Shown: positions 1 through 52,102 of the stretch, one piece after another
Layout: each line of letters begins with the position of its first letter
Position numbering within the stretch: the stretch's first letter is position 1
From: Candidatus Falkowbacteria bacterium CG1_02_37_21
GTDB taxonomy: Bacteria > Patescibacteriota > Patescibacteriia > Patescibacteriales > UBA12465
NCBI GenBank assembly: GCA_001871165.1
Contig: MNUT01000002.1
Coordinates: 1-52,102 of the forward strand
DNA length: 52,102 nucleotides
Direction: 5' to 3'
The notes under the pieces: generated by a model
The model's input: the letters and a program-made list of their open reading frames with translations, nothing else
What the model was told of the DNA's origin: nothing
Database searches by the model: none
Program-made: the position numbers and the translations under genes

Positions 1-999
1 AAAAGCTATTTCGAGGAGAACCAGCTATTGCCGAGTTCGATTACAATTTCTGCGCTAACCACAAGTCATCCCATAGTGTTGCACGGCTAATGGGTTCGGC
101 CCTCCTTCCATCTTTCGATGGAGTTCAGCCTGCTCATGGTTAGATCACCCGGCTTCGGGTCTTGTCCACGCGACGAATGTATCACTCCCGGGGCACTAAT
201 AAATTAGTGCTCACGAAAGCGATACACAAACGGGCTATTAACCCTCGCTTTCACTATACATGCTCTCCAAAGGAGATTATGTTAGCCACGTAGAACAAAC
301 TCGTTGGCTCATTCTTCAATAGGCACGCCGTCACCCCTTGCGGGGCTCCGACTCTTTGTAAGTATATGGTTTCAGGTACTATTTCACCTCCCTCATCGGG
401 ATGCTTTTCACCTTTCCCTCATGGTACTAGTTCACTATCGATCATAAGAAGTATTTAGTCTTAGGCCATAGTCGGCCTGGCTTCAAACGGGATTTCACGA
501 GTCCCGCCCTACTTAAGAACACTAAAACGAAGTGACTTCTCTTTTCGCGTACCGGGCTATCACCGTCTCTGGCCGAGCTTTCCAACTCGTTCTGCTAAGA
601 GTAATCTTTTTTTACTTCGTCCTGTTGATCTGGCAACAGGTCTTAGGTCTTGCAACACCGAAAAAACATGTGGTTCCAGAACCTTCTGAAATAAATCCGG
701 CGAACCGGACTAATTTCTCAGTTATTTGGGTTTAGACTTCTCCCCTTTCGCTCGCCACTACTTGGGGAATAATTATTATTTTCTTTTCCTCCGGCTAATA
801 AGATGTTTCAGTTCACCGGGTCTTCCCGCCCTATCTTAAAGATTGGGCGTCCTCCGTCTTCAACGGAAGGGGTTTCCCCATTCGGAGATCCGCGGGTCAA
901 AGGTTGCTTGCCACCTCACCGCGGCTTATCGCAGGCTGCTACGTCCTTCATCGTCTTCTTATGTCAAGGCATTCACCATATACTCTTACTGAGATTTTC
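1..999 (-). rRNA. rrl: 23S rRNA, 5' portion (continues beyond the left edge); 5' end approximate
   Basis: Reverse complement contains conserved 23S 5'-domain motifs (TAAGAGTATATGGTGAATGCCTTG, GAACTGAAACATCT, CCCAAGTAGTGGCGAGCGAAA, GTACCATGAGGGAAAGGTGAAAAG, AATAGCTGGTTCTCCTCGAAATAGCT). Confidence 0.97.
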
Positions 1000-1161
1000 C
1001 CACGCTTTTATTTTTAATTAAAAACGTGTTTTTGATATCTTATTACAGCCCCTCTACCCCAGACGAAAAATTGAGATATTAGGATAAGACATCCAACTTA
1101 AATTATATTTTTATTTTCTTTACTCTAACATTGATTGTTAAGGGACTTTTTCTTAGGGCAC

Positions 1162-1184
1162 AAAAAAACCGCTGCTGAGCGGTT
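1162..1184 (-). terminator. Intrinsic terminator inside the 23S leader
   Basis: Minus strand AACCGCT-CAGC-AGCGGTT followed by a T tract. Confidence 0.7.
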
Positions 1185-1211
1185 CTAAGTAATCGCAAAA
1201 TGGCTGATTAA

Positions 1212-1253
1212 CTAGAATCGCTTTTTAATATGGTTTCTTACTTCTTTTTTCAT
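1212..1253 (-). CDS. Putative 13-aa leader peptide MKKEVRNHIKKRF
   Basis: ATG at 1253 and TAG at 1212-1214; its last codons form the 5' strand of a hairpin that competes with the terminator. Confidence 0.5.
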   Translation of the reverse strand: MKKEVRNHIKKRF

Positions 1254-1292
1254 ATTTTTGCGGCTTCTACAGCCCTAATAAAACTGATACTT

Positions 1293-1320
1293 ATTATAGC
1301 TGTTTTAAAAATTATGTCAA
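1293..1320 (-). promoter_or_regulatory. Sigma70-type promoter for the 23S leader
   Basis: TTGACA-16 nt-TATAAT on the minus strand. Confidence 0.8.
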
Positions 1321-1336
1321 GGGGGATAATATGTGC

Positions 1337-1364
1337 AAAAAATGGCCTATTTTAGGCCATTTTT
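1337..1364. terminator. Terminator after pilT
   Basis: AAAAAATGGCCTA-TTT-TAGGCCATTTTT inverted repeat. Confidence 0.7.
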
Positions 1365-1407
1365 ATTAAGGTTTTTGGGTATTTTAGCTCAAGGTAAGAT
1401 ATTACAA

Positions 1408-2448
1408 CTAAGCATCCAACATATTAGTATCAGTCATGTTATTAAGTGCTACTTCCCGATCAATCTCTCCGGTCTGATATAATTCTTTAATATGCTTATC
1501 CAAAGTAATCATCCCAACATTAGAGCCGGTCTCAATCGCCGTACTAATCTGAGCAATTTTTCCTTCTCTGATTAAGTTAGCGACCGCCGCATTATTAATT
1601 AAAACACCCCGAGCGGCAATGCGTCCGCCACTAAGACGCGGCAATAAGCGCTGAGAAATAATACCGGATAAAACATTGGACAATTGCGATTTAATTTGAC
1701 CCTGTTGATACGGCGGAAAAATATCTATAATACGATCAATAGTTTGCGCGGCACTATAAGTATGAAGAGTCGCCAACACAAGATGACCGGTTTCCGCTAA
1801 AGTGACGGCGGCGGCGATACTTTCTAAGTCACGCATTTCCCCTAACATAATCACATTAGGATCCTGACGTAAAATATGTTTAAGCCCGGCCGCGAAACTA
1901 ATCATGTCCGTGCCGAGTTGACGCTGAACAACCACACTTTTCTCCGGAGTAAAAACATATTCAATTGGATCTTCTAAGGTAACAATATTAGAACGACGGG
2001 TTTTATTAATATAATTTATCATGGCCGCCAAGGTAGTAGACTTACCGCAACCAGTCGGGCCAGTAATCAAAATAAAACCTTGAGGTAAATCCAGTAATTT
2101 CTGTATTACTGACGGCATACCTAGATCCTCTAAAGTCGGAGATAAATTACTGATCACACGGGCCACAATCACAATATTATTTTGAGCATAAGAAAAATTG
2201 ATACGATAACGATAATCCCCCACCTGATATCCAAGGTCAAAATCACGTTTATTTAAAAATGTCGCCGCTTGTTCTTTATTTAAAAGAACCTCCACAAAAG
2301 ATTGCAAATCAGGAGCAGTCAAAACGGGTAAGCCCTCCGCTTCCGACAATACTCCGTCTATTCTCAAAATAGGCTGCTGGCCAACTAAAAGATGGAGATC
2401 AGAAGCCTTCTTCTCGGCCGCTAATTGTAAAAGATTATTTATATCCAT
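1408..2448 (-). CDS. pilT: Type IV pilus retraction ATPase, PilT/PilU family
   Basis: ASDLHL, Walker A GPTGCGKSTT, TLEDPIE, LRQDPNVIMLGEMRD, AETGHLVLATLH. Confidence 0.93.
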   Translation of the reverse strand: MDINNLLQLAAEKKASDLHLLVGQQPILRIDGVLSEAEGLPVLTAPDLQSFVEVLLNKEQAATFLNKRDFDLGYQVGDYRYRINFSYAQNNIVIVARVISNLSPTLEDLGMPSVIQKLLDLPQGFILITGPTGCGKSTTLAAMINYINKTRRSNIVTLEDPIEYVFTPEKSVVVQRQLGTDMISFAAGLKHILRQDPNVIMLGEMRDLESIAAAVTLAETGHLVLATLHTYSAAQTIDRIIDIFPPYQQGQIKSQLSNVLSGIISQRLLPRLSGGRIAARGVLINNAAVANLIREGKIAQISTAIETGSNVGMITLDKHIKELYQTGEIDREVALNNMTDTNMLDA

Positions 2449-2490
2449 AAATATTTTATTGAAATTTTAAAATATTCTGCTAACTAGCTT

Positions 2491-3189
2491 TTACCAACCC
2501 ATTTTCTTCAAACCTTTGGCGGCAGCATCAACCTGCGCCTCCTGTTTAGAAGAACCATCACCATCGGCTATTTTTTCTTCGCCAATATAAAGTCCGACTG
2601 TAAATAACTTGGCGTGATCAGGGCCTTTCTCATCTAAAATTTTATAATGTGGCGTTAAACCCTTTTTTTCCTGAGACTTTTCTTGAAACAAGGACTTCGG
2701 ATCTAAATAAGACTGATCCCGTAAAATATCATCTAAACGAGAAACAATATTTTTAAGGACAAACTTTTTAGCAACTGCCATTCCCTGGTCCAAATAAATG
2801 GCCCCGATAATTGCCTCCATGGCATTAGCCAAAATAAACTGACGAGACTTTTTATTTTTATCACGAGCTTCCCCGCGCGATAAATATAAAGAATCTTCCA
2901 CATCCAATTGGTCAGCTACCTCGTAAAGCAAATGAGCATTAACTAAAGAGGCGCGCCAATTAGTTAAATCCCCTTCCGGTGTACTGGTAAAATTAAGATA
3001 TAAAAATTCCGTCACGATAATTTCTAAAACTGCATCACCTAAGAATTCTAATCTCTCATTATGACCAATACGAAAATCGGGATGTTCATTTAAATATGAA
3101 CGGTGTACTAAAGCTTGGCGCAATAAATCTTCATTCTTAAAAGTTACACCCAAATTTTTTTGTAACTTCAGAAAAGTATTATTAGTCAT
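2491..3189 (-). CDS. rnc: Ribonuclease III
   Basis: NERLEFLGDAVL signature; C-terminal dsRBD (GPDHAK...SKQEAQ). Confidence 0.97.
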   Translation of the reverse strand: MTNNTFLKLQKNLGVTFKNEDLLRQALVHRSYLNEHPDFRIGHNERLEFLGDAVLEIIVTEFLYLNFTSTPEGDLTNWRASLVNAHLLYEVADQLDVEDSLYLSRGEARDKNKKSRQFILANAMEAIIGAIYLDQGMAVAKKFVLKNIVSRLDDILRDQSYLDPKSLFQEKSQEKKGLTPHYKILDEKGPDHAKLFTVGLYIGEEKIADGDGSSKQEAQVDAAAKGLKKMGW

Positions 3190-3222
3190 AACTGATTATG
3201 TAAAATATAAAAAGACGGCGCT

Positions 3223-3759
3223 TTACTGAACACCGTCTCCAGTTTTATCTTTTATAATATCTTCATCTGCGGAGGCAACCGCAGCTCCTTCCGTTACCTT
3301 CGCTTGAGCGAGAGCCTCCGCTTCTTCTTTGTTATCTCTCTTCTGAATTTCCGGTTCGTCATTGTAGAGGGCACCTAATACACCATTCACAAATTTACCA
3401 GAAGCATCACCGCCAAAACTTTTGGCGACTTCAATGGCTTCATTAATAGCGACACGGGGCGGAATAGCCGTATGCAACAACTCATAAATACCTAGGCGCA
3501 AAATATTTCTATCAACGGCTGTAATTTGATCAAGAGGCCATTCCGTCGCATATTTAATAATATGCTTATTGATTACGTCTAAATTATTCTTAACACCAAT
3601 TACTAAAGCCCTGACAAAGCCCCCATCATCAAAATTTGGAGCAAAATTAGCAAAATTATCGGCAATTAAATTTTCAATATCACCATCCTTCCGACCGTTA
3701 AAATCCCAAGCAAATAAAGTCTGGAGAGCGATGGTTCGCGCTAAATGCCGATTAGACAT
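3223..3759 (-). CDS. nusB: Transcription antitermination factor NusB
   Basis: [45 protein letters not shown]. Confidence 0.96.
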
Positions 3760-3776
3760 AGTTTAAATTTTTAAAA

Positions 3777-3974
3777 TTATTTTTTCTTAGCGACGCGAGT
3801 CTTCATCTTAATGACTTCATGGCCATTATAATAACCACAAGCTGGGCATGCATTGTGCGGCTTAAGAGCTTTACCGCATTTTGGGCACTTATTTAAAACT
3901 ATCTTCTTCAAAGCTAAATGAGAACGACCGCGATGAGTAGCGGCATGAGTTTTCTGTTTCTTAGGATTAGCCAT
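3777..3974 (-). CDS. rpmF: 50S ribosomal protein L32 (zinc-binding form)
   Basis: MANPKK...CPKCG...PHNACPACGYY. Confidence 0.95.
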   Translation of the reverse strand: MANPKKQKTHAATHRGRSHLALKKIVLNKCPKCGKALKPHNACPACGYYNGHEVIKMKTRVAKKK

Positions 3975-4039
3975 ATTATTAATTTAAATCTTTTATTATT
4001 TAATTTTAGTATAACTTAATGCTGTTATTAGTCAATTGC

Positions 4040-5890
4040 TTAAACGGCGGATACCGGGTCGGGATTTGCCCCTGGTTTAGCGCCAACAATCTTCTCAAAC
4101 TCTTCACGCTCAATAGTTTCCTTGTCTAATAACACTGCTACAATTTTTTCTAGAGCATTTTTTTGTTCGTTAATGATTGCTACTGCCTTTACTTCTCCTT
4201 GCATAATAAAACCAGAAATTTCTTCATCAATTCTTTCCGCTACTTTTTCGCTGTAATTTCTTTGTTCATGAATTTCACGACCGAGGAAAATCATTTCTTC
4301 TTTTTCGCCGTAAGTACGGGAACCTAAATTATCACTCATACCATAATCAGTTACTAGGCGACGTGCTATTTCGGTCGCCCGACGTAAATCAGAAGTAGCT
4401 CCGGTCGTAACTTCACCATATATTTTTCTTTCTACTAAGTGACCAGCGAGCAGTACGGCAATTTCATCAATAAATTCTGACTTAGCATGCATGTGACGAT
4501 CTTCCGCGGGGACTTTCAAAGTATAGCCCCCGGCGCTACCGCGAGAAATAATGGAAATTTTGTGAACCGGATCAGCGTTAGGTAAATAATGCGCCACTAA
4601 AGCATGCCCCGCTTCATGATAGGCGGTAATTTGTTTTTCTTTATCAGTAATAACTCGGCTACGGCGTTCCGGACCAATCATAACTTTTTCAATCGCTTCA
4701 AACATATCTTCATTAACTATTTCTTTCTTACTATTTCGGGCTGCTAAAATAGCCGCCTCATTAAGCAGATTCGCTAAATCAGCACCAGAAAATCCCGCCG
4801 TCCGTTCCGCAATAGTGCGCAAATTAGCATCTTTAGCTAAAGGTTTTTTCTGAACATGAACTTTTAGAATTGCTTCTCTGTCATTTAAATCTGGTAAATC
4901 AATCGTTACTCGTCTATCAAAACGGCCGGGACGAAGCAAGGCTGGATCTAGAACATCCGGGCGATTAGTGGCAGCAATAACTATAATATTTTGCGTCGGT
5001 TCAAAGCCATCCATCTCCACCAAAATTTGATTTAAGGTCTGTTCACGTTCATCGTGACTACCACCTAAACCAGCGCCACGCTTACGACCAACCGCATCAA
5101 TTTCATCAATAAACAAAATACAAGGAGCATTATGTTTAGCCTTATCAAATAAAGAACGCACGCGACTAGCGCCCACACCGACAAACATTTCTACGAATTC
5201 CGAACCGGACATATGGAAAAATGGCACTTGCGCTTCTCCGGCCACAGAACGAGCCAGCAAAGTTTTACCGGTACCAGGCGCTCCTAACAATAAAACGCCA
5301 CGAGGAATTTTGGCACCTAGCTCATGAAATTTTTTAGGAAAACGTAAAAATTCCACAATCTCTTGCAATTCTTCTTTAGCTTCTTTAGAACCGGCGACAT
5401 CTTTAAAGGTTGTCCGATTTTTAGCGTCAGGACGAAAATCTTTAGCAGTAGACTGGCCAAAACTCATAGCGCGAGAATTAGCATTCTGTAAACCGCGCAT
5501 CATAAAAAATAAAAAAACACCGATTAAGACCACCGGCAAAACAAAAGGTACAATAGTGGTTAGCCAATAATCCCAGCCACTTTCATCCGCAACAGAAATC
5601 TTAACATCCGCTAACTTATCTGAAGCGACATTAAAATTAGCTAGTAAAGAAGATAATGACTCTCCCGTTTCCTTACGTACATTTTCCCTAGTATCATCTT
5701 TTAATGTTACCTCTAAAGTATCTCCTCGGACGACAATGCTTGAAACTTGCCCGTCGTTGAGAGTACTGATCATGTTTTCAATACCAACCGTCGCGATTTT
5801 TTCATCCGATCCGGAAAAAGAACTAAAAAGAGCCGCCAGTAGCAGAAAAACTACGAAAAATATAAAAAAATTTTTAATTAATTTCTTCAT
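4040..5890 (-). CDS. ftsH: ATP-dependent zinc metalloprotease FtsH (start placed at ATG 5890)
   Basis: Two TM segments, [33 protein letters not shown]; TATAAT 7 nt upstream of ATG 5890. Confidence 0.97.
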
Positions 5891-5930
5891 AATCTTAATT
5901 ATAGACACAAAAATCTCTTTTGGCAATTAT

Positions 5931-5956
5931 AAAAATACCCAATTTTGGGTATTTTT
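5931..5956. terminator. Terminator after the S1 gene
   Basis: AAAAATACCCAA-TT-TTGGGTATTTTT. Confidence 0.65.
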
Positions 5957-5962
5957 ATTTTT

Positions 5963-7222
5963 TTATTTATCTTTCTTGGTAGCCTTCTCCGACTTATCAA
6001 CCTTGGTCTTCTTCTCAACCTTTACTTTCTCCTTATCTTCTTTATCAGACTCATCACTCTTTGTATTTTTTTCTTTAGAAGATTTAGCGGACTTAGAAAC
6101 TTTAGCTCCGTCTGAAGCTAACTTCAAACCCAAACGATGTTCACTCGGAGAAATGCTAACTACTTCAAAATTCTTAATTTCACCAGACTGATATAATTCA
6201 CTCAACTTATCTTTAGCACCCAAATTTAATTGACTAACATGCGCCAAACCATGAATTTCTTCATCCAGCTTAACAAAAAGTCCAAAAGGATTAATCTTTA
6301 AAATTTCTCCGGAAACAACCTGTCCAATCTGATATTTGGCACTCGCCTCTAACCAAGGATCCTTTAATAATCTCTTAGCACTCAAGAAAACTTTGGCGCC
6401 ATCAATGGAAATAATCTCTACAGAAATATCATCACCAACCTGATACATATCATTAGGAGAATCAATTCTCTGCCAAGCTAATTCCGAAATATGAATTAGA
6501 CCTTCAATATTTTCACCGAAGGAAACAAAAACTCCAAAATTGGTAATCGCCGTAATCTTGCCATCAACCGGCATACCGACGCGATATTTATCCAAAGCTG
6601 GTCGTTGTTTTTTATTCCAAACATCTTTTTCGCTGAAAATAATTTTATTTTCTTCTTCGTTCAGAGTAATAACAGCCACTTCAAATTCTTGACCAACAAA
6701 AGATTTTAATTTTTCTAAAATTCTACTCTTATCACCACCGGCAATACGGGGATAATTATCTGGCGCTAATTGTGAAACCGGCAAGAAACCGTCAATTTGT
6801 CCGTAACGGCTCAAAAGTCCACCCTTATTAGCATCAACAATCTTAACCTTAATAGTAGTTTTATCTTTAAGCGCTGCATGTAGTTTTTCCCAAGCTTTTT
6901 CCTGACCAACCAAACGAAAAGACAATTCTAATTCACCATTTTCATTTTCCGCATCAATAACTGCTGCCTCAATTTCATCACCTGACTTTAAATTGGCAAA
7001 TTCTTCTACTTCATTATAAAGTTCCGGGCCACGAATAATACCCATTAAAACACCATTGATATCCATCTTCACTTCTGACTTAGAAGCGGTCACAATTACA
7101 CCCTTAACAATCTCTCCGACCTGAGGGATTTTAATATCATCTTTGGCTAATAATTTTTCAAACTCATCGCTAGCAGCGACATCGTTTGTTTTGTTTTCTT
7201 CCTCTTTATTATTGTTTCCCAT
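5963..7222 (-). CDS. rpsA: 30S ribosomal protein S1 (four S1 domains, charged tail)
   Basis: Repeated S1 motifs NKGGL..GFLPVSQ, FGVFV..EGLIHISEL, FGLFV..GLAHVSQ. Confidence 0.85.
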   Translation of the reverse strand: MGNNNKEEENKTNDVAASDEFEKLLAKDDIKIPQVGEIVKGVIVTASKSEVKMDINGVLMGIIRGPELYNEVEEFANLKSGDEIEAAVIDAENENGELELSFRLVGQEKAWEKLHAALKDKTTIKVKIVDANKGGLLSRYGQIDGFLPVSQLAPDNYPRIAGGDKSRILEKLKSFVGQEFEVAVITLNEEENKIIFSEKDVWNKKQRPALDKYRVGMPVDGKITAITNFGVFVSFGENIEGLIHISELAWQRIDSPNDMYQVGDDISVEIISIDGAKVFLSAKRLLKDPWLEASAKYQIGQVVSGEILKINPFGLFVKLDEEIHGLAHVSQLNLGAKDKLSELYQSGEIKNFEVVSISPSEHRLGLKLASDGAKVSKSAKSSKEKNTKSDESDKEDKEKVKVEKKTKVDKSEKATKKDK

Positions 7223-7399
7223 ATTATATATATCTTTTTATACTACGCATCCAGCGACAGAAAAATCGCTCCGAGCAATAAAAAAAGCTATTTAAACCCG
7301 ATTTTATTGATTATCGAGCCCGACGGCCACCTCCTGCTTAACATTGAGCATTATAATCCGCCGGTATTCTTAGAGGTGTATATTAAATTGAATAATAGT

Positions 7400-7428
7400 A
7401 TTATAAGGAAAAATCTGGGATATGTCAA
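7400..7428 (-). promoter_or_regulatory. Sigma70-type promoter for S1, ~170-nt leader
   Basis: TTGACA-17 nt-TATAAT on the minus strand. Confidence 0.8.
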
Positions 7429-7518
7429 CCCAACAAAAGATAAAAATAGCCCTATAACAAATACCATTATTATGATATAATCTATTTACAATTTAATAAA
7501 ATTAAAAAAATATAATTT

Positions 7519-8322
7519 ATGACACAAACTATTAAAAATATCTTAGCTGGAGCGATTGCTGTAGCGGTACTGGCTATTGGCTATGCTTCGTTAAGTTATG
7601 TTAGTGCTTATAGTAAAGTAATAGAACCTTCTTCCTTCCGGAGTTTTTCCGTCACCGGTGAAGGAAAAATTACAACCGTACCTGATATCGCAACTTTTGA
7701 CTTCCAGGTAATTACTGAAGGAGACAGAGATGTGACTACCCTGCAAACTAAAAATACCAATGACACTAACAAGGTCATAGCTTTTATCAAAGACCAGGGA
7801 GTTGATGAAAAAGATATAAAAACTCAGTATTATAATGTTAATCCTCGTTATACAAGTTATCGTTGTGTGACACCTATGTTTAGTAATGATGGTGTTGCTA
7901 AAGCAGATGTCTGCCCGCCACCTTCAATCGTCGGTTACACTGTTAGTCAGTCAGTTAGCGTAAAAATAAGAGACTTTAGTAAAATCGGTGATATTATGGG
8001 AGGGGTAGTAACTAATGGCGCTAATCAAGTTGGTTCACTGTCATTTACTGTTGATGATTCCGATCAGGCTCATGACCAGGCTCGCGCTGAGGCTATTGCC
8101 AAGGCCACGACTAACGCTGAGTCTATTGCTAAAGAAGGTAAATTTAAAGTTGGACGACTACTAGGTATTCAGGAAGGCTCTAATTCTCCAATTTATTACA
8201 AAGCAATGGCTACAATGGAAATGGACTCTAACGGTGTAGGCGGTGGTGCCGCCGCTCCAAGTATTCAACCCGGTTCACAAGAAGTGACGGTAACAGTAAC
8301 AATGCAATACGAAATTCAATAA
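7519..8322 (+). CDS. SIMPL (DUF541/BP26-like) domain protein
   Basis: N-terminal TM; SVTGEGKITTVPDIA, IKTQYYNVNPRY, GANQVGSLSF, IQPGSQEVTVTV. Confidence 0.9.
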   Translation: MTQTIKNILAGAIAVAVLAIGYASLSYVSAYSKVIEPSSFRSFSVTGEGKITTVPDIATFDFQVITEGDRDVTTLQTKNTNDTNKVIAFIKDQGVDEKDIKTQYYNVNPRYTSYRCVTPMFSNDGVAKADVCPPPSIVGYTVSQSVSVKIRDFSKIGDIMGGVVTNGANQVGSLSFTVDDSDQAHDQARAEAIAKATTNAESIAKEGKFKVGRLLGIQEGSNSPIYYKAMATMEMDSNGVGGGAAAPSIQPGSQEVTVTVTMQYEIQ

Positions 8323-8346
8323 AAGAGAAAACTACAAATAAAAATA

Positions 8347-8380
8347 AAGGAGACTAGATATAACTCTAGTCTCTTTTTTT
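8347..8380. terminator. Terminator between convergent genes
   Basis: GAGACTAG...CTAGTCTC followed by a T tract. Confidence 0.65.
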
Positions 8381-8409
8381 GCGCCACATTGTAATGATGC
8401 CAAATATCT

Positions 8410-9069
8410 TTAGCTCCTAATTCTTTTAATAAGATACCCCGCTACTTCTTTAGCTCGAACTTTTAACATCTTATCCGGCTGACTTAATATGTAATCTTTC
8501 AACTGATCAATACGCAAAACCGGAAAATCTCCCACTGTGATATTCAATTCCAGAGGTTGCCCAGCAAAAACTACCAAAGCAAAAGCAAAATAATCATAGT
8601 GCCCTTCCCGAAGTAAATCGGCTACTTTAAAAGAATGAGTTTTAGACTGTTTAATGGGGTTATAGAATGTTTTAAAACGACTGTTTCTAGTCTTAGTCCA
8701 TTTCTTGTCCTCTCTATTACCATAAACGATTCCCTTATAGTTTTTCGTTTCAATAACAAAGATTCCTTTTGGCCCAATTAAGATATGATCTATCTGAGCT
8801 TTGTTAACTATACAGTCATTAATTAAGTACCAAGAATTATCCAATTCTTTCAACAACAATTTACTGACAGCATTTTCTCCTTTAGCCCCAGCGACTAATA
8901 TTTTATTTCTTTTAAAAAATGGCAGAGTTAAAAAACCTAACAAGCCGGCCCATAACATAAAACCGGTCGCCCAGAGGTACACCGCAATAGCCAAAATAAA
9001 GCCGGCAATAAGTCGGCGACGTCGCCAAATCCGGCGAAAACTACTTTGTGGCTTCAGAAGTTTGGACAT
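8410..9069 (-). CDS. Membrane-anchored NERD (nuclease-related) domain protein
   Basis: GAKGE, QIDHILIGPKGIFVIETKNYKG, NPIKQ; N-terminal TM helices. Confidence 0.88.
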   Translation of the reverse strand: MSKLLKPQSSFRRIWRRRRLIAGFILAIAVYLWATGFMLWAGLLGFLTLPFFKRNKILVAGAKGENAVSKLLLKELDNSWYLINDCIVNKAQIDHILIGPKGIFVIETKNYKGIVYGNREDKKWTKTRNSRFKTFYNPIKQSKTHSFKVADLLREGHYDYFAFALVVFAGQPLELNITVGDFPVLRIDQLKDYILSQPDKMLKVRAKEVAGYLIKRIRS

Positions 9070-9272
9070 AATACTATTTTATCATTTTTATGAAAGGCTA
9101 CCAAGCTAAAAGTGAAACTGACAACAGACTAGCTCTTTTATAGAATAAAAACCTAACAAAGTAAAGCTATATCTCTTCAAACTCAACTTGACAAGAGCAA
9201 ATTTATGTGTAAAAATAATTTGAACTAACTAGTCGTTCATTCACAATTCATCAACCAAACAAGGAAAGATCT

Positions 9273-9692
9273 ATGAAAAAAACTAGACCAAATCCAAATG
9301 AAGATTTTTCAAAAATTACTCTTGCTGTTGTGCCTCCTCCCAGGATTGTATGTCCATTATGCCATGGTTGCTTAGCAACTCATGACACAAGTGCTGTTTA
9401 CTACACAGCGAAAAAGGGGCATATTAATAAAACAATCGCTGCTCATTATTACTGCTTGCATGAGCTAAAAAAAACGCCAAACAGTTATTTTGGTGATGTA
9501 AAGTTGTCGGCGGCGATGCCGAAAAATTATAGTTTAGAAAGTTATTTGCGAGAGTTAAAAGAAGTTCTTTTGCCTAAACAAATAGGTAATCCTAGGGTGG
9601 AAAGAACACTACAAATTGTTCAAGCTCTATTTTTCGAAGGCTTTCATGAATCCTTCGTAAAAATGTTTTTCATCGCAAAAAAAATCATGTGA
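9273..9692 (+). CDS. Hypothetical protein with possible Zn-binding motif
   Basis: CPLC...HYYC; AAGGA upstream and TTGACA promoter-like sequence at 9188. Confidence 0.55.
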   Translation: MKKTRPNPNEDFSKITLAVVPPPRIVCPLCHGCLATHDTSAVYYTAKKGHINKTIAAHYYCLHELKKTPNSYFGDVKLSAAMPKNYSLESYLRELKEVLLPKQIGNPRVERTLQIVQALFFEGFHESFVKMFFIAKKIM

Positions 9693-9791
9693 ATATTAAA
9701 AAGAAGGTTGACGAAAAAATCGTCAAAGAAATAAAAACAATTTTTAAGCCATAACCCTGCACCCGTTCATTAATTTTGAACGGGTCTTTTT

Positions 9792-10355
9792 TTAAATAAT
9801 ACTCAAGTTTATTTTCTTTAATTCCCTTCTCAATGCCAGATAGCCCGGTTTTTCTTTAGCCACTAACTGCCAAAATTTAGCAGAATGATTCATCTCACCC
9901 AGGTGACAAAGCTCATGCACAATTATATAATCACTTAACTCCGGTGGTAAAAAAATCAAACGATAATTAAAATTAAGATTTTTTAAACGAGAACAACTGC
10001 CCCAGCGAGTTGATTGATTTCTAATACTAAAACGCCGGAATTTAAAAGCATAATTTTTATTTAAAACTGCTATTCTATTTCTAACTAGTTCCTCGGCTTG
10101 AGCTTTATATTGTTTATATTCCGAACCATCATCTAAAACTGGAGCCGGCAAATTTTTAAAATAATCCTGTTTCTTCAAAATCCAATCGGCATGTTCATTA
10201 ATAAAATGCAGCACCATTTTCTGACTAATATATAGAGGAGCACTCACCCTAACTGTGGTGTCACGACGAATAGTCAAACGTAAACGCCTGAAACGTCTAT
10301 GTCTGTTAAAAATATATTTTATTGTTCTCCCTTGAATTTTTAATTCTGACTCCAT
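9792..10355 (-). CDS. YgjP/DUF45 (M48-like) metallohydrolase
   Basis: TRWGSCS, LNFNYRL, DYIIVHELCHL..MNHSAKFW. Confidence 0.9.
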   Translation of the reverse strand: MESELKIQGRTIKYIFNRHRRFRRLRLTIRRDTTVRVSAPLYISQKMVLHFINEHADWILKKQDYFKNLPAPVLDDGSEYKQYKAQAEELVRNRIAVLNKNYAFKFRRFSIRNQSTRWGSCSRLKNLNFNYRLIFLPPELSDYIIVHELCHLGEMNHSAKFWQLVAKEKPGYLALRRELKKINLSII

Positions 10356-10942
10356 AAATATTAAGCACTCCAAGTTCTTAACAACATCTAAATCATAGCA
10401 TAAAAAAAACCACTAACTCATAGAATTTAAAAGTGCATTGTCTGCGAGGATTTATTTCAACCCACTTTTAGTGTTTTTTTCGCTTGTCGCTACTAAAAAC
10501 AAATCTATAAGTTAATGGCAACCTTAATTCACTTCCCTAACTAACACATTCACAACTCCAAGGGGTGACAGAATCGGTCAGCTTTCCATCACGAATAATT
10601 AGATATTATTGTAAGCACTATTATTTGTCAATGACTCTATGGGTTGTCTCTATGGGTTGCGTGACTAGGTTTTAGTCGTATAAAAAAGCCCCATACAAGT
10701 CGGGGCTTAGACTTTAAGTGGCTTAATTAGTTTAGTAGCTTTTGGATTTTTCTGGTTGGAAAACTTGCCTAAGGCAAGCCGACGACAAAAAAGTTCGTTC
10801 AAGGCACTCAAAACATTGAGTGCTTTTATTTTTATAAAATAAGGCTCAACTGTGATAATATAAAATTACCATGGTTAAACGATATTGCTATTTAACCTGA
10901 TAAAGAGTTAAAGTATTAATAATATTCATAATTATAAGTGCT

Positions 10943-11917
10943 ATGTTTTTCGTCTATATTCTGTTGCTCATTATTGCTTCCGGCTGGTTTTCCGGCATGG
11001 AGATTGCTCTGTTTTCCTTGACTCCAGGCAGCGTAAAATCTCTGGTTATAGCCAAGAAAGTTAATGCCAAGATCGTGCAGCAGGTTTTGAGCCACAAAAA
11101 GCGACTGCTAGTAATTCTCTTGCTCGGCAATAATGTCGTTAACGTTCTGATTGCTTCTATGACTAGCTTATGGGTGAATGAGAGATTTTCTAATGGCGCC
11201 TTAGGTATAGCGACCGGAGCAGTTACCATGTTGATTTTAATATTTGGCGAAATGTTTCCCAAAGCCTTCTGTCAGGCGCGAGCAGAAAAGATGGCTTTGT
11301 TGTTTGTGCCAATAATTAGATTTTTAGAAATAATTCTATACCCCATAGTTTTTCCTTTAGAAAAATTATTGATTTTAATGACGGGTAATAAAAAGCGAGC
11401 TCTAGTTTCCGAGCAGGAATTTCGCGCTTTAAGTAGAATCGCTGTGGAGCACGGCGTTCTGGATTTTAACGAACACGAGATGATTATGAATATTTTGGAA
11501 TTCGGTGATACTCCGGCTAAAACAATTATGACACCGCGCTATAAACTATCTATCGTTAACGGTGAAGCGGAGATAGATCAGATTGCCTATTTCATGGCTA
11601 AGGAGGGTTATAGTCGTTATCCGGTCTATAAAAACCAGGAAGACAACATTATTGGCTACATACATCTTATAGATGTCATGAAAGTACTTAATAGTGATAA
11701 CAGACAAGACGAATTAGCTAAATATATTAGCCCCATCATTAAAGTTGATGAGAATATAAAAATTTATAGTGTCTTTAAAAAGATGATAAAAAAGCGGACA
11801 CATGTGGCCGCTATCTATCGTGATAAGGACAAGCTCGTCGGCCTGATAACGCTAGAAGACATTTTAGAGGAGATAGTGGGAGAGATAGAAGATGAAAATG
11901 ATAATGAGAGAAGTTGA
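10943..11917 (+). CDS. CNNM (DUF21)-CBS domain protein, hemolysin/CorB-like
   Basis: FSGMEIALFS, ILLGNNVVN, LIFGEMFPK, YSRYPVY, GLITLEDILEEIVGEI. Confidence 0.92.
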   Translation: MFFVYILLLIIASGWFSGMEIALFSLTPGSVKSLVIAKKVNAKIVQQVLSHKKRLLVILLLGNNVVNVLIASMTSLWVNERFSNGALGIATGAVTMLILIFGEMFPKAFCQARAEKMALLFVPIIRFLEIILYPIVFPLEKLLILMTGNKKRALVSEQEFRALSRIAVEHGVLDFNEHEMIMNILEFGDTPAKTIMTPRYKLSIVNGEAEIDQIAYFMAKEGYSRYPVYKNQEDNIIGYIHLIDVMKVLNSDNRQDELAKYISPIIKVDENIKIYSVFKKMIKKRTHVAAIYRDKDKLVGLITLEDILEEIVGEIEDENDNERS

Positions 11918-11995
11918 GGGGGGAGGTAGGTGTGAGGGGCTGAGTTGCAAGGGGCGGATTTAGCTTTGGTTAAATATTAATAATTTTTTGATGTT

Positions 11996-12022
11996 AAAAA
12001 ACAGCCTGGGACGGCTGTTTTT
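11996..12022. terminator. Bidirectional terminator
   Basis: AAAAAACAGCC-TGGGAC-GGCTGTTTTT. Confidence 0.65.
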
Positions 12023-12117
12023 GGTTGGAGCTCCTTTTGCAGTTTGGCCATAAATTTAAGATTTCTTTAAAACATTAACTATTCCTTTATCTGCATTAAC
12101 TTCTAAAAAATCACCAA

Positions 12118-12573
12118 TTATTTACTACTTTGATTATTATCTAATATTTTATAAGATAAATTAATATCCAGGGGCGTCTCTGAGGCAACTTCAAATTTAG
12201 CACCTTTTTTTTGCAATACTTTATAATAATATCTTCCTCCTTCAGTTATCTGTATACCTTGTATGTTCGTTATACTTCTTAGCCTCTTTTCGCCCTTTCC
12301 CGCTTTTAAAGTAACGAGAAATTCATTTAAAATTTTTCCTTTAGGATCAACAAGGTCTATTTTTATTTCAGTTAAATTATCTTTTGAACTATCCTTTATA
12401 ATCCAGAAACTAATGATTTGGAGGTTAAAGGGAATAACTAATTTGTCACTTTTAGGCATTTTGTCTTTATCAATCGTTAATTGTATTTCTTCAACACAAT
12501 TAAACAAGCTGAGGAGATTCGTTTGAGCATCTATCGATGATTTTTCACAAATTATTGACCAAATGTTTTTCAT
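12118..12573 (-). CDS. Hypothetical beta-rich protein (DUF6941-like), third gene of the TA operon
   Basis: WSIICEKSSIDAQTNLLSLFN pattern, DPKGK, EGGRY; family assigned from memory. Confidence 0.6.
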   Translation of the reverse strand: MKNIWSIICEKSSIDAQTNLLSLFNCVEEIQLTIDKDKMPKSDKLVIPFNLQIISFWIIKDSSKDNLTEIKIDLVDPKGKILNEFLVTLKAGKGEKRLRSITNIQGIQITEGGRYYYKVLQKKGAKFEVASETPLDINLSYKILDNNQSSK

Positions 12574-12584
12574 ATTTTTATTAT

Positions 12585-12995
12585 TTATTTAGTGGATATA
12601 TTATAAGCTTCATGTAATAAAACATTATCCTTCACCCTATCAACAGTGTTACTTGTCGTCTCGCTGCCTACAAATACAATGTTATATGGGATATTAAAAT
12701 CTAAAATACTACTCCAATTTTTATAACTAAAATTTAAAACACTCGCTATTCGATTAAGCAATGCGAAGCCAATATTAACATCTCCATTTTCAACTTTTGA
12801 AATAACCTTTTGGGTAGTTTGGGCTTCTTTAGCTAATTTTTGCTGGCTCATGCTTAAAATTTCTCTAGCGTTATAAATTTCAACTCCTAATTTAATCCTT
12901 TCTTTGGCCTCTTTTGAGTATTGCTCAAAATATTTGCCTTTTCTGGCCTCAGCGATTGGGTCAATTTGCACTTTTTTGTTATTAATATTTTTCAT
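12585..12995 (-). CDS. Xre/Cro HTH antitoxin (HigA-like) with C-terminal extension
   Basis: ARE..SMSQQKLAKEAQTTQKVISKVENG; overlaps the toxin stop. Confidence 0.85.
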   Translation of the reverse strand: MKNINNKKVQIDPIAEARKGKYFEQYSKEAKERIKLGVEIYNAREILSMSQQKLAKEAQTTQKVISKVENGDVNIGFALLNRIASVLNFSYKNWSSILDFNIPYNIVFVGSETTSNTVDRVKDNVLLHEAYNISTK

Positions 12996-13404
12996 AGTTT
13001 TGCGGATTTAATTTAAAAATATTTAAATATTTTTCGCCAATCTTATTTTGTTTCTCTACCATTTTCTTTTCTCTATCCGTGGTGTAACTAGCAGGCTTTT
13101 CAAAAGCATGAAGAAGAACTATTTTTTGCTGATGTCGAAAATAAAGAATTCTAATTACTGTGTTTGCATCTTTCGGATTTAATATTTCAAAACAACTGTA
13201 ACCATGTAGTGGTTTTGAAATCGGGGGAGTCGGTCTGCCTTCATTACATGTAACGTGCTGTATCTTAGCATCTATATCGGCCAATATTTTCTATTTTCTC
13301 TTAGTAACAGTCTATTTATCTTCTTGGTTTGTTAAATATTGTTTTAAATATTTTTTTACTGGACAGATTTTTGAAACTATATCATAAAAATAAACTATTT
13401 CCAT
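12982..13404 (-). pseudogene. RelE/HigB (Gp49-like) toxin with two in-frame TAG codons
   Basis: ATG 13404 MEIVYFYD..CPVKKYL is in frame with ..SKPLHGYSCFEI..RILYF..IVLLHAFEK; TAG at 13312-13314 and 13291-13293. Confidence 0.75.
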
Positions 13405-13539
13405 ATACACATGATTAGATTGATCACTATCTCATTATACCCTATTGGATATAATTGTCAATATCAAATACAAAAGCCCTCCCAAAATGGAAAGGCTCTT
13501 GTAAACACTGGGAGTTATAAATTTATAAATACCCTATAC

Positions 13540-13774
13540 GGAGCGGGTAACGGGAATTTCGCCCTCGCCGGCCGCCGGAATTGCGGCCGGCTCACTTGTC
13601 CTGGGTCAGCGCTAAGCATCCCCCGGATGCTTAGCGACGCTCGCCCGCTCGTTCCGGCTTCCGCCGTTCCCTCGCGTCTCGCTTCTGACCTGTTCGATTC
13701 CCGTAAACTAACACAGCAAAAATAAAAACACAGGATAAAATCCTGTGTTTTTATTTGGAGCGGGTAACGGGAAT
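13540..13774 (-). repeat. tRNA-Gly-linked ~217-bp structured mini-element (copy A)
   Basis: 18-bp direct repeat GGAGCGGGTAACGGGAAT at 13540 and 13757; GC-rich hairpin core homologous to 45459-45697. Confidence 0.85.
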
Positions 13775-13778
13775 CGAA
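13758..13778. repeat. att site (displaced tRNA-Gly 3' end)
   Basis: GAGCGGGTAACGGGAATCGAA identical to 20870-20890. Confidence 0.92.
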
Positions 13779-13976
13779 AGGATAGGAACTATTTTTATAA
13801 TTTATTAAATAGTAGATAAATTTCTTTAATGTTAGAAATTTTTTCACATTTTCTAAGTTATCAGTTTTTATCTGAAATAATGGCTATTTACCACCTTTAC
13901 GTCACAATAGCGTCACACTTTATTTGTGAGGCGACAATATAGGAAGGGTGGTAGTAGTCATTCCTAAACTCATAGT

Positions 13977-14894
13977 TTAAATAATATAATTTAATATTCC
14001 CTTTTCAATCATTTCTAAACTAAAAATATAATCATTATGATTAAAGGCCTCTCTTAACGGCCTCGACGTTGATTTCCATCCGTTACCATCAGTAATCCAA
14101 ACAAATTTATATTGGCCATTTAAAACATTAAATAAATCCCTGTATTCACCGGCCGTTGATTTTAACTTTGAACCGCCACCACCATAAAAATTTGTTTCAA
14201 AAATTACTATATCTTTACCGGTGTTTATAACATAATCATAACGTCTAGAAGATTTATCAACCGGCACATCAAAACCCCATTCACTTTTTATTTTTTCCGA
14301 AGTTGCTTCTTTCAAATATTTAAAACCTTTAGTTTTACAAATATCGGCTATAAAAAAGCCGACAATATCTTCCATGGAATGGCCACCTCTATTTTTACGG
14401 CCGTTGCTATCAAGACCGGCCTCTACGCCAATCATATAATCAACCAGATTTTTAATTTTTTGGGAAATGATTAAATCTTTAAGGCCAGTTTCTTTTACAA
14501 ATAATAAATACTTATCAATATCTTTATCGGTTACCGCCTCTTTAGAAAAATCATAATCCTCATAAACTAGCTTTTTCTTTTTATAATCAACTAGAATTTT
14601 AAATTGATTTGTATTACCACCATCACGAACGACTAAAGCCGGAATAACTTTGATAATTTCTGGATTTTGTTTAACTAAAAACTTAAATTCTTTATCAAAA
14701 TCATCTTTGCCAATTAAATAATTAAGATTATTTAAAGCAATTTCTATTTTTCTGGTGTTTGTAAAAACTTTTTCCCAATTTACGAAATAAGACCAAAGCA
14801 TATTGCTTGGCTTGAGATTATTTAAAAAATAATCGAATACCTCGTCCTCGTTTTTACATCCCAAAACTTCATTATAAAATTTAAGAAATTTCAT
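13977..14894 (-). CDS. DpnII-family type II restriction endonuclease (GATC expected)
   Basis: YFVNWEKV, DYMIGVEAGLDSNGRKNRGG, ETNFYGGGGSK, FVWITDGNGW. Confidence 0.92.
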   Translation of the reverse strand: MKFLKFYNEVLGCKNEDEVFDYFLNNLKPSNMLWSYFVNWEKVFTNTRKIEIALNNLNYLIGKDDFDKEFKFLVKQNPEIIKVIPALVVRDGGNTNQFKILVDYKKKKLVYEDYDFSKEAVTDKDIDKYLLFVKETGLKDLIISQKIKNLVDYMIGVEAGLDSNGRKNRGGHSMEDIVGFFIADICKTKGFKYLKEATSEKIKSEWGFDVPVDKSSRRYDYVINTGKDIVIFETNFYGGGGSKLKSTAGEYRDLFNVLNGQYKFVWITDGNGWKSTSRPLREAFNHNDYIFSLEMIEKGILNYII

Positions 14895-14898
14895 AAAT

Positions 14899-15759
14899 TT
14901 ACTTAATTAAATCCTTATATCTCTTAACTGACAATTCTAAATAATTTTTTTCTAAATCAATACCAATAAATTTTCTATCGTTAAGAGCGCAGGCTAAACC
15001 AGTCGTTGAAGAACCCGTAAATGGGTCGATGACTAAATCACCTTTGTTGGTACTAGCCATAACAATACGAACCAATAGATCTATTGGCTTTTGTGTCGGG
15101 TGCTTACCAAACTTCTTTTCGGTAGGTTTCGGCGTCCCCATAGACCAAACACTGCGCATTTGCAGATTTGGCTTTTTTAAAAAGTCTTCTGGCCAATTAC
15201 CATTTTTCATTAAGTCATAATTAAACTTATGTTTAGTGGTTATTGGTTTTCCGGTTTTAGGATGGACTAATTCTTTTCTCGCCCAGATCAAAGTTTCATG
15301 ACTGGCCGTAAAAAAGCGACAGCTTAAATTTGGTGAAGCATTGGGTTTAAACCAGGCAATATCGTTTAAGATGTGAAACTTGCTAACTTGGAGAGCGAAA
15401 CCGCATTGATAGATAGAGTGATAGGTGCCGGAAATCCAAATTGTGCCTCCTGGCTTTAATACTCTATGGCAAGCCTTAATCCAGGCTAATTGAAACTCAA
15501 AGTCTTTCTTTAGACCATTACTGACGTCCCATTCGCCTTTATTAACGCTAACCATCCGCCCAGCGTGAACGGAAAAACCACCATTAGATAATAAATAAGG
15601 TGGATCAGCGAATATCATATCAACCGAGTTCTCTGGCAAAGTAGCTAAAAATTCCAAGCTATTGGCCTGGTACAATTTAAAGTCTTTATCTTTAAAAAAT
15701 GGATCTAACATTTTTTTGCTTTTTTTCTTAGTTTTTATAGCCTTTTTTGAGGTAGTCAT
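14899..15759 (-). CDS. Beta-class N6-adenine methyltransferase, DpnA (M2.DpnII)-like; alternative start 15711
   Basis: DMIFADPPYLLSNGG...VSVNKGEWD, HPTQKP, DPFTGSSTTG. Confidence 0.9.
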   Translation of the reverse strand: MTTSKKAIKTKKKSKKMLDPFFKDKDFKLYQANSLEFLATLPENSVDMIFADPPYLLSNGGFSVHAGRMVSVNKGEWDVSNGLKKDFEFQLAWIKACHRVLKPGGTIWISGTYHSIYQCGFALQVSKFHILNDIAWFKPNASPNLSCRFFTASHETLIWARKELVHPKTGKPITTKHKFNYDLMKNGNWPEDFLKKPNLQMRSVWSMGTPKPTEKKFGKHPTQKPIDLLVRIVMASTNKGDLVIDPFTGSSTTGLACALNDRKFIGIDLEKNYLELSVKRYKDLIK

Positions 15760-15894
15760 ATTATAGCAAATTGGATATGAAGAAAAGATAAAGTCCTATT
15801 CTCTGGCCTAATTTTACGATTTTTTTAGCCAAAAGTCAAAATAATAAAGGGGGCTATTAAACCCCCTTTAGTACCGAACTGTCAAAAACCAACC

Positions 15895-16200
15895 CTATTT
15901 AGTTATGGGCAAATTTAGGGGGCATTGATTTAGTGAAAGTAAGTTATTATTCCAGTCACCATCACTATACGTTCTAAGAAATGGATATCTTCCATCGTTT
16001 GGACGCACAACGCCGACATCAGACCTTTTATTATTTATTGGGTCTAATACATAAAAAGTGTTAGTTTTTTCGTCAATGCTTTTTATTACGGCTTCACGAG
16101 TCCACATCCAATTATTACTGGGATTCCCCACGTGAGTAATATGTTCGTGTGGACTGTTTCTATCAGGTTTTCTAATACAAGTAATTTGGCAATCTGCCAT
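15895..16200 (-). CDS. DUF3892-like small protein
   Basis: ITCIRKPDRNSPHEHITHVG...FLRT..D...NNLLSL. Confidence 0.8.
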   Translation of the reverse strand: MADCQITCIRKPDRNSPHEHITHVGNPSNNWMWTREAVIKSIDEKTNTFYVLDPINNKRSDVGVVRPNDGRYPFLRTYSDGDWNNNLLSLNQCPLNLPITK

Positions 16201-16479
16201 ATATTTTTAAATTAATTTATTAAATTTGCTAAGATCTGAAAAACCTGTTATACTTTTTTTGCAATGAAGTAAATTAGGAAAAACACGTCATCTTAACTGG
16301 TGCTACGTGTTTTTTTGATCATAGAATTTTAGTATCATATTGATATGTTGACTTAATTAATTAAAACTATTAATATTGAATTAACAAAAAGCCATATAAA
16401 AAATTAGGATTTTCCTGATTTCTTGGCTTTCTGGCGAAAAGTAGACCTTATTGCTTTCCACGGCGCAAGGTCTATTTTT

Positions 16480-16857
16480 TTATTTAGTTACCTCTTTTAG
16501 ATCAATAACGTACATTTTTTCTCCATTATTATCAATTTCTTTAGGTGTATACCGTCCTACGTAATTCAAAAAATCAAAATTGTATTTTCCCCAAAATGAG
16601 TTAGACTTAAAATAACCACCCACACCCGAATTTCTTAGTTTTGCAGTTGCTGGTTCTGACGTTTTAAAAAATTTAAAACCAATCGCCAAATGTTCTCTAT
16701 CAAAAAATATCTTAAGAAAATGATAATCCGATAGATTATATTTATTCATAAACCCCGAACTAAATCCGAAGCCACCGTTTTGCCCAATACTAATTCGTGG
16801 GGCAAACTTGCCCTTATAATCAGTAAATTCATCAAAATTGTAATTATTTTCTTCCAT
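16480..16857 (-). CDS. Hypothetical protein
   Basis: 125-aa ATG ORF within the element; no family recognised. Confidence 0.7.
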   Translation of the reverse strand: MEENNYNFDEFTDYKGKFAPRISIGQNGGFGFSSGFMNKYNLSDYHFLKIFFDREHLAIGFKFFKTSEPATAKLRNSGVGGYFKSNSFWGKYNFDFLNYVGRYTPKEIDNNGEKMYVIDLKEVTK

Positions 16858-17138
16858 ATAGTTTGACTTAATAATATAAATAATTGAATTATAGACATCC
16901 AGTAAGGTACTGAGATAAGTTTAGCAAATTGAAATTGTTTTGTCAAGATAGTAATAGTAAATGGTTAAGTAAAATGAACTGTCGCTAACATTAAACAAAA
17001 ATAAGCATTAATTTAAATAATAGTTGATAACTTGTTAATAACTAAATTGAACAGATAAGAATATTATAATACAATAAAGTAAACAACTAGCTATTATTAA
17101 TGTTGAGATTTTGATAACTAAAGTGATAAAATGCTAAC

Positions 17139-18197
17139 ATGACTGAAAAAGCCAAACAACTCAAAAAGAACCTGGATGTCATAATTGATGAATTTACTGA
17201 CGAATACTATAAGGTTTTATTTTCCCCAAAAAAGATGAAAGTAGGAAATAAGCTATCTATATCCTATGAGCTTCCTCGGCTTTTTGTAATTATTAAAAAA
17301 TACATAAGAGAAATTGAATCTAGCAGAATTTTGGACGGCTTTATGAAAGTCCTAAGACAAGAAGTAAAAGCAAATGATCATGACGGCTCACTATTCGGTG
17401 AAAATTTAAATAAAATAAAAAATAACAAAACAAAATCTTATAACTGGGCTTACTATTCTCTTTTTAAAGCAATGCTAGGAGAAGCAAGTGTTCTTGCGTC
17501 ATCTATGCAAAAAATATTAAAAACGGCTGATGTTAATTCTGCCAAGAAAATGCTAGAAAATACGCAAAAACAAATAGAAGAAATAAAGAACATGGAAGAA
17601 GAAATAATAAAACTGAACCTAGATACTATATTAAGGCCAAAAATATATAAAAAATTTCTTAAAGATTTTCATAAAAGCATTATTTCCTGGGTGAATGCCT
17701 ATATTATGACTTCTGAATTTATAGATGATGAAGAAACAATAACCAAAGAACCTTTAACTGATAAATGGGAAGATGTGGGAATAATATTTAATGATGATAT
17801 AAATATAAAATTAGTAATAGACAACAAAGAGGAAAATTCTGATTACGAAAAATTAGGATTTGCTGACACTAGACGTAATTTATTTAAAAAAGCTGTATAT
17901 GTTAAAAGTTGGAATATTCTAATGCTATTTTCTATTAGAAATGGAGTAATAAAAATGAGTGATTTCGCGGGAAACAAAAACAAAAAAGAACTATTTAAAA
18001 AAGACCGGCAAGACTTATCAAAAAGGCTTAAGCGTTATTTCGGGCTAGCAGACGATCCAATAGTCTATGAACCGGATGGCGAAAGATATCGAATCAGAAT
18101 AAAATTAACCCCATCGCCAGATTTTAGAGATTCCTACCTTGATCAAAAAAAGAAGATATCTGAATATAACAAAAAGGATTTTCTAGGAGATTACTAA
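17139..18197 (+). CDS. Hypothetical protein, C-terminal region possibly winged-helix DNA-binding
   Basis: 352-aa ORF; basic helix then beta hairpin (RQDLSKRLKRYFG..DPI..YRIRI); function inferred. Confidence 0.65.
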   Translation: MTEKAKQLKKNLDVIIDEFTDEYYKVLFSPKKMKVGNKLSISYELPRLFVIIKKYIREIESSRILDGFMKVLRQEVKANDHDGSLFGENLNKIKNNKTKSYNWAYYSLFKAMLGEASVLASSMQKILKTADVNSAKKMLENTQKQIEEIKNMEEEIIKLNLDTILRPKIYKKFLKDFHKSIISWVNAYIMTSEFIDDEETITKEPLTDKWEDVGIIFNDDINIKLVIDNKEENSDYEKLGFADTRRNLFKKAVYVKSWNILMLFSIRNGVIKMSDFAGNKNKKELFKKDRQDLSKRLKRYFGLADDPIVYEPDGERYRIRIKLTPSPDFRDSYLDQKKKISEYNKKDFLGDY

Positions 18198-18404
18198 AGA
18201 AATTTCGTCGCTATTTCCCTGGCAATTTAATCCTCTAACTTACCTAAAGTTAGGGGATTTTTTTATTGCCTAAGAAATTTCGTCCATATAGGTTAGGAGA
18301 CAATCAAAAAGGTCGAGCTCCTCACTAATTCTTAATTCTACTCATATGCTTTTTCGTCAAAAATTATTCCCAATAAACAAACGGTCTAGCGACTACTTAA
18401 TTCT

Positions 18405-18520
18405 TTGCCCGCCTTTCTGTTTTTTTCTTTTTCGGCGGCTACCCCGTGGGGGAGCCGAAAAAGAAAAACAGAGGCGGCAAGATATGCAACGCTTCATACC
18501 TGCTTATTAACTTGATTATA
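18405..18520. other. Candidate rolling-circle double-strand origin (long hairpin plus nick-like motif)
   Basis: 76-bp imperfect inverted repeat 18405-18480; CTTATTAACTTGATTATA at 18503-18520, upstream of rep. Confidence 0.5.
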
Positions 18521-18541
18521 TGCACACTTAAGAACACATCT

Positions 18542-18760
18542 ATGTTTTACACTCCAAAACAAATATTCAAAGACCATGATTATCATTCCTGGCTTAAGGA
18601 ACGAATCCAAAATCTAGAGACGGCTATTAGCGAAAATATGCCCTGTGATAGCACCGATGACATGGAACTTTTGAAAAGAAAATTAGCCTCATACCGACAA
18701 GTCGAGGCTGATTTAGCCAAACAATATGGAATACAAAACGAAATGGATAGTAACCGGTGA
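18542..18760 (+). CDS. Small coiled-coil hypothetical protein
   Basis: 72-aa ORF from ATG 18542, overlapping the rep start. Confidence 0.5.
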   Translation: MFYTPKQIFKDHDYHSWLKERIQNLETAISENMPCDSTDDMELLKRKLASYRQVEADLAKQYGIQNEMDSNR

Positions 18761-19418
18761 CCAGGTTGAAGTTTATAAAAATTCAGTCGGGATTAGGATT
18801 GGCAAACGCAAACATAAAAAGAAAAAGACGATTAAAAAAATAGTTAAAACTATCTCTAAAAAATTAAACGAATTTTCCGTTTACCGCACACGCCGAGCCA
18901 TTAAATGGCGCATTAATTCTAATCCCGATATGAATAAATTTTTAACCCTAACTTTTGCCGAAAATCTGACGGATCTCAAAAGTTGTAATGAAAAATTTAA
19001 AGCCTTTATTAGAAAATTAAAAACGATTAAAGAGAATTTGAAATATTTAGTCGTCCCGGAATTTCAGAAACGTGGTGCCGTTCATTATCACGCCTTGCTC
19101 AATCTTGACTACATCGACCAAAAACAATTAGCGGATTTATGGGGTCATGGATTTATTAAGATTAAAAATATTAAAGACGGAATTAATATGGGTTTATATG
19201 TTTCAAAATATATCGGCAAGGATTTAGAGGATGAACGATACTTCAATAACAAAAAATACTTCTGTTCTCGCAACTTAGACAAACCTATGATTTTTTATTC
19301 ACGAGATGAAATTGATAATTTTTTACAGCTTAATTCTTTGACCCCGACTTACGAAAAAACGTTTCAAAGCTATTATGGCTTGATAAATTATCAACTTTTC
19401 AAATTAGACAAAAAATAA
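18726..19418 (+). CDS. HUH rolling-circle replication initiator
   Basis: Motif I FLTLTF, motif II EFQKRGAVHYH, motif III YVSKY. Confidence 0.9.
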   Translation: MEYKTKWIVTGDQVEVYKNSVGIRIGKRKHKKKKTIKKIVKTISKKLNEFSVYRTRRAIKWRINSNPDMNKFLTLTFAENLTDLKSCNEKFKAFIRKLKTIKENLKYLVVPEFQKRGAVHYHALLNLDYIDQKQLADLWGHGFIKIKNIKDGINMGLYVSKYIGKDLEDERYFNNKKYFCSRNLDKPMIFYSRDEIDNFLQLNSLTPTYEKTFQSYYGLINYQLFKLDKK

Positions 19419-19492
19419 AATTGGTAATAGAGTAATACTGTGACTGGCGTAATCCCGTTTTACGTTCCTGTATTGCTCTTTAATAACTTAAT

Positions 19493-19690
19493 ATGTCAAT
19501 TGACCTAACTACAATTGAATTTCTAACTACTGAGCAATTAGCAGGTCTATTAAATATTTCTAAAACTTCTATATATCGTCTAATTGGAAATCGTTTAATT
19601 CCTTTCTACAAACTCGGCCACAATATACGCTTCAAAAAAGCTGATGTTTTGGATTACTTAGAAAAAAATTGTCTTAGGCCGATTTCATGA
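19493..19690 (+). CDS. Excisionase-like HTH protein
   Basis: FLTTEQLAGLLNISKTSIYRLI...IPFYKLG..IRF; immediately upstream of the integrase. Confidence 0.88.
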   Translation: MSIDLTTIEFLTTEQLAGLLNISKTSIYRLIGNRLIPFYKLGHNIRFKKADVLDYLEKNCLRPIS

Positions 19691-19701
19691 TTATATGATT
19701 T

Positions 19702-20871
19702 ATGAGTATCTATAAACGAAAAAATAAATGGTGGGTAGACTTTAGCTTTCAAAATAAACGCTATCGTTTCTGTAGTCCGGAAAATTCCGCTAGTGGTGCT
19801 AGAGCTTATGAGGGATTATTAAGACAAGGCCTATTAAAAGGAGAAAATATTTCTACCAAAATAGAGCCCTGTCCAGTTTTTTCAGCTTTCGCCGAAAAAT
19901 GGTTTATCAATTATGTTAAATCAAATAATAAGTTCTCTGAGTACTGCAATAAACAAAGCGTTTATAAAGTCCACCTTGAACCATTTTTTGGTAAATTAAG
20001 TCTTGATCAAATTACAGCTTATAAGATAGAAGAATTTAAGGCATTAAAGACCCAGTCTACTCTTGCCCCTAAAACTATCAATAAGATGCTCTCAACCCTC
20101 AGGAAAGCCTTAAATACGGCAGAGGAGTGGGGTTTACTAGTTTCTGTGCCCAAAATTAAGCTTCTAAAAGTACCACCTCAAAAATTTGATTATCTTTTAC
20201 CAGAAGAAGAAGACTTTCTACTAGAAAACACCGAAGGCATATGGCACAATATGATTCTATTAGCTCTTAAGACCGGATTAAGATTTGGCGAGATAATTGC
20301 TTTAAACTGGGAAGACATTGATTTCTCAAATAAACTCCTAACCGTTCGCCATTCCATTGTTCGAGGAATAATGGGAAGTCCAAAAAGTAACAAGATTAGA
20401 TATATTCCAATGACTGATTCTTTATTGGAAATGCTTTGGAATAAATCAAAAAATGAAGATTATATTTTTACTCTAGGAAACAATAAACCAATGAAGCAAA
20501 TTTATTGTTTAAAAAATATGACTCGCATTTGTAAGAAATTAAATATACGCAAAATAGGTTGGCACGTTTTACGCCATACTTTTGCTTCACGCCTAGCAAA
20601 CAACGGAGTTTCTATGAAAGTTATTCAAGAACTTTTAGGCCACTCCGATATTACCACGACAATGCGCTATGCTCATTTGTCGCCGATCACTCTTCGAGAA
20701 TCTATACGCACTTTAGATAATCGAAAAGCCATTGAATTAGAGATATGTCACAAAAATGTCACAAATGTCACAATCACTAATTTAAAAGAGACGGATTTAG
20801 CTCCGGTTAAATCTCAAATTTTCCCCGAAGATAAACAAAAACAGACATCTCTGTCTGTTAATGTTTTGTGA
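19702..20871 (+). CDS. Tyrosine recombinase/integrase
   Basis: Catalytic R (TGLRFGE), K (PKS), HVLRH, LGH, Y (TMRY); stop codon overlaps att. Confidence 0.96.
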   Translation: MSIYKRKNKWWVDFSFQNKRYRFCSPENSASGARAYEGLLRQGLLKGENISTKIEPCPVFSAFAEKWFINYVKSNNKFSEYCNKQSVYKVHLEPFFGKLSLDQITAYKIEEFKALKTQSTLAPKTINKMLSTLRKALNTAEEWGLLVSVPKIKLLKVPPQKFDYLLPEEEDFLLENTEGIWHNMILLALKTGLRFGEIIALNWEDIDFSNKLLTVRHSIVRGIMGSPKSNKIRYIPMTDSLLEMLWNKSKNEDYIFTLGNNKPMKQIYCLKNMTRICKKLNIRKIGWHVLRHTFASRLANNGVSMKVIQELLGHSDITTTMRYAHLSPITLRESIRTLDNRKAIELEICHKNVTNVTITNLKETDLAPVKSQIFPEDKQKQTSLSVNVL

Positions 20872-20890
20872 GCGGGTAACGGGAATCGAA
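20870..20890. repeat. att site within tRNA-Gly
   Basis: Identical to 13758-13778. Confidence 0.92.
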
Positions 20891-20942
20891 CCCGTCTCTT
20901 GAACTTGGCAAGCTCACATAATAACCACTATACGATACCCGC
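20871..20942 (-). tRNA. tRNA-Gly(GCC)
   Basis: Acceptor GCGGGTA/TACCCGC, anticodon loop TTGCCAA, T-loop TTCGATT. Confidence 0.95.
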
Positions 20943-20966
20943 AATTCTTCTGCTTTAAATCTAGCC

Positions 20967-21051
20967 TGGTGGTCCAGGTGGGAATCGAACCCACATGCCT
21001 GTTGGCACAACATTTTAAGTGTTGCGTGTATACCAGTTCCACCACTGGACC
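20967..21051 (-). tRNA. tRNA-Leu(TAA), CCA encoded
   Basis: Acceptor GGTCCAG/CTGGACC, loop CTTAAAA, long variable arm. Confidence 0.95.
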
Positions 21052-21071
21052 GTTTATCTTAGTATACTTTG

Positions 21072-21449
21072 TGGAGATGATGGGAATTGAACCCATGTCC
21101 AACCGGTTTCTGTAAATAAGTGTACAAAAGTAGTCCGTTTTGTTGTTTGACTAGTACCATAGGAAAACGAACGAAAAGCGATACTAGCGATCTTCCTATT
21201 GTTTCGAGATTAACCGGAAAGCGCGATTAAAGTCTAGTCTCATGATTATGACACCGAACGCCGCTTATGAAACCTGGGCGTCGTCGATGGTTGTGGCTAT
21301 ATTAAGCGACAACAGGAGCGTAGCTCGGAGTTAACCAAGTGAACGCTGTAGCCGATTTGGCATTTATGTTTTTTAGCCAGTTTTACGTGTTAGCTAAGCG
21401 CGTTTTGCTTATTTAGAGAAAGGTCCGGCTGTCGACGCCTGACATCCCC
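21072..21449 (-). ncRNA. ssrA: tmRNA
   Basis: 5' GGGGATG...TCGAC, 3' GGGTTCAATTCCCATCATCTCCA with G3-U70; tag frame 21361-21302; adjacent to smpB. Confidence 0.95.
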
Positions 21450-21454
21450 TATCT

Positions 21455-21919
21455 TTATCTCATCTGTCTCTTTGTCAAAGACCTTAGACTTCTATCTAAC
21501 TCTCTTTTCTTAATGCTCTCCCTTTTATCATACTTCTTTTTGCCGCGAGCAATGGCAAATTCCAGCTTCAGAAAACTATGCTTAGTATATATTTTGAGAG
21601 GTATCAGTGTCAAGCCTTCTCCCAGCTTCTTCCCTATTAATCGGTTAATCTCCTGACGGTGTAATAACAGTTTACGTTCTCGTGTCGGCTCCCAATCGCT
21701 AGGCGAGGCAGCACTTTTATAAGGTGAAATATAGGCGCTAAGGAGATATAACTCTACCTTGCCTTTATTGTTACGGGGACTAATAAAGCTACCTTTGAGA
21801 CTAATCTGACCGGCTTTAACCGCTTTAGTCTCATTTCCGGACAACACTAAACCCGCCTCATATCTGTCTAAGAGCTCATACTCAAAATTAGCTTTTCTGT
21901 TGTGCGCCAGTTGGGGCAT
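21455..21919 (-). CDS. smpB: SsrA-binding protein SmpB
   Basis: NRKANFEY..YEAGLVLSGNETK, RERKLLLH, GKKKYDKR. Confidence 0.97.
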   Translation of the reverse strand: MPQLAHNRKANFEYELLDRYEAGLVLSGNETKAVKAGQISLKGSFISPRNNKGKVELYLLSAYISPYKSAASPSDWEPTRERKLLLHRQEINRLIGKKLGEGLTLIPLKIYTKHSFLKLEFAIARGKKKYDKRESIKKRELDRSLRSLTKRQMR

Positions 21920-23198
21920 AATTCCATTCTTTTAATTTGGCTATCACCTGCTCATTGGTTAAAATATTGGCCAAGTAGCTGAAATAGCCGGGCTCATCAA
22001 ACATTTTTAAAATTTCTTCCCTACCGACATACTGTTTCTTTAATTCCTCAACTTTTTGTTTTACTTCATCATCACTAGGATTTATTTTTTCCAAAACCGC
22101 AATCTCTCTAATAACTAAAGCGGACTTCACACGCTTAATAGCATTAGGGGTAAGTTCCAACATTAACTGATCCTTAGTCTTTTTCAAATGTTGTAAATAA
22201 TCTTCAAACTTCCCTCCCTGACGGGTCACGTTCTGTTCCAGTTCCGCTAAAACATTTTTGGTTTCGCTGGTAATTAAATTCTCCGGCAAGTCACCAAATT
22301 TAGTATCTTCCACTATCTTACCAATCATTTCTGATTCATTCTTCAAGTTAAGAGAACGACTTTTTTCATTCAACATGCTCTCCTGCAAATTCTTTTTTAA
22401 ATCCGCCAAATCTTTCATCTGAAAGAAAGCTGCTAAAGTATCATCAAGTTTTGGGATAGTACGGCTATATACTTCTTTAACCTCTACTTTAAAATCAACC
22501 ATCTTGCCGGCCAAATTTTTTTGATGATGATCATCGGGATATGGTAAAGAAAATTCTCTCGTTTCGCCTTTCTTGGCACCCATTAACTTATCATCAAAAC
22601 CGGGTACAAAATAATCTTTACCGGTTAAGACAGCTAAGTCATGATGATGGCCATCTTCCACTTGGACCTTGTCTAAAAACAAGTGAACGTCAACGGTAAC
22701 CTTATCACCTTTTTCTATCGCTCTATCAACGACCGCTTCCGTAGCGCGCATCTCTCTTAATTCATCAACAGCTTTATCCAATTCTTTATCATCAATCTGA
22801 GCCTCTTCAGTCTTCAATTTTAAATCTTTATATTTTCCTAAAGCAATTTCCGGGACTAAAGAAACAATAACTTTGTATTCCAAAGGATTGTTCGGAGCTA
22901 ACTTGGTAATGTTAACTTGAGGCTGACCAATGGCCTGACGACCCATGGTATTTTTTTCAATCACTTCATCAATAGTTTTTCTAATCGCAATATTCGCGGC
23001 CGCCTCCAGAATACTCATCTCTCCCACTTTCTGTTTTAAAACGTCAAACGGCGCTTTACCTGGGCGAAAACCTTCAATTTTTACGGTTTTAGCTACTTCT
23101 TCCGCACCCTTAGTAATATAAGGGGCTAATTCTTCCGCAGTCAATTCCACGCTTAATTCTATCTGCGATTTTGGCAAATCTTTTTTATCTACTTTCAT
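21888..23198 (-). CDS. tig: Trigger factor
   Basis: GFRPGKAP signature; FKBP-like FVPGFDDKL. Confidence 0.96.
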   Translation of the reverse strand: MKVDKKDLPKSQIELSVELTAEELAPYITKGAEEVAKTVKIEGFRPGKAPFDVLKQKVGEMSILEAAANIAIRKTIDEVIEKNTMGRQAIGQPQVNITKLAPNNPLEYKVIVSLVPEIALGKYKDLKLKTEEAQIDDKELDKAVDELREMRATEAVVDRAIEKGDKVTVDVHLFLDKVQVEDGHHHDLAVLTGKDYFVPGFDDKLMGAKKGETREFSLPYPDDHHQKNLAGKMVDFKVEVKEVYSRTIPKLDDTLAAFFQMKDLADLKKNLQESMLNEKSRSLNLKNESEMIGKIVEDTKFGDLPENLITSETKNVLAELEQNVTRQGGKFEDYLQHLKKTKDQLMLELTPNAIKRVKSALVIREIAVLEKINPSDDEVKQKVEELKKQYVGREEILKMFDEPGYFSYLANILTNEQVIAKLKEWNYAPTGAQQKS

Positions 23199-23207
23199 AA
23201 ATTTTTA

Positions 23208-25217
23208 TTACATTAACAAGCCGACAATTAAAAGGGCGACGATATTCAGAACTTTAATCATAGGATTAATCGCCGGGCCGGCTGTGTCTTTATAAGGATC
23301 ACCAACAGTATCTCCGGTTACAGCCGCCTTATGAGCGTCTGAACCCTTACCGCCGTGATTACCGGCTTCAATGTGCTTCTTGGCATTGTCCCAAGCCCCA
23401 CCGCCGGAAGTCATAGAAATAGCGACAAAAATTCCTGTCACAATAGAACCAACCAATAATCCGCCGAGCGCTTCTAAACCGTGACCAGCGCCAAACAAAT
23501 TAAAACCGAAACCGACAATAATCGGAGCAACAACTGGAATTAAAGCCGGGATAATCATTTCTTTAATAGCCGCTTTAGTGACGATATCAACGGTACGACC
23601 ATAGTCCGGTTTTTCTGTGTTATTCATAATGCCCGGTTTTTCTTTAAACTGAGCACGCACATCTTCCACTACCGAACCGGCAGTACGTCCTACCGCTTTC
23701 ATAGCCATGGCTCCAAATAGATAAGGAAGTAAACCACCTAAGAAAAGACCGACTAAGACATAAGGATTATCAATTAAGAACTGAACCTGTCCGCCACCGT
23801 CTTTAATCTTAAAAGTAAAATCAGCGAAAAGTACTAAAGCCGCTAAAGCCGCCGAACCAATTGCGTAACCTTTAGTAACCGCTTTAGTAGTATTACCAAC
23901 CGCGTCTAAAGGATCAGTGACATTACGAACATCTTCTCCTAGTTCCGCCATCTCAGCGATACCACCGGCATTATCAGTAATCGGACCATAAGCATCAATA
24001 GTAACAATAATACCCGCCATAGATAACATGGCCATGGCTGCCACAGCAATACCATATAATCCGGCTAAAGAGAAAGCTCCTAAAATAGCTAAACAAATCA
24101 CAACCACCGGCCAAGCTGTAGATTTCATAGAAACCGCCAAACCAGCAATAACATTAGTACCGTGTCCGGTCGTTGAAGCTTCGGCAATTTCTTGGACCGG
24201 CTTATAAGCGGTAGAAGTGTAGTACTCAGTAATAATTACCAGGAGTCCGGTAACCGCTAAACCGATTAAGCTCGCCAAATAAATTTTCAAACTAATGTCG
24301 GCGCTAATCATATACTTCGTAATCGGATAAAAAGCGATAGCAGACAAAAGGCCGGCCGCAATTAAACCTTTATAAAGCGCGGCCATAATATTCTGACTTT
24401 TACCCAAACGAATAAAGAAGATACCAATTATAGAAGCGATGATAGAAGCCGCTCCCAGAACCAAAGGATATAAAACAATGTTTTCATTACCGACAAAAAC
24501 TAAACTACCAAGAACCATGGCGGCAATAGAAGTGACGGCATAAGTTTCAAATAAATCAGCCGCCATACCAGCACAGTCACCAACGTTATCGCCGACGTTA
24601 TCGGCAATCACCGCCGGGTTACGAGGATCATCTTCCGGAATATCAGCTTCAACCTTACCAACTAAATCCGCACCGACATCGGCCGCTTTGGTATAAATAC
24701 CACCACCTAAACGAGCAAAGATAGAAATAAGAGAACCACCAAAAGCAAAACCGATTAAAGCATGTAAGTCGTGAGTAATATAATAAAAAGAGGCAGTGCC
24801 CAGTAAAGCTAAACCGACTACCAATAAACCGGTCACACTTCCACCTTTAACCGCAACATTCAAAGCCTTACTTAAACCGCCTCGAGCCGCTTCCGTCGTT
24901 CTGACGTTAGCACGGACACTGACAAACATACCGATATAACCGGTTAAAGCCGAGAGAAGCGCGCCGCTTAAAAAGGCGAAGGCAGTTAACCAGCCGAGAG
25001 ATGGAATAAAAGCAATTATTAAAAACAAAACAACGGCCACAATAGCGACTGATTTATATTGTCTGTTTAAAAAAGCTTTCGCTCCCGCCTGAATCGCAGC
25101 AGCAATTTCCTTCATCTTGTCGTTCCCTTCCGGTAAACGCAAAATAGAAGTGATAACTATTACTCCATAAACTAGAGCTGCTAGCGCGCTAGCAAAAATA
25201 AATAAATTAGTATACAT
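23208..25217 (-). CDS. hppA: Membrane ion-translocating pyrophosphatase, K+-independent signature
   Basis: [26 protein letters not shown]; GNTTKA (Lys at the K+-dependence position). Confidence 0.95.
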
Positions 25218-25238
25218 ATTTTTAATTTATTTTAATTA

Positions 25239-26639
25239 TTATTTTTTAGATTTTTTAGCTTTTTTTGACTTCTCTTCTTTTTCTGGAGCTTCTTCCGAGG
25301 CTTCTTCCAAAGCAACCCCTTCTTCTACTATTACATTTTCTGCTGGCTCTATATCAGCTGAGACCACGACTTCTTCGCCGTCAGTCGCTACCCCCTCAAC
25401 TTCTCCCGCCTCATCACTACCGATAACCTTTTTTTCTCCTTCCGGGGTCGCCTCAATAATATCTATTTTCCAGCCAGTTAAGCGGGCGGCCAGACGAACG
25501 TTCTGTCCCGCCTTACCAATCGCTAGAGATAATTTATCTGAACTAACTTTAACAATCGCCTTATGCTCTACATTATCTAATTCAATGTCCATAACTTTAG
25601 CCGGAGCTAAAGCATTAGCGATAAACTTTTCTTGATTTTCACTATATTCAATAATATCAATTTTTTCTCCGCCTAGTTCAGTAATAATAGTCTGAACACG
25701 GCTACCGCGCTGACCGACGCAAGAACCGACCGGATCAACATTCTCAGCATCAGACCAAATAGCAACCTTAGCCCGAGAGCCAGCTTCCCGCGCGACTGCT
25801 TTAATTTCCACTAAACCATTAGCGATTTCCGGAATTTCCAGATAAAAAATCTTACGGAGAATTTCTTCGCTACGACGAGATAAGATAATCTCCGGACCTT
25901 TATGTCCTTCTCTAACTTCTTTGATAAATACTTTAATACGATCATTCGGATTATAGCGTTCGCTATAAATTTGTTCTTCCGAAGGCAAAAGGCCAATAGC
26001 TTTGCCTAAATCTACAAAGACTAAACGTCCTTCCCGTCTCTGAACAATACCGGAAACAACTTCCTTTTCCTTACCCTTAAATTCACTGAAGATCATATCA
26101 CGCTCCATCTCTCTGATTTTCTGAATAATAACTTGCTTGGCAGTTTGAGCGGCCATACGTCCATAACTTTCCGGAATAGGTAAATCGGTAACAATTTCTT
26201 CGCCCACCTGGGCATCATGTTTTAAAATCATAGCCTCCTTTAATTGCAAATCAGTTTTAGGGTTGAACTTTTTCTTCTCTTCCGTATCATTACCCTCTGT
26301 TCCACTCTTCGTGGCTTCCGCTACCGCCATCGCCGCCGCCATCCGAGCATTAACCTCACCTCGATCTTCTCGAGATAATTCTTTTTTATCGGGATTATAA
26401 AGATTATGTAACATTTCCGCTTCTTCCTCTTCCGGTAGATTATCTACCACCGTTTTCATATCAAAAATCTGCGACAAACCAGTTTCTGGATCAAATTTGA
26501 CCATGATATTCTGGTTTCGTTCACCATAATCTTTACGATAGGCCGCCGCTAAGGCGAGTTCTACCGCCGCAATTACCGGCTCATAACTTAAGTTTTTTTC
26601 TTCGCATAACTGCTTGATAGCAGAGCTTATTTCTGACAT
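25239..26639 (-). CDS. nusA: Transcription factor NusA
   Basis: GRMAAQTAKQV, AREAGSRAKVA, LAIGKAGQNVRLA. Confidence 0.97.
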   Translation of the reverse strand: MSEISSAIKQLCEEKNLSYEPVIAAVELALAAAYRKDYGERNQNIMVKFDPETGLSQIFDMKTVVDNLPEEEEAEMLHNLYNPDKKELSREDRGEVNARMAAAMAVAEATKSGTEGNDTEEKKKFNPKTDLQLKEAMILKHDAQVGEEIVTDLPIPESYGRMAAQTAKQVIIQKIREMERDMIFSEFKGKEKEVVSGIVQRREGRLVFVDLGKAIGLLPSEEQIYSERYNPNDRIKVFIKEVREGHKGPEIILSRRSEEILRKIFYLEIPEIANGLVEIKAVAREAGSRAKVAIWSDAENVDPVGSCVGQRGSRVQTIITELGGEKIDIIEYSENQEKFIANALAPAKVMDIELDNVEHKAIVKVSSDKLSLAIGKAGQNVRLAARLTGWKIDIIEATPEGEKKVIGSDEAGEVEGVATDGEEVVVSADIEPAENVIVEEGVALEEASEEAPEKEEKSKKAKKSKK

Positions 26640-26769
26640 ATTTTTACTATTTTTAGCTATTTAAGACAAAAAGCTAATTGTGATTAACAACTAGCTTTCT
26701 ATATACTATGATAGCACTCCGGGTATTTCTGTCAAATTGACTGACAGCCAGACCATAGAGATAAAAGAT

Positions 26770-27207
26770 TTAATAACTAGGATAAAATTGATAACCAGGC
26801 ATTCCGTTAACTGTTTGACTCATCACAATAACGGAATAACGTGTCAGAATCCAGGCCACTAACACGATTACCAAACCAATAATAGCATTACGTAACATAG
26901 ACATAGCTTCTTTAGTTTTTTCTTCATTTCCTCTAGAAGTCATATACTGGAAACCGGCTACTACTGCGATAATTAAAAATATAATACCCAAGAAGCCCAA
27001 AGCGACATTAATAACTCTCGCCATAGTAAAACGAATGTCATCGGGGGTATCACTACTGCCAAAAGCAATCTGGCCTATTTCAGCCCAACCGGCTTGAGAA
27101 TCAACTAAATCTGGATTAGCCTGAGCTGGCAGAGAAAAACTTATCGTCGCGAGAGAAAAAATAGCCAATAAAACAAAGGAGAAGAGACGCTTTTTAGTAA
27201 TGCTCAT
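26770..27207 (-). CDS. Pilin-like membrane protein (TrbC/VirB2-like, CPR type)
   Basis: Signal peptide; INVALGFLGII...AGFQYMTSRGNEEK...LRNAIIGLVIV; ATG 27207 lies 7 nt after TACAAT. Confidence 0.8.
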   Translation of the reverse strand: MSITKKRLFSFVLLAIFSLATISFSLPAQANPDLVDSQAGWAEIGQIAFGSSDTPDDIRFTMARVINVALGFLGIIFLIIAVVAGFQYMTSRGNEEKTKEAMSMLRNAIIGLVIVLVAWILTRYSVIVMSQTVNGMPGYQFYPSY

Positions 27208-27273
27208 ATTAATATTGTATGATATAATAATCTTAGCTTCAATTATATAAAAATCCCCATAAAAACACAAGAA

Positions 27274-28746
27274 ATGAGTCTAGCAAAAAAGGTGGCGCGT
27301 AATATAATTGTTCAAGTAGGCGGTAAAATTATCTCCGTCATTTTGGGTTTATGGTCTTTAGTACTTATAACCCGTCTGCTCGGTCCAGATGGATTTGGTG
27401 AATACACTACTATAATGACCTACCTTTCTTTTTTTGCAGTCATCGCTGACCTGGGTCTAACTTTAGTGACAGTACAAATGGTTTCCGGTCGCGATAATGA
27501 TGAAAATAAAATCCTTAATAATTTATTCGGACTACGTTTAGTTTCTATTATTTTACTTCTAGCCTGGGCGCCAATAATAATAATTTGGCTCCCTTATAGT
27601 CAGGCCATAAAAATTGGAGTGGCTATTTCTCTCGCGGCTTTTTTCTTCCCCGCTTTGAATCAAATCATTGTTGGTTTTTTTCAAAAAAGGTTAAGCATGG
27701 ATCGCGATGCTATTGCTGAAGTTATTAGCCGGATAGTATTAGTCATCGGCATCGTGTGGGCTAACAATAAAAACGCCGGTTTAAACGGCGTCTTAATTGC
27801 CACAGTCTTGTCAGCGGCGGCAAATTTTATCGCCCATTATCTTTTTGCCTGTCAATTTACTATTATCAAACCGGAATTTGACTGGAGTATTTGGAGAAAA
27901 ATAATCACTCGCTCCTGGCCTCTCACTATCACTATTATCTTAAATTTAATTTATCTACGCGCTGATACTTTAATTCTCTCTTTACTGCGGAGCTCAGCTG
28001 AAGTTGGTCTTTATGGTGCTACTTATAAAATAGTGGATGTTCTCACCACTTTTCCCTTTATGTTCGCCGGCTTAATCCTGCCGATTTTAACGGCCGCTTG
28101 GTTAGAAAAAAAACCGGACTACTTTAATCATGTCCTACAAAAATCTCTTGATTTTATGATCATGATAGCTATCCCTCTGGCTGTTGGCACTCAATTTCTG
28201 GGCCAACCGGTAATGCTATTTATCGCCGGACGCGATTTTGCTCCCGCCGGACAAATTTTACAGGTTTTAATTTTTTCTGTTGTGGCAATTTTTTTCGGAA
28301 CTATGTTTTCTCATGCCGTTATTGCTTTAGACCAACAAAAGAAAATGATTATCCCTTATATCTTTACAGGCTTAAGCGCCCTCGCCGCTTATTTAATTTT
28401 TATTCCTCAATTTTCTTATTTCGGCGCGGCCGGAGTAACTATTTACAGCGAAATTGCCATAGCAATTTTTTCTACGCTATGCGTATTTAAATATAGTAAG
28501 TTTCGACCAAACTTTAAAATGTTCTTCCGTTCTATCGCCGCTAGCTTAATTATGGGGATTTTCCTGTACTTTTCTGCCAATACCTGGCAAACTACTTATC
28601 TATACTTAATTTTGCTTATCATTATATCTTCATTAATATACTTTATCGCCCTATACTTTCTGGGCGGAATCAAGAAATCTGACTTATCAATAATATTTAA
28701 ATCAAAAACTGGTGGTGGTCAGGCCTACGGTGGTACTAACTTATAA
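27274..28746 (+). CDS. Wzx-like polysaccharide flippase
   Basis: VARN..., RLLGPDGFGEY, DLGL, VGLYGATYK; many TM segments. Confidence 0.88.
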   Translation: MSLAKKVARNIIVQVGGKIISVILGLWSLVLITRLLGPDGFGEYTTIMTYLSFFAVIADLGLTLVTVQMVSGRDNDENKILNNLFGLRLVSIILLLAWAPIIIIWLPYSQAIKIGVAISLAAFFFPALNQIIVGFFQKRLSMDRDAIAEVISRIVLVIGIVWANNKNAGLNGVLIATVLSAAANFIAHYLFACQFTIIKPEFDWSIWRKIITRSWPLTITIILNLIYLRADTLILSLLRSSAEVGLYGATYKIVDVLTTFPFMFAGLILPILTAAWLEKKPDYFNHVLQKSLDFMIMIAIPLAVGTQFLGQPVMLFIAGRDFAPAGQILQVLIFSVVAIFFGTMFSHAVIALDQQKKMIIPYIFTGLSALAAYLIFIPQFSYFGAAGVTIYSEIAIAIFSTLCVFKYSKFRPNFKMFFRSIAASLIMGIFLYFSANTWQTTYLYLILLIIISSLIYFIALYFLGGIKKSDLSIIFKSKTGGGQAYGGTNL

Positions 28747-28748
28747 CT

Positions 28749-29543
28749 ATGTTAAAAAAAATTAAAAAAAACACTAGTCCCTTAAACGTTGAGCCAATAA
28801 TAATCAGCGAGACAGACGATTATTTGGTTATTAATAAACCAGCCGGTTTAGCCGTCCATGGCGGCGGTAATTTAAAAGAAGCGACTCTGGCCGACTGGTT
28901 AGTTTTCTCTTACCCAAAAATTAAAACTGTCGGAGACGACCAAACTCGTCCCGGTTTAGTGCATCGTTTAGATAAGGATGTCAGCGGACTAATGGTTGTC
29001 GCTAAAACGACGGCCAGCTTTGATGCTCTTAAAAGTCAATTTAAAGATCGTGAAGTTAATAAAGAATATACCGCCCTGGTACACGGTCAAATAGTTAAAG
29101 ACGAGGATATTATTGACTTTCCCATTGTCCGTTCACAAGCCGGTTATAAAATGGCGGCCGTACCGGCTGGAGCAGAAGATTTATTAACTAAATCAAAGCC
29201 ACAAGGACGTGACCAAGGGAATATATCTAGCTGGTTTAAGTCACGCACCGCTTTAACTGAGTTTGATGTCATTCAACGTTTCGTAAATTACACGCTCCTA
29301 CACATCAAAATAAAAACCGGACGAACTCATCAAATCCGTGTTCATTTTTTTGCATATGGACATCCCCTAGTCGGTGATGATTTATACCAAAATAAAAAAT
29401 CCAAAATTAAAAATAAGAAATTACAACTGGGACGAGTCTTCTTGGTAGCAGACCATTTAAATTTTCGAGATTTACAAGGAAAAATTCAAAAATTTAAAAT
29501 AGACTTGCCGGCTGAGTTACAGAGCTTCCTCCCTCGTCACTAA
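28749..29543 (+). CDS. RluA/RluD-family pseudouridine synthase
   Basis: INKPAGLAVH, VHRLDKDVSG, TGRTHQIRVH, GHPLVGD. Confidence 0.94.
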   Translation: MLKKIKKNTSPLNVEPIIISETDDYLVINKPAGLAVHGGGNLKEATLADWLVFSYPKIKTVGDDQTRPGLVHRLDKDVSGLMVVAKTTASFDALKSQFKDREVNKEYTALVHGQIVKDEDIIDFPIVRSQAGYKMAAVPAGAEDLLTKSKPQGRDQGNISSWFKSRTALTEFDVIQRFVNYTLLHIKIKTGRTHQIRVHFFAYGHPLVGDDLYQNKKSKIKNKKLQLGRVFLVADHLNFRDLQGKIQKFKIDLPAELQSFLPRH

Positions 29544-29655
29544 AAAATGAAAAGTTGAGAAACCCCTTTGACACTACTTAAGATTTTTACTATAATAAAG
29601 AAATATTTAATAATCATGGTGCCATAGCACCACTTAAAAAATAATTTTAAAAACT

Positions 29656-30660
29656 ATGAAAAAAATCGTACATTCCGTTTTCGGCCGCGACAATTTCGTG
29701 CGCATTACTTTGCCGATTTTATTGGTCGTCGTGTTAGCGATTATTGGCTGGTCTTCTTTTCGTCCAGCTAATACAAATTTGAGTGAAGATCAAGCTAAAA
29801 CTAAAGCCGAGACTTTCATAAACAATAATTTAATGCAAGCCGGCAGTAAAGCAACCATTAAAGATATTACAGAAGCTTACGGTTTATACAAATTGAACAT
29901 AGATATTACCACCAGCGTTGTGGAGTCTTATATGTCTAAAGACGGGAAATTATTCTTTCCTCAAGCTTTAGATATTGATCAGTTGAGCGGTGAACAAGGT
30001 AGCGCCGCTGGCAGTGCTACTGCCCCGGCCGCTACAGTTAGCACTAAGAACGACAAACCAGTCGTTGAACTTTTTGTGATGTCTTATTGCCCATATGGAA
30101 CCCAGATTGAAAAAGGTATTTTACCGGTTATTAAGGCTTTAGGCGATAAAATAGATTTTCAACTTAAATTCGTTAACTATGCTATGCATGGTGAAAAAGA
30201 ATTACAAGAAAATCTTGCCCAGTACTGTATTCAGAAAGAACAAAATTCTAAATTCCAAGATTACTTAAATTGTTTCTTGGCCTCAGAAGATTCTGCTTCT
30301 TGTCTCAGTTCTACTGGTGTTAACAAGAGTAAACTGGACTCTTGCGTTTCAATCACTGATAAACAATACAAAATCACCGAAAACTTTAAAAATAATGTAG
30401 AGTTCCAGGGTACTTACCCGAGCTTTAACGTAGAAAAAGCCGATAACGTTAAATATAGTGTAGCTGGTTCTCCCACCTTAATCATTAATGGTGAAGAAAT
30501 TTCCAGTAATCGTGATGCTGCTTCCCTATTAACAACAATCTGCAGTGGCTTTAATAATAGCCCAGCAGAATGTAGTACAACTTTATCATCCGCTTCTCCT
30601 GCCCCTGGTTTTGGGACAGGAACTACGGCTTCCGGAACTGGAACCGCTGAGTGTCAATAA
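29656..30660 (+). CDS. Membrane-anchored thioredoxin-fold (DsbA-like) Cys-rich protein
   Basis: N-terminal TM, VELFVMSYCPYG, GSPTLIING. Confidence 0.7.
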   Translation: MKKIVHSVFGRDNFVRITLPILLVVVLAIIGWSSFRPANTNLSEDQAKTKAETFINNNLMQAGSKATIKDITEAYGLYKLNIDITTSVVESYMSKDGKLFFPQALDIDQLSGEQGSAAGSATAPAATVSTKNDKPVVELFVMSYCPYGTQIEKGILPVIKALGDKIDFQLKFVNYAMHGEKELQENLAQYCIQKEQNSKFQDYLNCFLASEDSASCLSSTGVNKSKLDSCVSITDKQYKITENFKNNVEFQGTYPSFNVEKADNVKYSVAGSPTLIINGEEISSNRDAASLLTTICSGFNNSPAECSTTLSSASPAPGFGTGTTASGTGTAECQ

Positions 30661-30676
30661 AAATAAAGTAAAGCTA

Positions 30677-30706
30677 AAAGACGGACCGATTGGTCCGTCT
30701 TTTTTT
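30677..30706. terminator. Bidirectional terminator
   Basis: AAAAGACGGACC-GATT-GGTCCGTCTTTT. Confidence 0.75.
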
Positions 30707-30739
30707 ATTCCGAGAAACTAAATTCGTATAGCAATATTT

Positions 30740-31975
30740 TTACTTAGCAGCCACTCGTCCGCGATATTTTTCCGCTTTTAAAATACGCTGAACTGCAATA
30801 CTGTAAGCGGCCTGACGTAAAGTTATAGAACCTGACCGCTCCTTATACTTATCATAGACTCGCCCCCAATTAACAATCATCTTTTTATGTAAAAGATTTT
30901 TTAGATAATCTTCAGCTAAAATTTGTCCGGTTCTATTCTGAGCCCATTCAAAATAACTAACGATAACTCCACCGGAGTTCGCCAAGATATCAGGAACGAC
31001 CACTATTTTTTTATTGAATAAAATCTTATCAGCTTCATAAACAATAGGACCATTAGCCAATTCTACAATCACTTTAGCTTTAATATTGTCAGCATTCTCA
31101 ACTGTAATCTGGTTTTCCAGGGCCGCTAAAACTAGAATATCAGTCTCTAATTCTAGTAATTCAGCGTTAGTAATGGCCCGACCGGCGGAGTATTCATTAA
31201 CAGCCTTACCACTATTTTTAAAGGTAACCAAAGCAGCCACATCCAGGCCAGCTTCATTATAAATTCCGCCACGACTATCAGAAACAGCAATAACTTTATA
31301 ACCGTCAGCGGCTAATTTTTCTGTCATAAACAAACCGGCATTCCCGAAACCTTGCACAACAATCTTAACCTCTTTTTTATCCTGCAAAATTTCTTTAATA
31401 GCTTCCTTAGTGACTAAATATCCACCAGCCGCCGTGGCATCACTGCGTAAAGCAATTCCTCCTAACTCTAAAGGCTTGCCAGTAATCATGCCGGGCTCAT
31501 GATGTCCTACCTTCTTCTCAAACTCATCCAGTATCCAAGACATAATCCGACCATTAGTATAAACGTCGGGAGCTGGTACATCTTTATCTTGACCAAGTTC
31601 TTGATAAAAAGCATCAGCATAGGCACGACTTACCGCTTCTAGTTCTTTATCATCAGCCTCTTTAGGATTAAATTTAACGCCACCCTTAGCGCCACCATAG
31701 GGAATATCAGCTAGAGAATTTTTCAACACCATCCAGAAGGCTAAAGACTGTACCTCGTCTTCACTCACATCGGGATGAAAACGAATACCACCCTTACCCG
31801 GCCCGAGGGCACGATTATATAGAATTCTCCAAGCGGGATATTTTTTATCGCCAATAGCTAATTCAGAATAATTAACTTTTACCGGCTCTCGCAGGAGAGC
31901 TATTTCCTCCTCTTTAATATTATCTAATTTAGCCACATCCTCTAAACGCTTAAGATTGTCTGCGAAGATATTCAT
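30740..31975 (-). CDS. gdhA: Glu/Leu/Phe/Val (glutamate) dehydrogenase
   Basis: GPGKGGIRF, PYGGAKGG, DVPAPDV, ITGKP, QGFGNAG, ELANGP. Confidence 0.9.
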   Translation of the reverse strand: MNIFADNLKRLEDVAKLDNIKEEEIALLREPVKVNYSELAIGDKKYPAWRILYNRALGPGKGGIRFHPDVSEDEVQSLAFWMVLKNSLADIPYGGAKGGVKFNPKEADDKELEAVSRAYADAFYQELGQDKDVPAPDVYTNGRIMSWILDEFEKKVGHHEPGMITGKPLELGGIALRSDATAAGGYLVTKEAIKEILQDKKEVKIVVQGFGNAGLFMTEKLAADGYKVIAVSDSRGGIYNEAGLDVAALVTFKNSGKAVNEYSAGRAITNAELLELETDILVLAALENQITVENADNIKAKVIVELANGPIVYEADKILFNKKIVVVPDILANSGGVIVSYFEWAQNRTGQILAEDYLKNLLHKKMIVNWGRVYDKYKERSGSITLRQAAYSIAVQRILKAEKYRGRVAAK

Positions 31976-32032
31976 ATATATTAATATAATAAGCAAAAAA
32001 CTAACACCTTTAGCATTGGTTTAAATTGCTTT

Positions 32033-32368
32033 TTATTTATTGAGATAAGACATTATTTCTCTCTGTAAGGTTGCTTTATCACGTAAACCAATAAATTCTC
32101 CGATTACCTGACCATCCTTAAATAATTTCATATTTGGGATGCTCATAATCTGATACTCTACAGCTAAATCACGATTAGCTCCGTCTTCCGTATTTAATTT
32201 AGTGATTTTAACTTGACTGGCCATCTCTTCCGCCAGCTCATCAAGCACCGGAGCCATTATACGGCAAGGACCACACCAAGGAGCCCAAAAATCTACCAAC
32301 ACCGGTTCTTTGCTTTGTAAGACTTCAGCCGCGAAATTGTCTTTGTTGACATCTAAAGCTTTAGACAT
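32033..32368 (-). CDS. trxA: Thioredoxin
   Basis: VDFWAPWCGPC. Confidence 0.96.
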   Translation of the reverse strand: MSKALDVNKDNFAAEVLQSKEPVLVDFWAPWCGPCRIMAPVLDELAEEMASQVKITKLNTEDGANRDLAVEYQIMSIPNMKLFKDGQVIGEFIGLRDKATLQREIMSYLNK

Positions 32369-32394
32369 AAATTTTTTATTAATTATTAAACTGC

Positions 32395-32640
32395 TTATTT
32401 AACTTTTATAATTTCTTTAAATATTTTTTCCATTTTATTCTTATCCTTCCCGTCAGTATTCATCAAACAATTATCCAGTTCCGCTCCTACCAATTTCTCC
32501 ATTAAAGAAGACAGGGCGGATCGCGCCGCTTTTAACTGGGTTAACAGGGCAAAACAGTCTCGCTGCTCACTCGTCAACATTTTTTTAGCTCCCGTTAATT
32601 GACCAATAACATTATTGATACGTTGTTCTAAAGTTTTCAT
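32395..32640 (-). CDS. CsoR/RcnR-family repressor
   Basis: RINNVIGQL..AKKML...DC..LLTQLKAARSAL...C. Confidence 0.88.
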   Translation of the reverse strand: MKTLEQRINNVIGQLTGAKKMLTSEQRDCFALLTQLKAARSALSSLMEKLVGAELDNCLMNTDGKDKNKMEKIFKEIIKVK

Positions 32641-32646
32641 ATTTCT

Positions 32647-32676
32647 ATTATACAGTACACCCCTATGGGGTGTCAA
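32647..32676 (-). promoter_or_regulatory. Promoter with CsoR-type operator between -35 and -10
   Basis: TTGACA-18-TATAAT; palindrome ACACCCC-TAT-GGGGTGT at 32657-32673. Confidence 0.8.
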
Positions 32677-32689
32677 GGGCTAACAAATT

Positions 32690-34471
32690 TTATGACAAAT
32701 ACTCTTTAACCGGAGCCTTTTTGCTAGACGCGGTTAATGACCCCTTCCCCTGTAAGCAGCTATCACATTTACCACAAGGAGCGGCTGAGTGATCGCCAAA
32801 ATAACGTAAAATGTATTGCTGTCGACAGCCGGTATGGTAAACGTAATTCTCCATCTCATCCAATTTTTCATAAGCGCGCGCCGCCTTATTTTTAAGTTCT
32901 TCAAAATTTAAATTTAGATCCTCTGCTTTAACCTGTTTCAAAATTTTAATTTCCGTACCGCGGAAAGGCGGATGATAATCTACTAAATCTTGTTCTGCTA
33001 ATTTTTTTACGGCCCGCAGCAAGGCCTCTTTTTTAAAATGTAATACTACTGCCACTTCTTCCGGACTAAAATCCCAACCGGCAATTAATTCTGAAGCATA
33101 TTTTATGCCCAAAGCTGTCGCGATTTCCCGCTGACTTTTAGCGCGAGGACTAATAGCTGCCAAAACTTCAGTCCAAGGCTTTTTAGCTTTTAAATAAGAG
33201 TTAGAAGTTTTTTCATTAGGCCGTGAAATATAACCCTCTCTTTCTAAAATTTTTAAAGCCGTTCCAATCGCCATTTCCGGGACAGAGTCCGATAAACTTT
33301 GTCCAATCTCAGCATAAGTTATAATAACAGAGGCCTTAGGGTCTACTTCCGCTTCTACCCGATTCTGTAAAAAATCATAAATTTCAATAATTATTTTGGG
33401 ATCAGGATTATCTCCTTTAATAAAAAATTCTCGTAAATAACGATCCTGTTGATGATAAAATAATAAACAAAAACTATCCTGTCCGTCACGGCCAGCTCGT
33501 CCCGCTTCCTGATAGTAAGCTTCTATTGTGCCCGGTAAATCATGATGAATAACAAAACGAATATCCCTTTTATTAATTCCCAGGCCAAAAGCATTAGTCG
33601 CCACTACTACTTGAGCGGCGCCACTCATGAATTGTCCCTGAACCCAGTCACGGCTGGAAGCATCTAGGCCGGCGTGGTAAGCTACCGCCTTCACTCCGTT
33701 GTCCATCAAAGCTTCTAGAATTTCATCAGCTTTAGACCTAGTTCCTACATAAATAATACCATTTCCCAAATCCTTATTCTCAGTCAATAAATTCACAATC
33801 GTCGAAACCTTCTGACCATTACCGGTTGGGGTCACTGCAAAATGTAAATTAGGACGAGAAAAACCAGTTATCACTAATTCCGAATCTTGCAAACCTAATT
33901 GTTTTACAATATCATCACGCACTTCCGGTGTCGCCGTGGCCGTCAAAGCCACGACCGTAGGCGAACCGCTAAACTTTATAGCACTTTTTAAGCGAACATA
34001 GCTAGGGCGAAAATCATGTCCCCACTGACTGATACAATGCGCTTCATCAATCGCGAATAAAGAAACTTTAATTTTTTTTAACTCAGTCAAAAAAATGTGA
34101 TTATAAAAACGTTCCGGAGCGATATAAACTATTTTATAAGCGCCGTTTCGTAGAGCCTCTAAACGCCGATCAGTCTCCTGTAAAGAAATAGAAGAATTAA
34201 TAAAAGTTGCCGGAATACCAACCCTCTCTAAAGAATCAACTTGATCTTTCATTAAAGCAATTAAAGGAGAAATAACAATAGTAATGCCCTCTAAAATTAA
34301 GGCTGGCAACTGAAAAATTAAAGACTTACCACCTCCGGTCGGTAAGACTACCACCGTGTCACGACCGCTCAAAATACTATCAATAGCCGCCTCTTGTCCG
34401 GGCAAAAAAGATTCATAAGCAAAATGAATCTTTAGCAGTTCTTTTAATTGTTGTTTTTGTTTGGCTATCAT
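32690..34471 (-). CDS. recQ: RecQ-family DNA helicase
   Basis: [42 protein letters not shown]...CGKCDSC. Confidence 0.94.
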
Positions 34472-34516
34472 GGAGTCGTAAAGTCTACGATAATTTATTA
34501 AAACTATTAATTACAC

Positions 34517-35308
34517 TTACTGACGTCGTTTAAAAATTTCCCAAGTGTTCTGGAATAAAAAGGCGATAGTCATTGGGCCAATACCACCCGGCACCGGCGT
34601 GAGAAAAGAGGCAATATCTTTAGCTTCCTTAGTATCAACATCACCTAAAATTTTATCGCCGACTTTAGTAATACCAATATCAATAATTACCACATCCTTT
34701 TTTAACATTTCTTTTTTTATCTTACCCGGTTCGCCTAAAGCACTCACTATTAAATCTGCTTGCTCCGGATTCTTTTGCAAACTGACAATCATTTCTTCTT
34801 GTTCCAGAAATTTTTTAACACTCTGGCCAAAAACCTCGGAATTATACAGGACGCAAACACTTTTACCGGCCGGCATAAAATTAATATCATCCAAACACGC
34901 TTTAATGGCTGCCAAAACCGGTGATACAATATAATCGGGATGATGAGGATGAAAACCATCCACATCTTTATCCGGTTGAATAGCTTGAATTATTTTATCG
35001 GTATTGAATTGTTTCGGCAGAGGCAGTTGAACTAAAATGCCATCGATCAATTCATCTTTATTTAAAAAATCAATGACAGACAACAATTCTGCCTCTGGAG
35101 TGTCAGCTGCCATTTTATATAAATGAGTATCAATACCCACCTTCTTGCCTTCCTGTTCTTTTTTACTGACATAAAGCTGAGAATCCGAACGATCGCCAAC
35201 TAAAATAATAGCCAAGTTGGGTCTTGGTCCTTTTGACTTTTCAATTTCCGCCGCAATTTTTTTCTTAATTTTTTCGGCAATAGCTTGTCCGTCTATTTTT
35301 TGCATCAT
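34517..35308 (-). CDS. folD: Methylene-THF dehydrogenase/cyclohydrolase
   Basis: GILVQLPLP, KDVDGF, IDIGI, TPVPGGIGPMT. Confidence 0.94.
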   Translation of the reverse strand: MMQKIDGQAIAEKIKKKIAAEIEKSKGPRPNLAIILVGDRSDSQLYVSKKEQEGKKVGIDTHLYKMAADTPEAELLSVIDFLNKDELIDGILVQLPLPKQFNTDKIIQAIQPDKDVDGFHPHHPDYIVSPVLAAIKACLDDINFMPAGKSVCVLYNSEVFGQSVKKFLEQEEMIVSLQKNPEQADLIVSALGEPGKIKKEMLKKDVVIIDIGITKVGDKILGDVDTKEAKDIASFLTPVPGGIGPMTIAFLFQNTWEIFKRRQ

Positions 35309-35309
35309 A

Positions 35310-36551
35310 TTATTTAGTAGGTATCGGGAAACGTTCACAAAGTTCCTTAACTTTTATTTTTAATTCCAATAATTTTTCTTCATCGCCGGCATTCATTAGA
35401 GCTATGTCCATATAATCGGCGATTAATTTCATTTCCGTCTCTTTCATGCCGCGAGTAGTAACAGCCGGGGTTCCTAAACGCAAACCAGAAGGATTCATCG
35501 GCGGATTAGGGTCATTAGGAATAGTAGAGCGTGAAGTAGAAATACCAATTTTTTCTAAAATCTTTTCCGCTTCTTTACCGACTAAATTTTTAGAAGCTAA
35601 ATTTACAACCATCATATGATTATCAGTTCCCCCGGAAACAATCTGATAACCGCGTGTCATAAATTCCTGAGCTAAGGTACGAGCGTTGCTAATAATTTGT
35701 CTGGCATAATCTTTAAATTCCGGACGAAGAGCTTCGCCAAAGGCCACGGCCTTAGCGGCGGTAATATGATCATGCGGACCACCTTGCATACCGGGAAAAA
35801 CAGCGCGATCAACCTGCTTAGCAAACTTTTCCTTACACATTATTATTGCGCCACGCGGTCCCCGTAAAGTTTTATGAGTGGTGGTAGAAACTACATCAAA
35901 AATTGGTACAGGATTTTTTATTTCTCCGGCAGCAATCAAGCCAGCAATATGTGCAATGTCAGCAAAAGTATAAGCCCCTATCTCGTCAGCAATGGCTTGA
36001 AATTTTTCCCAATCAATCTCACGAGAATAGGCACTAAAGCCGGCGACGATCATTTTTGGTTTCTCGGCTAAAGCAATACGACGCACTTCTTCCATATCTA
36101 TCAAACCACTTTTTTCATTCACGCCATACTGCACAAAATTATAAAGACGACCGGAGAAATTAACGCTATGCCCGTGTGAAAGATGACCGCCATGGTCAAG
36201 TTTTAAACCCAAAACTTTATCGCCTGGTTCCAAAAAAGCCATATAAACAGCGGCGTTGGCCGGTGATCCGGATAAAGGTTGCACATTTACATGTTCCGCC
36301 TGAAATAATTGTTTAGCTCGCTCTATTGCCAAAGTTTCTATATCATCAATATTACAATTACCGCCATAATAACGCTTACCGGCGTAACCTTCGCTATATT
36401 TATTGGTTAAAACCGTGGCCATCGCCTCTAAAACAGCCGGCGAAACATAGTTCTCTGAAGCAATAAGTTCTATTTCCTCATTTTGCCGTTTTTCTTCCTT
36501 CTGAACTATTTCCCAAACAGCCGTATCATTTTGTAAATTATTATATTTCAT
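35310..36551 (-). CDS. glyA: Serine hydroxymethyltransferase
   Basis: LIASEN, NKYSEGY, GGHLSHG, TTTHKTLRGPRG. Confidence 0.97.
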   Translation of the reverse strand: MKYNNLQNDTAVWEIVQKEEKRQNEEIELIASENYVSPAVLEAMATVLTNKYSEGYAGKRYYGGNCNIDDIETLAIERAKQLFQAEHVNVQPLSGSPANAAVYMAFLEPGDKVLGLKLDHGGHLSHGHSVNFSGRLYNFVQYGVNEKSGLIDMEEVRRIALAEKPKMIVAGFSAYSREIDWEKFQAIADEIGAYTFADIAHIAGLIAAGEIKNPVPIFDVVSTTTHKTLRGPRGAIIMCKEKFAKQVDRAVFPGMQGGPHDHITAAKAVAFGEALRPEFKDYARQIISNARTLAQEFMTRGYQIVSGGTDNHMMVVNLASKNLVGKEAEKILEKIGISTSRSTIPNDPNPPMNPSGLRLGTPAVTTRGMKETEMKLIADYMDIALMNAGDEEKLLELKIKVKELCERFPIPTK

Positions 36552-36607
36552 ATCGTTAATCTTAAGTGAGTGATAATCTTTTGTCAAAAATAATTTTAAA
36601 TAAAATT

Positions 36608-37306
36608 TTATTTAAATTTTCTAAATAAAGGTCCGTACATATCATCTCTTATATCAATTCTTAACTCGTTTTTATTAACCTTATTACAATAACTAACTGG
36701 CGCGCCGCTAATAACGGCGACTGGCTGTCGTTCTGCTCCTTCACCCATTAATAATACCGCTGCTGTGGCTAAACTATCAGCCATATCCACGCTGGAAAAA
36801 TGAAAAGGTCTTCCAAAAATATCTTCTTCCTGACGATAATCTTTTAGACCATGAAAACCGGCATAACCAAGAGCCACGCCGGTAATCCCAGAGCGTAAAG
36901 GTATTACTCGACTATCAGTGATAATCACTCCTAAATTTTTAAGAGAAAATTTGCGACGAAAATGATTACGAATCTTAGCCGCCGATAAAAAGCTGTCTTT
37001 TGGCAAAAGGATTAAATCGCCATTAGCATTACTCTCATCAACCCCAGCGTTAGCCATCACTATTCCCTCTTTAATAGTTAAGTAAACATATTTTGTTTCC
37101 ATTTGAAATTCACTCTCGCTATTAATGATTTCTCTTTTCTGTTTATCACTAACATTCTTCACTACCCTGTTTTCCGCTAAAGCTACAATTTTAGAAGTCA
37201 CCACTAAAATATCACCTTCGGCCAGGCACAAAAAATATTTTTCCAAAAAAAATAATAAATTTTCTCCCGGTTTAAATATCCTGGTTTTGCTGGCTTTTAT
37301 TTTCAT
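36608..37306 (-). CDS. CofE/F420-0:gamma-glutamyl ligase-like protein (possible alternative folylpolyglutamate synthase)
   Basis: VTSKIVA, NAGVDESN, VIITDS, PLRSG..GVALG, MGEGAERQP. Confidence 0.85.
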   Translation of the reverse strand: MKIKASKTRIFKPGENLLFFLEKYFLCLAEGDILVVTSKIVALAENRVVKNVSDKQKREIINSESEFQMETKYVYLTIKEGIVMANAGVDESNANGDLILLPKDSFLSAAKIRNHFRRKFSLKNLGVIITDSRVIPLRSGITGVALGYAGFHGLKDYRQEEDIFGRPFHFSSVDMADSLATAAVLLMGEGAERQPVAVISGAPVSYCNKVNKNELRIDIRDDMYGPLFRKFK

Positions 37307-37940
37307 AAGATAAAAGATGAATCCCTAAATAAGATAAAGGGGTATAGACAAAGCCCATCCCCACTTTATATAACCACCAAGGCAAACCCATTAAAATTAT
37401 AGTTTTTAAGGGATACACTCCAATAAAAGCGACCAACATAAATATTCCCGTATCTAAAAATTGCGACCACAGGTTAGATAAGTTTGATTGTAGCCAAAAA
37501 GCTTTATCATTTAATTTCTTCTTAAACCAAAAGAAAGCCAATACGTCCTGATATTCACCAATAACATAAGCTAAAAGAGAGGCTAAGGACATCCGCAGAG
37601 AAACGCTAAAGATTGTATTGTATGAATCTTTAAAAGCTAAACCACCCTGAGACCAGGGGGCGCTCAAAGAAATAAGAGAATATAACATAAATACCGCGAC
37701 ACTGATAAATCCAGCCATCACAAAATTCTTAGCCATACGACGGCCATAAACTTGACCAATAACATCCGTAGTTAAGAAGACAAAAGGGAAAAAAATAATT
37801 GATACCGATAAATGTGTACCAAAAATAAAAGGCATGATTTTTAAGCCTAAGGTGTTAGCCGCAAATAAGGACGCTAAGTAGAGCGTAAGGGCGATAATAA
37901 TCCTGAAATTTATTTTTTCTGTTGATATTGAACTTGGCAT
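37272..37940 (-). CDS. VUT/YhhQ-family (queuosine-precursor-type) transporter
   Basis: FPFVFLTTDV..VYG, RMSLASLLAY, SQFLDT..F..VAF. Confidence 0.88.
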   Translation of the reverse strand: MPSSISTEKINFRIIIALTLYLASLFAANTLGLKIMPFIFGTHLSVSIIFFPFVFLTTDVIGQVYGRRMAKNFVMAGFISVAVFMLYSLISLSAPWSQGGLAFKDSYNTIFSVSLRMSLASLLAYVIGEYQDVLAFFWFKKKLNDKAFWLQSNLSNLWSQFLDTGIFMLVAFIGVYPLKTIILMGLPWWLYKVGMGFVYTPLSYLGIHLLSYENKSQQNQDI

Positions 37941-37975
37941 TGAAATGAAAACTAAATAATTAAAATTAAACAAAC

Positions 37976-38124
37976 AAAAAACGCCCAAGAGGCGTTCCTA
38001 AACAACAAAAAATCGCCTCCAGCTTATGACATACTGTTGGTGGTCGGATTACAACCGGACCAAGTTTTAATATTTTTATTGATTAGCATGGTAATATTAT
38101 ACACTAAATCCCAGCAAAATACAA
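37976..38124 (-). promoter_or_regulatory. Putative attenuator: promoter, leaderless 21-aa ORF (38089-38024), antiterminator and terminator
   Basis: TTGTAT-17-TATAAT-6-ATG; GGAGGCG can pair with CGCCTC of terminator AACGCC-TCTTG-GGCGTT plus T tract. Confidence 0.6.
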
Positions 38125-38211
38125 ATTTTTATTGATTGCTCCGTCAAGCAATTTAAGTTATAATCACTATATAAGTTTAATAAATAATAAATAAATTAAT
38201 TTAAAGAACAT

Positions 38212-39351
38212 ATGAAAAATAAAGGCCTAAAATTCCTCATATTAGCCGTTCTGATTTTGCTGCCCATATCCGCTCTTCGGGCCGCCGGTAATCATGCCGG
38301 GGCTAATATCTATGTGCCTGAGAGTGAGATTATCAGCGGTAATTTTTATGCCACCGGACAAGACATCACAGTTGACGGCAACATCGGCGGAGACTTAATA
38401 GTCGCCGGACAAAATATTAAAGTTAACGGAGATGTAGAGGGGGACATAATCGCTGTCGGACAAAGTATAACTATTGACGGTTTCATAGGCGGCAATGTTC
38501 GTGTCGTCGGAAACTCTTTAACTATTAATGGTTCTGTGGCGCGCAATGTTAATGCTTTTGGCACCAATGTTATATTAGGGCCAAACTCTAATATAGGCTG
38601 GGACGTTTATAGCGTCGGTTCTCTCGTAGAAGCTAGAGGAATAATTAACGGTAATTTAAACGGTTACGCCGCCCAGGCCTTAATAACCGGTACAGTTGAA
38701 AAAGATATTAATCTTAATCTGGGTGAAAGTGATGATGTTTCTTCTTTAACGATTAGCTCTACGGCCGTTATCAATGGAAATCTAAACTACACATCTAATA
38801 ATACAGCCAATATTGCCACCGACGCCAAAATAAACGGTACTACCGAACAAAAATTTCCGAAAATACAAGAGAATAGTTGGCTAATGGCTTGGGCCTGGAA
38901 AACTCTATTTACGATGTTCTCTGCCTTCTTCATCGGTTTAGTATTAGTCTTTGGCTTAAAAAATATTACTGACGGTATCTTAAACGGAATGGAAAAAACT
39001 CCCGCCAAAAAAATTCTACCGGGATTGATCATTATGCTAATTACCCCACCGCTCGCTATTATTTTAATGTTGACTCTAATCGGTATTCCTCTGGCCGTAA
39101 TACTCTTGGCGCTATGGATGATACTTTTATATGTAGCCAGAATTATTACCGCCCTCTGGATTGGAAAATTAATTGTCTCTAAAATAGATAAAAAAAGTTC
39201 ATCTCTCATGTGGCCTCTAGTCATCGGCGTCTTAGTTCTTTTCTTATTAACATCTATTCCTATCTTGGGCGCATTCATTTGTTTAATCGCTGTCTGGCTC
39301 GGGCTAGGCGCTATCTACTCTTATGCTTACAATCAATACAAAAATATTTAA
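38212..39351 (+). CDS. Bactofilin-like beta-helix repeat protein with C-terminal TM domain
   Basis: Repeats G.I.GD...AGQ.I.V.G; signal peptide; several TM helices. Confidence 0.8.
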   Translation: MKNKGLKFLILAVLILLPISALRAAGNHAGANIYVPESEIISGNFYATGQDITVDGNIGGDLIVAGQNIKVNGDVEGDIIAVGQSITIDGFIGGNVRVVGNSLTINGSVARNVNAFGTNVILGPNSNIGWDVYSVGSLVEARGIINGNLNGYAAQALITGTVEKDINLNLGESDDVSSLTISSTAVINGNLNYTSNNTANIATDAKINGTTEQKFPKIQENSWLMAWAWKTLFTMFSAFFIGLVLVFGLKNITDGILNGMEKTPAKKILPGLIIMLITPPLAIILMLTLIGIPLAVILLALWMILLYVARIITALWIGKLIVSKIDKKSSSLMWPLVIGVLVLFLLTSIPILGAFICLIAVWLGLGAIYSYAYNQYKNI

Positions 39352-40696
39352 AGCCTACGACATCAGAGGTATTTATAACCAAGACTTTGATGATGAAATG
39401 GCTTATCTCTTAGGCCTCGCTTTTGTGGAACTGAGAAAAAACGATGCTGATTATCAGCCAGGGCAAGTTCTTCAAATCGCTGTGGGCTCTGATATGCGTT
39501 TATCCTCCCCTTCTCTTAAAGAGAACTTATTACGCGGTCTAACGGCAGCCGGGGCCGAGGCGGTTGATATTGGTTTAGTTGCTACCCCTACTTTCTACTT
39601 TGCTGTGAGTCGTTATAACTATCAAGGTGGTATTATGATTTCCGCCTCACATAATCCGAAAGAGTGGAACGGTTTCAAATTAGTACGTTCTAAGTCCGTA
39701 CCGGTTAGCGGCGATAGTGGTATAGAGTTTCTCAAAGAAAAAATAATATCCGGGGAACTTAAAGTTGCTGAAAAAAGTGGCCAAGTTATAAAAAAAGAAG
39801 GAGTGCTGGAAGATGAAATAAATTATGCTTTAACCGCTACTAATACTTCCCAAACTAAAGCATTAAAAATAGTTGTTGATACCGCTAACAGCATGGGCAT
39901 CGTCTACTTTCAAGCTCTCGCTAAAAAATTACCTCATACTTTTATTACTATTAATTCTGAGCTAGACGGCACTTTTCCGGTCCATGAAGCTGATCCCTTA
40001 AAAGAAGAAAACCTGGCACAACTGAGAGAGGAAATAATTAAACAAAAAGCTGATTTAGGCATCTCCACCGATGGCGATAGTGATCGTATTTTCTTTGTGG
40101 ATAACAAAGGGATAACAATAGAACCGGCTTTACTACGTGGTTTACTCGCTCAAATCTTTCTTAAAGACAAACCGGGAGCTAAAATCGGTTATGATGTTCG
40201 ACCAGGGAAAATTACTGTAGATATGATTGAAGCTGGCGGCGGTCTTCCCATTCTTACTCGCGTCGGACATTCTTTAATTAAAGAACAAATGTTAAAAGAA
40301 GACATTTATTTTGCCGGCGAATCTTCCGGACATTTCTTCTTTAATGATCCTCAAGGCTGTTTTGAGTATCCACCCTTAATGATCTTAAAATTACTCAGTG
40401 TCTTTTCGGCAAATGAACTAGACCTCAACAGTTATACTAATCCCTATAAAAAATATTTTCATTCCGGAGAAATTAATCGTTCCGTTGTCAGTAAGGAGGC
40501 GGTGTTTGCCCAAGTTTTAGAAAAATATAAGGACGGCCAAATTAGCACCTTAGATGGCGTCTCGGTAAAATTTGCTGATTTCTGGTTCAATGTCCGTGGC
40601 TCCAATACCGAACCTTTAGTGCGCCTAAATCTGGAAGCCATCAGCCAAGAAGTTATGGAAAAACGGCGTGATGATGTTTTAGAACTACTAAAATAG
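39323..40696 (+). CDS. Phosphomannomutase/phosphoglucomutase
   Basis: FKAYDIRG, SASHNP, DGDSDR, GESSGH, RGSNTEP. Confidence 0.95.
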   Translation: MLTINTKIFKAYDIRGIYNQDFDDEMAYLLGLAFVELRKNDADYQPGQVLQIAVGSDMRLSSPSLKENLLRGLTAAGAEAVDIGLVATPTFYFAVSRYNYQGGIMISASHNPKEWNGFKLVRSKSVPVSGDSGIEFLKEKIISGELKVAEKSGQVIKKEGVLEDEINYALTATNTSQTKALKIVVDTANSMGIVYFQALAKKLPHTFITINSELDGTFPVHEADPLKEENLAQLREEIIKQKADLGISTDGDSDRIFFVDNKGITIEPALLRGLLAQIFLKDKPGAKIGYDVRPGKITVDMIEAGGGLPILTRVGHSLIKEQMLKEDIYFAGESSGHFFFNDPQGCFEYPPLMILKLLSVFSANELDLNSYTNPYKKYFHSGEINRSVVSKEAVFAQVLEKYKDGQISTLDGVSVKFADFWFNVRGSNTEPLVRLNLEAISQEVMEKRRDDVLELLK

Positions 40697-40768
40697 GTTC
40701 AATTATTTCTACAAAAAAAGACCTCTATAAAGTTAGGGGTCTTTTTAAATTGATAATCTATTAAAACT

Positions 40769-41062
40769 TTATTTTCTGTCTACTTCAATCGTTCCCTGAT
40801 TGACTAAAGCGGCTAAGGCGCCAACAGCGGCTAAAATAGGGGCAACCACTACGCCAATGACCGCTACCGTTACCGGAATTTCCATGAGAGTTTTTCCTTT
40901 TTCGTTCTTGATAATAATCCGACGAACATTACCTTCCTTAATAAGCTCTTTAACCTTCTTCAAAATCTCATGACTGGCAACTTTAAATTGTTCTTTGTTA
41001 GACGTTCCTTTTGATTTTGAACTAGACTTAGTTTTAGTCTTAGTACTTTTTACTTTAACCAT
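40769..41062 (-). CDS. DUF4342 domain protein
   Basis: KVKELIKEGNVRRIIIK..EIPVT..AAVGALAALV. Confidence 0.85.
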   Translation of the reverse strand: MVKVKSTKTKTKSSSKSKGTSNKEQFKVASHEILKKVKELIKEGNVRRIIIKNEKGKTLMEIPVTVAVIGVVVAPILAAVGALAALVNQGTIEVDRK

Positions 41063-41131
41063 ATATTTATAATTAAATTATAGTTTATATTATAGCATAC
41101 TCAAACCTAAAAAATACTTCAGACATCAATT

Positions 41132-42814
41132 TTACTTAGGCCATTTCATTTTATAAGCCTCCTTATTATATTGACGTAAAACTCGCTCGGTATTAAAAAC
41201 TGGAGCATTAATAGCGATCGTAGAACGCATTAAATTTCGCCATTTCTGGGGACGCTGATAATAGAGTGGTAAAATTTCTTTCTCCAATAAATCATAAATA
41301 TTATTTTTTCTAGTTGTCTTATTTTCTCGAATTATCCAACCTGTTTTTCCTTTAACATGTCCCTCCGGCCACCAACCATCAAAAGTACTTAACTGAGGAA
41401 TACCGTTATGAGCCGCTTTCATACCACTAGTGCCGGAAGCTTCCAGGGGTGGGGTAGGGGTATTGAGCCAAAGATCAGCCCCACCGCTTAATAATTGAGC
41501 TTGATTTAAATCATAACCGGATAAAAAGATAACTTTTATCTTACCTCTCAATTTCTTCTTTATATCCCAGATAAATTTAATAAGTTTTCTCCCTTCCTCA
41601 TCTTCCGGATGAGCCTTCCCTGCTAAAACAATTTGAATTTTTCCGGCTCGTCGTTGAACCTCTAACAATTTATAAAGATTGGCAAATAAAAGTTGTGGAC
41701 GTTTATAAGAAGTGAAGCGACGCGCAAAAACAATGGTGAAAGTATTTATATCAAGGTTTTCACCTGTTTTTTTTCGCACCCATTCCGCTAATCTTTTTTT
41801 AGCCACTTGATGAGCCTGCCAAATTTCAGAGGAATTAATTGTCTCCACTTTAACCAAGTTCTGACAGTTACGACGCCAGGTCGGAATATATTTATCATAC
41901 CGTTTTTGTAGTTCCGGGGTTGTCCAGAAAAAAGAATTTACTCCGTTAGTTATCGCCTTAATTTTATAGTCAGAAAACATTTTTTGCGTCACGCTCTGGT
42001 GCAAACAAGCAACGGCGTTAACATAAGCACTATTATATAAACCAAGTTGGGTAAAATTTATATTATTATCTTGATCGGGAAAGCCGGGTAAAGAAGGCCA
42101 ATCCGGCTGATATTTTAATAAAAAATCTTCAGAAAAAACATCTTGTGTAGAGCGCAAAGGAGAGTGAACAGTAAAAACACAAAGAGAGCGGACTTCTTTC
42201 AGCTTAGCTGTCATAGTTTTTTTAGAAGACTCTAACAGCAATTCTATGGTTGCCAAACTACCATGCCCTTCGTTAAGGTGATATTTTTTAATTTTCTTAT
42301 ATCCTAAAGCAGCTAACATTTTTACACCACCTCGACCTAAAACTATTTCTTGCTTAAGTCGATATTCTCGATTAGAGGCGTATAAATAATCCGTAAGCCG
42401 ACGATTAGCCCGGCTATTACCGGGAAGATTAGTATCTAAAAAATAAACCGGTCTGACGAACTGATTGCCGACCGCTCCTTTGACAAGAAAACGCCAAGCA
42501 CCAACTGTAACTTTTTCTCGACCAATCATTACCGTCACCTCTTGCTTCATTTTTTCTAGAAGCGCTAAAGGAAAACTTTTCTCTGCCCGTGCAATCTGAT
42601 CACCCTCGGAACTAATTGTCTGTTTAAAATAACCGCGACGATTAAGTAAGGTCATGCCAACTAAAGGAAAATTATTGTCAGCGGCCGAACGCATAATATC
42701 ACCCGCTAAAACACCCAAACCGCCGGCATAAGTCGGTAGATTGTTAGATACAGCTATCTCTAGACTGAAATAAGCAACAATTTCATTATTTTCTTTAATT
42801 TGAGTTTGAGACAT
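41132..42814 (-). CDS. glgP: Alpha-glucan (glycogen) phosphorylase
   Basis: YAGGLGVLAGD, HLNEGH, FARRFTSYKR, EASGTSGMKA. Confidence 0.93.
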   Translation of the reverse strand: MSQTQIKENNEIVAYFSLEIAVSNNLPTYAGGLGVLAGDIMRSAADNNFPLVGMTLLNRRGYFKQTISSEGDQIARAEKSFPLALLEKMKQEVTVMIGREKVTVGAWRFLVKGAVGNQFVRPVYFLDTNLPGNSRANRRLTDYLYASNREYRLKQEIVLGRGGVKMLAALGYKKIKKYHLNEGHGSLATIELLLESSKKTMTAKLKEVRSLCVFTVHSPLRSTQDVFSEDFLLKYQPDWPSLPGFPDQDNNINFTQLGLYNSAYVNAVACLHQSVTQKMFSDYKIKAITNGVNSFFWTTPELQKRYDKYIPTWRRNCQNLVKVETINSSEIWQAHQVAKKRLAEWVRKKTGENLDINTFTIVFARRFTSYKRPQLLFANLYKLLEVQRRAGKIQIVLAGKAHPEDEEGRKLIKFIWDIKKKLRGKIKVIFLSGYDLNQAQLLSGGADLWLNTPTPPLEASGTSGMKAAHNGIPQLSTFDGWWPEGHVKGKTGWIIRENKTTRKNNIYDLLEKEILPLYYQRPQKWRNLMRSTIAINAPVFNTERVLRQYNKEAYKMKWPK

Positions 42815-42878
42815 AATCTTAAAAATTAACTTAAATTATTATAGCACATCAAGTATAATATAATAAAAAGAGGTTAAT

Positions 42879-43508
42879 TTAATTAACCTCTGTTGACCTC
42901 GTTTTTAAATAGGTTTTGTTTTCTGTATTGTGCCACAATTTTACTATATTACTACGATGTAAATACAGAACTAAGACTAATACCAACACCGAAAAAATAG
43001 TAATATATAAATTATCTCCCCAAGCACAAGATCTCCCCTTAAGTCCTTGGGAAACTAGTATTGCTGTTGCAGCATACAGAGAACCAAGCGACACATACTT
43101 AGTAAAGTAATAAATAATAACAAATACTAATATGGCTATTACGGCAGCAAGAGGGTTAAGAACTAAAAATATTCCCCCACCGGTAGCAATAGCTTTCCCG
43201 CCTTTAAACCCCAAAAATACTGAATAGGCGTGTCCGATAATAACAGCTAAACTAATTATAGCCACCTGCCACAATGGTAAAGATAAAATATTCCAACTAA
43301 CTATTACAAGAATAGCACCTTTAAAAGCATCCAGCAGTAAAGTCAATAAACCCAACTTCCAGCCCAAAGCTCTTAAGGTGTTGGTAGCACCAAAATTGCC
43401 GCTACCAACATTTTTCAAATCAATATCATGAGCTTTAGCTATGATATTGCTTGAAGAAACAGAGCCTAATAAATAGGCCGATAACAATAAACAAATAAAT
43501 AGAAACAT
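42879..43508 (-). CDS. plsY: Glycerol-3-phosphate acyltransferase
   Basis: YLLGS, GSGNFGATN, GHAYSVF..FKGGKAIAT, HRSNI. Confidence 0.93.
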   Translation of the reverse strand: MFLFICLLLSAYLLGSVSSSNIIAKAHDIDLKNVGSGNFGATNTLRALGWKLGLLTLLLDAFKGAILVIVSWNILSLPLWQVAIISLAVIIGHAYSVFLGFKGGKAIATGGGIFLVLNPLAAVIAILVFVIIYYFTKYVSLGSLYAATAILVSQGLKGRSCAWGDNLYITIFSVLVLVLVLYLHRSNIVKLWHNTENKTYLKTRSTEVN

Positions 43509-43678
43509 GATTTTTTCTCCCGATTTAATTTACTTTTTTTGAATTTTTATGAGCGCGATAGTGAACATAAACTATCGTCCCAAATATTATTGTTAGCCAA
43601 AAATAATCCCAGAACCCCCAATTTAACCAAGATTGGTATTGTGCTATAACATTTTTAATGAACAACGTGGACTCCGTT

Positions 43679-43837
43679 TTAAATACCCCGAACGTAATCT
43701 TCGCACCCGTCAATATAAATGGCTTTGCATTTGCATTCAATAAGTTTTTTATTGGTATTCCAAAAAATCTCATCACCACAATGAGTGCATTTGTAGTAAG
43801 TTTCTTCTTTGGTTTTGTTGGCGATTTCCTTTGACAT
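43679..43837 (-). CDS. Small zinc-ribbon-like protein (possibly truncated)
   Basis: ATG 43837; KCTHCGDEI...CKCKAIYIDG. Confidence 0.55.
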   Translation of the reverse strand: MSKEIANKTKEETYYKCTHCGDEIFWNTNKKLIECKCKAIYIDGCEDYVRGI

Positions 43838-43841
43838 ATAA

Positions 43842-45128
43842 TTAAGCAGTTTTTTTATCCTCAAGGAGCCATTCCCATAATGGTCTAAAGTATATGGTCA
43901 TGCCATCTTTTTCTACTGCACGTTTTTCATCCCATGTCAGAACCGTAAGTTTTTTCACTTTCAATTCACCGCCTGCCTCTATTAAGGCCTTTACCTCTCT
44001 TTGTTCGACGTCAGAATTTATTGACTCATAGCAGACTTGTATAAGTTCAGTGACATCTATCCCATTTTTGACAACAAAATCAATCTCACGATCGTTGCGA
44101 GTCTTGTAATAGAATAAATCCCTGTTCGGTTTGACTCCACGCTTCACCAATTCGGTAAAAACAAGGTTCTCCATGAGCTTTCCTTTGTCGGGAGAATGCT
44201 GAATTGCTTTTGCAGTTATAAAACCATTGTCGACTGCATACACTTTTCGGGGAGACTTAATCCGTTGTATGGATTTTGGCGAATATCGAAGTAGAGAAAA
44301 TATAAGATATGCTTCTTCCAGATATTTTATATATTTCTCTATAGTAGACGCACTCTTTAAATTTAGAATTTCAAGAATTTTCCGTATCGTATACAAATTT
44401 GCAAAGTTGTTTATTAAATGTCCTCCTAAGTTTGCTACTTGAGTTGAAAATTTAACCCTGTGCCTTTTAACCACGTCTTTGAAAACCAGAGAGTCAAATA
44501 ACACATCAAGATAGTCCTTGGGATCAACGTTATGGACCGCAACCTCAGGAAATCCACCATTAATAAGATAGTTTTCCATGAGGTTTAAAAGCTCGCCACG
44601 CTGTTGCGGTAGTGCACTATATTCCTCGCTTATTTGAAATTTCTTTGCGCGGAGAAATTCACTAAAATCAAACGGCAGTATTTCTATGGGCATATGTCTG
44701 CCGGTCAAATGCGTAGCAAGTTCTTTTGAAAGCAGATGGGCATTCGATCCTGTAAGCACAAGATTGTATCCCTCCCGGTGCAGACGATTAACAAACAACT
44801 CCCATCCGGGGAGGTTTTGTATTTCATCAAACAAAACAGTCTTAACTTGGCCATATGCGGCGTGCAGTTCTTTCATCAGTTCATCAGTGGCTATTCCGCC
44901 CGCACTCGATAATACTTCATCATCAAAATTGAAGTACATGAACGGCCGATCCTTCAAGAGCATAAAAGAAAAGACGGATTTCCCAGCACGTCGGGGCCCA
45001 AGAATTACTTTTATCAAATTCGAATCCAGCCATTTTTTAGCAAATGGCTCCTTGGCTCGGCCTATGTACGAAAGAGTAAGAAGTTGCTCTTTCTGCAGTT
45101 TTTGGTTAGAAACTATGTCTTTAAGCAT
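43842..45128 (-). CDS. AAA+ ATPase (AAA_14) with C-terminal DUF4143
   Basis: GPRRAGKS, FDEIQ, LTGS, LTGR, GGFPE, KVYAVDNG, EIDFV. Confidence 0.92.
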   Translation of the reverse strand: MLKDIVSNQKLQKEQLLTLSYIGRAKEPFAKKWLDSNLIKVILGPRRAGKSVFSFMLLKDRPFMYFNFDDEVLSSAGGIATDELMKELHAAYGQVKTVLFDEIQNLPGWELFVNRLHREGYNLVLTGSNAHLLSKELATHLTGRHMPIEILPFDFSEFLRAKKFQISEEYSALPQQRGELLNLMENYLINGGFPEVAVHNVDPKDYLDVLFDSLVFKDVVKRHRVKFSTQVANLGGHLINNFANLYTIRKILEILNLKSASTIEKYIKYLEEAYLIFSLLRYSPKSIQRIKSPRKVYAVDNGFITAKAIQHSPDKGKLMENLVFTELVKRGVKPNRDLFYYKTRNDREIDFVVKNGIDVTELIQVCYESINSDVEQREVKALIEAGGELKVKKLTVLTWDEKRAVEKDGMTIYFRPLWEWLLEDKKTA

Positions 45129-45458
45129 ATTATTTTACTTGTATTGGACAGAATAAGTTGTTTTTGTCCACTACAAGTAGTATAATGGACAGGAACGGGA
45201 AAGTCAACAATAATTAGCACTTATGGACGATTAAGAAACCCTAATAGAATACAAGGATAAATATCAGCTCAAATGGAGGAAATTTTTATGGACAAATTAG
45301 CCTATCCAAACCATCATTCCTTCACCGATCATCAGAGGCTTAATGCAGGCCGAGGACATGGTCTTTACCAAGAAATACAAAAATCCCAACAAATTAATTA
45401 AGCTTTGGATTAGAATTGAAGTCAATCAACCGAACTTGGTTATATTAGATACCGTTTG

Positions 45459-45697
45459 GGGTGCCTATCGGGAATTAGCGCGCTCAACCGCCGCCAGAAT
45501 TGCGGCGGTCTCGCTTGTCCAGGGTTGGCGTCCGATATGCCACCCGGCATATCGTCCGACGCTCTCCTTTTCGCTATTTCTTCCGAAATAGCTCAAGACT
45601 CGCTGCCAACCTGTCCGATTCCCCGCGACTACGTCGCTATAATAAAAATAATCCAGAAAATTCTGGATTATTTTTATTATGGGTGCCTATCGGGAAT
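45459..45697 (-). repeat. tRNA-His-linked ~222-bp structured mini-element (copy B)
   Basis: 17-bp direct repeat GGGTGCCTATCGGGAAT at 45459 and 45681; core homologous to 13540-13774. Confidence 0.85.
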
Positions 45698-45753
45698 CGG
45701 ACCCGAAATAACAGGACCACAACCTGCTGTGTTACCACTACACCATAGGCACC
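45682..45753 (-). tRNA. tRNA-His(GTG)
   Basis: G-1, acceptor GTGCCTA/TAGGCAC, C73, loop TTGTGGT; atypical T-loop TCCGATT. Confidence 0.92.
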
Positions 45754-45772
45754 ATTTGTTTCTTTTGAAACG

Positions 45773-45844
45773 TACGCCCGGAAGGAATCGAACCTTCGTC
45801 TAGAGCTTAGAAGGCTCTCGTTCTATCCGTTGAACTACGGGCGC
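45773..45844 (-). tRNA. tRNA-Arg(TCT)
   Basis: Acceptor GCGCCCG/CGGGCGT, loop CTTCTAA, T-loop TTCGATT. Confidence 0.94.
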
Positions 45845-45915
45845 AAAAAAATTAGAGAACCAGCCCTAATCACCGTTTTATATTAAAATAAATATTAACT
45901 CCTGTCAACATAAAA

Positions 45916-46701
45916 TTAAAGCTCTCTTTGTCTTAATGCTTCAAAGGCAATAACGGCTGCCGCCACTGAAACATTTAAAGAATCTAAACCAGATATCATC
46001 GGTATTTTTATTAACTTATCAGCAGATTTTAACCAATCATCACTTAAACCATCAGCCTCTGAACCTAAAACTATAGCCGCCCCTAAACACCAGTTTACCG
46101 CCGTATAATTTTGTTTAGCGCTAGTAGCGGCGGCAAAACTTTTAATCTTATTCTTTTTTAACCAAGCAGCAGTATCCTTAAGTGAAGAACTAACAACCAA
46201 CTCAGAAAAAACATAGCCCTCGCTAGCGCGAATAACATTAGGATTATAAATATCAGTTTGATTATCATTAATTATAACAGCTGTCGCCCCTACAGCATAA
46301 GCTGTTCGCAAAATAGCTCCTAGATTGCCAGGTTTTTCTACTTTTTCTAAAACAATAATCAAAGGATTCTTGTCCAACTTAATATCATCTAGATTTAAAC
46401 TAGGCCGTAATGCTAAAGCTAAGAAACCGTCCGGATTTTCTTTATAAGAAATTTTGCTAAAAATAGCTTCTGTCACTTCTATTATATTTTCTTCCGGCAC
46501 GCTAAAAACTCGCTTAGGATCAGCGTCATTCAAAGACGGACAATAAAATAAAGTAGTGACAGTAGTTCCAGATTTAAGAGCTAAGGCTATCTCTCTAATT
46601 CCGTCTATCACAATTAAACCTTGTCTTTTTCTTTCCCCAGCTTTTTTTAGACGAACCGTATTGTTAATAATAGGGTTAGCCGTACTATTTATTTTCTTCA
46701 T
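45916..46701 (-). CDS. TrmH/SpoU-family RNA methyltransferase
   Basis: EKPGNLGAILRTA, GSEADGL, IPM..DSLNVSVA. Confidence 0.93.
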   Translation of the reverse strand: MKKINSTANPIINNTVRLKKAGERKRQGLIVIDGIREIALALKSGTTVTTLFYCPSLNDADPKRVFSVPEENIIEVTEAIFSKISYKENPDGFLALALRPSLNLDDIKLDKNPLIIVLEKVEKPGNLGAILRTAYAVGATAVIINDNQTDIYNPNVIRASEGYVFSELVVSSSLKDTAAWLKKNKIKSFAAATSAKQNYTAVNWCLGAAIVLGSEADGLSDDWLKSADKLIKIPMISGLDSLNVSVAAAVIAFEALRQREL

Positions 46702-46794
46702 ACTCTTAACAATGTGTTTAGGTTGGACAAAAACTGTAATGAAATTATAATATAAAAGCTGACAAAAGGCTAATGATAATGATATAATAAAAAC

Positions 46795-49647
46795 ATGCCT
46801 ATCCCCCAACTAAAACGTCGTTCTTCCGACTCTTGGCGTAACTACCGAGTATCTCGTGGTATAAAAACGACTAAAAACAAAAATAGCAAATTTCCGGTAA
46901 AAAAATTAATTTTTCTATTATTAGGTATTGGTGTGGCGGGAATAGTAATATTGTCTGTTTATGCGACCTGGATTTCTCGTGATTTACCTAACCCAAACCA
47001 ATTACTTAATAGAGAAATAGCACAAAGCACTAAAATTTATGACCGCACCGGCGAACATGTTCTCTATGAAATAAGTGGCGATGAAAAAAGAACTTTAGTG
47101 GAGCTTAAAGATATTCCTGATTGGGTAAAAAAAGCAACTATCGCCATTGAAGATAAAAATTTTTATAATCATGGCGCCTTCAGTGTCTGGTCAATGTTTC
47201 GCACCGCCATTACTAACGTCATTTTTAATCGCAGTGCCGGCGGTTCTACTTTAACTCAGCAATTTATAAAAAATGCTGTTTTAACTCCAGAAAAAACTAT
47301 TCCCCGAAAAATTAAAGAACTGGTATTGTCCTATCGTTTAGAGCAAAAGTTTTCTAAAGATGAAATTTTACAGATGTACTTAAACGAAATCCCTTATGGT
47401 TCTAATGCTTATGGAATAGAAGCGGCTAGTCAAAAATATTTTGGCAAGAGTGTTAAAGACGTCTCCTTGGCGGAAGCGGCAGTTTTGGGTGCCATTGTTC
47501 AAACTCCTACCCGTTACTCTCCCTACGGACCAAATAAAGACCTTCTCCTTGGTCGTAAGGACTATGTCTTAGACCTAATGGAAGCTCAAGGTTATATTTC
47601 AGAGCAAGAGCGCGATGATGCTAAGAAAGAAGAGATAGAATTTAACGGTCCAGAGACAAATATCACTGCCCCTCATTTTGTCATGTATATAAAAAGTATT
47701 CTAACGGAAAAATACGGAGAAAAGATGGTGGAGCAGGAGGGTTTAAAAATTTACACAACTCTAGATCTATATAAACAGGAGGCGGCCGAAGAAGCTATCA
47801 CTAAGATTACTGAAAATTATCCAGAAAAATATAACGCCAATAATGCCGCTCTGGTCGCTATTGATCCTAAAACTGGACAGATTTTATCTATGGTTGGATC
47901 GCGTGATTATTTTGACGATTCTATTGACGGTCAAGTTAATGTCGCCACACGATCACGTCAACCGGGCTCCTCTATGAAGCCGTTAGTTTATACTGCCCTC
48001 TTTGAAAAAGGTTATACTCCCGACACTCTTCTCTACGACGTTAATACCAATTTCTCTACCAATCCTAACGAGCCTTATTCTCCAAAAAATTATGATCTAA
48101 AAGAAAGGGGTCCGGTTAGTATTCGCCAAGCTCTAGCCGGCTCGCTTAACATTCCGGCCGTCAAAGCTATTTATCTGGCTAATATTAATAACGTTATTGA
48201 TTTAGCAGAAAATCTTGGTTATTCCACTTTATATCCACGGAGTAATTTCGGTCTGTCTTTTGTCTTGGGCGGAGCGGAGGTAAAACTATTAGAACATGTT
48301 AATGCTTATAGTGCCTTTGCTCGTGACGGAGAAATTAATTCAATTGTTGGAATTCTAAAAATTGAAGATAAAAACGGAAAAGTAATTGAAGAATATAAAG
48401 CCTCCTCAAAAAAAGCTTTAGATTCTCAGGCTGTCAGAATGGTTAACAGTATTCTAATAGATAACAACGCTCGCGCTTATGTCTTTGGAACTAACAATTA
48501 TTTAAATTTAGGTGATCGTCAGGTCGGAGCTAAAACAGGAACCACTAATGACTACCACGATGCCTGGACTATCGGTTATACTCCATCTCTAGTGGCTGGC
48601 GTCTGGGTCGGTAACAGTAATAACGACGCTATGAAGGGTCATCCGGATGGCAGTGTGGTAGCGGCTCCGATTTGGCATGAATTCATGAGCAAGGTGTTGG
48701 GCGATACACCAAAAGAAACTTTTAAAGCTCCCGACGACTACACAAGGGGAAAGGCTATTTTAGACGGACAAATTCCTACTCAATCAATCAAAATAGATGT
48801 CAGTACAGGAGAACCGGCCAACGACAATACTCCGCCAGAATTAATAAACGAAGTAAATATACCGGAATATCATAATATTTTATATTATGTAAATAAAGAT
48901 AATCCAACCGGAGATGTTCCTAAAAATCCTGGCGACGATTCACAATTTGATTTATGGGAAAGTGCTATTCAAAACTGGGCAAAAGAAAATGCGAGCTCTT
49001 CCCCTTTTTATCAGTCTTCTGATAATTCAAATAACAACTCCGGGGATAATGGACCAAAAATAAAAATAATTAGTCCAACTGCCAATCAAACTATTACTAG
49101 TCCAGAGTTGTTAGTAAAAACTGAGGCTATTGATAATCGTAAAATCAGCCGAAGTGAATATTATATTAATAATAATCTCTGGGAAACAAAATACGGTACT
49201 CTGGATGCCTTTAACAAAAGTATAAATTTCCTTAATAATGGTTATCATAGTTTAAAAGTATGGACTTGCGACGAAGAGGAAAATTGCGGTAGTACACTAG
49301 TGAATTTCAATCTCCTAATAAACAATAATCCCATCTCCACTCTTAAAAATTCCATAGTAATAAACAGTCCTAATAACGGGGTAAGTGCCAGTAAAATTGA
49401 TTTCCCCTTGCGAGTGGAAATGTGGGTTGGCCGGCCAGAAAGAGTGGCAAAAATTAATCTTTTAGCTCTTAGTGATAAAACTGGCACAGTCCTTACTTTA
49501 AAAAATAAAGACACACAAATAAATAACAACTTAAACTTATTCTGGGAGGTCGCTCCACCACCAGGTTCATATTCTCTTTATGCTATCTTATCAGACTGGA
49601 ATGGGGATATTATAAAAAGCGCTGAAATAAAAGTTAATGTAAAATAA
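46795..49647 (+). CDS. Class A penicillin-binding protein (PBP1A) with C-terminal Ig-like domains
   Basis: AIEDKNFY, GGSTLTQQ, RKIKE, QPGSSMKP, SLN, KTG. Confidence 0.95.
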   Translation: MPIPQLKRRSSDSWRNYRVSRGIKTTKNKNSKFPVKKLIFLLLGIGVAGIVILSVYATWISRDLPNPNQLLNREIAQSTKIYDRTGEHVLYEISGDEKRTLVELKDIPDWVKKATIAIEDKNFYNHGAFSVWSMFRTAITNVIFNRSAGGSTLTQQFIKNAVLTPEKTIPRKIKELVLSYRLEQKFSKDEILQMYLNEIPYGSNAYGIEAASQKYFGKSVKDVSLAEAAVLGAIVQTPTRYSPYGPNKDLLLGRKDYVLDLMEAQGYISEQERDDAKKEEIEFNGPETNITAPHFVMYIKSILTEKYGEKMVEQEGLKIYTTLDLYKQEAAEEAITKITENYPEKYNANNAALVAIDPKTGQILSMVGSRDYFDDSIDGQVNVATRSRQPGSSMKPLVYTALFEKGYTPDTLLYDVNTNFSTNPNEPYSPKNYDLKERGPVSIRQALAGSLNIPAVKAIYLANINNVIDLAENLGYSTLYPRSNFGLSFVLGGAEVKLLEHVNAYSAFARDGEINSIVGILKIEDKNGKVIEEYKASSKKALDSQAVRMVNSILIDNNARAYVFGTNNYLNLGDRQVGAKTGTTNDYHDAWTIGYTPSLVAGVWVGNSNNDAMKGHPDGSVVAAPIWHEFMSKVLGDTPKETFKAPDDYTRGKAILDGQIPTQSIKIDVSTGEPANDNTPPELINEVNIPEYHNILYYVNKDNPTGDVPKNPGDDSQFDLWESAIQNWAKENASSSPFYQSSDNSNNNSGDNGPKIKIISPTANQTITSPELLVKTEAIDNRKISRSEYYINNNLWETKYGTLDAFNKSINFLNNGYHSLKVWTCDEEENCGSTLVNFNLLINNNPISTLKNSIVINSPNNGVSASKIDFPLRVEMWVGRPERVAKINLLALSDKTGTVLTLKNKDTQINNNLNLFWEVAPPPGSYSLYAILSDWNGDIIKSAEIKVNVK

Positions 49648-49678
49648 AAAAACCGTCTTTAATTTGACGGTTTTTTTA
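49647..49678. terminator. Bidirectional terminator
   Basis: AAAAAAACCGTC...GACGGTTTTTTT between convergent genes. Confidence 0.75.
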
Positions 49679-49696
49679 ATGGTTTATATTTTAATT

Positions 49697-50818
49697 CTAC
49701 TGTCTAATAGGCATTACTATATACAGGTAATCTTCACTGTTTTCCGGTTTTAAAAGACAGGGGGTGTCACTATTTAAAACAGAAATTTTCACGCGTGGTC
49801 CTTCAACGTTATTTAAACCTTCAACCAGATAACGATAGTTAACTGTTATTTCATTTTCACTACCATTAATTTCTGCCGTCAGCTCCGTCCTACTCTCTCC
49901 ACTTGAACCGGAGAAGGCGGTAACAGAAATTTTGTTTTTCAAAAAATGCAAAGTAACGTCGTTAATTCCGGTTTTAGAAAAAAGGGCGGCCGCTTTTACT
50001 GCTCTAATTAATTCGGAGCGTTCCGCTAAAATTTCTGTTTTACTTTGCGTGGGGATTATTTGCTTATAATCGGGATAATGACCGTTAATTAAACGCGATA
50101 TTAAATCAACCGAATCAACTGTAAATAAAATTTGATTTTCACTTAAATAAATTTTTACTTCATCTGACTCATCGTCCTCAACACTAAAATTATTTAAAAT
50201 ACGTAAAAGTTCTTGTGCGGTTTTAGCGGGAACAATAACCTTCAATTCTTCTGCTTCATTTTTTTTACTAAAATTTAATTTTTTTTCTGCTAAACGATAA
50301 CTATCGGTAGCCGCCAAATTTAATTGATCTTTATAAAAAGAAAATAAAACACCACTTAACTCTGCTCTATTCTCACTAGTTGATACCGCAAAAATTACAT
50401 TTTCTAAAGATTTTTTTAAGTCACTAGATTTACAGACGTAAGGATTATCTTTAGAAATAACGGGGATAAGGGGAAACTCTTTTGCTGATTCACCTTTTAT
50501 TTTTGTCTTATAGTTTCCAGACTCAACTAATAAATTATCCTTCTCTTCTATTAAATCTACTTTCTCGCCACCACTTAAAAGGTTAACGTATTCTGTTATT
50601 AATTTAGAATCAACAGTAAACTGCCCACCACTCTCTATTTTTCCCCTAAGTTTGTAACTTATCCCTATTTCTAAGTTAGTGCTTACAAGTTCAATATTAC
50701 CATCCTCAGCCTTTATTAAAATATTATTAAGAATTGGCAGATTAATATTTTTGGATGTAGCATGTCCAACAATGTTTAATCCTTTTTTTAAATTTTCTTG
50801 TAAACTGATTAGATGCAT
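49697..50818 (-). CDS. dnaN: DNA polymerase III beta clamp
   Basis: LPILNNILI, TNLEIG, ATDSYRLA, YPDYKQIIP, VMPIR. Confidence 0.97.
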   Translation of the reverse strand: MHLISLQENLKKGLNIVGHATSKNINLPILNNILIKAEDGNIELVSTNLEIGISYKLRGKIESGGQFTVDSKLITEYVNLLSGGEKVDLIEEKDNLLVESGNYKTKIKGESAKEFPLIPVISKDNPYVCKSSDLKKSLENVIFAVSTSENRAELSGVLFSFYKDQLNLAATDSYRLAEKKLNFSKKNEAEELKVIVPAKTAQELLRILNNFSVEDDESDEVKIYLSENQILFTVDSVDLISRLINGHYPDYKQIIPTQSKTEILAERSELIRAVKAAALFSKTGINDVTLHFLKNKISVTAFSGSSGESRTELTAEINGSENEITVNYRYLVEGLNNVEGPRVKISVLNSDTPCLLKPENSEDYLYIVMPIRQ

Positions 50819-51069
50819 ACTAATTATTATATTAATTAATGTATTTGATTAATAATAGTAATAAGGGGGTGGATAAACTGTCGTATCTCTTATTTTTAAG
50901 CTTTTTGTTGGGATTTTTGTTGATTTATCGGTTGATAAATCACAGACTATTATGTTAACTTTTTGTGTGTTTGTGTTAATAAGTTTTTAGTCTTAGCACT
51001 TGTTCACAAAGTAACTTTATTTTTGAACAAGGAGTTAACAATTAAGTCACAGACTTATCAACAGAAATT
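50819..51069. other. Replication origin oriC (dnaA-dnaN intergenic region)
   Basis: DnaA-box-like 9-mers at 50868, 50930, 50974, 51000 and 51056; trio-like repeats and AT-rich tract next to dnaN. Confidence 0.85.
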
Positions 51070-52102
51070 TTAATAAACGGAACTGAAAAGCTGACGAATT
51101 GACCCTAGTTCTTGTTTTACTTTTTCATTACCCTGCTCTTTTATTTGGTGTTCTATTTTATTATAAGAGTGCATGGCGGTGGTATGGTCTCGTCCACCAA
51201 GTTCAGCCCCGATAGAGGGGTAAGATGATCCGATATCTTCTCTTATTAAGAAAATGGCTACTTGTCTCGGCCAAACCAACTCCTTTTTACGACTTTTTCC
51301 AATTAAATCTTTATAAGTTATATTATAGAATTTTGCGGTAGCCTCTATAATTTCCTTGGGGGTGAGAGATCGGGTTTGAATATTAGATACGTAATCACTT
51401 AGAATTTCTTTAACACTTTTTAAGGTAGGAGTTAAACCTTTAAATTGGTGAAAAACAATCACCTTATTGAGAGCCCCCTCTAATTCACGAATATTATTTT
51501 GAACATGTTCAGCTATATAGAGGAGTAACTCTTTGTCTAGGGGATAATTTTTTTCAACGGACTTTTTTTCTAAAATCGCGACCTTAGTTTCAATGTCCGG
51601 TTTTCCCACGTCAGCTACCATGCCTGATTCAAAACGAGAAATAAGACGATGCTCAATGGCGGGAATAGATTTTGGTGGACGATCAGAGGTTAGAACTATT
51701 TGTTTGTCGTTTTGTTGTAGTTCGTTAAAGGTGTGAAAAAACTCTTCTTGGGTTCCGTCCTTACCACCCATAAACTGAACATCATCAACCAAAAGGAGAT
51801 CAACATTGCGATATAAATTTTTAAATTCTTTAGCTTTACCACTTTTTACGGCTTGGATGTAATTATTGGTGAATTTTTCACTAGTGGTATAGAGTATTTT
51901 ATTGGTTTTTTTAGTTACCGCATTACCAATAGCTTGTAACAAATGAGTTTTACCCAGCCCGACGCCACCGTAGATAAAAAGAGGGTTGTAAGCCTTACCC
52001 AGATTGTCTACTACAGCCTGACAAGCAGCACTAGCTAGCTCGTTGCCACGACCAATAATAAAATTTTCAAAAACATAGCGTGGATTCAATCCATATTTAT
52101 TA
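51070..52102 (-). CDS. dnaA: Chromosomal replication initiator DnaA (5' end outside the window)
   Basis: YNPLFIYGGVGLGKTHL, DDVQF, QEEFFHTFN, RELEGAL, GGRDHTT. Confidence 0.98.
   Translation of the reverse strand, partial: NKYGLNPRYVFENFIIGRGNELASAACQAVVDNLGKAYNPLFIYGGVGLGKTHLLQAIGNAVTKKTNKILYTTSEKFTNNYIQAVKSGKAKEFKNLYRNVDLLLVDDVQFMGGKDGTQEEFFHTFNELQQNDKQIVLTSDRPPKSIPAIEHRLISRFESGMVADVGKPDIETKVAILEKKSVEKNYPLDKELLLYIAEHVQNNIRELEGALNKVIVFHQFKGLTPTLKSVKEILSDYVSNIQTRSLTPKEIIEATAKFYNITYKDLIGKSRKKELVWPRQVAIFLIREDIGSSYPSIGAELGGRDHTTAMHSYNKIEHQIKEQGNEKVKQELGSIRQLFSSVY

Follow-up and report, generated by a model that had tools for sequence, protein, structure and literature searches.

The window, a stretch of 52,102 nucleotides from contig MNUT01000002.1 of Candidatus Falkowbacteria bacterium CG1_02_37_21, opens with the 5′ part of a 23S rRNA gene. 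The gene is cut by the contig end. The genes upstream encode a PilT-like ATPase, RNase III and NusB, and a 16S rRNA gene is absent there. The 5′ end of the 16S gene of the same genome lies on a different contig (G000:C11), and in three relatives with both genes on one contig, 75–79 kb separate the 16S gene from the 23S leader. The initial annotation had described, on the minus strand, a promoter, a 13-codon open reading frame (uORF), a terminator, a boxA-like motif and a solitary, unlinked 23S gene. Every coordinate of this anatomy is confirmed (Table 1) and the gene is indeed unlinked; ‘solitary’ holds in the sense that no 16S gene precedes it, with the qualification that this 23S copy is truncated by the assembly.

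Table 1. Elements of the 23S rRNA leader and its flanks, in order of increasing position in the window
Feature	Position	Strand	Description
23S rRNA gene, 5′ part	999-1	minus	Rfam RF02541, 669.4 bits, model positions 1-872
Conserved block GTTAGAGTAAAGA	1117..1129	minus	Near-invariant in the genus alignment
boxA-like motif CCCTTAACAA	1144-1135	minus	Downstream of the terminator
Predicted intrinsic terminator	1184-1162	minus	AACCGCU 1184-1178, loop CAGC 1177-1174, AGCGGUU 1173-1167, 7-T tract 1168-1162
Region 3, predicted antiterminator 3′ arm	1178..1194	minus	Last 7 nt (1184-1178) double as the terminator 5′ strand
Region 2, predicted antiterminator 5′ arm	1206..1222	minus	Holds the stop of the uORF and the two sense codons before it
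Leader ORF (uORF)	1253-1212	minus	ATG 1253-1251, 13 sense codons, TAG 1214-1212; peptide MKKEVRNHIKKRF
Small hairpin P1	1262..1274	minus	GGCU-GUAGA-AGCC; 5′ UTR, before the ATG; read from the genus alignment
Sigma-70-type promoter of the 23S leader	1320-1293	minus	-35 TTGACA 1320-1315, -10 TATAAT 1298-1293, spacer 16
Intrinsic terminator of the PilT-like gene	1337..1361	minus	Hairpin AATGGCCTA-AAA-TAGGCCATT followed by T6

The predicted terminator of the PilT-like gene delimits the 23S leader as a separate transcription unit, and of the 26 other same-genus loci scanned, 15 have a comparable hairpin with a T-run at this site. A simple terminator scan omits this canonical hairpin as well as the one in the leader, perhaps because it extends stems into the T-run; a separate scan finds both. 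The leader promoter scores 12/12 and is one of just two promoters with that score between positions 1 and 12000 of the window. Its TTGACA and TATAAT hexamers are intact in all 30 genus loci. In the 5′ UTR, the stem of hairpin P1 is altered on both sides in several relatives (GGUC..GACC, GCC..GGC and GGCGAU..AUCGCC, noted by eye and uncounted). The conserved block downstream of the boxA-like motif is possibly a boxC-like element or one strand of a processing stem.

Occurrence among Patescibacteria

Searches with BLAST matched the leader in 31 of 36 same-genus genomes and gave no matches beyond the genus. Outside it, covariance models and direct inspection were needed, and the element is defined here by alignments A1 and A2 and covariance models R1 and R2. 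Model R2 scores 75.3 bits at 1162-1256, its sole significant match in the window, and returns one match per genome. Covariance-model matches were obtained in 31 of 151 genomes of the class and 10 of 151 of the phylum, and the element was confirmed in 24/28 and 8/9 of the loci, respectively.

At the level of the order, 97 of the 121 genomes searched gave 23S 5′ ends, and the inspection extended to 99 upstream regions. The uORF-terminator layout precedes the 23S gene in 88 of these 99 loci, 87 of them recognized by an automatic detector, with thresholds set after the first loci had been viewed, and one (L077) by further inspection. With the pattern tightened, a uORF of 11–15 codons, ending 24–34 nt short of the stem, stands before 84 of 85 terminators, compared with 4.1% when the upstream sequence is shuffled; these uORFs have 13 codons in 69 cases, 12 in 10, 14 in 4 and 15 in 1. 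Throughout the phylum, a looser detector is positive in 28 of 94 regions upstream of 23S genes, in 0/94 on the reverse strand and in 1.8% after shuffling of the upstream sequence. The positives come from other classes (28/88), and none from the six genomes of the same class in this sample.

A GC-rich hairpin followed by five to eight T residues was found in 113 of 125 upstream regions. The sequence CTTTAACAA, with no more than one mismatch, stands between this terminator and the 23S gene in 100 of 113 loci; in 4 of 113 it is located upstream of the terminator end. We take this motif, CCCTTAACAA in the window, to be the putative counterpart of the boxA of rrn operons. The element adjoins the 23S gene whatever the identity of the upstream gene. 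It was absent from all of the 34 16S leaders inspected.

Some 23S genes of the order are without it. In family f8 the terminator is absent in 6/7 loci, and the seventh has a terminator without a uORF. A PilT-like gene precedes the 23S gene in this family too. A few further order-level loci are also devoid of the element, and there too protein genes precede the 23S gene. A linked 16S-23S operon was considered as the cause of these absences and rejected: among the order-level negatives read, only L134 has a 16S 3′ end upstream. The contig of L134 is GC-rich and foreign-looking. In the phylum sample, a 16S 3′ end lies upstream of the 23S gene in 2/94 loci.

With Rfam 15 at the gathering threshold, no match was obtained in positions 1000-1420. 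At E-values up to 10 the matches are noise, with at most 21 bits against thresholds of at least 50, and the only one to a leader family, Phe_leader, lies on the opposite strand with 17.4 bits against a threshold of 55. Judged from sequence comparison, the element is a new family of putative cis-regulatory RNAs.

A short reading frame and two alternative helices

All 30 genus loci share the ATG, the length of 13 codons, the (K/Q)RF ending and a stop that is TAA or TAG, and they vary in codons 2-10. Among the 29 distinct genus sequences, internal stops are found in 0/29 in the frame of the uORF but in 22/29 and 26/29 in frames +1 and +2. Entropy at the three codon positions is 1.17, 0.80 and 1.06 within the genus, the second positions being the least variable. 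The ending of the peptide changes with the lineage (SG in 48 cases, GG in 14, RL in 6, RF in 5, SS in 4, CG in 3, RG in 2, and others), as does the reading frame of the uORF relative to the AGCGG core. Conservation therefore concerns the stopping place of the ribosome and not the peptide. A T precedes the start codon in 97% of uORFs, compared with 77% of this genome's own long ORFs. Shine-Dalgarno sequences stand before the uORF in 4 of 113 loci, a scarcity that carries no information, since this genome hardly uses them at all (7.3% of 425 long ORFs against a background of 5.9%). Taken together, the comparative data strongly support a real leader, one that is presumably translated.

Regions 2 and 3 can pair at 15 of 17 positions (1222-1206 with 1194-1178), as the initial annotation had proposed. 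The minimum free energy (MFE) fold of 1290-1155 (−36.3 kcal/mol, z −3.86) includes this antiterminator, and none of 200 shuffled sequences folds as well. The helix between regions 2 and 3 belongs to the MFE fold of the truncated RNA in 113/113 loci. In the same proportion of loci the uORF stop lies inside the antiterminator 5′ arm, 5–9 nt past the first paired base; this placement, together with the ATG and a length of about 13 codons, is kept from the genus to the phylum, as the test named in the initial annotation required.

Both helices are retained among relatives. Regions 2 and 3 are paired in 87.4% of cells (slid controls 28–57%) and regions 3 and 4, which form the terminator helix, in 91.6% (28–59% in the slid controls for both helices). 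Cells with changes on both sides of a pair number 20 in the former and 24 in the latter, counts reached in 0/500 shuffles each. In the terminator helix these double changes affect 5/8 pairs (0/500 shuffles), whereas between regions 2 and 3 they are confined to 3/7 pairs, a count equalled by 300 of 500 shuffles. Three loci (L082, L087 and L120) have concerted changes across all three regions. Covariation is modest since the helix cores are almost invariant, and the counts are drawn from related genomes and hence non-independent. The covariation sought for both hairpins is borne out as conservation with some compensatory changes.

The antiterminator is the stabler of the two structures in 111/113 loci (mean −15.8 versus −9.8 kcal/mol). 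The computed probability of pairing between regions 2 and 3 is 0.81 before region 4 is made, and in the full-length RNA the equilibrium is split between this helix (0.50) and the terminator helix (0.40). The hairpins had been described as mutually exclusive. RNAalifold, applied to the genus alignment, favours a nested fold that combines the distal antiterminator with a short terminator of 5 bp, so that strict exclusion is limited to the basal helix between regions 2 and 3. A region 1, or anti-antiterminator, that could sequester region 2 was looked for upstream in 113 loci and not found: the probability of upstream pairing is 0.52, against 0.51 with shuffled upstream sequence.

A promoter, a short ORF and a terminator in succession also have the shape of an independent tiny gene with a peptide or small RNA as its product. 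The 23S rRNA would then be transcribed from a separate downstream promoter, and the alternative pairing would be incidental. Downstream of the terminator lie another −10-like hexamer (TATAAT, 1107-1102), already named in the initial annotation as a rival start site, and a weak promoter-like site (9/12) at 1141-1113. Even the closest relative has not retained the hexamer, which was discarded as an alternative 23S promoter, and the sole strong consensus promoter is found upstream of the uORF, at most 110 nt from its ATG, in 112/113 loci (at most one mismatch per hexamer). The unit, moreover, always stands beside the 23S gene, in 100/113 loci before boxA; its peptide is unconserved while the position of the stop relative to the hairpin is conserved, and region 2 is complementary to region 3 with compensatory changes. 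An independent gene is for these reasons most improbable.

The hairpin could alternatively belong to a factor-dependent leader structure within which the ORF is not read, be it a boxB-like element, a NusA/NusG pause or termination site, or a site of protein binding or processing. Its location upstream of boxA fits a boxB-type element, a hairpin with a U-run precedes the boxA-like motif without a uORF in 16S leaders of the genus and in 23S leaders of family f8, and the genes of NusB and RNase III are just upstream. Yet the hairpin has an invariant tract of six to seven U residues and a competing helix. Such a structure is very unlikely to account for the leader, as it leaves unexplained the invariant ATG and the frame open in every genus sequence, the phylum-wide length of 12–14 codons, the gene-like start context and the constant location of the stop in the antiterminator arm.

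Proposed control of 23S rRNA synthesis and known systems

Several hallmarks of attenuators are united in this leader: a short ORF with a plausible start site (invariant ATG, open frame, gene-like context), a predicted intrinsic terminator between this ORF and the 23S gene, an antiterminator with one strand in common with that terminator, and a stop codon at which a ribosome would overlap the switching strand. Two hallmarks of the classical trp type, a region 1 and a stretch of codons specifying the regulatory amino acid, are lacking. The leader of this unlinked 23S gene probably contains a transcription attenuator that depends on the ribosome. The comparisons support the ribosome-mediated attenuator put forward in the initial annotation: they show its sequence elements, with their geometry, conservation and covariation, and translation of the uORF, terminator activity, and both the direction and the signal of control are inferred. 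A query for public RNA runs listed none, a result that is neutral as to expression.

RNA polymerase would start at the consensus promoter and transcribe a 5′ UTR of about 25–30 nt followed by the 13-codon ORF, whose last codons and stop would make up region 2, the 5′ arm of a 16–17-bp hairpin, with region 3 containing the 5′ strand of the terminator. When no ribosome is present, region 2 would pair with region 3 as soon as the latter emerges, and as this hairpin is the stabler one the terminator could not form in an untranslated leader. The polymerase reading through would then pass boxA, where it presumably turns termination-resistant, and enter the 23S gene. A ribosome at the last codons or at the stop would instead keep region 2 in its mRNA channel and leave region 3 free, upon which the terminator would form and release a short RNA of some 120 nt. 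Since translation of the uORF would lead to termination, it would repress 23S synthesis, which amounts to negative feedback from translational capacity onto the large-subunit rRNA. For this to work, the ribosome would have to be at about codon 9 before region 4 is made.

As to the signal, it is possible, and suggested here tentatively, that a 70S ribosome translating the uORF to its stop triggers termination and that an empty leader, or one occupied by a 30S subunit only, is read through. The leader would in that case be a cis-encoded sensor of large-subunit or ribosome supply. The nascent 23S precursor would for a short time serve as an mRNA, and the complete 70S ribosome, for which a free 50S subunit is needed, would have to keep step with the polymerase. 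If true, such a sensor would set the synthesis of 23S rRNA, and thus of 50S subunits, where 16S and 23S genes are unlinked, in many lineages of Patescibacteria, and would give ribosome feedback control a physical form.

The same attenuator might respond to translation stress. Ribosomes would then usually translate the leader and most transcripts would be terminated; an early stall, caused by an antibiotic, an uncharged tRNA or damaged 50S subunits, would free region 2 and induce 23S synthesis, in a manner that resembles antibiotic-inducible leader-peptide attenuators. Region 2 indeed starts near codon 11-12, out of reach of a ribosome on any of codons 1 to about 7. Codon 3 is AAA or encodes lysine in most uORFs, lysine is frequent at positions 9-11, on an AT-rich background, and attenuators of this kind are already known. 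On the other hand, the uORFs have neither a run of one regulatory codon nor a conserved arrest motif, their inner codons vary freely, there is no region 1 to hold a default ‘off’ state, and more rRNA during amino acid starvation would be the reverse of the usual response. Stress as the signal is therefore rather unlikely; it overlaps the explanation by ribosome supply and does not exclude it. Lack of the (p)ppGpp machinery was also considered as a reason for such a device and ruled out: a RelA/SpoT homologue is present in the window's genome (G000) and in the four relatives tested (4/4), so conventional growth-rate control may operate as well.

In textbooks, rRNA genes exemplify transcripts that are not translated and whose control lies at initiation. 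Full-text literature searches returned no description of a leader-peptide attenuator on an rRNA gene, in agreement with the initial annotation, which knew of none. The 23S leader, which has no Rfam family, would be the first case of leader-peptide control of an rRNA gene in the literature searched. In a bioRxiv preprint (10.1101/705046), the balance of 16S and 23S output in genomes with unlinked rRNA genes is posed as an open question. The proposed 23S attenuator offers a concrete answer to it and makes the old idea of ribosome feedback directly testable. These bacteria are uncultivated, and next to nothing is known of how their genes are regulated. A possible use in synthetic biology is that of a compact sensor of ribosome availability.

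Rfam contains families of amino acid leader-peptide attenuators of the trp, his, leu, thr, pheA and ilv types. The 23S leader shares with them a promoter-proximal short ORF, a terminator before the regulated gene and an antiterminator that has a strand in common with it; as in these systems, a ribosome at the leader stop is predicted to cover region 2 and to favour termination. It differs from them in having no region 1 and no run of regulatory codons, and in that its target is an rRNA and not an mRNA. Without region 1, an untranslated 23S leader should be read through, not terminated.

In the leaders of erm, msrD, vmlR and yxjB, as far as the sources consulted describe them, occupancy of the uORF likewise chooses between terminator and antiterminator, and the state of the translation machinery is sensed. 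These same descriptions speak of drug-dependent arrest at defined peptide motifs, of termination by default and of a resistance protein as the regulated target. The 23S leader has a free peptide and a predicted default of read-through, and its target is the 23S rRNA gene itself. In the pyrBI and pyrE attenuators a closely following ribosome prevents formation of the terminator, so that translation means read-through. There too the outcome is set by how close the first ribosome in a short leader ORF is to the polymerase; in the 23S leader, however, some 27 nt separate the end of the ORF from the terminator, and translation should promote termination.

Antitermination in rrn leaders relies on the order boxB-boxA-boxC, with NusB/NusE and other Nus factors. 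The 23S leader resembles these leaders by a hairpin followed by a boxA-like motif, recognized by motif match and a putative site of NusB/NusE binding, and NusB is encoded nearby. It departs from them because the hairpin has the form of a canonical terminator with six to seven U residues, and because it is in competition with another hairpin and linked to an ORF. Its terminator also precedes boxA, and would thus act before any modification of the polymerase there.

In the model of Nomura, translational capacity acts negatively on rRNA transcription through ribosome feedback regulation. Pausing and attenuation have reportedly been observed in vitro in the leader of E. coli rrnB, where no leader peptide is involved, and we know of no cis-acting ribosome sensor in an rRNA leader of E. 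coli. The 23S leader has in common with the model the idea of negative feedback, and with the rrnB leader the ability of an rRNA leader to hold a pause or termination site. Unlike the feedback of E. coli, a uORF coupled to a terminator would supply a direct physical mechanism.

Organization of the 23S rRNA leader

The leader of the 23S rRNA gene lies on the minus strand and brings together a promoter, a short upstream frame (uORF) and two overlapping hairpins, all located correctly by the initial annotation, as a rereading of that strand established. In what follows, region 2 denotes the 5′ arm of the antiterminator, region 3 its 3′ arm, the end of which is the 5′ strand of the terminator, and region 4 the 3′ strand of the terminator.

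Features of the 23S rRNA leader and of the genes upstream of it
Feature	Position	Strand	Details
NusB	3759-3223	minus	upstream of the 23S leader
RNase III	3189-2491	minus	upstream of the 23S leader
PilT-like ATPase gene	2448-1408	minus	Pfam match, T2SSE
Hairpin and T6 closing the PilT-like gene	1361-1337	minus	sequence reading
Sigma-70-type promoter	1320-1293	minus	TTGACA 1320-1315, 16-nt spacer, TATAAT 1298-1293; 12/12 consensus matches
Small hairpin	1274-1262	minus	between promoter and uORF
uORF	ATG at 1253, TAG 1214-1212	minus	13 codons, MKKEVRNHIKKRF
Antiterminator hairpin	arms 1222-1206 and 1194-1178	minus	
Terminator	1184-1162	minus	AACCGCU, loop CAGC, AGCGGUU, then seven U
boxA-like motif	1144-1135	minus	CCCTTAACAA
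Block just 3′ of the boxA-like motif	1117-1129	minus	GTTAGAGTAAAGA; nearly invariant in genus alignment; may be boxC-like or one strand of a 23S processing stem
23S rRNA	999 to contig end	minus	RF02541, 669 bits

The genes for NusB, an rRNA antitermination factor, for RNase III, the nuclease of rRNA processing, and for the PilT-like ATPase stand directly upstream of the leader (1408-3759, minus strand); in other families, judged by eye, the leader also appears to be preceded by the 3′ end of a gene for a PilT-like protein or RNase III. Elsewhere on the minus strand, a tmRNA (21069-21449, tag peptide AKSATAFTWLTPSYAPVVA) adjoins tRNA-Leu and tRNA-Gly (20870-21449), and tRNA-Arg and tRNA-His follow (45681-45844). 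The description of the 23S gene as solitary holds on its upstream side, where no 16S gene is found, whereas its 3′ side is cut off by the assembly. The 16S 5′ end of this genome is on a separate contig (G000:C11), and 75-79 kb separate the 16S gene from the 23S leader in the three relatives with both on one contig (G004, G006, G028). A preprint reports unlinked rRNA genes to be common in Patescibacteria (bioRxiv 10.1101/705046).

Within the first 12 kb of the window, two promoters match the consensus at 12 of 12 positions, that of the leader and one at 7400-7428, also on the minus strand. The predicted fold of 1290-1155 includes the antiterminator hairpin and reaches −36.3 kcal/mol (z −3.86), none of 200 shuffled sequences being as stable. 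In the minimum free energy fold of 1155-1280 (minus strand), the terminator 3′ strand and U-tract pair with AGAAGCCGC, a stretch 5′ of the ATG (~1268-1260), and a second pairing joins GGGCU to GCCCU; this long-range closure, judged by eye, is not retained outside the genus.

Conservation of the frame, its stop and the two helices

BLAST with the 341-nt leader finds a match in 31 of 36 genomes of the same genus, and no convincing match in 24 genomes of other families. The genus alignment contains 30 loci (29 distinct sequences), all of which keep the promoter hexamers, the ATG, an ungapped 13-codon frame with a TAA or TAG stop, the terminal codons (K/Q)-R-F, both terminator strands and the U-tract, while codons 2-10 and the terminator loop vary. 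In the 39 nt after the ATG, stops are found in frame in none of the 29 distinct sequences, and in the other two frames in 22 and 26 of them. Codon-position entropy (1.17, 0.80 and 1.06) is lowest at the second position. Such variation looks like that of a frame kept open, not of a conserved protein. A leader almost identical to those of the genus precedes a second 23S copy (L040, G109:C6) that appears foreign to its bin, its host genome being filed in another family.

The peptide ends in S-G, read AGC GGU before the stop, in most families, in K-R-L in the sister genus and in K-R-F in the genus of the window (A AGC GAU UCU AG); the AGCG(G/A)UU core is therefore read in different frames. The last residues are SG (48), GG (14), RL (6), RF (5), SS (4), CG (3), RG (2) and others. 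In relatives the position of the stop, whose conservation had been proposed as a check, proves constant: in 113 of 113 loci it lies within region 2, the antiterminator arm, starting 5-9 nt past the first pair of that arm. The conserved feature, as these leaders suggest, is the place where a ribosome would stop. A factor-dependent, untranslated leader structure is very unlikely, as it leaves the ATG, the open frame, its length and the position of its stop unexplained.

Helix counts are based on 110 distinct sequences aligned by MAFFT, with no fitting to a structure. Regions 2 and 3 are paired in 87.4% of cells, versus 28-57% with the partner slid by 1-3 columns, and the terminator helix in 91.6%, versus 32-59%. 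The covariation of both hairpins, which the initial annotation proposed to test, is found as double-change cells, 20 between regions 2 and 3 and 24 in the terminator (in 5 of 8 pairs), numbers attained in none of 500 shuffles; the pairs of regions 2 and 3 showing double changes, however, are three, which is not above shuffles (300 of 500 reach as many). The helix cores are nearly invariant, as is to be expected of a strand constrained by two partners, and covariation is thereby limited. The core of region 2 is approximately a copy of the terminator 3′ strand, so that both are able to pair with region 3. At one locus (L082) region 3 reads AACUGCU and regions 2 and 4 both read AGCAGUU; similarly coordinated changes occur at L087 and L120.

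The antiterminator is the more stable hairpin in 111 of 113 loci, with means of −15.8 versus −9.8 kcal/mol for the terminator. The predicted probability of pairing between regions 2 and 3 is 0.81 before region 4 is made; at full-length equilibrium the two states are comparable, 0.50 for this pairing and 0.40 for the terminator. On the genus alignment, RNAalifold gives a nested compromise, the distal antiterminator with a 5-bp terminator, which qualifies the reading as competing hairpins. No conserved upstream partner of region 2 was found (0.52, versus 0.51 for shuffled upstream sequence), hence there is no trp-like region 1.

In 112 of 113 loci the 110 nt preceding the ATG contain a consensus-like promoter; the median distance from the end of the −10 hexamer to the ATG is 30.5 nt. 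The boxA-like motif follows the terminator and precedes 23S in 100 of 113 loci; in 4 it stands upstream of the terminator end. This order makes sense because a regulated terminator would need to precede the termination resistance of the polymerase, which would be acquired after it. An independent tiny gene followed by a separate 23S promoter is very unlikely: the peptide is not conserved, the pairing of regions 2 and 3 is, the position before boxA and 23S is constant, and there is no conserved downstream promoter.

Distribution of the element

Within the order, the 23S 5′ end was located in 97 of 121 genomes, and the order set comprises 99 loci (L001 and L037-L134, two second copies included), each with up to 600 nt upstream of 23S. 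Of the 29 loci fetched first, 26 have a full-length match upstream of 23S to a covariance model built from the genus leaders (R1). An automatic detector sought a perfectly paired hairpin (at least 3 G-C pairs, followed by at least 5 T) and, 18-36 nt ahead of its stem, the end of a frame of 11-15 codons opening with ATG. It scores 113 of all 125 regions as positive and, at the level of the order, 87 of the 99 loci; L077, where a C separates stem and T-run, brings the latter number to 88. Detector thresholds were fixed after the first examples had been seen, although shuffled and reverse-strand sequences give low rates, and counts of loci overstate independence because the genomes are related. 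With a stricter terminator pattern, a uORF precedes 84 of 85 terminators, versus 4.1% after shuffling of the 150 nt upstream. These 84 uORFs have 13 codons in 69 cases, 12 in 10, 14 in 4 and 15 in 1; in the same order-level set they end in TAA (53), TAG (16) or TGA (15), and the end of the stop lies 24-34 nt (mode 29) before the CCGC core.

Among the 11 negatives of the 99, six of the seven loci of family f8 carry a different, AT-rich leader hairpin and one has a terminator and no uORF; f10, f12 and f26 contribute one each, and L134 belongs to a GC-rich 16S-tRNA-23S operon, foreign-looking in its bin. L134 (G152:C37) is a second 23S copy in its genome. The f8 leaders without the uORF unit (L054, L068, L076, L085, L096 and L119) still have a promoter of consensus type and, near 23S, a boxA-like motif, together with an AT-rich hairpin that carries a U-run. 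The device looks lost or replaced in this family, within the order.

A second covariance model of the leader (R2), whose E-values, like those of R1, are rough, matches once per genome, with one significant match in the window (1162-1256, 75.3 bits). Under strict filters it finds the element in 31 of 151 class-sampled genomes, 29 of which belong to other orders, and in 10 of 151 phylum-sampled genomes, 9 of which belong to other classes; in 24 of 28 class loci and 8 of 9 phylum loci inspected, a uORF of 12-14 codons and a terminator are present, with a 23S motif further downstream. Since R2 is insensitive, 23S upstream regions were also scanned directly. In the phylum sample 23S 5′ ends were found in 95 of 151 genomes, and 94 regions were scanned for a uORF of 10-16 codons, its stop in an arm pairing with the terminator 5′ strand, and a terminator. 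This broader detector is positive in 28 of the 94; all 28 fall among the 88 regions of other classes, and none of the 6 regions of the same class is positive. It is positive in 0 of 94 regions on the reverse strand and in 11 of 610 (1.8%) with shuffled sequence upstream of terminators. These distant lineages have other peptides and even other stem sequences, but keep the 13-14-codon length and the geometry. Many close relatives (L174-L253) are titled ‘uncultured Gammaproteobacteria bacterium’, titles that look wrong, their PilT being 60-74% identical to Falkowbacteria- or Patescibacteria-titled records.

The uORF-terminator unit is absent from the 16S leaders of 34 genomes, that of the window included, which have their own promoters; the best R2 E-value there is 0.045. 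In the genus, the 16S leaders (L031-L034, L254-L257, with L256 on G000:C11) carry in succession a separate promoter, TTGACA...TATAAAAT, an AT-rich hairpin, seven T and a boxA-like GGAACCTTAAAAA, and have no conserved ATG frame; by eye, an upstream segment nearly duplicates the 5′ strand of the hairpin. A different, uORF-less switch may operate there.

A putative ribosome-dependent switch and its precedents

A Shine-Dalgarno sequence precedes the uORF in 4 of 113 loci. In the genome of the window, where starts were called crudely as the first ATG of each long ORF, such sequences are all but missing, preceding 7.3% of 425 long ORFs, versus 5.9% in the background; upstream sequences are A/T-rich, with T at −1 in 77%. 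The uORFs have T at −1 in 97%, A-rich positions −6 and −5, and AAA as codon 3. By this context, the uORF ATG looks like a normal start for this organism.

A ribosome covers about 12-15 nt to each side of its P site. The mechanism proposed, like every functional statement on the 23S leader, is read from sequence. With the stop codon in the A site, a ribosome would cover region 2 and the next ~10 nt, the entire 5′ arm of the antiterminator, and leave free region 3, which starts ~27 nt past the stop; upon emergence of region 4, the terminator would form. A ribosome just initiated, or stalled at codons 1 to ~7, would not reach region 2, and in a ribosome-free leader regions 2 and 3 would pair first. 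Translation to the stop would lead to termination, and an absent or late ribosome to read-through into boxA and 23S. With so short an ORF, the outcome would be set by the speed at which ribosomes load and follow the polymerase, so that the device could plausibly sense translational capacity. That the same hardware senses translation stress instead of ribosome supply is rather unlikely, and would be compatible with this mechanism. A 50S-specific feedback would be an attractive, if speculative, reading, because elongation needs 50S subunits and the device precedes 23S only. Since the genome encodes a RelA/SpoT homologue, other controls may also act.

No Rfam 15 family matches the 23S leader, and full-text literature searches returned no leader peptide or uORF controlling an rRNA gene, in agreement with the initial annotation, which knew of no attenuator on such a gene. 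Pausing and attenuation were reportedly described early in the E. coli rrnB leader, and rRNA synthesis is also the subject of the ribosome feedback model; to our knowledge, neither includes a leader ORF. Taken together, these searches and precedents point to ribosome-mediated attenuation with a new target. The principle would be that of the known systems, with the ribosome itself as the likely signal, whereas the target, 23S rRNA, and the two-hairpin, default-on logic would be new.

Follow-up and report, generated by a model that had tools for sequence, protein, structure and literature searches.

Results

Copy A, copy B and their surroundings

The window (the whole 52,102-nucleotide stretch of contig MNUT01000002.1 that was analyzed) holds two copies of a short non-coding unit, copy A at a tRNA-Gly fragment and copy B beside tRNA-His, the features of which are collected in Table 1. 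The initial annotation had read copy A, on the tRNA strand, as a tRNA 3' end followed by a terminator hairpin, an inverted copy of the T-arm, a GC-rich core and a direct repeat of the tRNA 3' end, and we found every one of these parts in place, including an inverted T-arm segment that fits tRNA-Gly and a GGAA loop on the tRNA strand (the complement of 13659-13662). The assignment to a tRNA-Gly gene stands in part: the tRNA-Gly 3' end is present, but only as a displaced fragment of 24 nt, with no adjoining tRNA detected by ARAGORN or Rfam, and the intact tRNA-Gly(gcc) gene lies beyond a 7-kb island.

Table 1. Coordinates of copies A and B and of the tRNA genes and island features near them (CM, covariance model; P, helix).
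Feature	Position	Strand	Basis or remark
Copy A, whole unit (present/absent between near-identical strains)	13540..13756	-	217 bp; joint 13539 to 13757 in X2, X3 and X8 contigs
Copy A tail, distal direct repeat (equals tRNA-Gly positions 58 to 75)	13540..13557	-	Identical to 13757-13774
Copy A GC-rich structured core	13558..13691	-	134 nt; CM match 13538-13706, 175.5 bits
Copy A core helix P2	13604-13609/13685-13690	-
Copy A core helix P3	13655-13658/13663-13666	-	GGAA loop
Copy A core helix P4	13612-13621/13625-13634	-
Copy A core helix P5	13567-13575/13583-13591	-
Copy A 5' arm (reverse complement of tRNA-Gly positions 53-65)	13692..13704	-	13 nt; 8-bp pairing with tail (P1)
Copy A spacer	13705..13717	-	13 nt; P0 degenerate here, small GC hairpin (P0) in most other copies
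Copy A term1 (AT-rich hairpin between A-run and T-run, part of the unit)	13718..13756	.	Same hairpin recurs with each unit in tandem arrays
3' 24 nt of tRNA-Gly (T-loop to CCA), not a tRNA gene	13756..13779	-	21-nt identity with 20870-20890
term2 (terminator-like hairpin beyond copy A tail)	13469..13503	-
7-kb integrative island between tRNA-Gly(gcc) and copy A	13781..20869	.	Pfam; bounded by its own 21-nt tRNA repeat
Island DpnII methylase and endonuclease (restriction-modification pair)	13977-15759		Pfam
Island Rep, rolling-circle type (ORF2/G2P-RepSA type)	18726-19418		Pfam
Island HTH_17 excisionase-like gene	19493-19690		Pfam
Island tyrosine integrase	19702-20871	+	Pfam; abuts tRNA-Gly
Intact tRNA-Gly(gcc), original target of copy A	20870..20942	-	ARAGORN, Rfam
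Copy B, whole unit	45459-45680	-	Adjoins tRNA-His
Copy B tail, distal repeat (tRNA-His 3' end from position 58)	45459..45475	-	Identical to 45681-45697
Copy B structured core	45476..45612	-	CM match 45456-45627, 172.3 bits
Copy B 5' arm (complement of tRNA-His T-loop and 3' T-stem)	45613..45624	-	Includes unusual C of the His T-loop
Copy B small hairpin P0	45625..45637	-	5-bp GC stem, 3-nt loop
Copy B term1, AT-rich terminator hairpin	45638..45680	.
Intact tRNA-His(gtg), target of copy B	45681..45752	-	ARAGORN, Rfam

The 18-nt direct repeat that brackets copy A corresponds, on the minus strand, to the tRNA-Gly 3' end from T-loop position 58 onward; the tail also matches the 3' end of the intact tRNA-Gly(gcc) gene at 20870-20886, and its first 8 nt form the 3' strand of the closing helix P1. 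The GC content of the core is 0.585, compared with 0.27-0.34 in the flanks. Two mechanically called ORFs overlap copy A (13411-13725 on the plus strand and 13515-13847 on the minus strand), but the copies of the unit differ from one another by 1-nt indels, so that no reading frame is conserved and the earlier view that no protein is encoded can be kept. That the same architecture occurs at a second tRNA was also correct (copy B), and the linkers said to be common to both cores are indeed shared: a 15-nt linker pattern occurs exactly twice in the window, compared with 0.13 occurrences expected by chance. We found no sigma-70 consensus promoter at copy A or copy B.

The island between tRNA-Gly(gcc) and copy A encodes a DUF3892 protein (Pfam) in addition to the genes in Table 1. 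Its separate 21-nt repeat implies that the island arrived when copy A was already in place behind tRNA-Gly; the 24-nt fragment serves copy A as its proximal repeat and is also what the island displaced (attR). A like situation exists at tRNA-Glu in another genome (G005), with a 46-nt island repeat that begins within the anticodon stem. We considered such integrase islands as parents of the unit and rejected them: with their own repeats (21 nt in the genome studied here, G000, and 46 nt in G005) they are insertions separate from the unit and have merely split the tRNA from an older one.

A conserved fold on the tRNA-sense strand

RNAalifold, applied to four copies, gave -62.2 kcal/mol on the tRNA-sense strand and -36.3 kcal/mol on the other, and the tRNA-sense structure consists of 42 pairs, 25 of them with compensatory changes. 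In an alignment of 53 copies, which was fitted to the covariance model and to that extent favors the structure, 92.2% of the cells were paired (35-42% with the partners slid), 41 of the 42 pairs had changes on both sides, and none of 500 shuffles reached the observed values. That the covariation signal is real is supported by the slid controls and by the fold obtained independently from four sequences. The stems listed in the initial annotation for copies A and B do pair and co-vary. It is the tRNA strand that carries the GGAA tetraloops and the purine-rich conserved junctions. Wobble pairs were tried as a further strand test in 36 copies, and the counts (G-U 55, A-C 23) lean to the tRNA strand, although they are dominated by one pair and are not decisive. 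Ahead of the 5' arm, most copies have a small 5-bp hairpin (P0), the stems of which also co-vary.

Extent of the family

The structured, tRNA-linked unit is real and extends well beyond the two copies originally reported. Further copies in the same 696-kb genome were found by blastn, and a covariance model based on four copies (tRNA-sense strand) made 9 matches there. The same model found units in 24 of 36 other genomes of the genus, with up to 13 matches each (a complete genome is among the 12 that have none), in 3 of 24 from other families of the order, one of which had 14 matches, and in 3 of 150 other genomes sampled from the wider phylum, where the same architecture stands behind tRNA-Gly(tcc), tRNA-Glu and tRNA-Tyr.

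A pattern scan of a species-genome collection gave 97 stretches, with loci returned for 80 of them; among these 80 listed loci, the model confirmed 33 but not the remaining 47, which come from many phyla, and a simple arithmetic estimate puts the expected number of chance matches at about 35. The titles of the 33 confirmed loci are mostly "Patescibacteria group" or "Candidatus Falkowbacteria", with one "Candidatus Buchananbacteria." A few of the confirmed units are on public contigs labeled "uncultured Gammaproteobacteria" or "Bacteroidales" (L074, L076, L089, L132, L134, L136, L144, L150, L114); these labels or bins may be wrong. In viral contigs a two-block pattern gave 7 stretches, none of them confirmed by the model or lying beside a matching tRNA, and we rejected these as chance matches.

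The initial annotation could not assign the element to a named family, and we fared no differently: no Rfam 15 family (HEARO and related models included) matched it at the gathering or E-value threshold, the best sub-threshold score being 22 bits where the cut-offs are 56-230, and a literature search, mostly at the level of listings and abstracts, found no description of such an element. The family is well supported and apparently undescribed.

Two loci of this genome deserve separate mention. The best-scoring copy (C14:34955-35123) has no tRNA or tRNA fragment upstream, and its tail ends in CCA and matches none of the tRNAs found in this incomplete genome. Behind tRNA-Ala(ggc), at C11:8000-8130, there is a perfect antisense T-arm; the GC-rich hairpin region after it is of a different sort and shorter, and a distal repeat is missing. 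The locus represents either a rearranged unit or one of a second kind.

Ends matched to the neighboring tRNA

We examined tRNA linkage in a set of 89 covariance-model matches. Fifty-six of them follow, at a distance of 40-62 nt, a tRNA on the same strand (Glu, Gln, Ser, Gly, His, Trp, Ala, or Tyr) that ARAGORN calls intact, 8 lie behind another unit, 6 at a contig edge, and 19 elsewhere, often behind a degenerate tRNA fragment; an exact upstream repeat of at least 10 nt was present in 10 of the 33 copies that are not next to a tRNA.

Both ends of the unit follow the tRNA. In the 56 tRNA-linked copies the tail matched its cognate tRNA exactly over a median of 17 nt (longest match per copy), and a tail repeat of at least 14 nt was found in 42 of 56 cognate pairs and in none of 280 non-cognate pairs, where the longest was 9 nt. 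The repeat nearly always starts at A58, preceded by G57 in the tRNA and by A, or sometimes T, in the unit. Complementarity of at least 9 nt between the 5' arm and the tRNA was found in 49 of 56 cognate pairs and in 66 of 280 non-cognate ones, this high control value being due to the conservation of T-loops. The 5' arm also follows odd T-loops at positions 53-57, such as the C in the His loop (copy B), an Ala loop, and a Gly gene with T at 53. These positions fall outside the unit's own tail and repeat, so it is the tRNA, and not just the strand paired with it in the fold, that the arm follows. The inverted segment does follow its neighboring tRNA, as the initial annotation had supposed, and the 3' repeat does so as well.

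Unit boundaries, arrays and cargo

In tandem arrays the same AT-rich hairpin stands after every unit and a different terminator only after the last (C8 and C10 with C28 in this genome; the tRNA-Gln locus of G015), from which it follows that the terminator belongs to the unit. At tRNA-Gln(ttg), the distal terminator is conserved among three species and the proximal terminator goes with the unit. The repeats, 17-25 nt long, reach past the mature 3' end into trailer DNA, usually without CCA. The unit is therefore defined as about 200-220 bp comprising, in order, tRNA position 58 to the end with the trailer, term1, the small hairpin, the antisense arm of 13-15 nt and the core of about 135 nt. The insertion point is 57|58 of the tRNA gene; the tRNA is rebuilt intact, and its original 3' end is displaced behind the core.

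In this genome, contigs end inside arrays of identical units (C8, 20100-20744; C10, 1-500; C28, 1-183), and C28, which carries tRNA-Glu(ttc), evidently joins C10; the element fragments assemblies at tRNA genes.

Some arrays have units interleaved with short cargo segments that are bounded by (often degenerate) tRNA 3' repeats, and several of these segments share a short motif just before the repeat. The cargo genes encode EutH; an isochorismatase; an NYN-domain protein; PEP-utilising, NYN and HD proteins; and HAD and ART proteins; no recombinase was found among them. In the complete genome G004, some cargo segments have no unit behind them. The unit-bearing tRNAs are hot spots of serial insertion. 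An NYN-domain ORF lying between units (L009/L054) was considered as an autonomous partner and rejected, as it sits in a separate repeat-bounded segment and other arrays carry unrelated cargo. At three loci (L035 6880-9130 in G004, L041 6880-7540 in G015, and L037 6520-7830), single-gene segments stand behind tRNAs, each closed by a degenerate tRNA 3' copy and a terminator, in what looks like a tRNA-anchored cassette array. In G015 (L041 6509-7686), three units of one array are near-identical except for hairpin P4, which has three discrete forms that also occur in copies A and B and in the C14 copy of this genome. Such discrete variants, shared across genomes, point to recombination among units.

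Presence, absence and decay of units

The initial annotation had proposed a search for empty sites in sister strains, and a precise one exists for copy A. In Logan contigs from three other aquifer runs (X2, X3, X8), 13539 is joined directly to 13757, skipping exactly 217 bp, and 18 nt at the joint fit either side. The bridging contig of X2 is 4517 nt long, with 0 and 4 differences over flanks of 640 and 2858 nt and a depth equal to that of the flanks. As the 18-nt repeat is, we presume, shorter than the assembler's word length, a graph artefact seems unlikely. This evidence consists of assembled contigs and speaks for the presence of the empty form, not for its frequency or its coexistence with the filled one; weak joints, such as 13778 to 20918 (depth 2.3, side 25), were left out.

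Other signs of turnover are identical tandem units in the arrays of this genome and decayed or internally deleted copies behind its tRNA-Gln, Ala, Val and Ser genes. Cores 87-90% identical to each other, with homology running from the antisense arm to the junction, are found in different species at Ser, Gln(ttg), Gln(ctg), Gly and an orphan site. The polymorphic copy A itself is adjoined by the island with the tRNA-Gly-specific tyrosine integrase.

Candidate enzymes

A co-occurring recombinase, HUH or reverse transcriptase (RT) gene had been suggested as something to look for, and we found none that tracks the units. Tyrosine recombinases (PF00589) are present in 33 of the 36 genus genomes, most of which have a single Xer-like protein of about 320 aa; the complete G004 (4 copies) and the 98%-complete G015 (10 copies) have one PF00589 protein of this size each, neither of them next to an array, and the genome studied here has an Xer-like enzyme (contig C12, 45505-46041 region) plus the island integrase. 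RT genes (RVT_1) occur in 17 of 36 genus genomes and are absent from the copy-rich G014 and from G004, both of which bear units; IS110-type recombinases (PF01548) occur in 3 of 36, never beside a unit; TnpB (PF07282) was found in none of 4 genus genomes and in the one other genome tested; and serine recombinases were found in 2 of 4 genomes tested. We rejected these last four as partner enzymes for lack of association with the units. No unit lies beside any of the tested recombinase or RT genes except by way of the unrelated islands, and the unit has no integrase of its own (217 bp, no conserved frame, and neighboring ORFs of cargo type). As a separate observation, this genome has an IS110-type transposase gene adjoining an NYN-domain gene, as well as two RT genes of 337 aa, the latter possibly belonging to diversity-generating retroelements (C21:19260-21154; C3:1715-2326; C7:11886-12497).

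Discussion

A proposed mobile cassette at tRNA genes

The reading that we favor, and to which we would give about an even chance, is that the unit is a non-autonomous, protein-less integrative mini-cassette of Patescibacteria, mobilised in trans and recombining at 57|58. A conservative recombination at this point in the T-loop of a matching tRNA gene would insert the unit; the tRNA gene would be rebuilt with the unit's 3' end and terminator, and the original 3' end would be pushed behind the core, where it would pair with the antisense segment and close the fold. Catalysis would come in trans from a tyrosine recombinase, the candidates being the integrase of a tRNA-targeting island (one lies 6 kb away) and the lone Xer-like enzyme; the tRNA-Gly integrase of the island, for its part, could excise copy A through the shared 18-nt block. 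The tRNA-sense strand, either transcribed or present as folded single-stranded DNA, would be the one on which the fold is read, and the fold would presumably be needed for propagation. New units would enter beside the tRNA and push older ones outward, where the older ones would be expected to decay.

Several observations sit uneasily with such a cassette. No recombinase is linked to the units, and G004 and G015 have just one Xer-like tyrosine recombinase each; the integrase islands in G000 and G005 are separate insertions and not parents; and no sigma-70-like promoter was found. An att site recognized by a protein would leave unexplained both the conserved 135-nt fold with its junction sequences and the match of the 5' arm to tRNA positions 53-57. 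The loss of 217 bp could have come about by slippage or homologous exchange between the 18-nt repeats, with no site-specific enzyme involved, and unequal crossing-over could make tandem arrays. Both the antisense arm and the conservation of the fold point to a unit that works as a single folded strand, either DNA (as for attC or CTX) or an RNA guide.

One possible form of this, which we hold to be distinctly less probable than the mini-cassette, is that the folded single strand is itself the recombination substrate, like integron attC or the folded attachment site of phage CTX: in single-stranded DNA of tRNA polarity, P1 would rebuild the tRNA duplex 58-65 and the 5' arm would add the bottom strand of 53-57, one strand would be exchanged at 57|58 with replication resolving the junction, and tRNA genes would be the anchors of integron-like arrays. 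P1 is indeed the exact target duplex at the junction, with the 5' arm extending one strand only, and a double-stranded circle of only about 200 nt would be very small; the structure is conserved while hairpin variants are shuffled, the units are interleaved with single-gene cargo (EutH, isochorismatase, NYN, HAD, ART, HD) bounded by tRNA 3' repeats and free of recombinases, and an island in the window carries a Rep of the rolling-circle type. However, no integron-type integrase was identified, the junction sequences of the core are strongly conserved (in attC they are not), the repeat has 17-25 nt where a short core site would be expected, the cargo segments of G004 can lack a unit, and GGAA loops with purine-rich junctions are more typical of RNA. 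The last point would suit a guide or scaffold RNA, similar to a bridge RNA, that aims a generic enzyme at the cognate tRNA gene by pairing its 5' arm with the sense strand (53-65) and its 3' tail with the antisense strand (58-76). Each end of the unit can pair with a different strand of one target, with overlap at the junction; folding is better on the tRNA-sense strand, where the GNRA-type loops also lie; the tail is succeeded by a terminator; and the copy-rich genomes have no dedicated integrase. Against this, the two "guides" pair with each other in cis, a new tRNA target would need many simultaneous changes, IS110-type recombinases occur in only 3 of 36 genus genomes, and TnpB was found in 0 of the 4 tested. 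We think this reading improbable.

We regard it as equally improbable that the units are immobile host genes for non-coding RNAs dedicated to the neighboring tRNA (sequestering or monitoring it, for example, via the 13-nt arm), the repeat being simply part of the gene. Several species do have units at shared tRNA loci (Gly-Leu-tmRNA, His-Arg, Gln, Glu), the fold of the units is under selection, and the 5' arm is complementary to the tRNA over 13 nt and to its own tail over only 8 nt. It is the turnover that disfavors this explanation: 12 of 36 genus genomes, a complete one included, have no units, presence and absence occur within one population, there are many decayed copies and identical tandem ones, and the same tRNA can have different subfamilies while near-identical cores are found at different tRNAs. 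A retroelement, in which the boundary at 58 would reflect reverse transcription of the tRNA 3' end stopping at the modified A58 (cf. retroviral primer-binding sites), would account for a repeat that comprises the 18-19 nt 3' of 57/58 in nearly all copies, and this genome has two RT genes. We nevertheless consider it very improbable in view of the distribution of RT genes, which are present in only 17 of 36 genus genomes, missing from G014 and G004 and never adjoin a unit; moreover, the repeats run into trailer DNA, usually without CCA.

Returning to the mini-cassette and its folded form, the broader proposition that tRNA genes anchor integron-like cassettes, and that a folded strand (RNA or single-stranded DNA) supplies both strands of the T-arm and so aims a generic host enzyme, possibly Xer-like, by base-pairing, is a tentative one that we would not expect to prove right. 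If true, it would amount to nucleic-acid-programmed, site-specific integration without a dedicated integrase.

Relation to known systems

Integron cassettes are small, promoter-less and arranged in tandem at an attachment site, their attC sites are folded imperfect palindromes conserved in structure, and empty non-coding cassettes exist. The units resemble them in being small and promoter-less, in their tandem arrays and in their conserved fold, but differ in that no integron integrase was identified and in their 17-25-nt repeat, conserved junctions and many tRNA sites per genome. Compared by eye with the attC consensus, the unit has no inverse core sites of attC type pairing at the base of the fold; beyond the 8-bp P1 the 5' arm has no 3' partner, and the bases left of the junction are unpaired. 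The bridge (or seek) RNA of IS110/IS1111 elements has a defined structure, a length of about 170 nt and segments that can pair with either strand of the target. Our unit shares the structure and the complementarity to both strands, but it does not lie beside an IS110 recombinase, has no evident second (donor) loop and gives no Rfam match. Nor does it have the partner enzymes of OMEGA RNAs (TnpB/IscB; TnpB in 0 of 4 genus genomes tested) or of retrons and other RT-linked RNAs (RVT_1 absent from the unit-bearing G004 and G014). Cis-mobilisable elements (CIMEs), like other integrase-less derivatives of integrative elements, are att-flanked, lack a recombinase and are presumably mobilised in trans; CIMEs are kilobase-sized deletion derivatives with one target. 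The unit is likewise att-flanked, without its own recombinase and presumed to be mobilised in trans, but it has a conserved RNA-like fold and a target-tracking arm, neither of which is known from CIMEs. Like MITEs, the units are short, non-coding, multi-copy and non-autonomous; unlike them, they have neither terminal inverted repeats nor a short fixed target duplication (their ends are the tRNA 58-76 block and the conserved end of the core), and their copies are not near-identical but diverged with compensatory changes.

The closest parallel in behavior is with tRNA-targeting islands and integrative elements that have tyrosine integrases (the T-loop sublocation class and, as a recent example, tycheposons), which also insert in the 3' part of a tRNA gene, restore the gene from the element, leave the displaced fragment as a direct repeat and push earlier insertions outward in series. 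The unit differs from them in having no integrase or any other gene, in measuring about 217 bp and not kilobases, in its conserved, co-varying fold with an antisense copy of the target's T-arm, and in the spread of one core family over at least 8 tRNA types. In the tycheposons of Prochlorococcus, it is integrase-bearing elements that insert serially at tRNAs and push older ones outward (10.1101/2020.12.28.424599).

There is a substantial chance that the mechanism of the unit is new. A tRNA attachment block and a large conserved fold pairing with that block, ordinarily found apart, are here combined in one element. Should the fold have a part in choosing the target, it would open a new route to programmable integration; if instead the unit is a cargo RNA, it would represent a new, widespread class of structured RNA that is missing from Rfam. 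Mobile DNA is considered scarce in the genomes of these ultra-small bacteria; this 0.7-Mb genome has at least 9 intact and several decayed copies of one element. The units lie in arrays with accessory genes and break assemblies at tRNA genes, and on either reading of the fold (target choice or cargo RNA) the covariance model offers a practical way to mark integration hot spots in these genomes, as well as tRNA fragments that have been mis-called.

Other features of the window

Just downstream of copy A (12585-13284, minus strand), a Gp49/HigB-like toxin ORF of 100 aa overlaps an HTH_3 ORF of 136 aa, and the two are likely to be a toxin-antitoxin pair. At the start of the window (1-999, minus strand) lies the 5' part of a 23S rRNA, in which model positions 1-872 are spread over 999 bases, and it may therefore contain about 130 extra inserted bases.

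Follow-up and report, generated by a model that had tools for sequence, protein, structure and literature searches.

The folate genes of Candidatus Falkowbacteria bacterium CG1_02_37_21 are very likely preceded by a translated leader that acts together with a transcription attenuator, so that it is probably the ribosome, and not a riboswitch, that controls these genes. On balance, we favor the interpretation that the element is a ribosome-mediated, trp-like transcription attenuator of a folate regulon in which the conserved nascent leader peptide serves as the sensor. The observations behind this interpretation are a conserved open reading frame (ORF), from which we infer translation, its link to folate genes, and alternative hairpins with their computed geometry; the stalling of the ribosome and the trigger of the stall are what we infer beyond them. 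The element was found in a window of 52,102 nucleotides (contig MNUT01000002.1, positions 1 to 52,102), in which it consists of the following parts:

38119..38124, minus strand: −35-like hexamer TTGTAT, weak (three of six consensus positions), with a 17-nt spacer to the −10 hexamer
38096..38101, minus strand: perfect −10 hexamer TATAAT, followed by 6 nt (ATTACC) and then the ATG
38024..38089, minus strand: leader ORF of 21 codons plus TAA, peptide MLINKNIKTWSGCNPTTNSMS, with the ATG at 38089-38087 and the TAA at 38026-38024
38051..38065, minus strand: codons 9-13, T-W-S-G-C, the proposed stall site (family block T-W-S-[G/S]-F, with Cys for Phe)
38061-38055 and 38047-38042, minus strand: arms GGTCCGG and CCGACC of an internal hairpin, inside the ORF
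38008..38020, minus strand: antiterminator 5' arm, composed of GGAGGCG (38020-38014) and the ensuing A/U-run, pairing with the 5' arm of the terminator
37977..37999, minus strand: intrinsic terminator hairpin of 10 pairs with a loop of 3, and a T-run at 37981-37976

The promoter, the ATG 6 nt past the −10 hexamer and the peptide had all been proposed in an earlier, sequence-only reading of this DNA and were confirmed on the minus strand. The same reading had placed GGAGGCG 4 nt past the stop codon, complementary to the CGCCTC of the terminator, and this too agrees with the sequence: the onset of GGAGGCG is the fourth nucleotide past the stop, and its complement is found at 37994-37989 within the 5' arm of the terminator. 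In the minimum free energy structure of the nascent RNA (−14.1 kcal/mol), the terminator 5' arm is engaged by the antiterminator over its entire length of 10 nt. Since TATAAT ends 6 nt before the ATG, the transcript is predicted to be leaderless or nearly so, and no motif resembling a Shine-Dalgarno (SD) sequence was seen 5' of the leader ATG. The promoter was not called in a promoter scan of the window because of its poorly matching −35 hexamer. Just 5' of it, a perfect inverted repeat, ATTGCT-TGACGG-AGCAAT (38135-38152, minus strand), sits in the divergent intergenic region shared with a bactofilin-like gene (38212-39351, plus strand) and could represent a putative protein-binding site.

Downstream of the attenuator, four genes follow on the same strand:

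37272..37940, minus strand: Vut_1 family transporter, 222 aa from the ATG at 37940 (Pfam PF02592, E 9.4e-36)
36608..37306, minus strand: CofE/F420_ligase-family protein (Pfam PF01996, E 2.6e-39)
35310..36587, minus strand: serine hydroxymethyltransferase, SHMT or GlyA (Pfam PF00464, E 2.8e-161)
34517..35338, minus strand: FolD, methylene-THF dehydrogenase/cyclohydrolase (Pfam PF00763 and PF02882)

A RecQ-type helicase gene (32690-34471, minus strand) lies 3' of FolD on the same strand, and the window also contains the 5' part of a 23S rRNA gene, a tmRNA gene and four tRNA genes (1-999, 20871-21449, 45682-45844). The first regulated gene, Vut_1, is a candidate folate importer. The second gene probably encodes a folylpolyglutamate synthase of the FolC2 type, because a chlamydial CofE homolog is reported to complement folC in E. 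coli (PMC1971073). The genome (0.70 Mb in 32 contigs, 94.7% complete) encodes ThyX, Tgt, Def and one Formyl_trans_N protein, which we read as Fmt because it adjoins Def, whereas FolP, DHFR and ThyA were not found at this level of completeness. It would seem, then, that the organism relies on reduced folate taken up from outside, both to make thymidylate and to formylate its initiator tRNA.

The Vut_1 subfamily linked to the leader is 24-32% identical to second Vut_1 paralogs (L014-L022), which lack the leader, and it is co-regulated with FolB, FolC, SHMT and DHFR at other loci (between L024 and L128). Judging from this genomic context, the subfamily may be the folate importer of the Patescibacteria. 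A survey from 2025 lists folA, glyA and folD in most genomes of the candidate phyla radiation (CPR) and reports that no folate transporter was found in them (PMC11974145). As to membership in YhhQ/COG1738, the window protein has the Pfam Vut_1 domain; its gene is clustered with folate genes, and no link to queuosine genes or to a preQ1 riboswitch was found in the window. It may transport a queuosine precursor, as the genome contains Tgt but only this one Vut_1 match.

The sequence-only reading had pointed to orthologous leaders as the place to look for the ORF, and in these it recurs. A search of 41 related genomes with the Vut_1 protein yielded 13 close ortholog loci, nine of which, counting the window, have an ORF of 19-23 codons 5' of Vut_1. 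All nine ORFs start with M-L and carry the T-W-S-[G/S]-F block (with Cys13 in the window) at codons 9-13, and since the same ORF and motif recur in relatives, the leader is beyond chance. Its codons vary among the nine, with TCC, TCG, TCT and TCA at Ser11 and GGT, GGC, GGG and GGA at Gly12. The remaining four close ortholog loci (L005, L008, L009, L010) are without a leader ORF, and none was found at the nine loci with distant Vut_1 paralogs.

The leader was also sought by pattern searches that do not depend on the transporter gene. A degenerate pattern was present in 42 of the 316 genomes of the order, as against a single match for the reversed pattern. The loci provided 36 distinct ORFs, 34 of which have 18-23 codons, while two (L033, L035) look like chance occurrences. 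With a stricter pattern and one genome per species, at least 120 stretches were recovered, and 78 of the 80 that were read are ORFs of 14-29 codons; matches at L055 and L070 were set aside as chance, and the one at L120 is probably chance too. Among the matches listed, almost all taxa are Patescibacteria, including Falkow-, Magasanik-, Uhr-, Kerfeld-, Colwell-, Taylor-, Wildermuth- and Moranii-bacteria, Paceibacterota and Saccharibacteria. An evenly spread sample of the phylum (401 genomes) was also searched with a free gap of 13-25 nt between the start and the motif; nine genomes matched, and the reversed control gave five matches. Six of the nine are plausible and all six have a gap of 19 nt, so that Thr9 stands at a constant distance from Met1.

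Some matches come from public records of metagenome-assembled genomes (MAGs). Several records titled “uncultured Gammaproteobacteria” (L061, L069, L126, L130 and others) contain the same leaders as genomes placed in the CPR genus of the window, the leader at L126 being identical to that of genome G017 and the one at L130 to that of G221, and the titles of such records look wrong. Likewise, records assigned to “Nevskiaceae” (L108) and “Bdellovibrionales” (L066) contain typical leaders of the CPR type.

In total, the family comprises 98 distinct leaders across the Patescibacteria, 14-29 codons in length and of the form M-L-x6-T-W-S-[G/S]-F, where the invariance of the motif is partly circular because most leaders were gathered with a pattern that fixes it. 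Attention was therefore directed to positions that the pattern does not dictate. Codon 2 is always Leu and is written with all six Leu codons, yet none of the 45 TTN codons is TTY; codon 12 is GGN in 60 leaders and AGY in 38 but never AGR; and the wobble positions are near random. This codon usage argues that selection is on the amino acids and not on nucleotides or codons. Position 14 is V, I or T in 69 of the 98 leaders, which extends the consensus to M-L-x-[N/T]-x-x-x-[T/K]-T-W-S-[G/S]-F-[V/I/T], while the tail of the leader is not conserved. Conservation of the peptide, rather than of nucleotides or codons, is what is expected of an arrest sensor, and it points to a peptide-specific stall of the ribosome, which we regard as a rather probable trigger of the switch.

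A family model (R1), built from the sequences of these 98 leaders alone, was applied to 148 genomes of the family and gave 31 strong matches, in which the only new real variants were F13C, in the window, and T9I, in genome G280. One weak match was located inside a long ORF, and there were three further weak ones. The window leader itself scores 38 bits against this model (E 1.2e-9) and is present in a single copy in its genome. Its Cys13 occurs in one of the 98 leaders, the window's own, and the region 37900-38200 is identical in contigs from four DNA runs, one of which is possibly the source of the window; the Cys13 codon is therefore not an error of one assembly.

Is the conserved element perhaps an RNA? 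An undescribed riboswitch, or another RNA motif in which the open frame is incidental, would fit the position ahead of vitamin genes and the terminator/antiterminator platform. Such a motif would have to accommodate conservation with a period of three, free wobble positions, all six Leu codons, an ATG and an in-frame stop that are always present, and a conserved block that forms no conserved helix, and we consider it exceedingly improbable. The Rfam searches point in the same direction. The sequence-only reading had seen no match to the consensus of the preQ1 or THF riboswitches, in line with our scan of the window, where no riboswitch, be it preQ1, THF (THF-I or THF-II) or ZTP, reached its gathering score. 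When 37850-38300 was searched with E values up to 10, the best E value was about 0.8, and matches to the azaaromatic (E 2.2) and icd-II (E 0.81) families were rejected as they are far below their gathering scores. Only tRNAs were identified by Rfam at 20 other leader loci. Leaders or orthologous Vut_1 genes are located directly 3' of tRNA genes at several loci (L011, L105, L065, L132, L026, L114 and L009).

Alternatively, the peptide could act in trans as a small protein, perhaps by partnering with the transporter, and the hairpins would then be an ordinary leader terminator. Conservation at the amino acid level agrees with such a function as well, but the leader is found ahead of cytoplasmic enzymes too and not just of transporters, the peptide shows no conservation in its tail and it matches no protein family; seven peptides of the family had no match in NCBIfam or Pfam at E values up to 10. 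Furthermore, the length (14-29 aa) and the antiterminator geometry described below follow the distances set by the ribosome footprint. A trans-acting protein is thus highly improbable in our view, and we return to the leader as a sensor that acts on the ribosome.

The genes controlled by the leader speak to what may be sensed. The first gene past the leader was scanned for 88 proteins (25 of 34 plus 63 of 75 references, with protein-anchored loci or duplicates left out). The most frequent family is Vut_1 (43/88), followed by FolB (7/88, mostly long proteins that resemble FolB-FolK fusions), CofE-like proteins (6/88), NlpC/P60 (5/88; L030, L032, L065, L079, L089), FolC-type Mur ligases and SHMT (4/88 each) and the FGase family (3/88; L023, L066, L101). 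DHFR, a ThyA-like protein, an ECF S-component, a GNAT protein and RuvA were identified once each (1/88), RuvA being a likely chance match, and 11 of the 88 proteins belong to no family. The NlpC/P60 and N-formylglutamate-amidohydrolase-family (FGase) proteins might, speculatively, be gamma-glutamyl hydrolases, which would shorten the polyglutamate chain of folates ahead of uptake.

The leader marks a folate regulon and not a queuosine regulon, which excludes the queuosine theme raised by the sequence-only reading, namely that the signal is the queuosine-dependent decoding of Asn codons. The codons tell against it as well, since 13 of the 98 leaders contain no Asn and 11 of 98 contain no Asn, Asp, His or Tyr in the first 13 codons. 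What did hold from that reading is the broader proposal of a translated leader ORF with an antiterminator/terminator pair controlling the VUT/folate genes, which is supported by our data.

Starvation for a codon is another way in which a translated leader may work, here through slow decoding of Trp, Ser, Gly or Thr when a charged or folate-modified tRNA is short. The architecture is indeed trp-like, and SHMT interconverts serine and glycine, the residues found at positions 11-12 (Ser-Gly or Ser-Ser). No codon is repeated in a run, however, Ser replaces Gly12 in 38 of the 98 leaders, and codon choice is free at Ser11, Gly12 and Leu2. Moreover, L2 and F13 are invariant even though they are irrelevant to such sensing, and the regulated FolB, FolC, DHFR and ThyA make no amino acid, all of which renders an attenuator based on codon starvation very unlikely.

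We now turn to the RNA switch. A terminator-like hairpin was present within 110 nt past the stop codon in 73 of 99 leaders, at a median distance of 26 nt. The ribosome footprint extends from −12 to +15 around the first nucleotide of the P site, and in our masked folding the nucleotides covered in this manner were held unpaired. Over the 73 leaders, the median probability of the terminator was 0.67 for the free RNA, 0.02 with the P site at codon 13 and 0.94 with the stop codon in the A site. A switch, that is a probability below 0.5 in the stalled state and above 0.5 at the stop, was predicted for 52 of the 73 leaders; it was not seen at equilibrium in the other 21, which counts against the stall. 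After shuffling of the spacer, the stalled-state median rose to as much as 0.92, and a stalled-state probability below 0.5 was obtained for 2 of 73 shuffled leaders versus 54 of 73 observed ones, which come from related genomes and are not independent, so that statistical significance is overstated. In the window, the probabilities are 0.76 for the free RNA, 0.68 for the stalled state and 0.76 at the stop; with its Cys13 and its weak predicted switch, the window copy is atypical within the family.

An antiterminator arm was identified in 65 of the 73 leaders, with a median start 7 nt and a median end 14 nt from the first nucleotide of the stop codon. The start of the arm lies 32.1 ± 2.6 nt after codon 13, as compared to 5.6 ± 6.2 nt from the stop (range −20 to +16), and the position of the arm has a correlation of r = −0.04 with ORF length. 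It is thus fixed relative to codon 13 and not to the stop, which ties the switch to the motif. Counting against this, the position of the terminator tracks the stop (SD 4.8 nt) more closely than codon 13 (SD 7.2 nt) and is correlated with ORF length (r = 0.75).

Two further pairings were considered. In 22 of 65 leaders, as compared to 2 of 65 shuffles, the antiterminator arm was predicted to pair with region 1 (codons 14-19), and by this trp-type pairing of regions 1 and 2 an untranslated RNA would terminate. As free RNA, 40 of the 73 leaders are predicted to terminate and 33 to antiterminate. The internal hairpin GGTCCGG..CCGACC, to which the sequence-only reading had drawn attention, is present in the window, but a function for it was rejected: codons 10-12 pair with the ORF tail in 61% of 84 leaders versus 69% with shuffled tails, so that such hairpins are neither commoner nor more stable than those formed with shuffled tails.

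The 26 of 99 leaders that have no terminator are mostly from the Saccharimonadia and have ORFs of 14-17 codons and an SD; of the 10 that lent themselves to the analysis, only one was predicted to have its SD released by a stalled ribosome. On a Parcubacteria contig (L098:1501-1545), a 14-codon leader ends in ATGA such that its stop overlaps a possible Vut_1 start, which suggests translational coupling in place of a terminator.

Initiation of the leader is not uniform within the family. Of the 99 leaders, 13 have a −10-like hexamer ending 6 nt 5' of the ATG, and in 15 this distance is 9 nt. An SD is present instead in eight leaders, all of the Saccharimonadia type, and a simple test revealed neither a nearby −10 nor an SD in 44. 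Leaderless initiation is predicted from these distances to be common but not universal.

This bears on the hypothesis that the leader senses the rate of initiation. The ORF would be translated only when formyl-Met-tRNA is plentiful, whatever the sequence of the peptide; timely translation would then mask the antiterminator (OFF), and poor or late initiation would set it free (ON). The ATG 6 nt past TATAAT and the lack of an SD in the window are in favor of such a sensor, as are the 28 of 99 leaders with a −10-like hexamer at a distance of 6 or 9 nt from the ATG and the predicted antitermination of the free RNA in 33 of 73. The operon also ends in FolD, the maker of 10-formyl-THF, Fmt and Def are present, and deficiency in GlyA or FolD has been reported to lower formylation (PMC7949028). 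A Formyl_trans_N match was found in all leader-bearing genomes of the order; as 300 of its 316 genomes have this domain, the presence of Fmt is uninformative as a test.

Such a sensor would leave unexplained why L2, T9, W10, S11, G/S12 and F13 are conserved as amino acids and why the antiterminator is anchored to codon 13 and not to the stop. It also sits poorly with the eight leaders that have an SD and the 44 with neither a close −10 nor an SD, as well as with the leaders in which the free RNA terminates or region 1 pairs with region 2. We therefore consider an initiation-rate sensor quite unlikely, and initiation failure is a weakly supported trigger. On the same grounds, namely termination of the free RNA in 40 of 73 leaders, the pairing of regions 1 and 2 in 22 of 65 and the eight SDs, the claim of the sequence-only reading that failed initiation gives read-through is not supported as a general rule, whereas a ribosome at the stop would, as that reading has it, cover the 5' arm of the antiterminator in the window and in most relatives of 20-21 codons.

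Returning to a peptide-specific stall, we propose the following sequence of events. Transcription would begin at or just 5' of the AUG, and the leader ORF would be translated at once. A ribosome that reaches the stop codon would cover the G-rich arm of the antiterminator, whereby the terminator forms and the operon is OFF; an alternative OFF route would be the pairing of regions 1 and 2 after release of the ribosome, again leaving the terminator to form. If instead the ribosome stalls when T-W-S-[G/S]-F has just been made, with the P site near codons 13-14, the antiterminator arm, 32 nt further 3', would remain free. It could then pair with the 5' arm of the terminator, allowing read-through into Vut_1, the CofE-like ligase, SHMT and FolD (ON).

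The stall corresponds to ON, and the products of the regulon synthesize folate, bring it into the cell and load it. From this, the most probable trigger is either a signal that folate or one-carbon units are scarce or a folate-related metabolite that acts as an inducer while bound in the exit tunnel. Repression by an end product, in which folate itself binds directly, fits awkwardly with a logic where the stall is ON. Two routes are conceivable. In the first, a small molecule would bind together with the nascent chain in the tunnel, and a small molecule is a trigger that we entertain tentatively. The second would make use of the formylation state of the invariant Met-Leu N-terminus, which is held at a fixed distance of 8 residues from the block. 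A link to formyl-THF and fMet, as suggested by the sequence-only reading, is possible, although an unformylated N-terminus or the supply of fMet-tRNA is a somewhat unlikely trigger. Formulated more specifically, an unformylated Met, produced when 10-formyl-THF is short, would stall the leader peptide in the tunnel and turn the folate genes ON, and such a formylation-sensing arrest is in our estimate unlikely.

The proposed attenuator resembles several known systems without being identical to any of them. Like the trpL, hisL and pheL attenuators, it has a short translated ORF and alternative antiterminator and terminator hairpins between which the position of the ribosome decides, and region 1 is situated in the tail of the ORF, here in about a third of the leaders. 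Computed folding indeed yields an ORF and mutually exclusive hairpins selected by ribosome position, as in trpL, but there are no two or more clustered codons for an amino acid of the operon; instead, the block contains single T, W, S, G/S and F codons. Unlike these attenuators, the folate leader thus combines an invariant peptide block with free codon choice and no regulatory codon run, and it controls cofactor genes rather than an amino acid pathway.

The TnaC and SpeFL leaders sense tryptophan and ornithine, respectively, and in both cases the stall of the leader peptide prevents the termination of operon transcription. With these, the folate leader shares a short sequence that is conserved at the peptide level, an invariant Trp and a proposed stall that prevents termination. 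It differs from them in that it has no sequence similarity to them, in the fixed spacing from N-terminus to motif and in its intrinsic rather than Rho-dependent terminator, and its stall is predicted. The leaders of the Erm, Cat/Cml and MsrD/Mef genes stall the ribosome after about 8-14 codons, and transcription attenuation is the mode of action of some of them. They are likewise very short, and the whole peptide, including the N-terminus, is still in the tunnel at the stall; however, they sense drugs and control resistance genes, whereas the folate leader precedes housekeeping genes in minimal genomes.

The regulons of the THF-I, THF-II and ZTP riboswitches comprise folate transport, folate synthesis and one-carbon enzymes. 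The folate leader has the same kind of regulon and the same terminator/antiterminator output, but it has no aptamer or Rfam match, and its sensor would be a translated peptide. In mycobacteria, leaderless short ORFs with poly-Cys are described as attenuating operons in a translation-dependent manner (bioRxiv 10.1101/834739). As portrayed there, these are similar in that the operon opens with a short leaderless ORF that is the attenuator, but they rely on codon-based Cys runs where the folate leader has a conserved peptide motif. We found no description of the folate leader peptide in open-access full text, subscription journals being outside the scope of this search, and no entry for the leader in Rfam, Pfam or NCBIfam.

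To our knowledge, all cis-acting regulators of bacterial folate genes are RNA aptamers (THF-I, THF-II, ZTP), and the metabolite-sensing leader peptides that we know of sense amino acids or polyamines. If a vitamin regulon is attenuated through a peptide, the ribosome would thus serve as a sensor in a new way. The leader is spread over a huge radiation whose members are mostly uncultured, have minimal genomes and possess few regulators that are known, and the short invariant motif occurs also in the Saccharibacteria, some of which are cultured. The leader defines a folate regulon in the ultra-small Patescibacteria, and it points to the Vut_1 subfamily as the missing folate importer of the CPR and to the CofE-like, NlpC/P60 and FGase-family genes as functions in folate salvage. 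If a formylation-sensing arrest peptide were indeed at work, it would fill the job of the THF and ZTP riboswitches in the Patescibacteria, with the ribosome itself reading the one-carbon status of the cell.

Follow-up and report, generated by a model that had tools for sequence, protein, structure and literature searches.

In the window, the whole stretch of 52,102 nucleotides analyzed here, which is contig C13 of the genome of Candidatus Falkowbacteria bacterium CG1_02_37_21 (696,515 bp in 32 contigs, 37% GC, estimated to be 94.7% complete), a 221-bp GC-rich element without any protein-coding gene splits the sequence of tRNA-His between nt 57 and nt 58 (copy B; positions 45459-45697 with its flanking repeats). 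tRNA-His is nevertheless complete without any splicing, as the element is bordered by two versions of the tRNA 3′ end, namely a distal one and one that forms part of the present gene (Table 1). The distal stretch 45457-45475 is the complement of ATTCCCGATAGGCACCCCA and thus ends in C-CCA, the native C75-A76 lying at 45457-45458 and the native flank further left, while the gene-side repeat at 45680-45697, the complement of ATTCCCGATAGGCACCCA, has the end C-CA. The structured core of copy B contains three hairpins (45487-45509, 45530-45562, and 45573-45592) and a long-range helix in which 45523-45529 pairs with 45606-45611; the conserved joiners are CTCGCTTGTCC, GACGCTC, and CTCGCT, and the loop of the third hairpin is TTCC, which reads GGAA on the tRNA-sense strand. 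On that strand the guide-like segment that follows the core is complementary to both flanks of the 57|58 junction. The palindromic hairpin at the gene-side end looks like a bidirectional terminator, with T-runs in both directions, yet it received no call in a consensus terminator scan and its stem core has only two G-C pairs. When the whole window was searched against Rfam at the gathering threshold, only rRNA, tmRNA, and tRNAs were matched.

Table 1. Coordinates of the element copies and their tRNA targets in the window.
Feature	Position	Strand	Remarks
tRNA-Gly (GCC)	20870..20942	-	target of copy A
Integrative island, 7.1 kb	13779..20869		between tRNA-Gly and copy A; separate from the small element
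Middle repeat	13758..13778	-	former 3′ end of tRNA-Gly, ends TCCA; split from the gene by the later island
Copy A core, guide-like segment GTTCGATTCCC (13692-13702), and terminator hairpin	13558..13757		covariance-model score 173 bits
Copy A distal repeat of tRNA-Gly nt 58-74	13541..13557	-	followed by native terminator at 13503-13469, minus strand
Copy B distal 17-nt direct repeat	45459..45475	-	original tRNA-His nt 58-74 (exact repeat, empty-site contigs, locus L083)
Copy B structured core	45476..45612		GC-rich; covariance-model score 171 bits; helices from 85-copy alignment
Copy B guide-like segment GTCCGATTCCC	45613..45623	+	equals tRNA-His nt 53-63, inverted
Copy B small hairpin GCGAC-TAC-GTCGC	45625..45637		recurs at other tRNAs with loop TAC or TAAC
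Copy B perfect AT-rich palindromic hairpin	45638..45680		A-run and T-run; now directly 3′ of tRNA-His
Copy B proximal 17-nt repeat	45681..45697	-	present nt 58-74 of tRNA-His
tRNA-His (GTG)	45681..45752	-	encoded G-1; T-loop TCCGATT, C at position 55; T-arm GGGTCCGATTCCC

A second copy of the element in the window, copy A at 13540-13774, can be aligned with copy B from end to end, and the differences within stems are compensatory. Its segment at 13692-13702 matches tRNA-Gly, rather than tRNA-His, and the preliminary description of the locus had read this difference, the unusual tRNA-His T-arm, its inverted copy, and both repeats correctly. The 3′ end of tRNA-Gly is present three times, in the distal repeat, in the middle repeat, and in the gene itself. 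Since copy A lies between the first two of these ends and a 7.1-kb island between the second and the gene, the island entered later. It encodes a DpnII endonuclease, an N6/N4 methylase, a REP_ORF2-G2P replication protein, and a tyrosine integrase (19702-20871), and its repeat of 21-27 bp spans the whole T-loop (TTCGATTCCCGTTACCCGCTCCA), whereas the repeat of copy A begins only at A58.

Six copies of the source genome served to build a covariance model, with which nine copies were identified in that genome, some of which form arrays at contig ends, namely 214-bp units at tRNA-Glu(TTC) on contigs C10 and C28, and identical 199-bp units on C8. Such tandem identical units could stem from unequal crossing-over, for which no transposition is needed. 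When the same model was applied to a draw of 61 relatives' genomes that includes the source genome, 28 of them gave matches, with up to 14 copies per genome; these are found in 24 of 36 congeneric genomes and in three of 24 other families of the order. In an even draw of the class, 24 of the 151 genomes and, at the genus level, 22 of 137 were positive. Searches of viral and genome collections with two degenerate core patterns returned chance matches in GC-rich genomes, and with the stricter of the two none of 53 viral loci was confirmed by the covariance model. A coding function of the element was considered and rejected, as the ORFs running through the GC-rich repeat are artefacts and the variation in its helices is compensatory.

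The association with tRNA genes was assessed on 91 model matches in 75 loci, from which the duplicated loci L135, L085, L078, and L044 had been dropped. A tRNA gene on the opposite strand lies no more than 450 nt downstream in 66 of the 91 copies and is directly adjacent (gap below 70 nt) in 58, and 16 isoacceptors for 10 amino acids are represented (His, Glu (2), Gln (2), Gly (2), Ser (3), Trp, Ala (2), Val, Cys, and Leu). The remaining eight copies with a nearby but non-adjacent tRNA are mostly second units of tandem arrays, and in the 25 copies without a nearby tRNA a partial repeat often gives way to unrelated DNA. A Pfam search of 23 ORFs between such tRNA-less copies and the missing tRNAs revealed no recombinase within 2.6 kb; these ORFs are cargo-type or housekeeping genes (NYN, PAP2, HAD, AAA_5, ART-PolyVal, DpnII, and others).

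In the 58 tRNA-adjacent copies, the identity between the gene side and the distal side starts sharply at nt 58, with none upstream of it in 54 copies. The exact repeat measures 17 nt in 19 copies, 18 nt in nine, 16 nt in two, and 19-21 nt in seven; it reaches at least 32 nt in four tandem cases and is shorter in the other 17 copies, owing to a mismatch or to a 5′ end that is degenerate or truncated. The modal repeat is thus tRNA nt 58-74. The repeats always bear the lineage-specific acceptor variants of the resident tRNA, for example GGGGC in locus L017 and ...CTGC in locus L034, hence a duplication of the target fits better than an imported 3′ end.

Empty sites were sought with the tRNA-His/tRNA-Arg pair as anchor; a 428-aa neighboring protein was dropped as a synteny anchor, as tRNA-His was not beside it in the four best loci. 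Among 30 tRNA-His/tRNA-Arg loci in the genus, six are occupied and 24 are empty. One congeneric empty site (L083) reads ...GGCACCCCA|AATAGTATCTAATATAGC and is homologous to the distal flank of copy B, AACGGTATCTAATATAAC. In aquifer metagenomes, contigs from three of four runs join position 45467 to 45708 with the element absent, while run X17 has no such joint; the empty-site contig has the junction tRNA-His...AGGCACCCCA|AACGGTATC, in which 18 other bases make up a different T-arm, and with three differences in 45 flank bases it represents a related population and not the same strain. An empty site of the form ...GGCACCCCA|AACGGTATC is present in related aquifer contigs, so that the junction predicted in the preliminary description exists in nature, although all empty sites come from other species or populations (flanks about 93% identical). 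Behind the distal repeat of the copy on contig C16 lies a T-run hairpin, the native terminator, and copy A likewise has a native terminator in this place. Together, the empty-site junctions and the native terminators behind distal repeats support the earlier proposal that the distal repeat is the old tRNA end, pushed about 200 bp away with its CCA, its flank, and its native terminator. The CCA, which had been taken as a sign of this displacement, calls for a correction: the distal end is indeed C-CCA and the gene end C-CA, but the difference is a single base and concerns this copy only, as all six occupied tRNA-His genes end in ...CACCC, followed by the A/T-rich hairpin/terminator sequence of the element, and only seven of the 24 empty genes encode CCA (ending CACCCCA). 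No excised or circular form of the element was seen.

The inverted segment follows the tRNA beside which it lies. At nt 53-60 it is identical to the cognate tRNA in 47 of the 58 tRNA-adjacent copies, with one mismatch in eight and two mismatches in three. At nt 54-57, which lie outside the repeat and are unpaired in the fold, 52 of the 58 copies match exactly, among them all 12 with loops other than TTCG (TCCGATT, TTCAAGT, TTCAAAT, and TTCAACT were seen); these 12 non-standard loops agree with the segment over the whole of nt 53-60. When the tRNAs were re-assigned at random, none of 2000 permutations reached the observed match, which contradicts the alternative of a fixed inverted sequence irrespective of the tRNA; the matching to the specific target that had been noticed at copy B therefore holds across the family. 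T-arms are conserved, and non-cognate pairs with a different 8-mer differ at a mean of 1.53 of the eight positions, hence the evidence for tracking comes mainly from nt 55, 57, 59, and 63. Per position, the match amounts to 0.86-1.00 throughout nt 53-63 but drops to 0.02 at nt 51-52 on one side and to 0.53 at nt 64 on the other. The 11-mer is thereby centered on the 57|58 junction, with five nucleotides on one side and six on the other, and this centering on what would be the insertion point is considered the most telling new fact. Homogenization of the 11-mer with the nearby T-arm after insertion (quasi-palindrome correction) could mimic the tracking.

The cores, on the other hand, are similar independently of the tRNA. 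A copy at tRNA-His and one at tRNA-Val in genome G014 share 88% core identity, and a tRNA-His copy of G066 and a tRNA-Ser copy of G015 share 90%, while between the tRNA-His copies of G014 and G069 the identity is only 81%. In the source genome, the copies on contigs C14 and C21 have an exact common block of 75 nt that ends at T-loop nt 56, beyond which the rest of the 11-mer and everything further on differ.

An alignment of 85 copies describes a fold of seven helices, with pairing in 88.7% of cells and changes on both sides in 37 of 40 pairs (813 cells), values that are to be read with the alignment having been fitted to the covariance model, which favors that model. The observed covariation score of 0.577 was not attained in any of 500 shuffles, and sliding the partners by 1-3 columns gave at most 0.13. 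Helix 1 is formed by the distal repeat and the 11-mer and consists of 6-7 covarying base pairs. The evidence as to which strand is folded is conflicting. Wobble pairs favor the plus strand of the window (G.U versus A.C 198 to 46, or 66 to 41 without the three terminal pairs), whereas the tRNA-sense strand is favored by the loop GGAA, which one hairpin has more often than any other (46 of 85 copies), and by unpaired positions that are 72% purine (72% pyrimidine on the plus strand). The minimum free energy is also lower on the tRNA-sense strand in 78 of 80 copies, or in 79 of 80 with DNA parameters, and the consensus fold (alifold) has -23.8 kcal/mol there and -14.9 kcal/mol on the other strand, energy measures of this kind being prone to composition bias.

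The search for a mobilizing enzyme covered the surroundings of the copies as well as whole genomes. Clustering of 703 ORFs from the 75 element loci gave no recurrent recombinase or nuclease beside the copies; the recurrent families consisted solely of syntenic housekeeping genes and of artefactual ORFs that cross the repeat. The source genome encodes a Xer-like recombinase and the tyrosine integrase of the island, one IS110-type gene that adjoins no full copy, and two large serine recombinases over the cut-off, neither of which is adjacent to full copies; TnpB-like and Y1 transposase matches were absent from it (PF01797, 0). It also has two reverse transcriptase (RT) genes on contigs other than C13 (C3:1502-2488 and C7:11715-12710), one of which lies near a pair of 115-nt repeats with 82.6% identity, which suggests that these genes belong to diversity-generating retroelements. 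Across the 61 genomes of the relatives' draw, the tyrosine recombinase, IS110, RT, and Y1 families fail to track the element. The tyrosine recombinase is the only recombinase family present in nearly all element-bearing genomes (PF00589), and in many of them its sole member is a Xer-like gene of about 320 aa. In genome G004, a single contig with four copies, the only candidate gene is that of a Xer-like tyrosine recombinase of 319 aa, and G014, with 14 copies, has two tyrosine recombinases; both lack IS110, RT, and Y1 genes.

Several enzyme families were accordingly set aside as partners. A Y1 transposase lies beside one copy only (L036), where the adjoining TnpA belongs to a three-copy insertion sequence of that genome; it has no relative in the source genome, and the family occurs in four of 36 genomes of the genus. 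The DEDD transposase of IS110 (PF01548) is found in seven of 61 genomes and is absent from G004, G014, G015, and G030, which carry 4-14 copies. RT matches are missing from many element-bearing genomes, and TnpB-like proteins and serine recombinases were rejected as general partners, the former having no match in the source genome and the latter not being adjacent to full copies there.

We propose, with a probability of roughly one half, that these sequences are a family of protein-less, non-autonomous insertion elements of about 200 bp, which would enter tRNA genes between nt 57 and nt 58 and carry a putative retargetable guide. The 11-mer would serve as an internal guide or splint that pairs with the target strand across 57|58 and in this way chooses the tRNA, and the repeat would represent a target-site duplication of 17 bp or else an att-like identity block. 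A switch to another tRNA would take one to three changes in the guide, and such retargeting would explain how copies of the same genome at different tRNAs can be each other's closest relatives. Mobilization would depend on a factor supplied in trans, with RNA or single-stranded DNA as the acting molecule. The tRNA stays intact through the gene-side repeat and the element's own palindromic terminator right after it, a terminator that the element may bring along so that the tRNA survives. A target-specifying mechanism, which the preliminary description had preferred over simple duplication, is plausible, given that the match of 11 nt extends across the insertion point and that closely related cores differ in their match; no enzyme was found, however, and homogenization may have contributed. 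A more detailed proposal, which we regard as tentative and somewhat less likely than not, is nucleic-acid-guided, reprogrammable insertion, in which the 11-mer would pair with the tRNA gene or the tRNA across 57|58 and direct a host activity, an activity supplied in trans, or the element's own ribozyme fold to cut and join precisely at this junction, with a fixed stagger of 17 nt. Recombination of a folded single strand by an integrase, which had been suggested earlier for an experimental assay, is one option among several.

That option belongs to a rival explanation, in which the family would be a miniature integrase-dependent element. Here, the 17-bp repeats would be the cores of attL and attR with an imported tRNA 3′ end, such as classical islands in tRNA genes bring along, and an island integrase such as 19702-20871 or the host Xer would act in trans, perhaps on a folded single strand in which the 11-mer and the repeat mimic the T-arm duplex, comparable to integron attC or CTX phage attP; the 6-7 bp helix between repeat and 11-mer, which covaries, would suit such a role. 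The 3′ ends of tRNA genes are true integration hot spots in these genomes, as illustrated by the 7.1-kb integrase island at tRNA-Gly beside copy A and by a stretch of about 10.5 kb with two recombinase genes between tRNA-Ser and the copy on contig C21. Moreover, the tandem arrays look like repeated site-specific integration, and the tyrosine recombinase alone is found in nearly all element-bearing genomes, though in many of these only as the Xer-like gene of about 320 aa. The identity block, however, stops in the middle of the T-loop at nt 58 and thus does not include the complete loop of 7 nt, which is required for a crossover in the T-loop and is present in the island repeat. The resident acceptor variants in the repeats fit a duplication of the target better, and a conserved multi-helix core of 130 nt exceeds the needs of known att sites, so that this explanation appears improbable.

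Still more doubtful is an intron- or ribozyme-like RNA of the tRNA-sense strand, in which the complement of the 11-mer would be an internal guide that aligns exon 1 (up to nt 57) with a distal exon 2 (nt 58-76, CCA, and terminator), similar to P1/P10 of group I introns, and mobility would result from the reverse reaction or from a co-opted enzyme. On the tRNA-sense strand, the order of the guide, with the part pairing to nt 58-63 before the part pairing to nt 53-57, is that of a group I internal guide, the insert and the distal exon begin with the same bases, and CCA and native terminator are kept in the distal exon; the GGAA tetraloop in 46 of 85 copies, the purine-rich joiners, and the lower folding energy are also in line with an RNA of this strand, whereas the wobble count favors the other one. 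In Rfam searches of copies A and B on both strands with E-values up to 10, though, only chance matches to the AT-rich hairpin and none to Intron_gpI were obtained. The base before the junction is a purine (G57 or A57 in eight loop types) and not the U of a U.G pair, and the last base of the insert is mostly A (in copy A, copy B, and the C16 copy) and not G. In addition, the tRNA is whole without splicing, and the strong U-run hairpin between tRNA and core should halt most transcripts.

The least probable explanation, a trans-acting small RNA from the plus strand of the window, convergent with the tRNA, whose 5′ 17-19 nt would be antisense to the tRNA 3′ end and which would act as guide plus scaffold for a protein or as a tRNA-binding regulator ending at the shared terminator, would account for the order of target-complementary 5′ stretch, structured scaffold, and terminator, for the conserved terminal G.U pairs on the plus strand, and for T-runs of the terminator in both directions, but promoter scans gave no plus-strand promoter-like site upstream of copies A and B, where each locus has its own unrelated native flank, the unpaired regions are 72% pyrimidine on this strand, the source genome has no TnpB-like gene and the copies no recurrent nuclease nearby, and by itself it leaves empty versus occupied sites unexplained.

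Irrespective of how the elements move, they are relevant for genome annotation, as the repeats break assemblies of Patescibacteria at tRNA genes (contigs C8, C10, and C28 end in arrays), create false ORFs, and displace native tRNA 3′ ends. They also mark the tRNA 3′ ends at which defense-type islands later accumulate. In full-text literature searches, judged at the level of titles and abstracts, no description of such an element was encountered.

Compared with known systems, the element has features of several kinds, while the defining features tested for IS200/IS605 miniatures, IS110 modules, and group I introns do not fit it. Like integrative islands and cis-mobilizable elements in tRNA genes, it occupies a 3′ tRNA site with a flanking repeat, leaves the tRNA intact, displaces the old end, and accretes in tandem. 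Unlike these, it is about 200 bp long and gene-free, its constant 17-bp block (nt 58-74) excludes half of the T-loop, with repeats that lack T-loop nt 54-57 and no integrase in cis, and it has an inverted 11-mer, a covarying seven-helix core, and related cores at different tRNAs among 16 isoacceptors. With IS200/IS605 elements and their miniatures it shares the putative choice of the target by pairing with a short internal sequence, structured ends, non-autonomous copies, and possibly single-strand chemistry. In IS200/IS605, the guide pairs with the cleavage site, the targets are 4-5 nt long, and there is no flanking duplication, whereas the present element has a 17-bp repeat and Y1 transposases are missing from its source genome and rare in the genus.

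The bridge and seek RNAs of IS110/IS1111 are likewise structured non-coding modules of about 150-200 nt that find their target by complementarity, and stand-alone copies of such modules exist. IS110 bridge RNAs recognize two target halves on opposite strands with separate loop arms and leave no long duplication; the element, in contrast, has one contiguous 11-mer, and DEDD transposase matches occur in few genomes of the draw. As in the guides of group I and group II introns, its putative pairing runs without a break across the insertion point and differs from one host site to another, but the element is much smaller, lacks an Rfam intron match and splice-site hallmarks, has no need of splicing, and has a terminator between tRNA and core. 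SINE-like retroposons, which arise by target-primed reverse transcription, are similar in being short, structured, non-autonomous repeats with a target duplication of 15-20 bp; the element differs from them in having no A-tail and in occurring in many genomes without RT. Three further assignments were rejected. The ends of the element (TAGCGCGCTC... and ...TTTTTATTAT) are not complementary, a repeat search gave no terminal inverted pair as in a MITE for copy A or copy B, and the duplication is 17 bp versus 2-10 bp; the RT genes are on other contigs and not adjacent, as opposed to a retron or the RNA of a diversity-generating retroelement; and where integron attC has the core GTTRRRY, the element has GTTCGAT or GTCCGAT, in which the fourth base is C.

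The element is best classed with the site-specific mobile elements that target tRNA genes, and there is a substantial chance, though less than even, that it represents a new guide-addressed mechanism. If the 11-mer does specify the site, this would be a very compact natural form of sequence-addressed DNA insertion, to be placed beside group II introns, the guides of IS200/IS605, and the bridge RNAs of IS110, from which it would differ in its anatomy and in having no linked protein, with the address written in the element's own sequence in some of the smallest bacterial genomes.

The tRNA-Gly at which copy A of the ~200-bp element lies is also occupied by a larger insertion, an integrative island, which carries the genes listed in the table and is flanked by a repeat of 21-27 bp that includes the whole T-loop. 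The same tRNA-Gly and a tRNA-Leu are the neighbors of the tmRNA gene (window 21071-21449), which encodes the tag peptide AKSATAFTWLTPSYAPVVA.

The integrative island at tRNA-Gly and its genes
Feature	Window position	Remark
Integrative island	13779-20871	7.1 kb, at tRNA-Gly
DpnII endonuclease and N6/N4 methylase	13977-15759	
REP_ORF2-G2P replication protein	18726-19418	Rolling-circle type
Tyrosine integrase	19702-20871	Stop codon overlaps the tRNA-Gly 3' end

Elsewhere in the same genome, tRNA-Ser(GCT) is followed by a stretch of ~10.5 kb with a large serine recombinase and an IS110-type gene, beyond which lie a tRNA-Ser-like 3'-end fragment and an element copy represented by its 3' half (contig C21, 17294-28106), and this stretch looks like a further island wedged between the tRNA and the element. 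At a tRNA-Glu of a relative (L017, on contig C1 of genome G032), a ~1-kb insert encoding an NYN-domain protein is found between two element copies (1676-2657). An end similar to that of this insert, GGAATTATTGGGGAAATTG-like, recurs after partial repeats in the relatives' loci L036 and L039, suggesting that small inserts of a second kind occur at tRNA ends. Directly upstream of the element copy in L036 (contig C2 of genome G017), an IS200-type Y1 transposase of 121 aa is encoded (1741-2106); three identical copies of it are present in that genome, and it is probably a chance neighbor of the element.

A full element copy is also present on contig C14 of the window's genome (34945-35121), with neither a proximal repeat nor a tRNA alongside. 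The complementary strand of its distal repeat reads ...AATCCCCGCCTTCGCCACCA, which corresponds to a CCA-bearing tRNA 3' end, and no tRNA gene matching this end was found in the assembly.

The tRNA-His that carries copy B (window 45681-45752) has the T-loop TCCGATT, in which the near-universal U at position 55 is replaced by C. This T-loop is shared by 13 of 30 tRNA-His genes examined in the genus (loci L067-L092), and other genomes have it in tRNA-Gly and tRNA-Cys as well. The window opens (1-999) within a 23S rRNA gene on the minus strand, of which it includes the 5' 872 positions.

The genome further contains two reverse transcriptase genes (328-331 aa), each adjoining a small divergent ORF (C3:1114-2488 and C7:11715-13671), and near one of them lies a pair of 115-nt repeats with 82.6% identity. 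Both loci are probably diversity-generating retroelements, and the small divergent ORF beside each reverse transcriptase is a candidate Avd.
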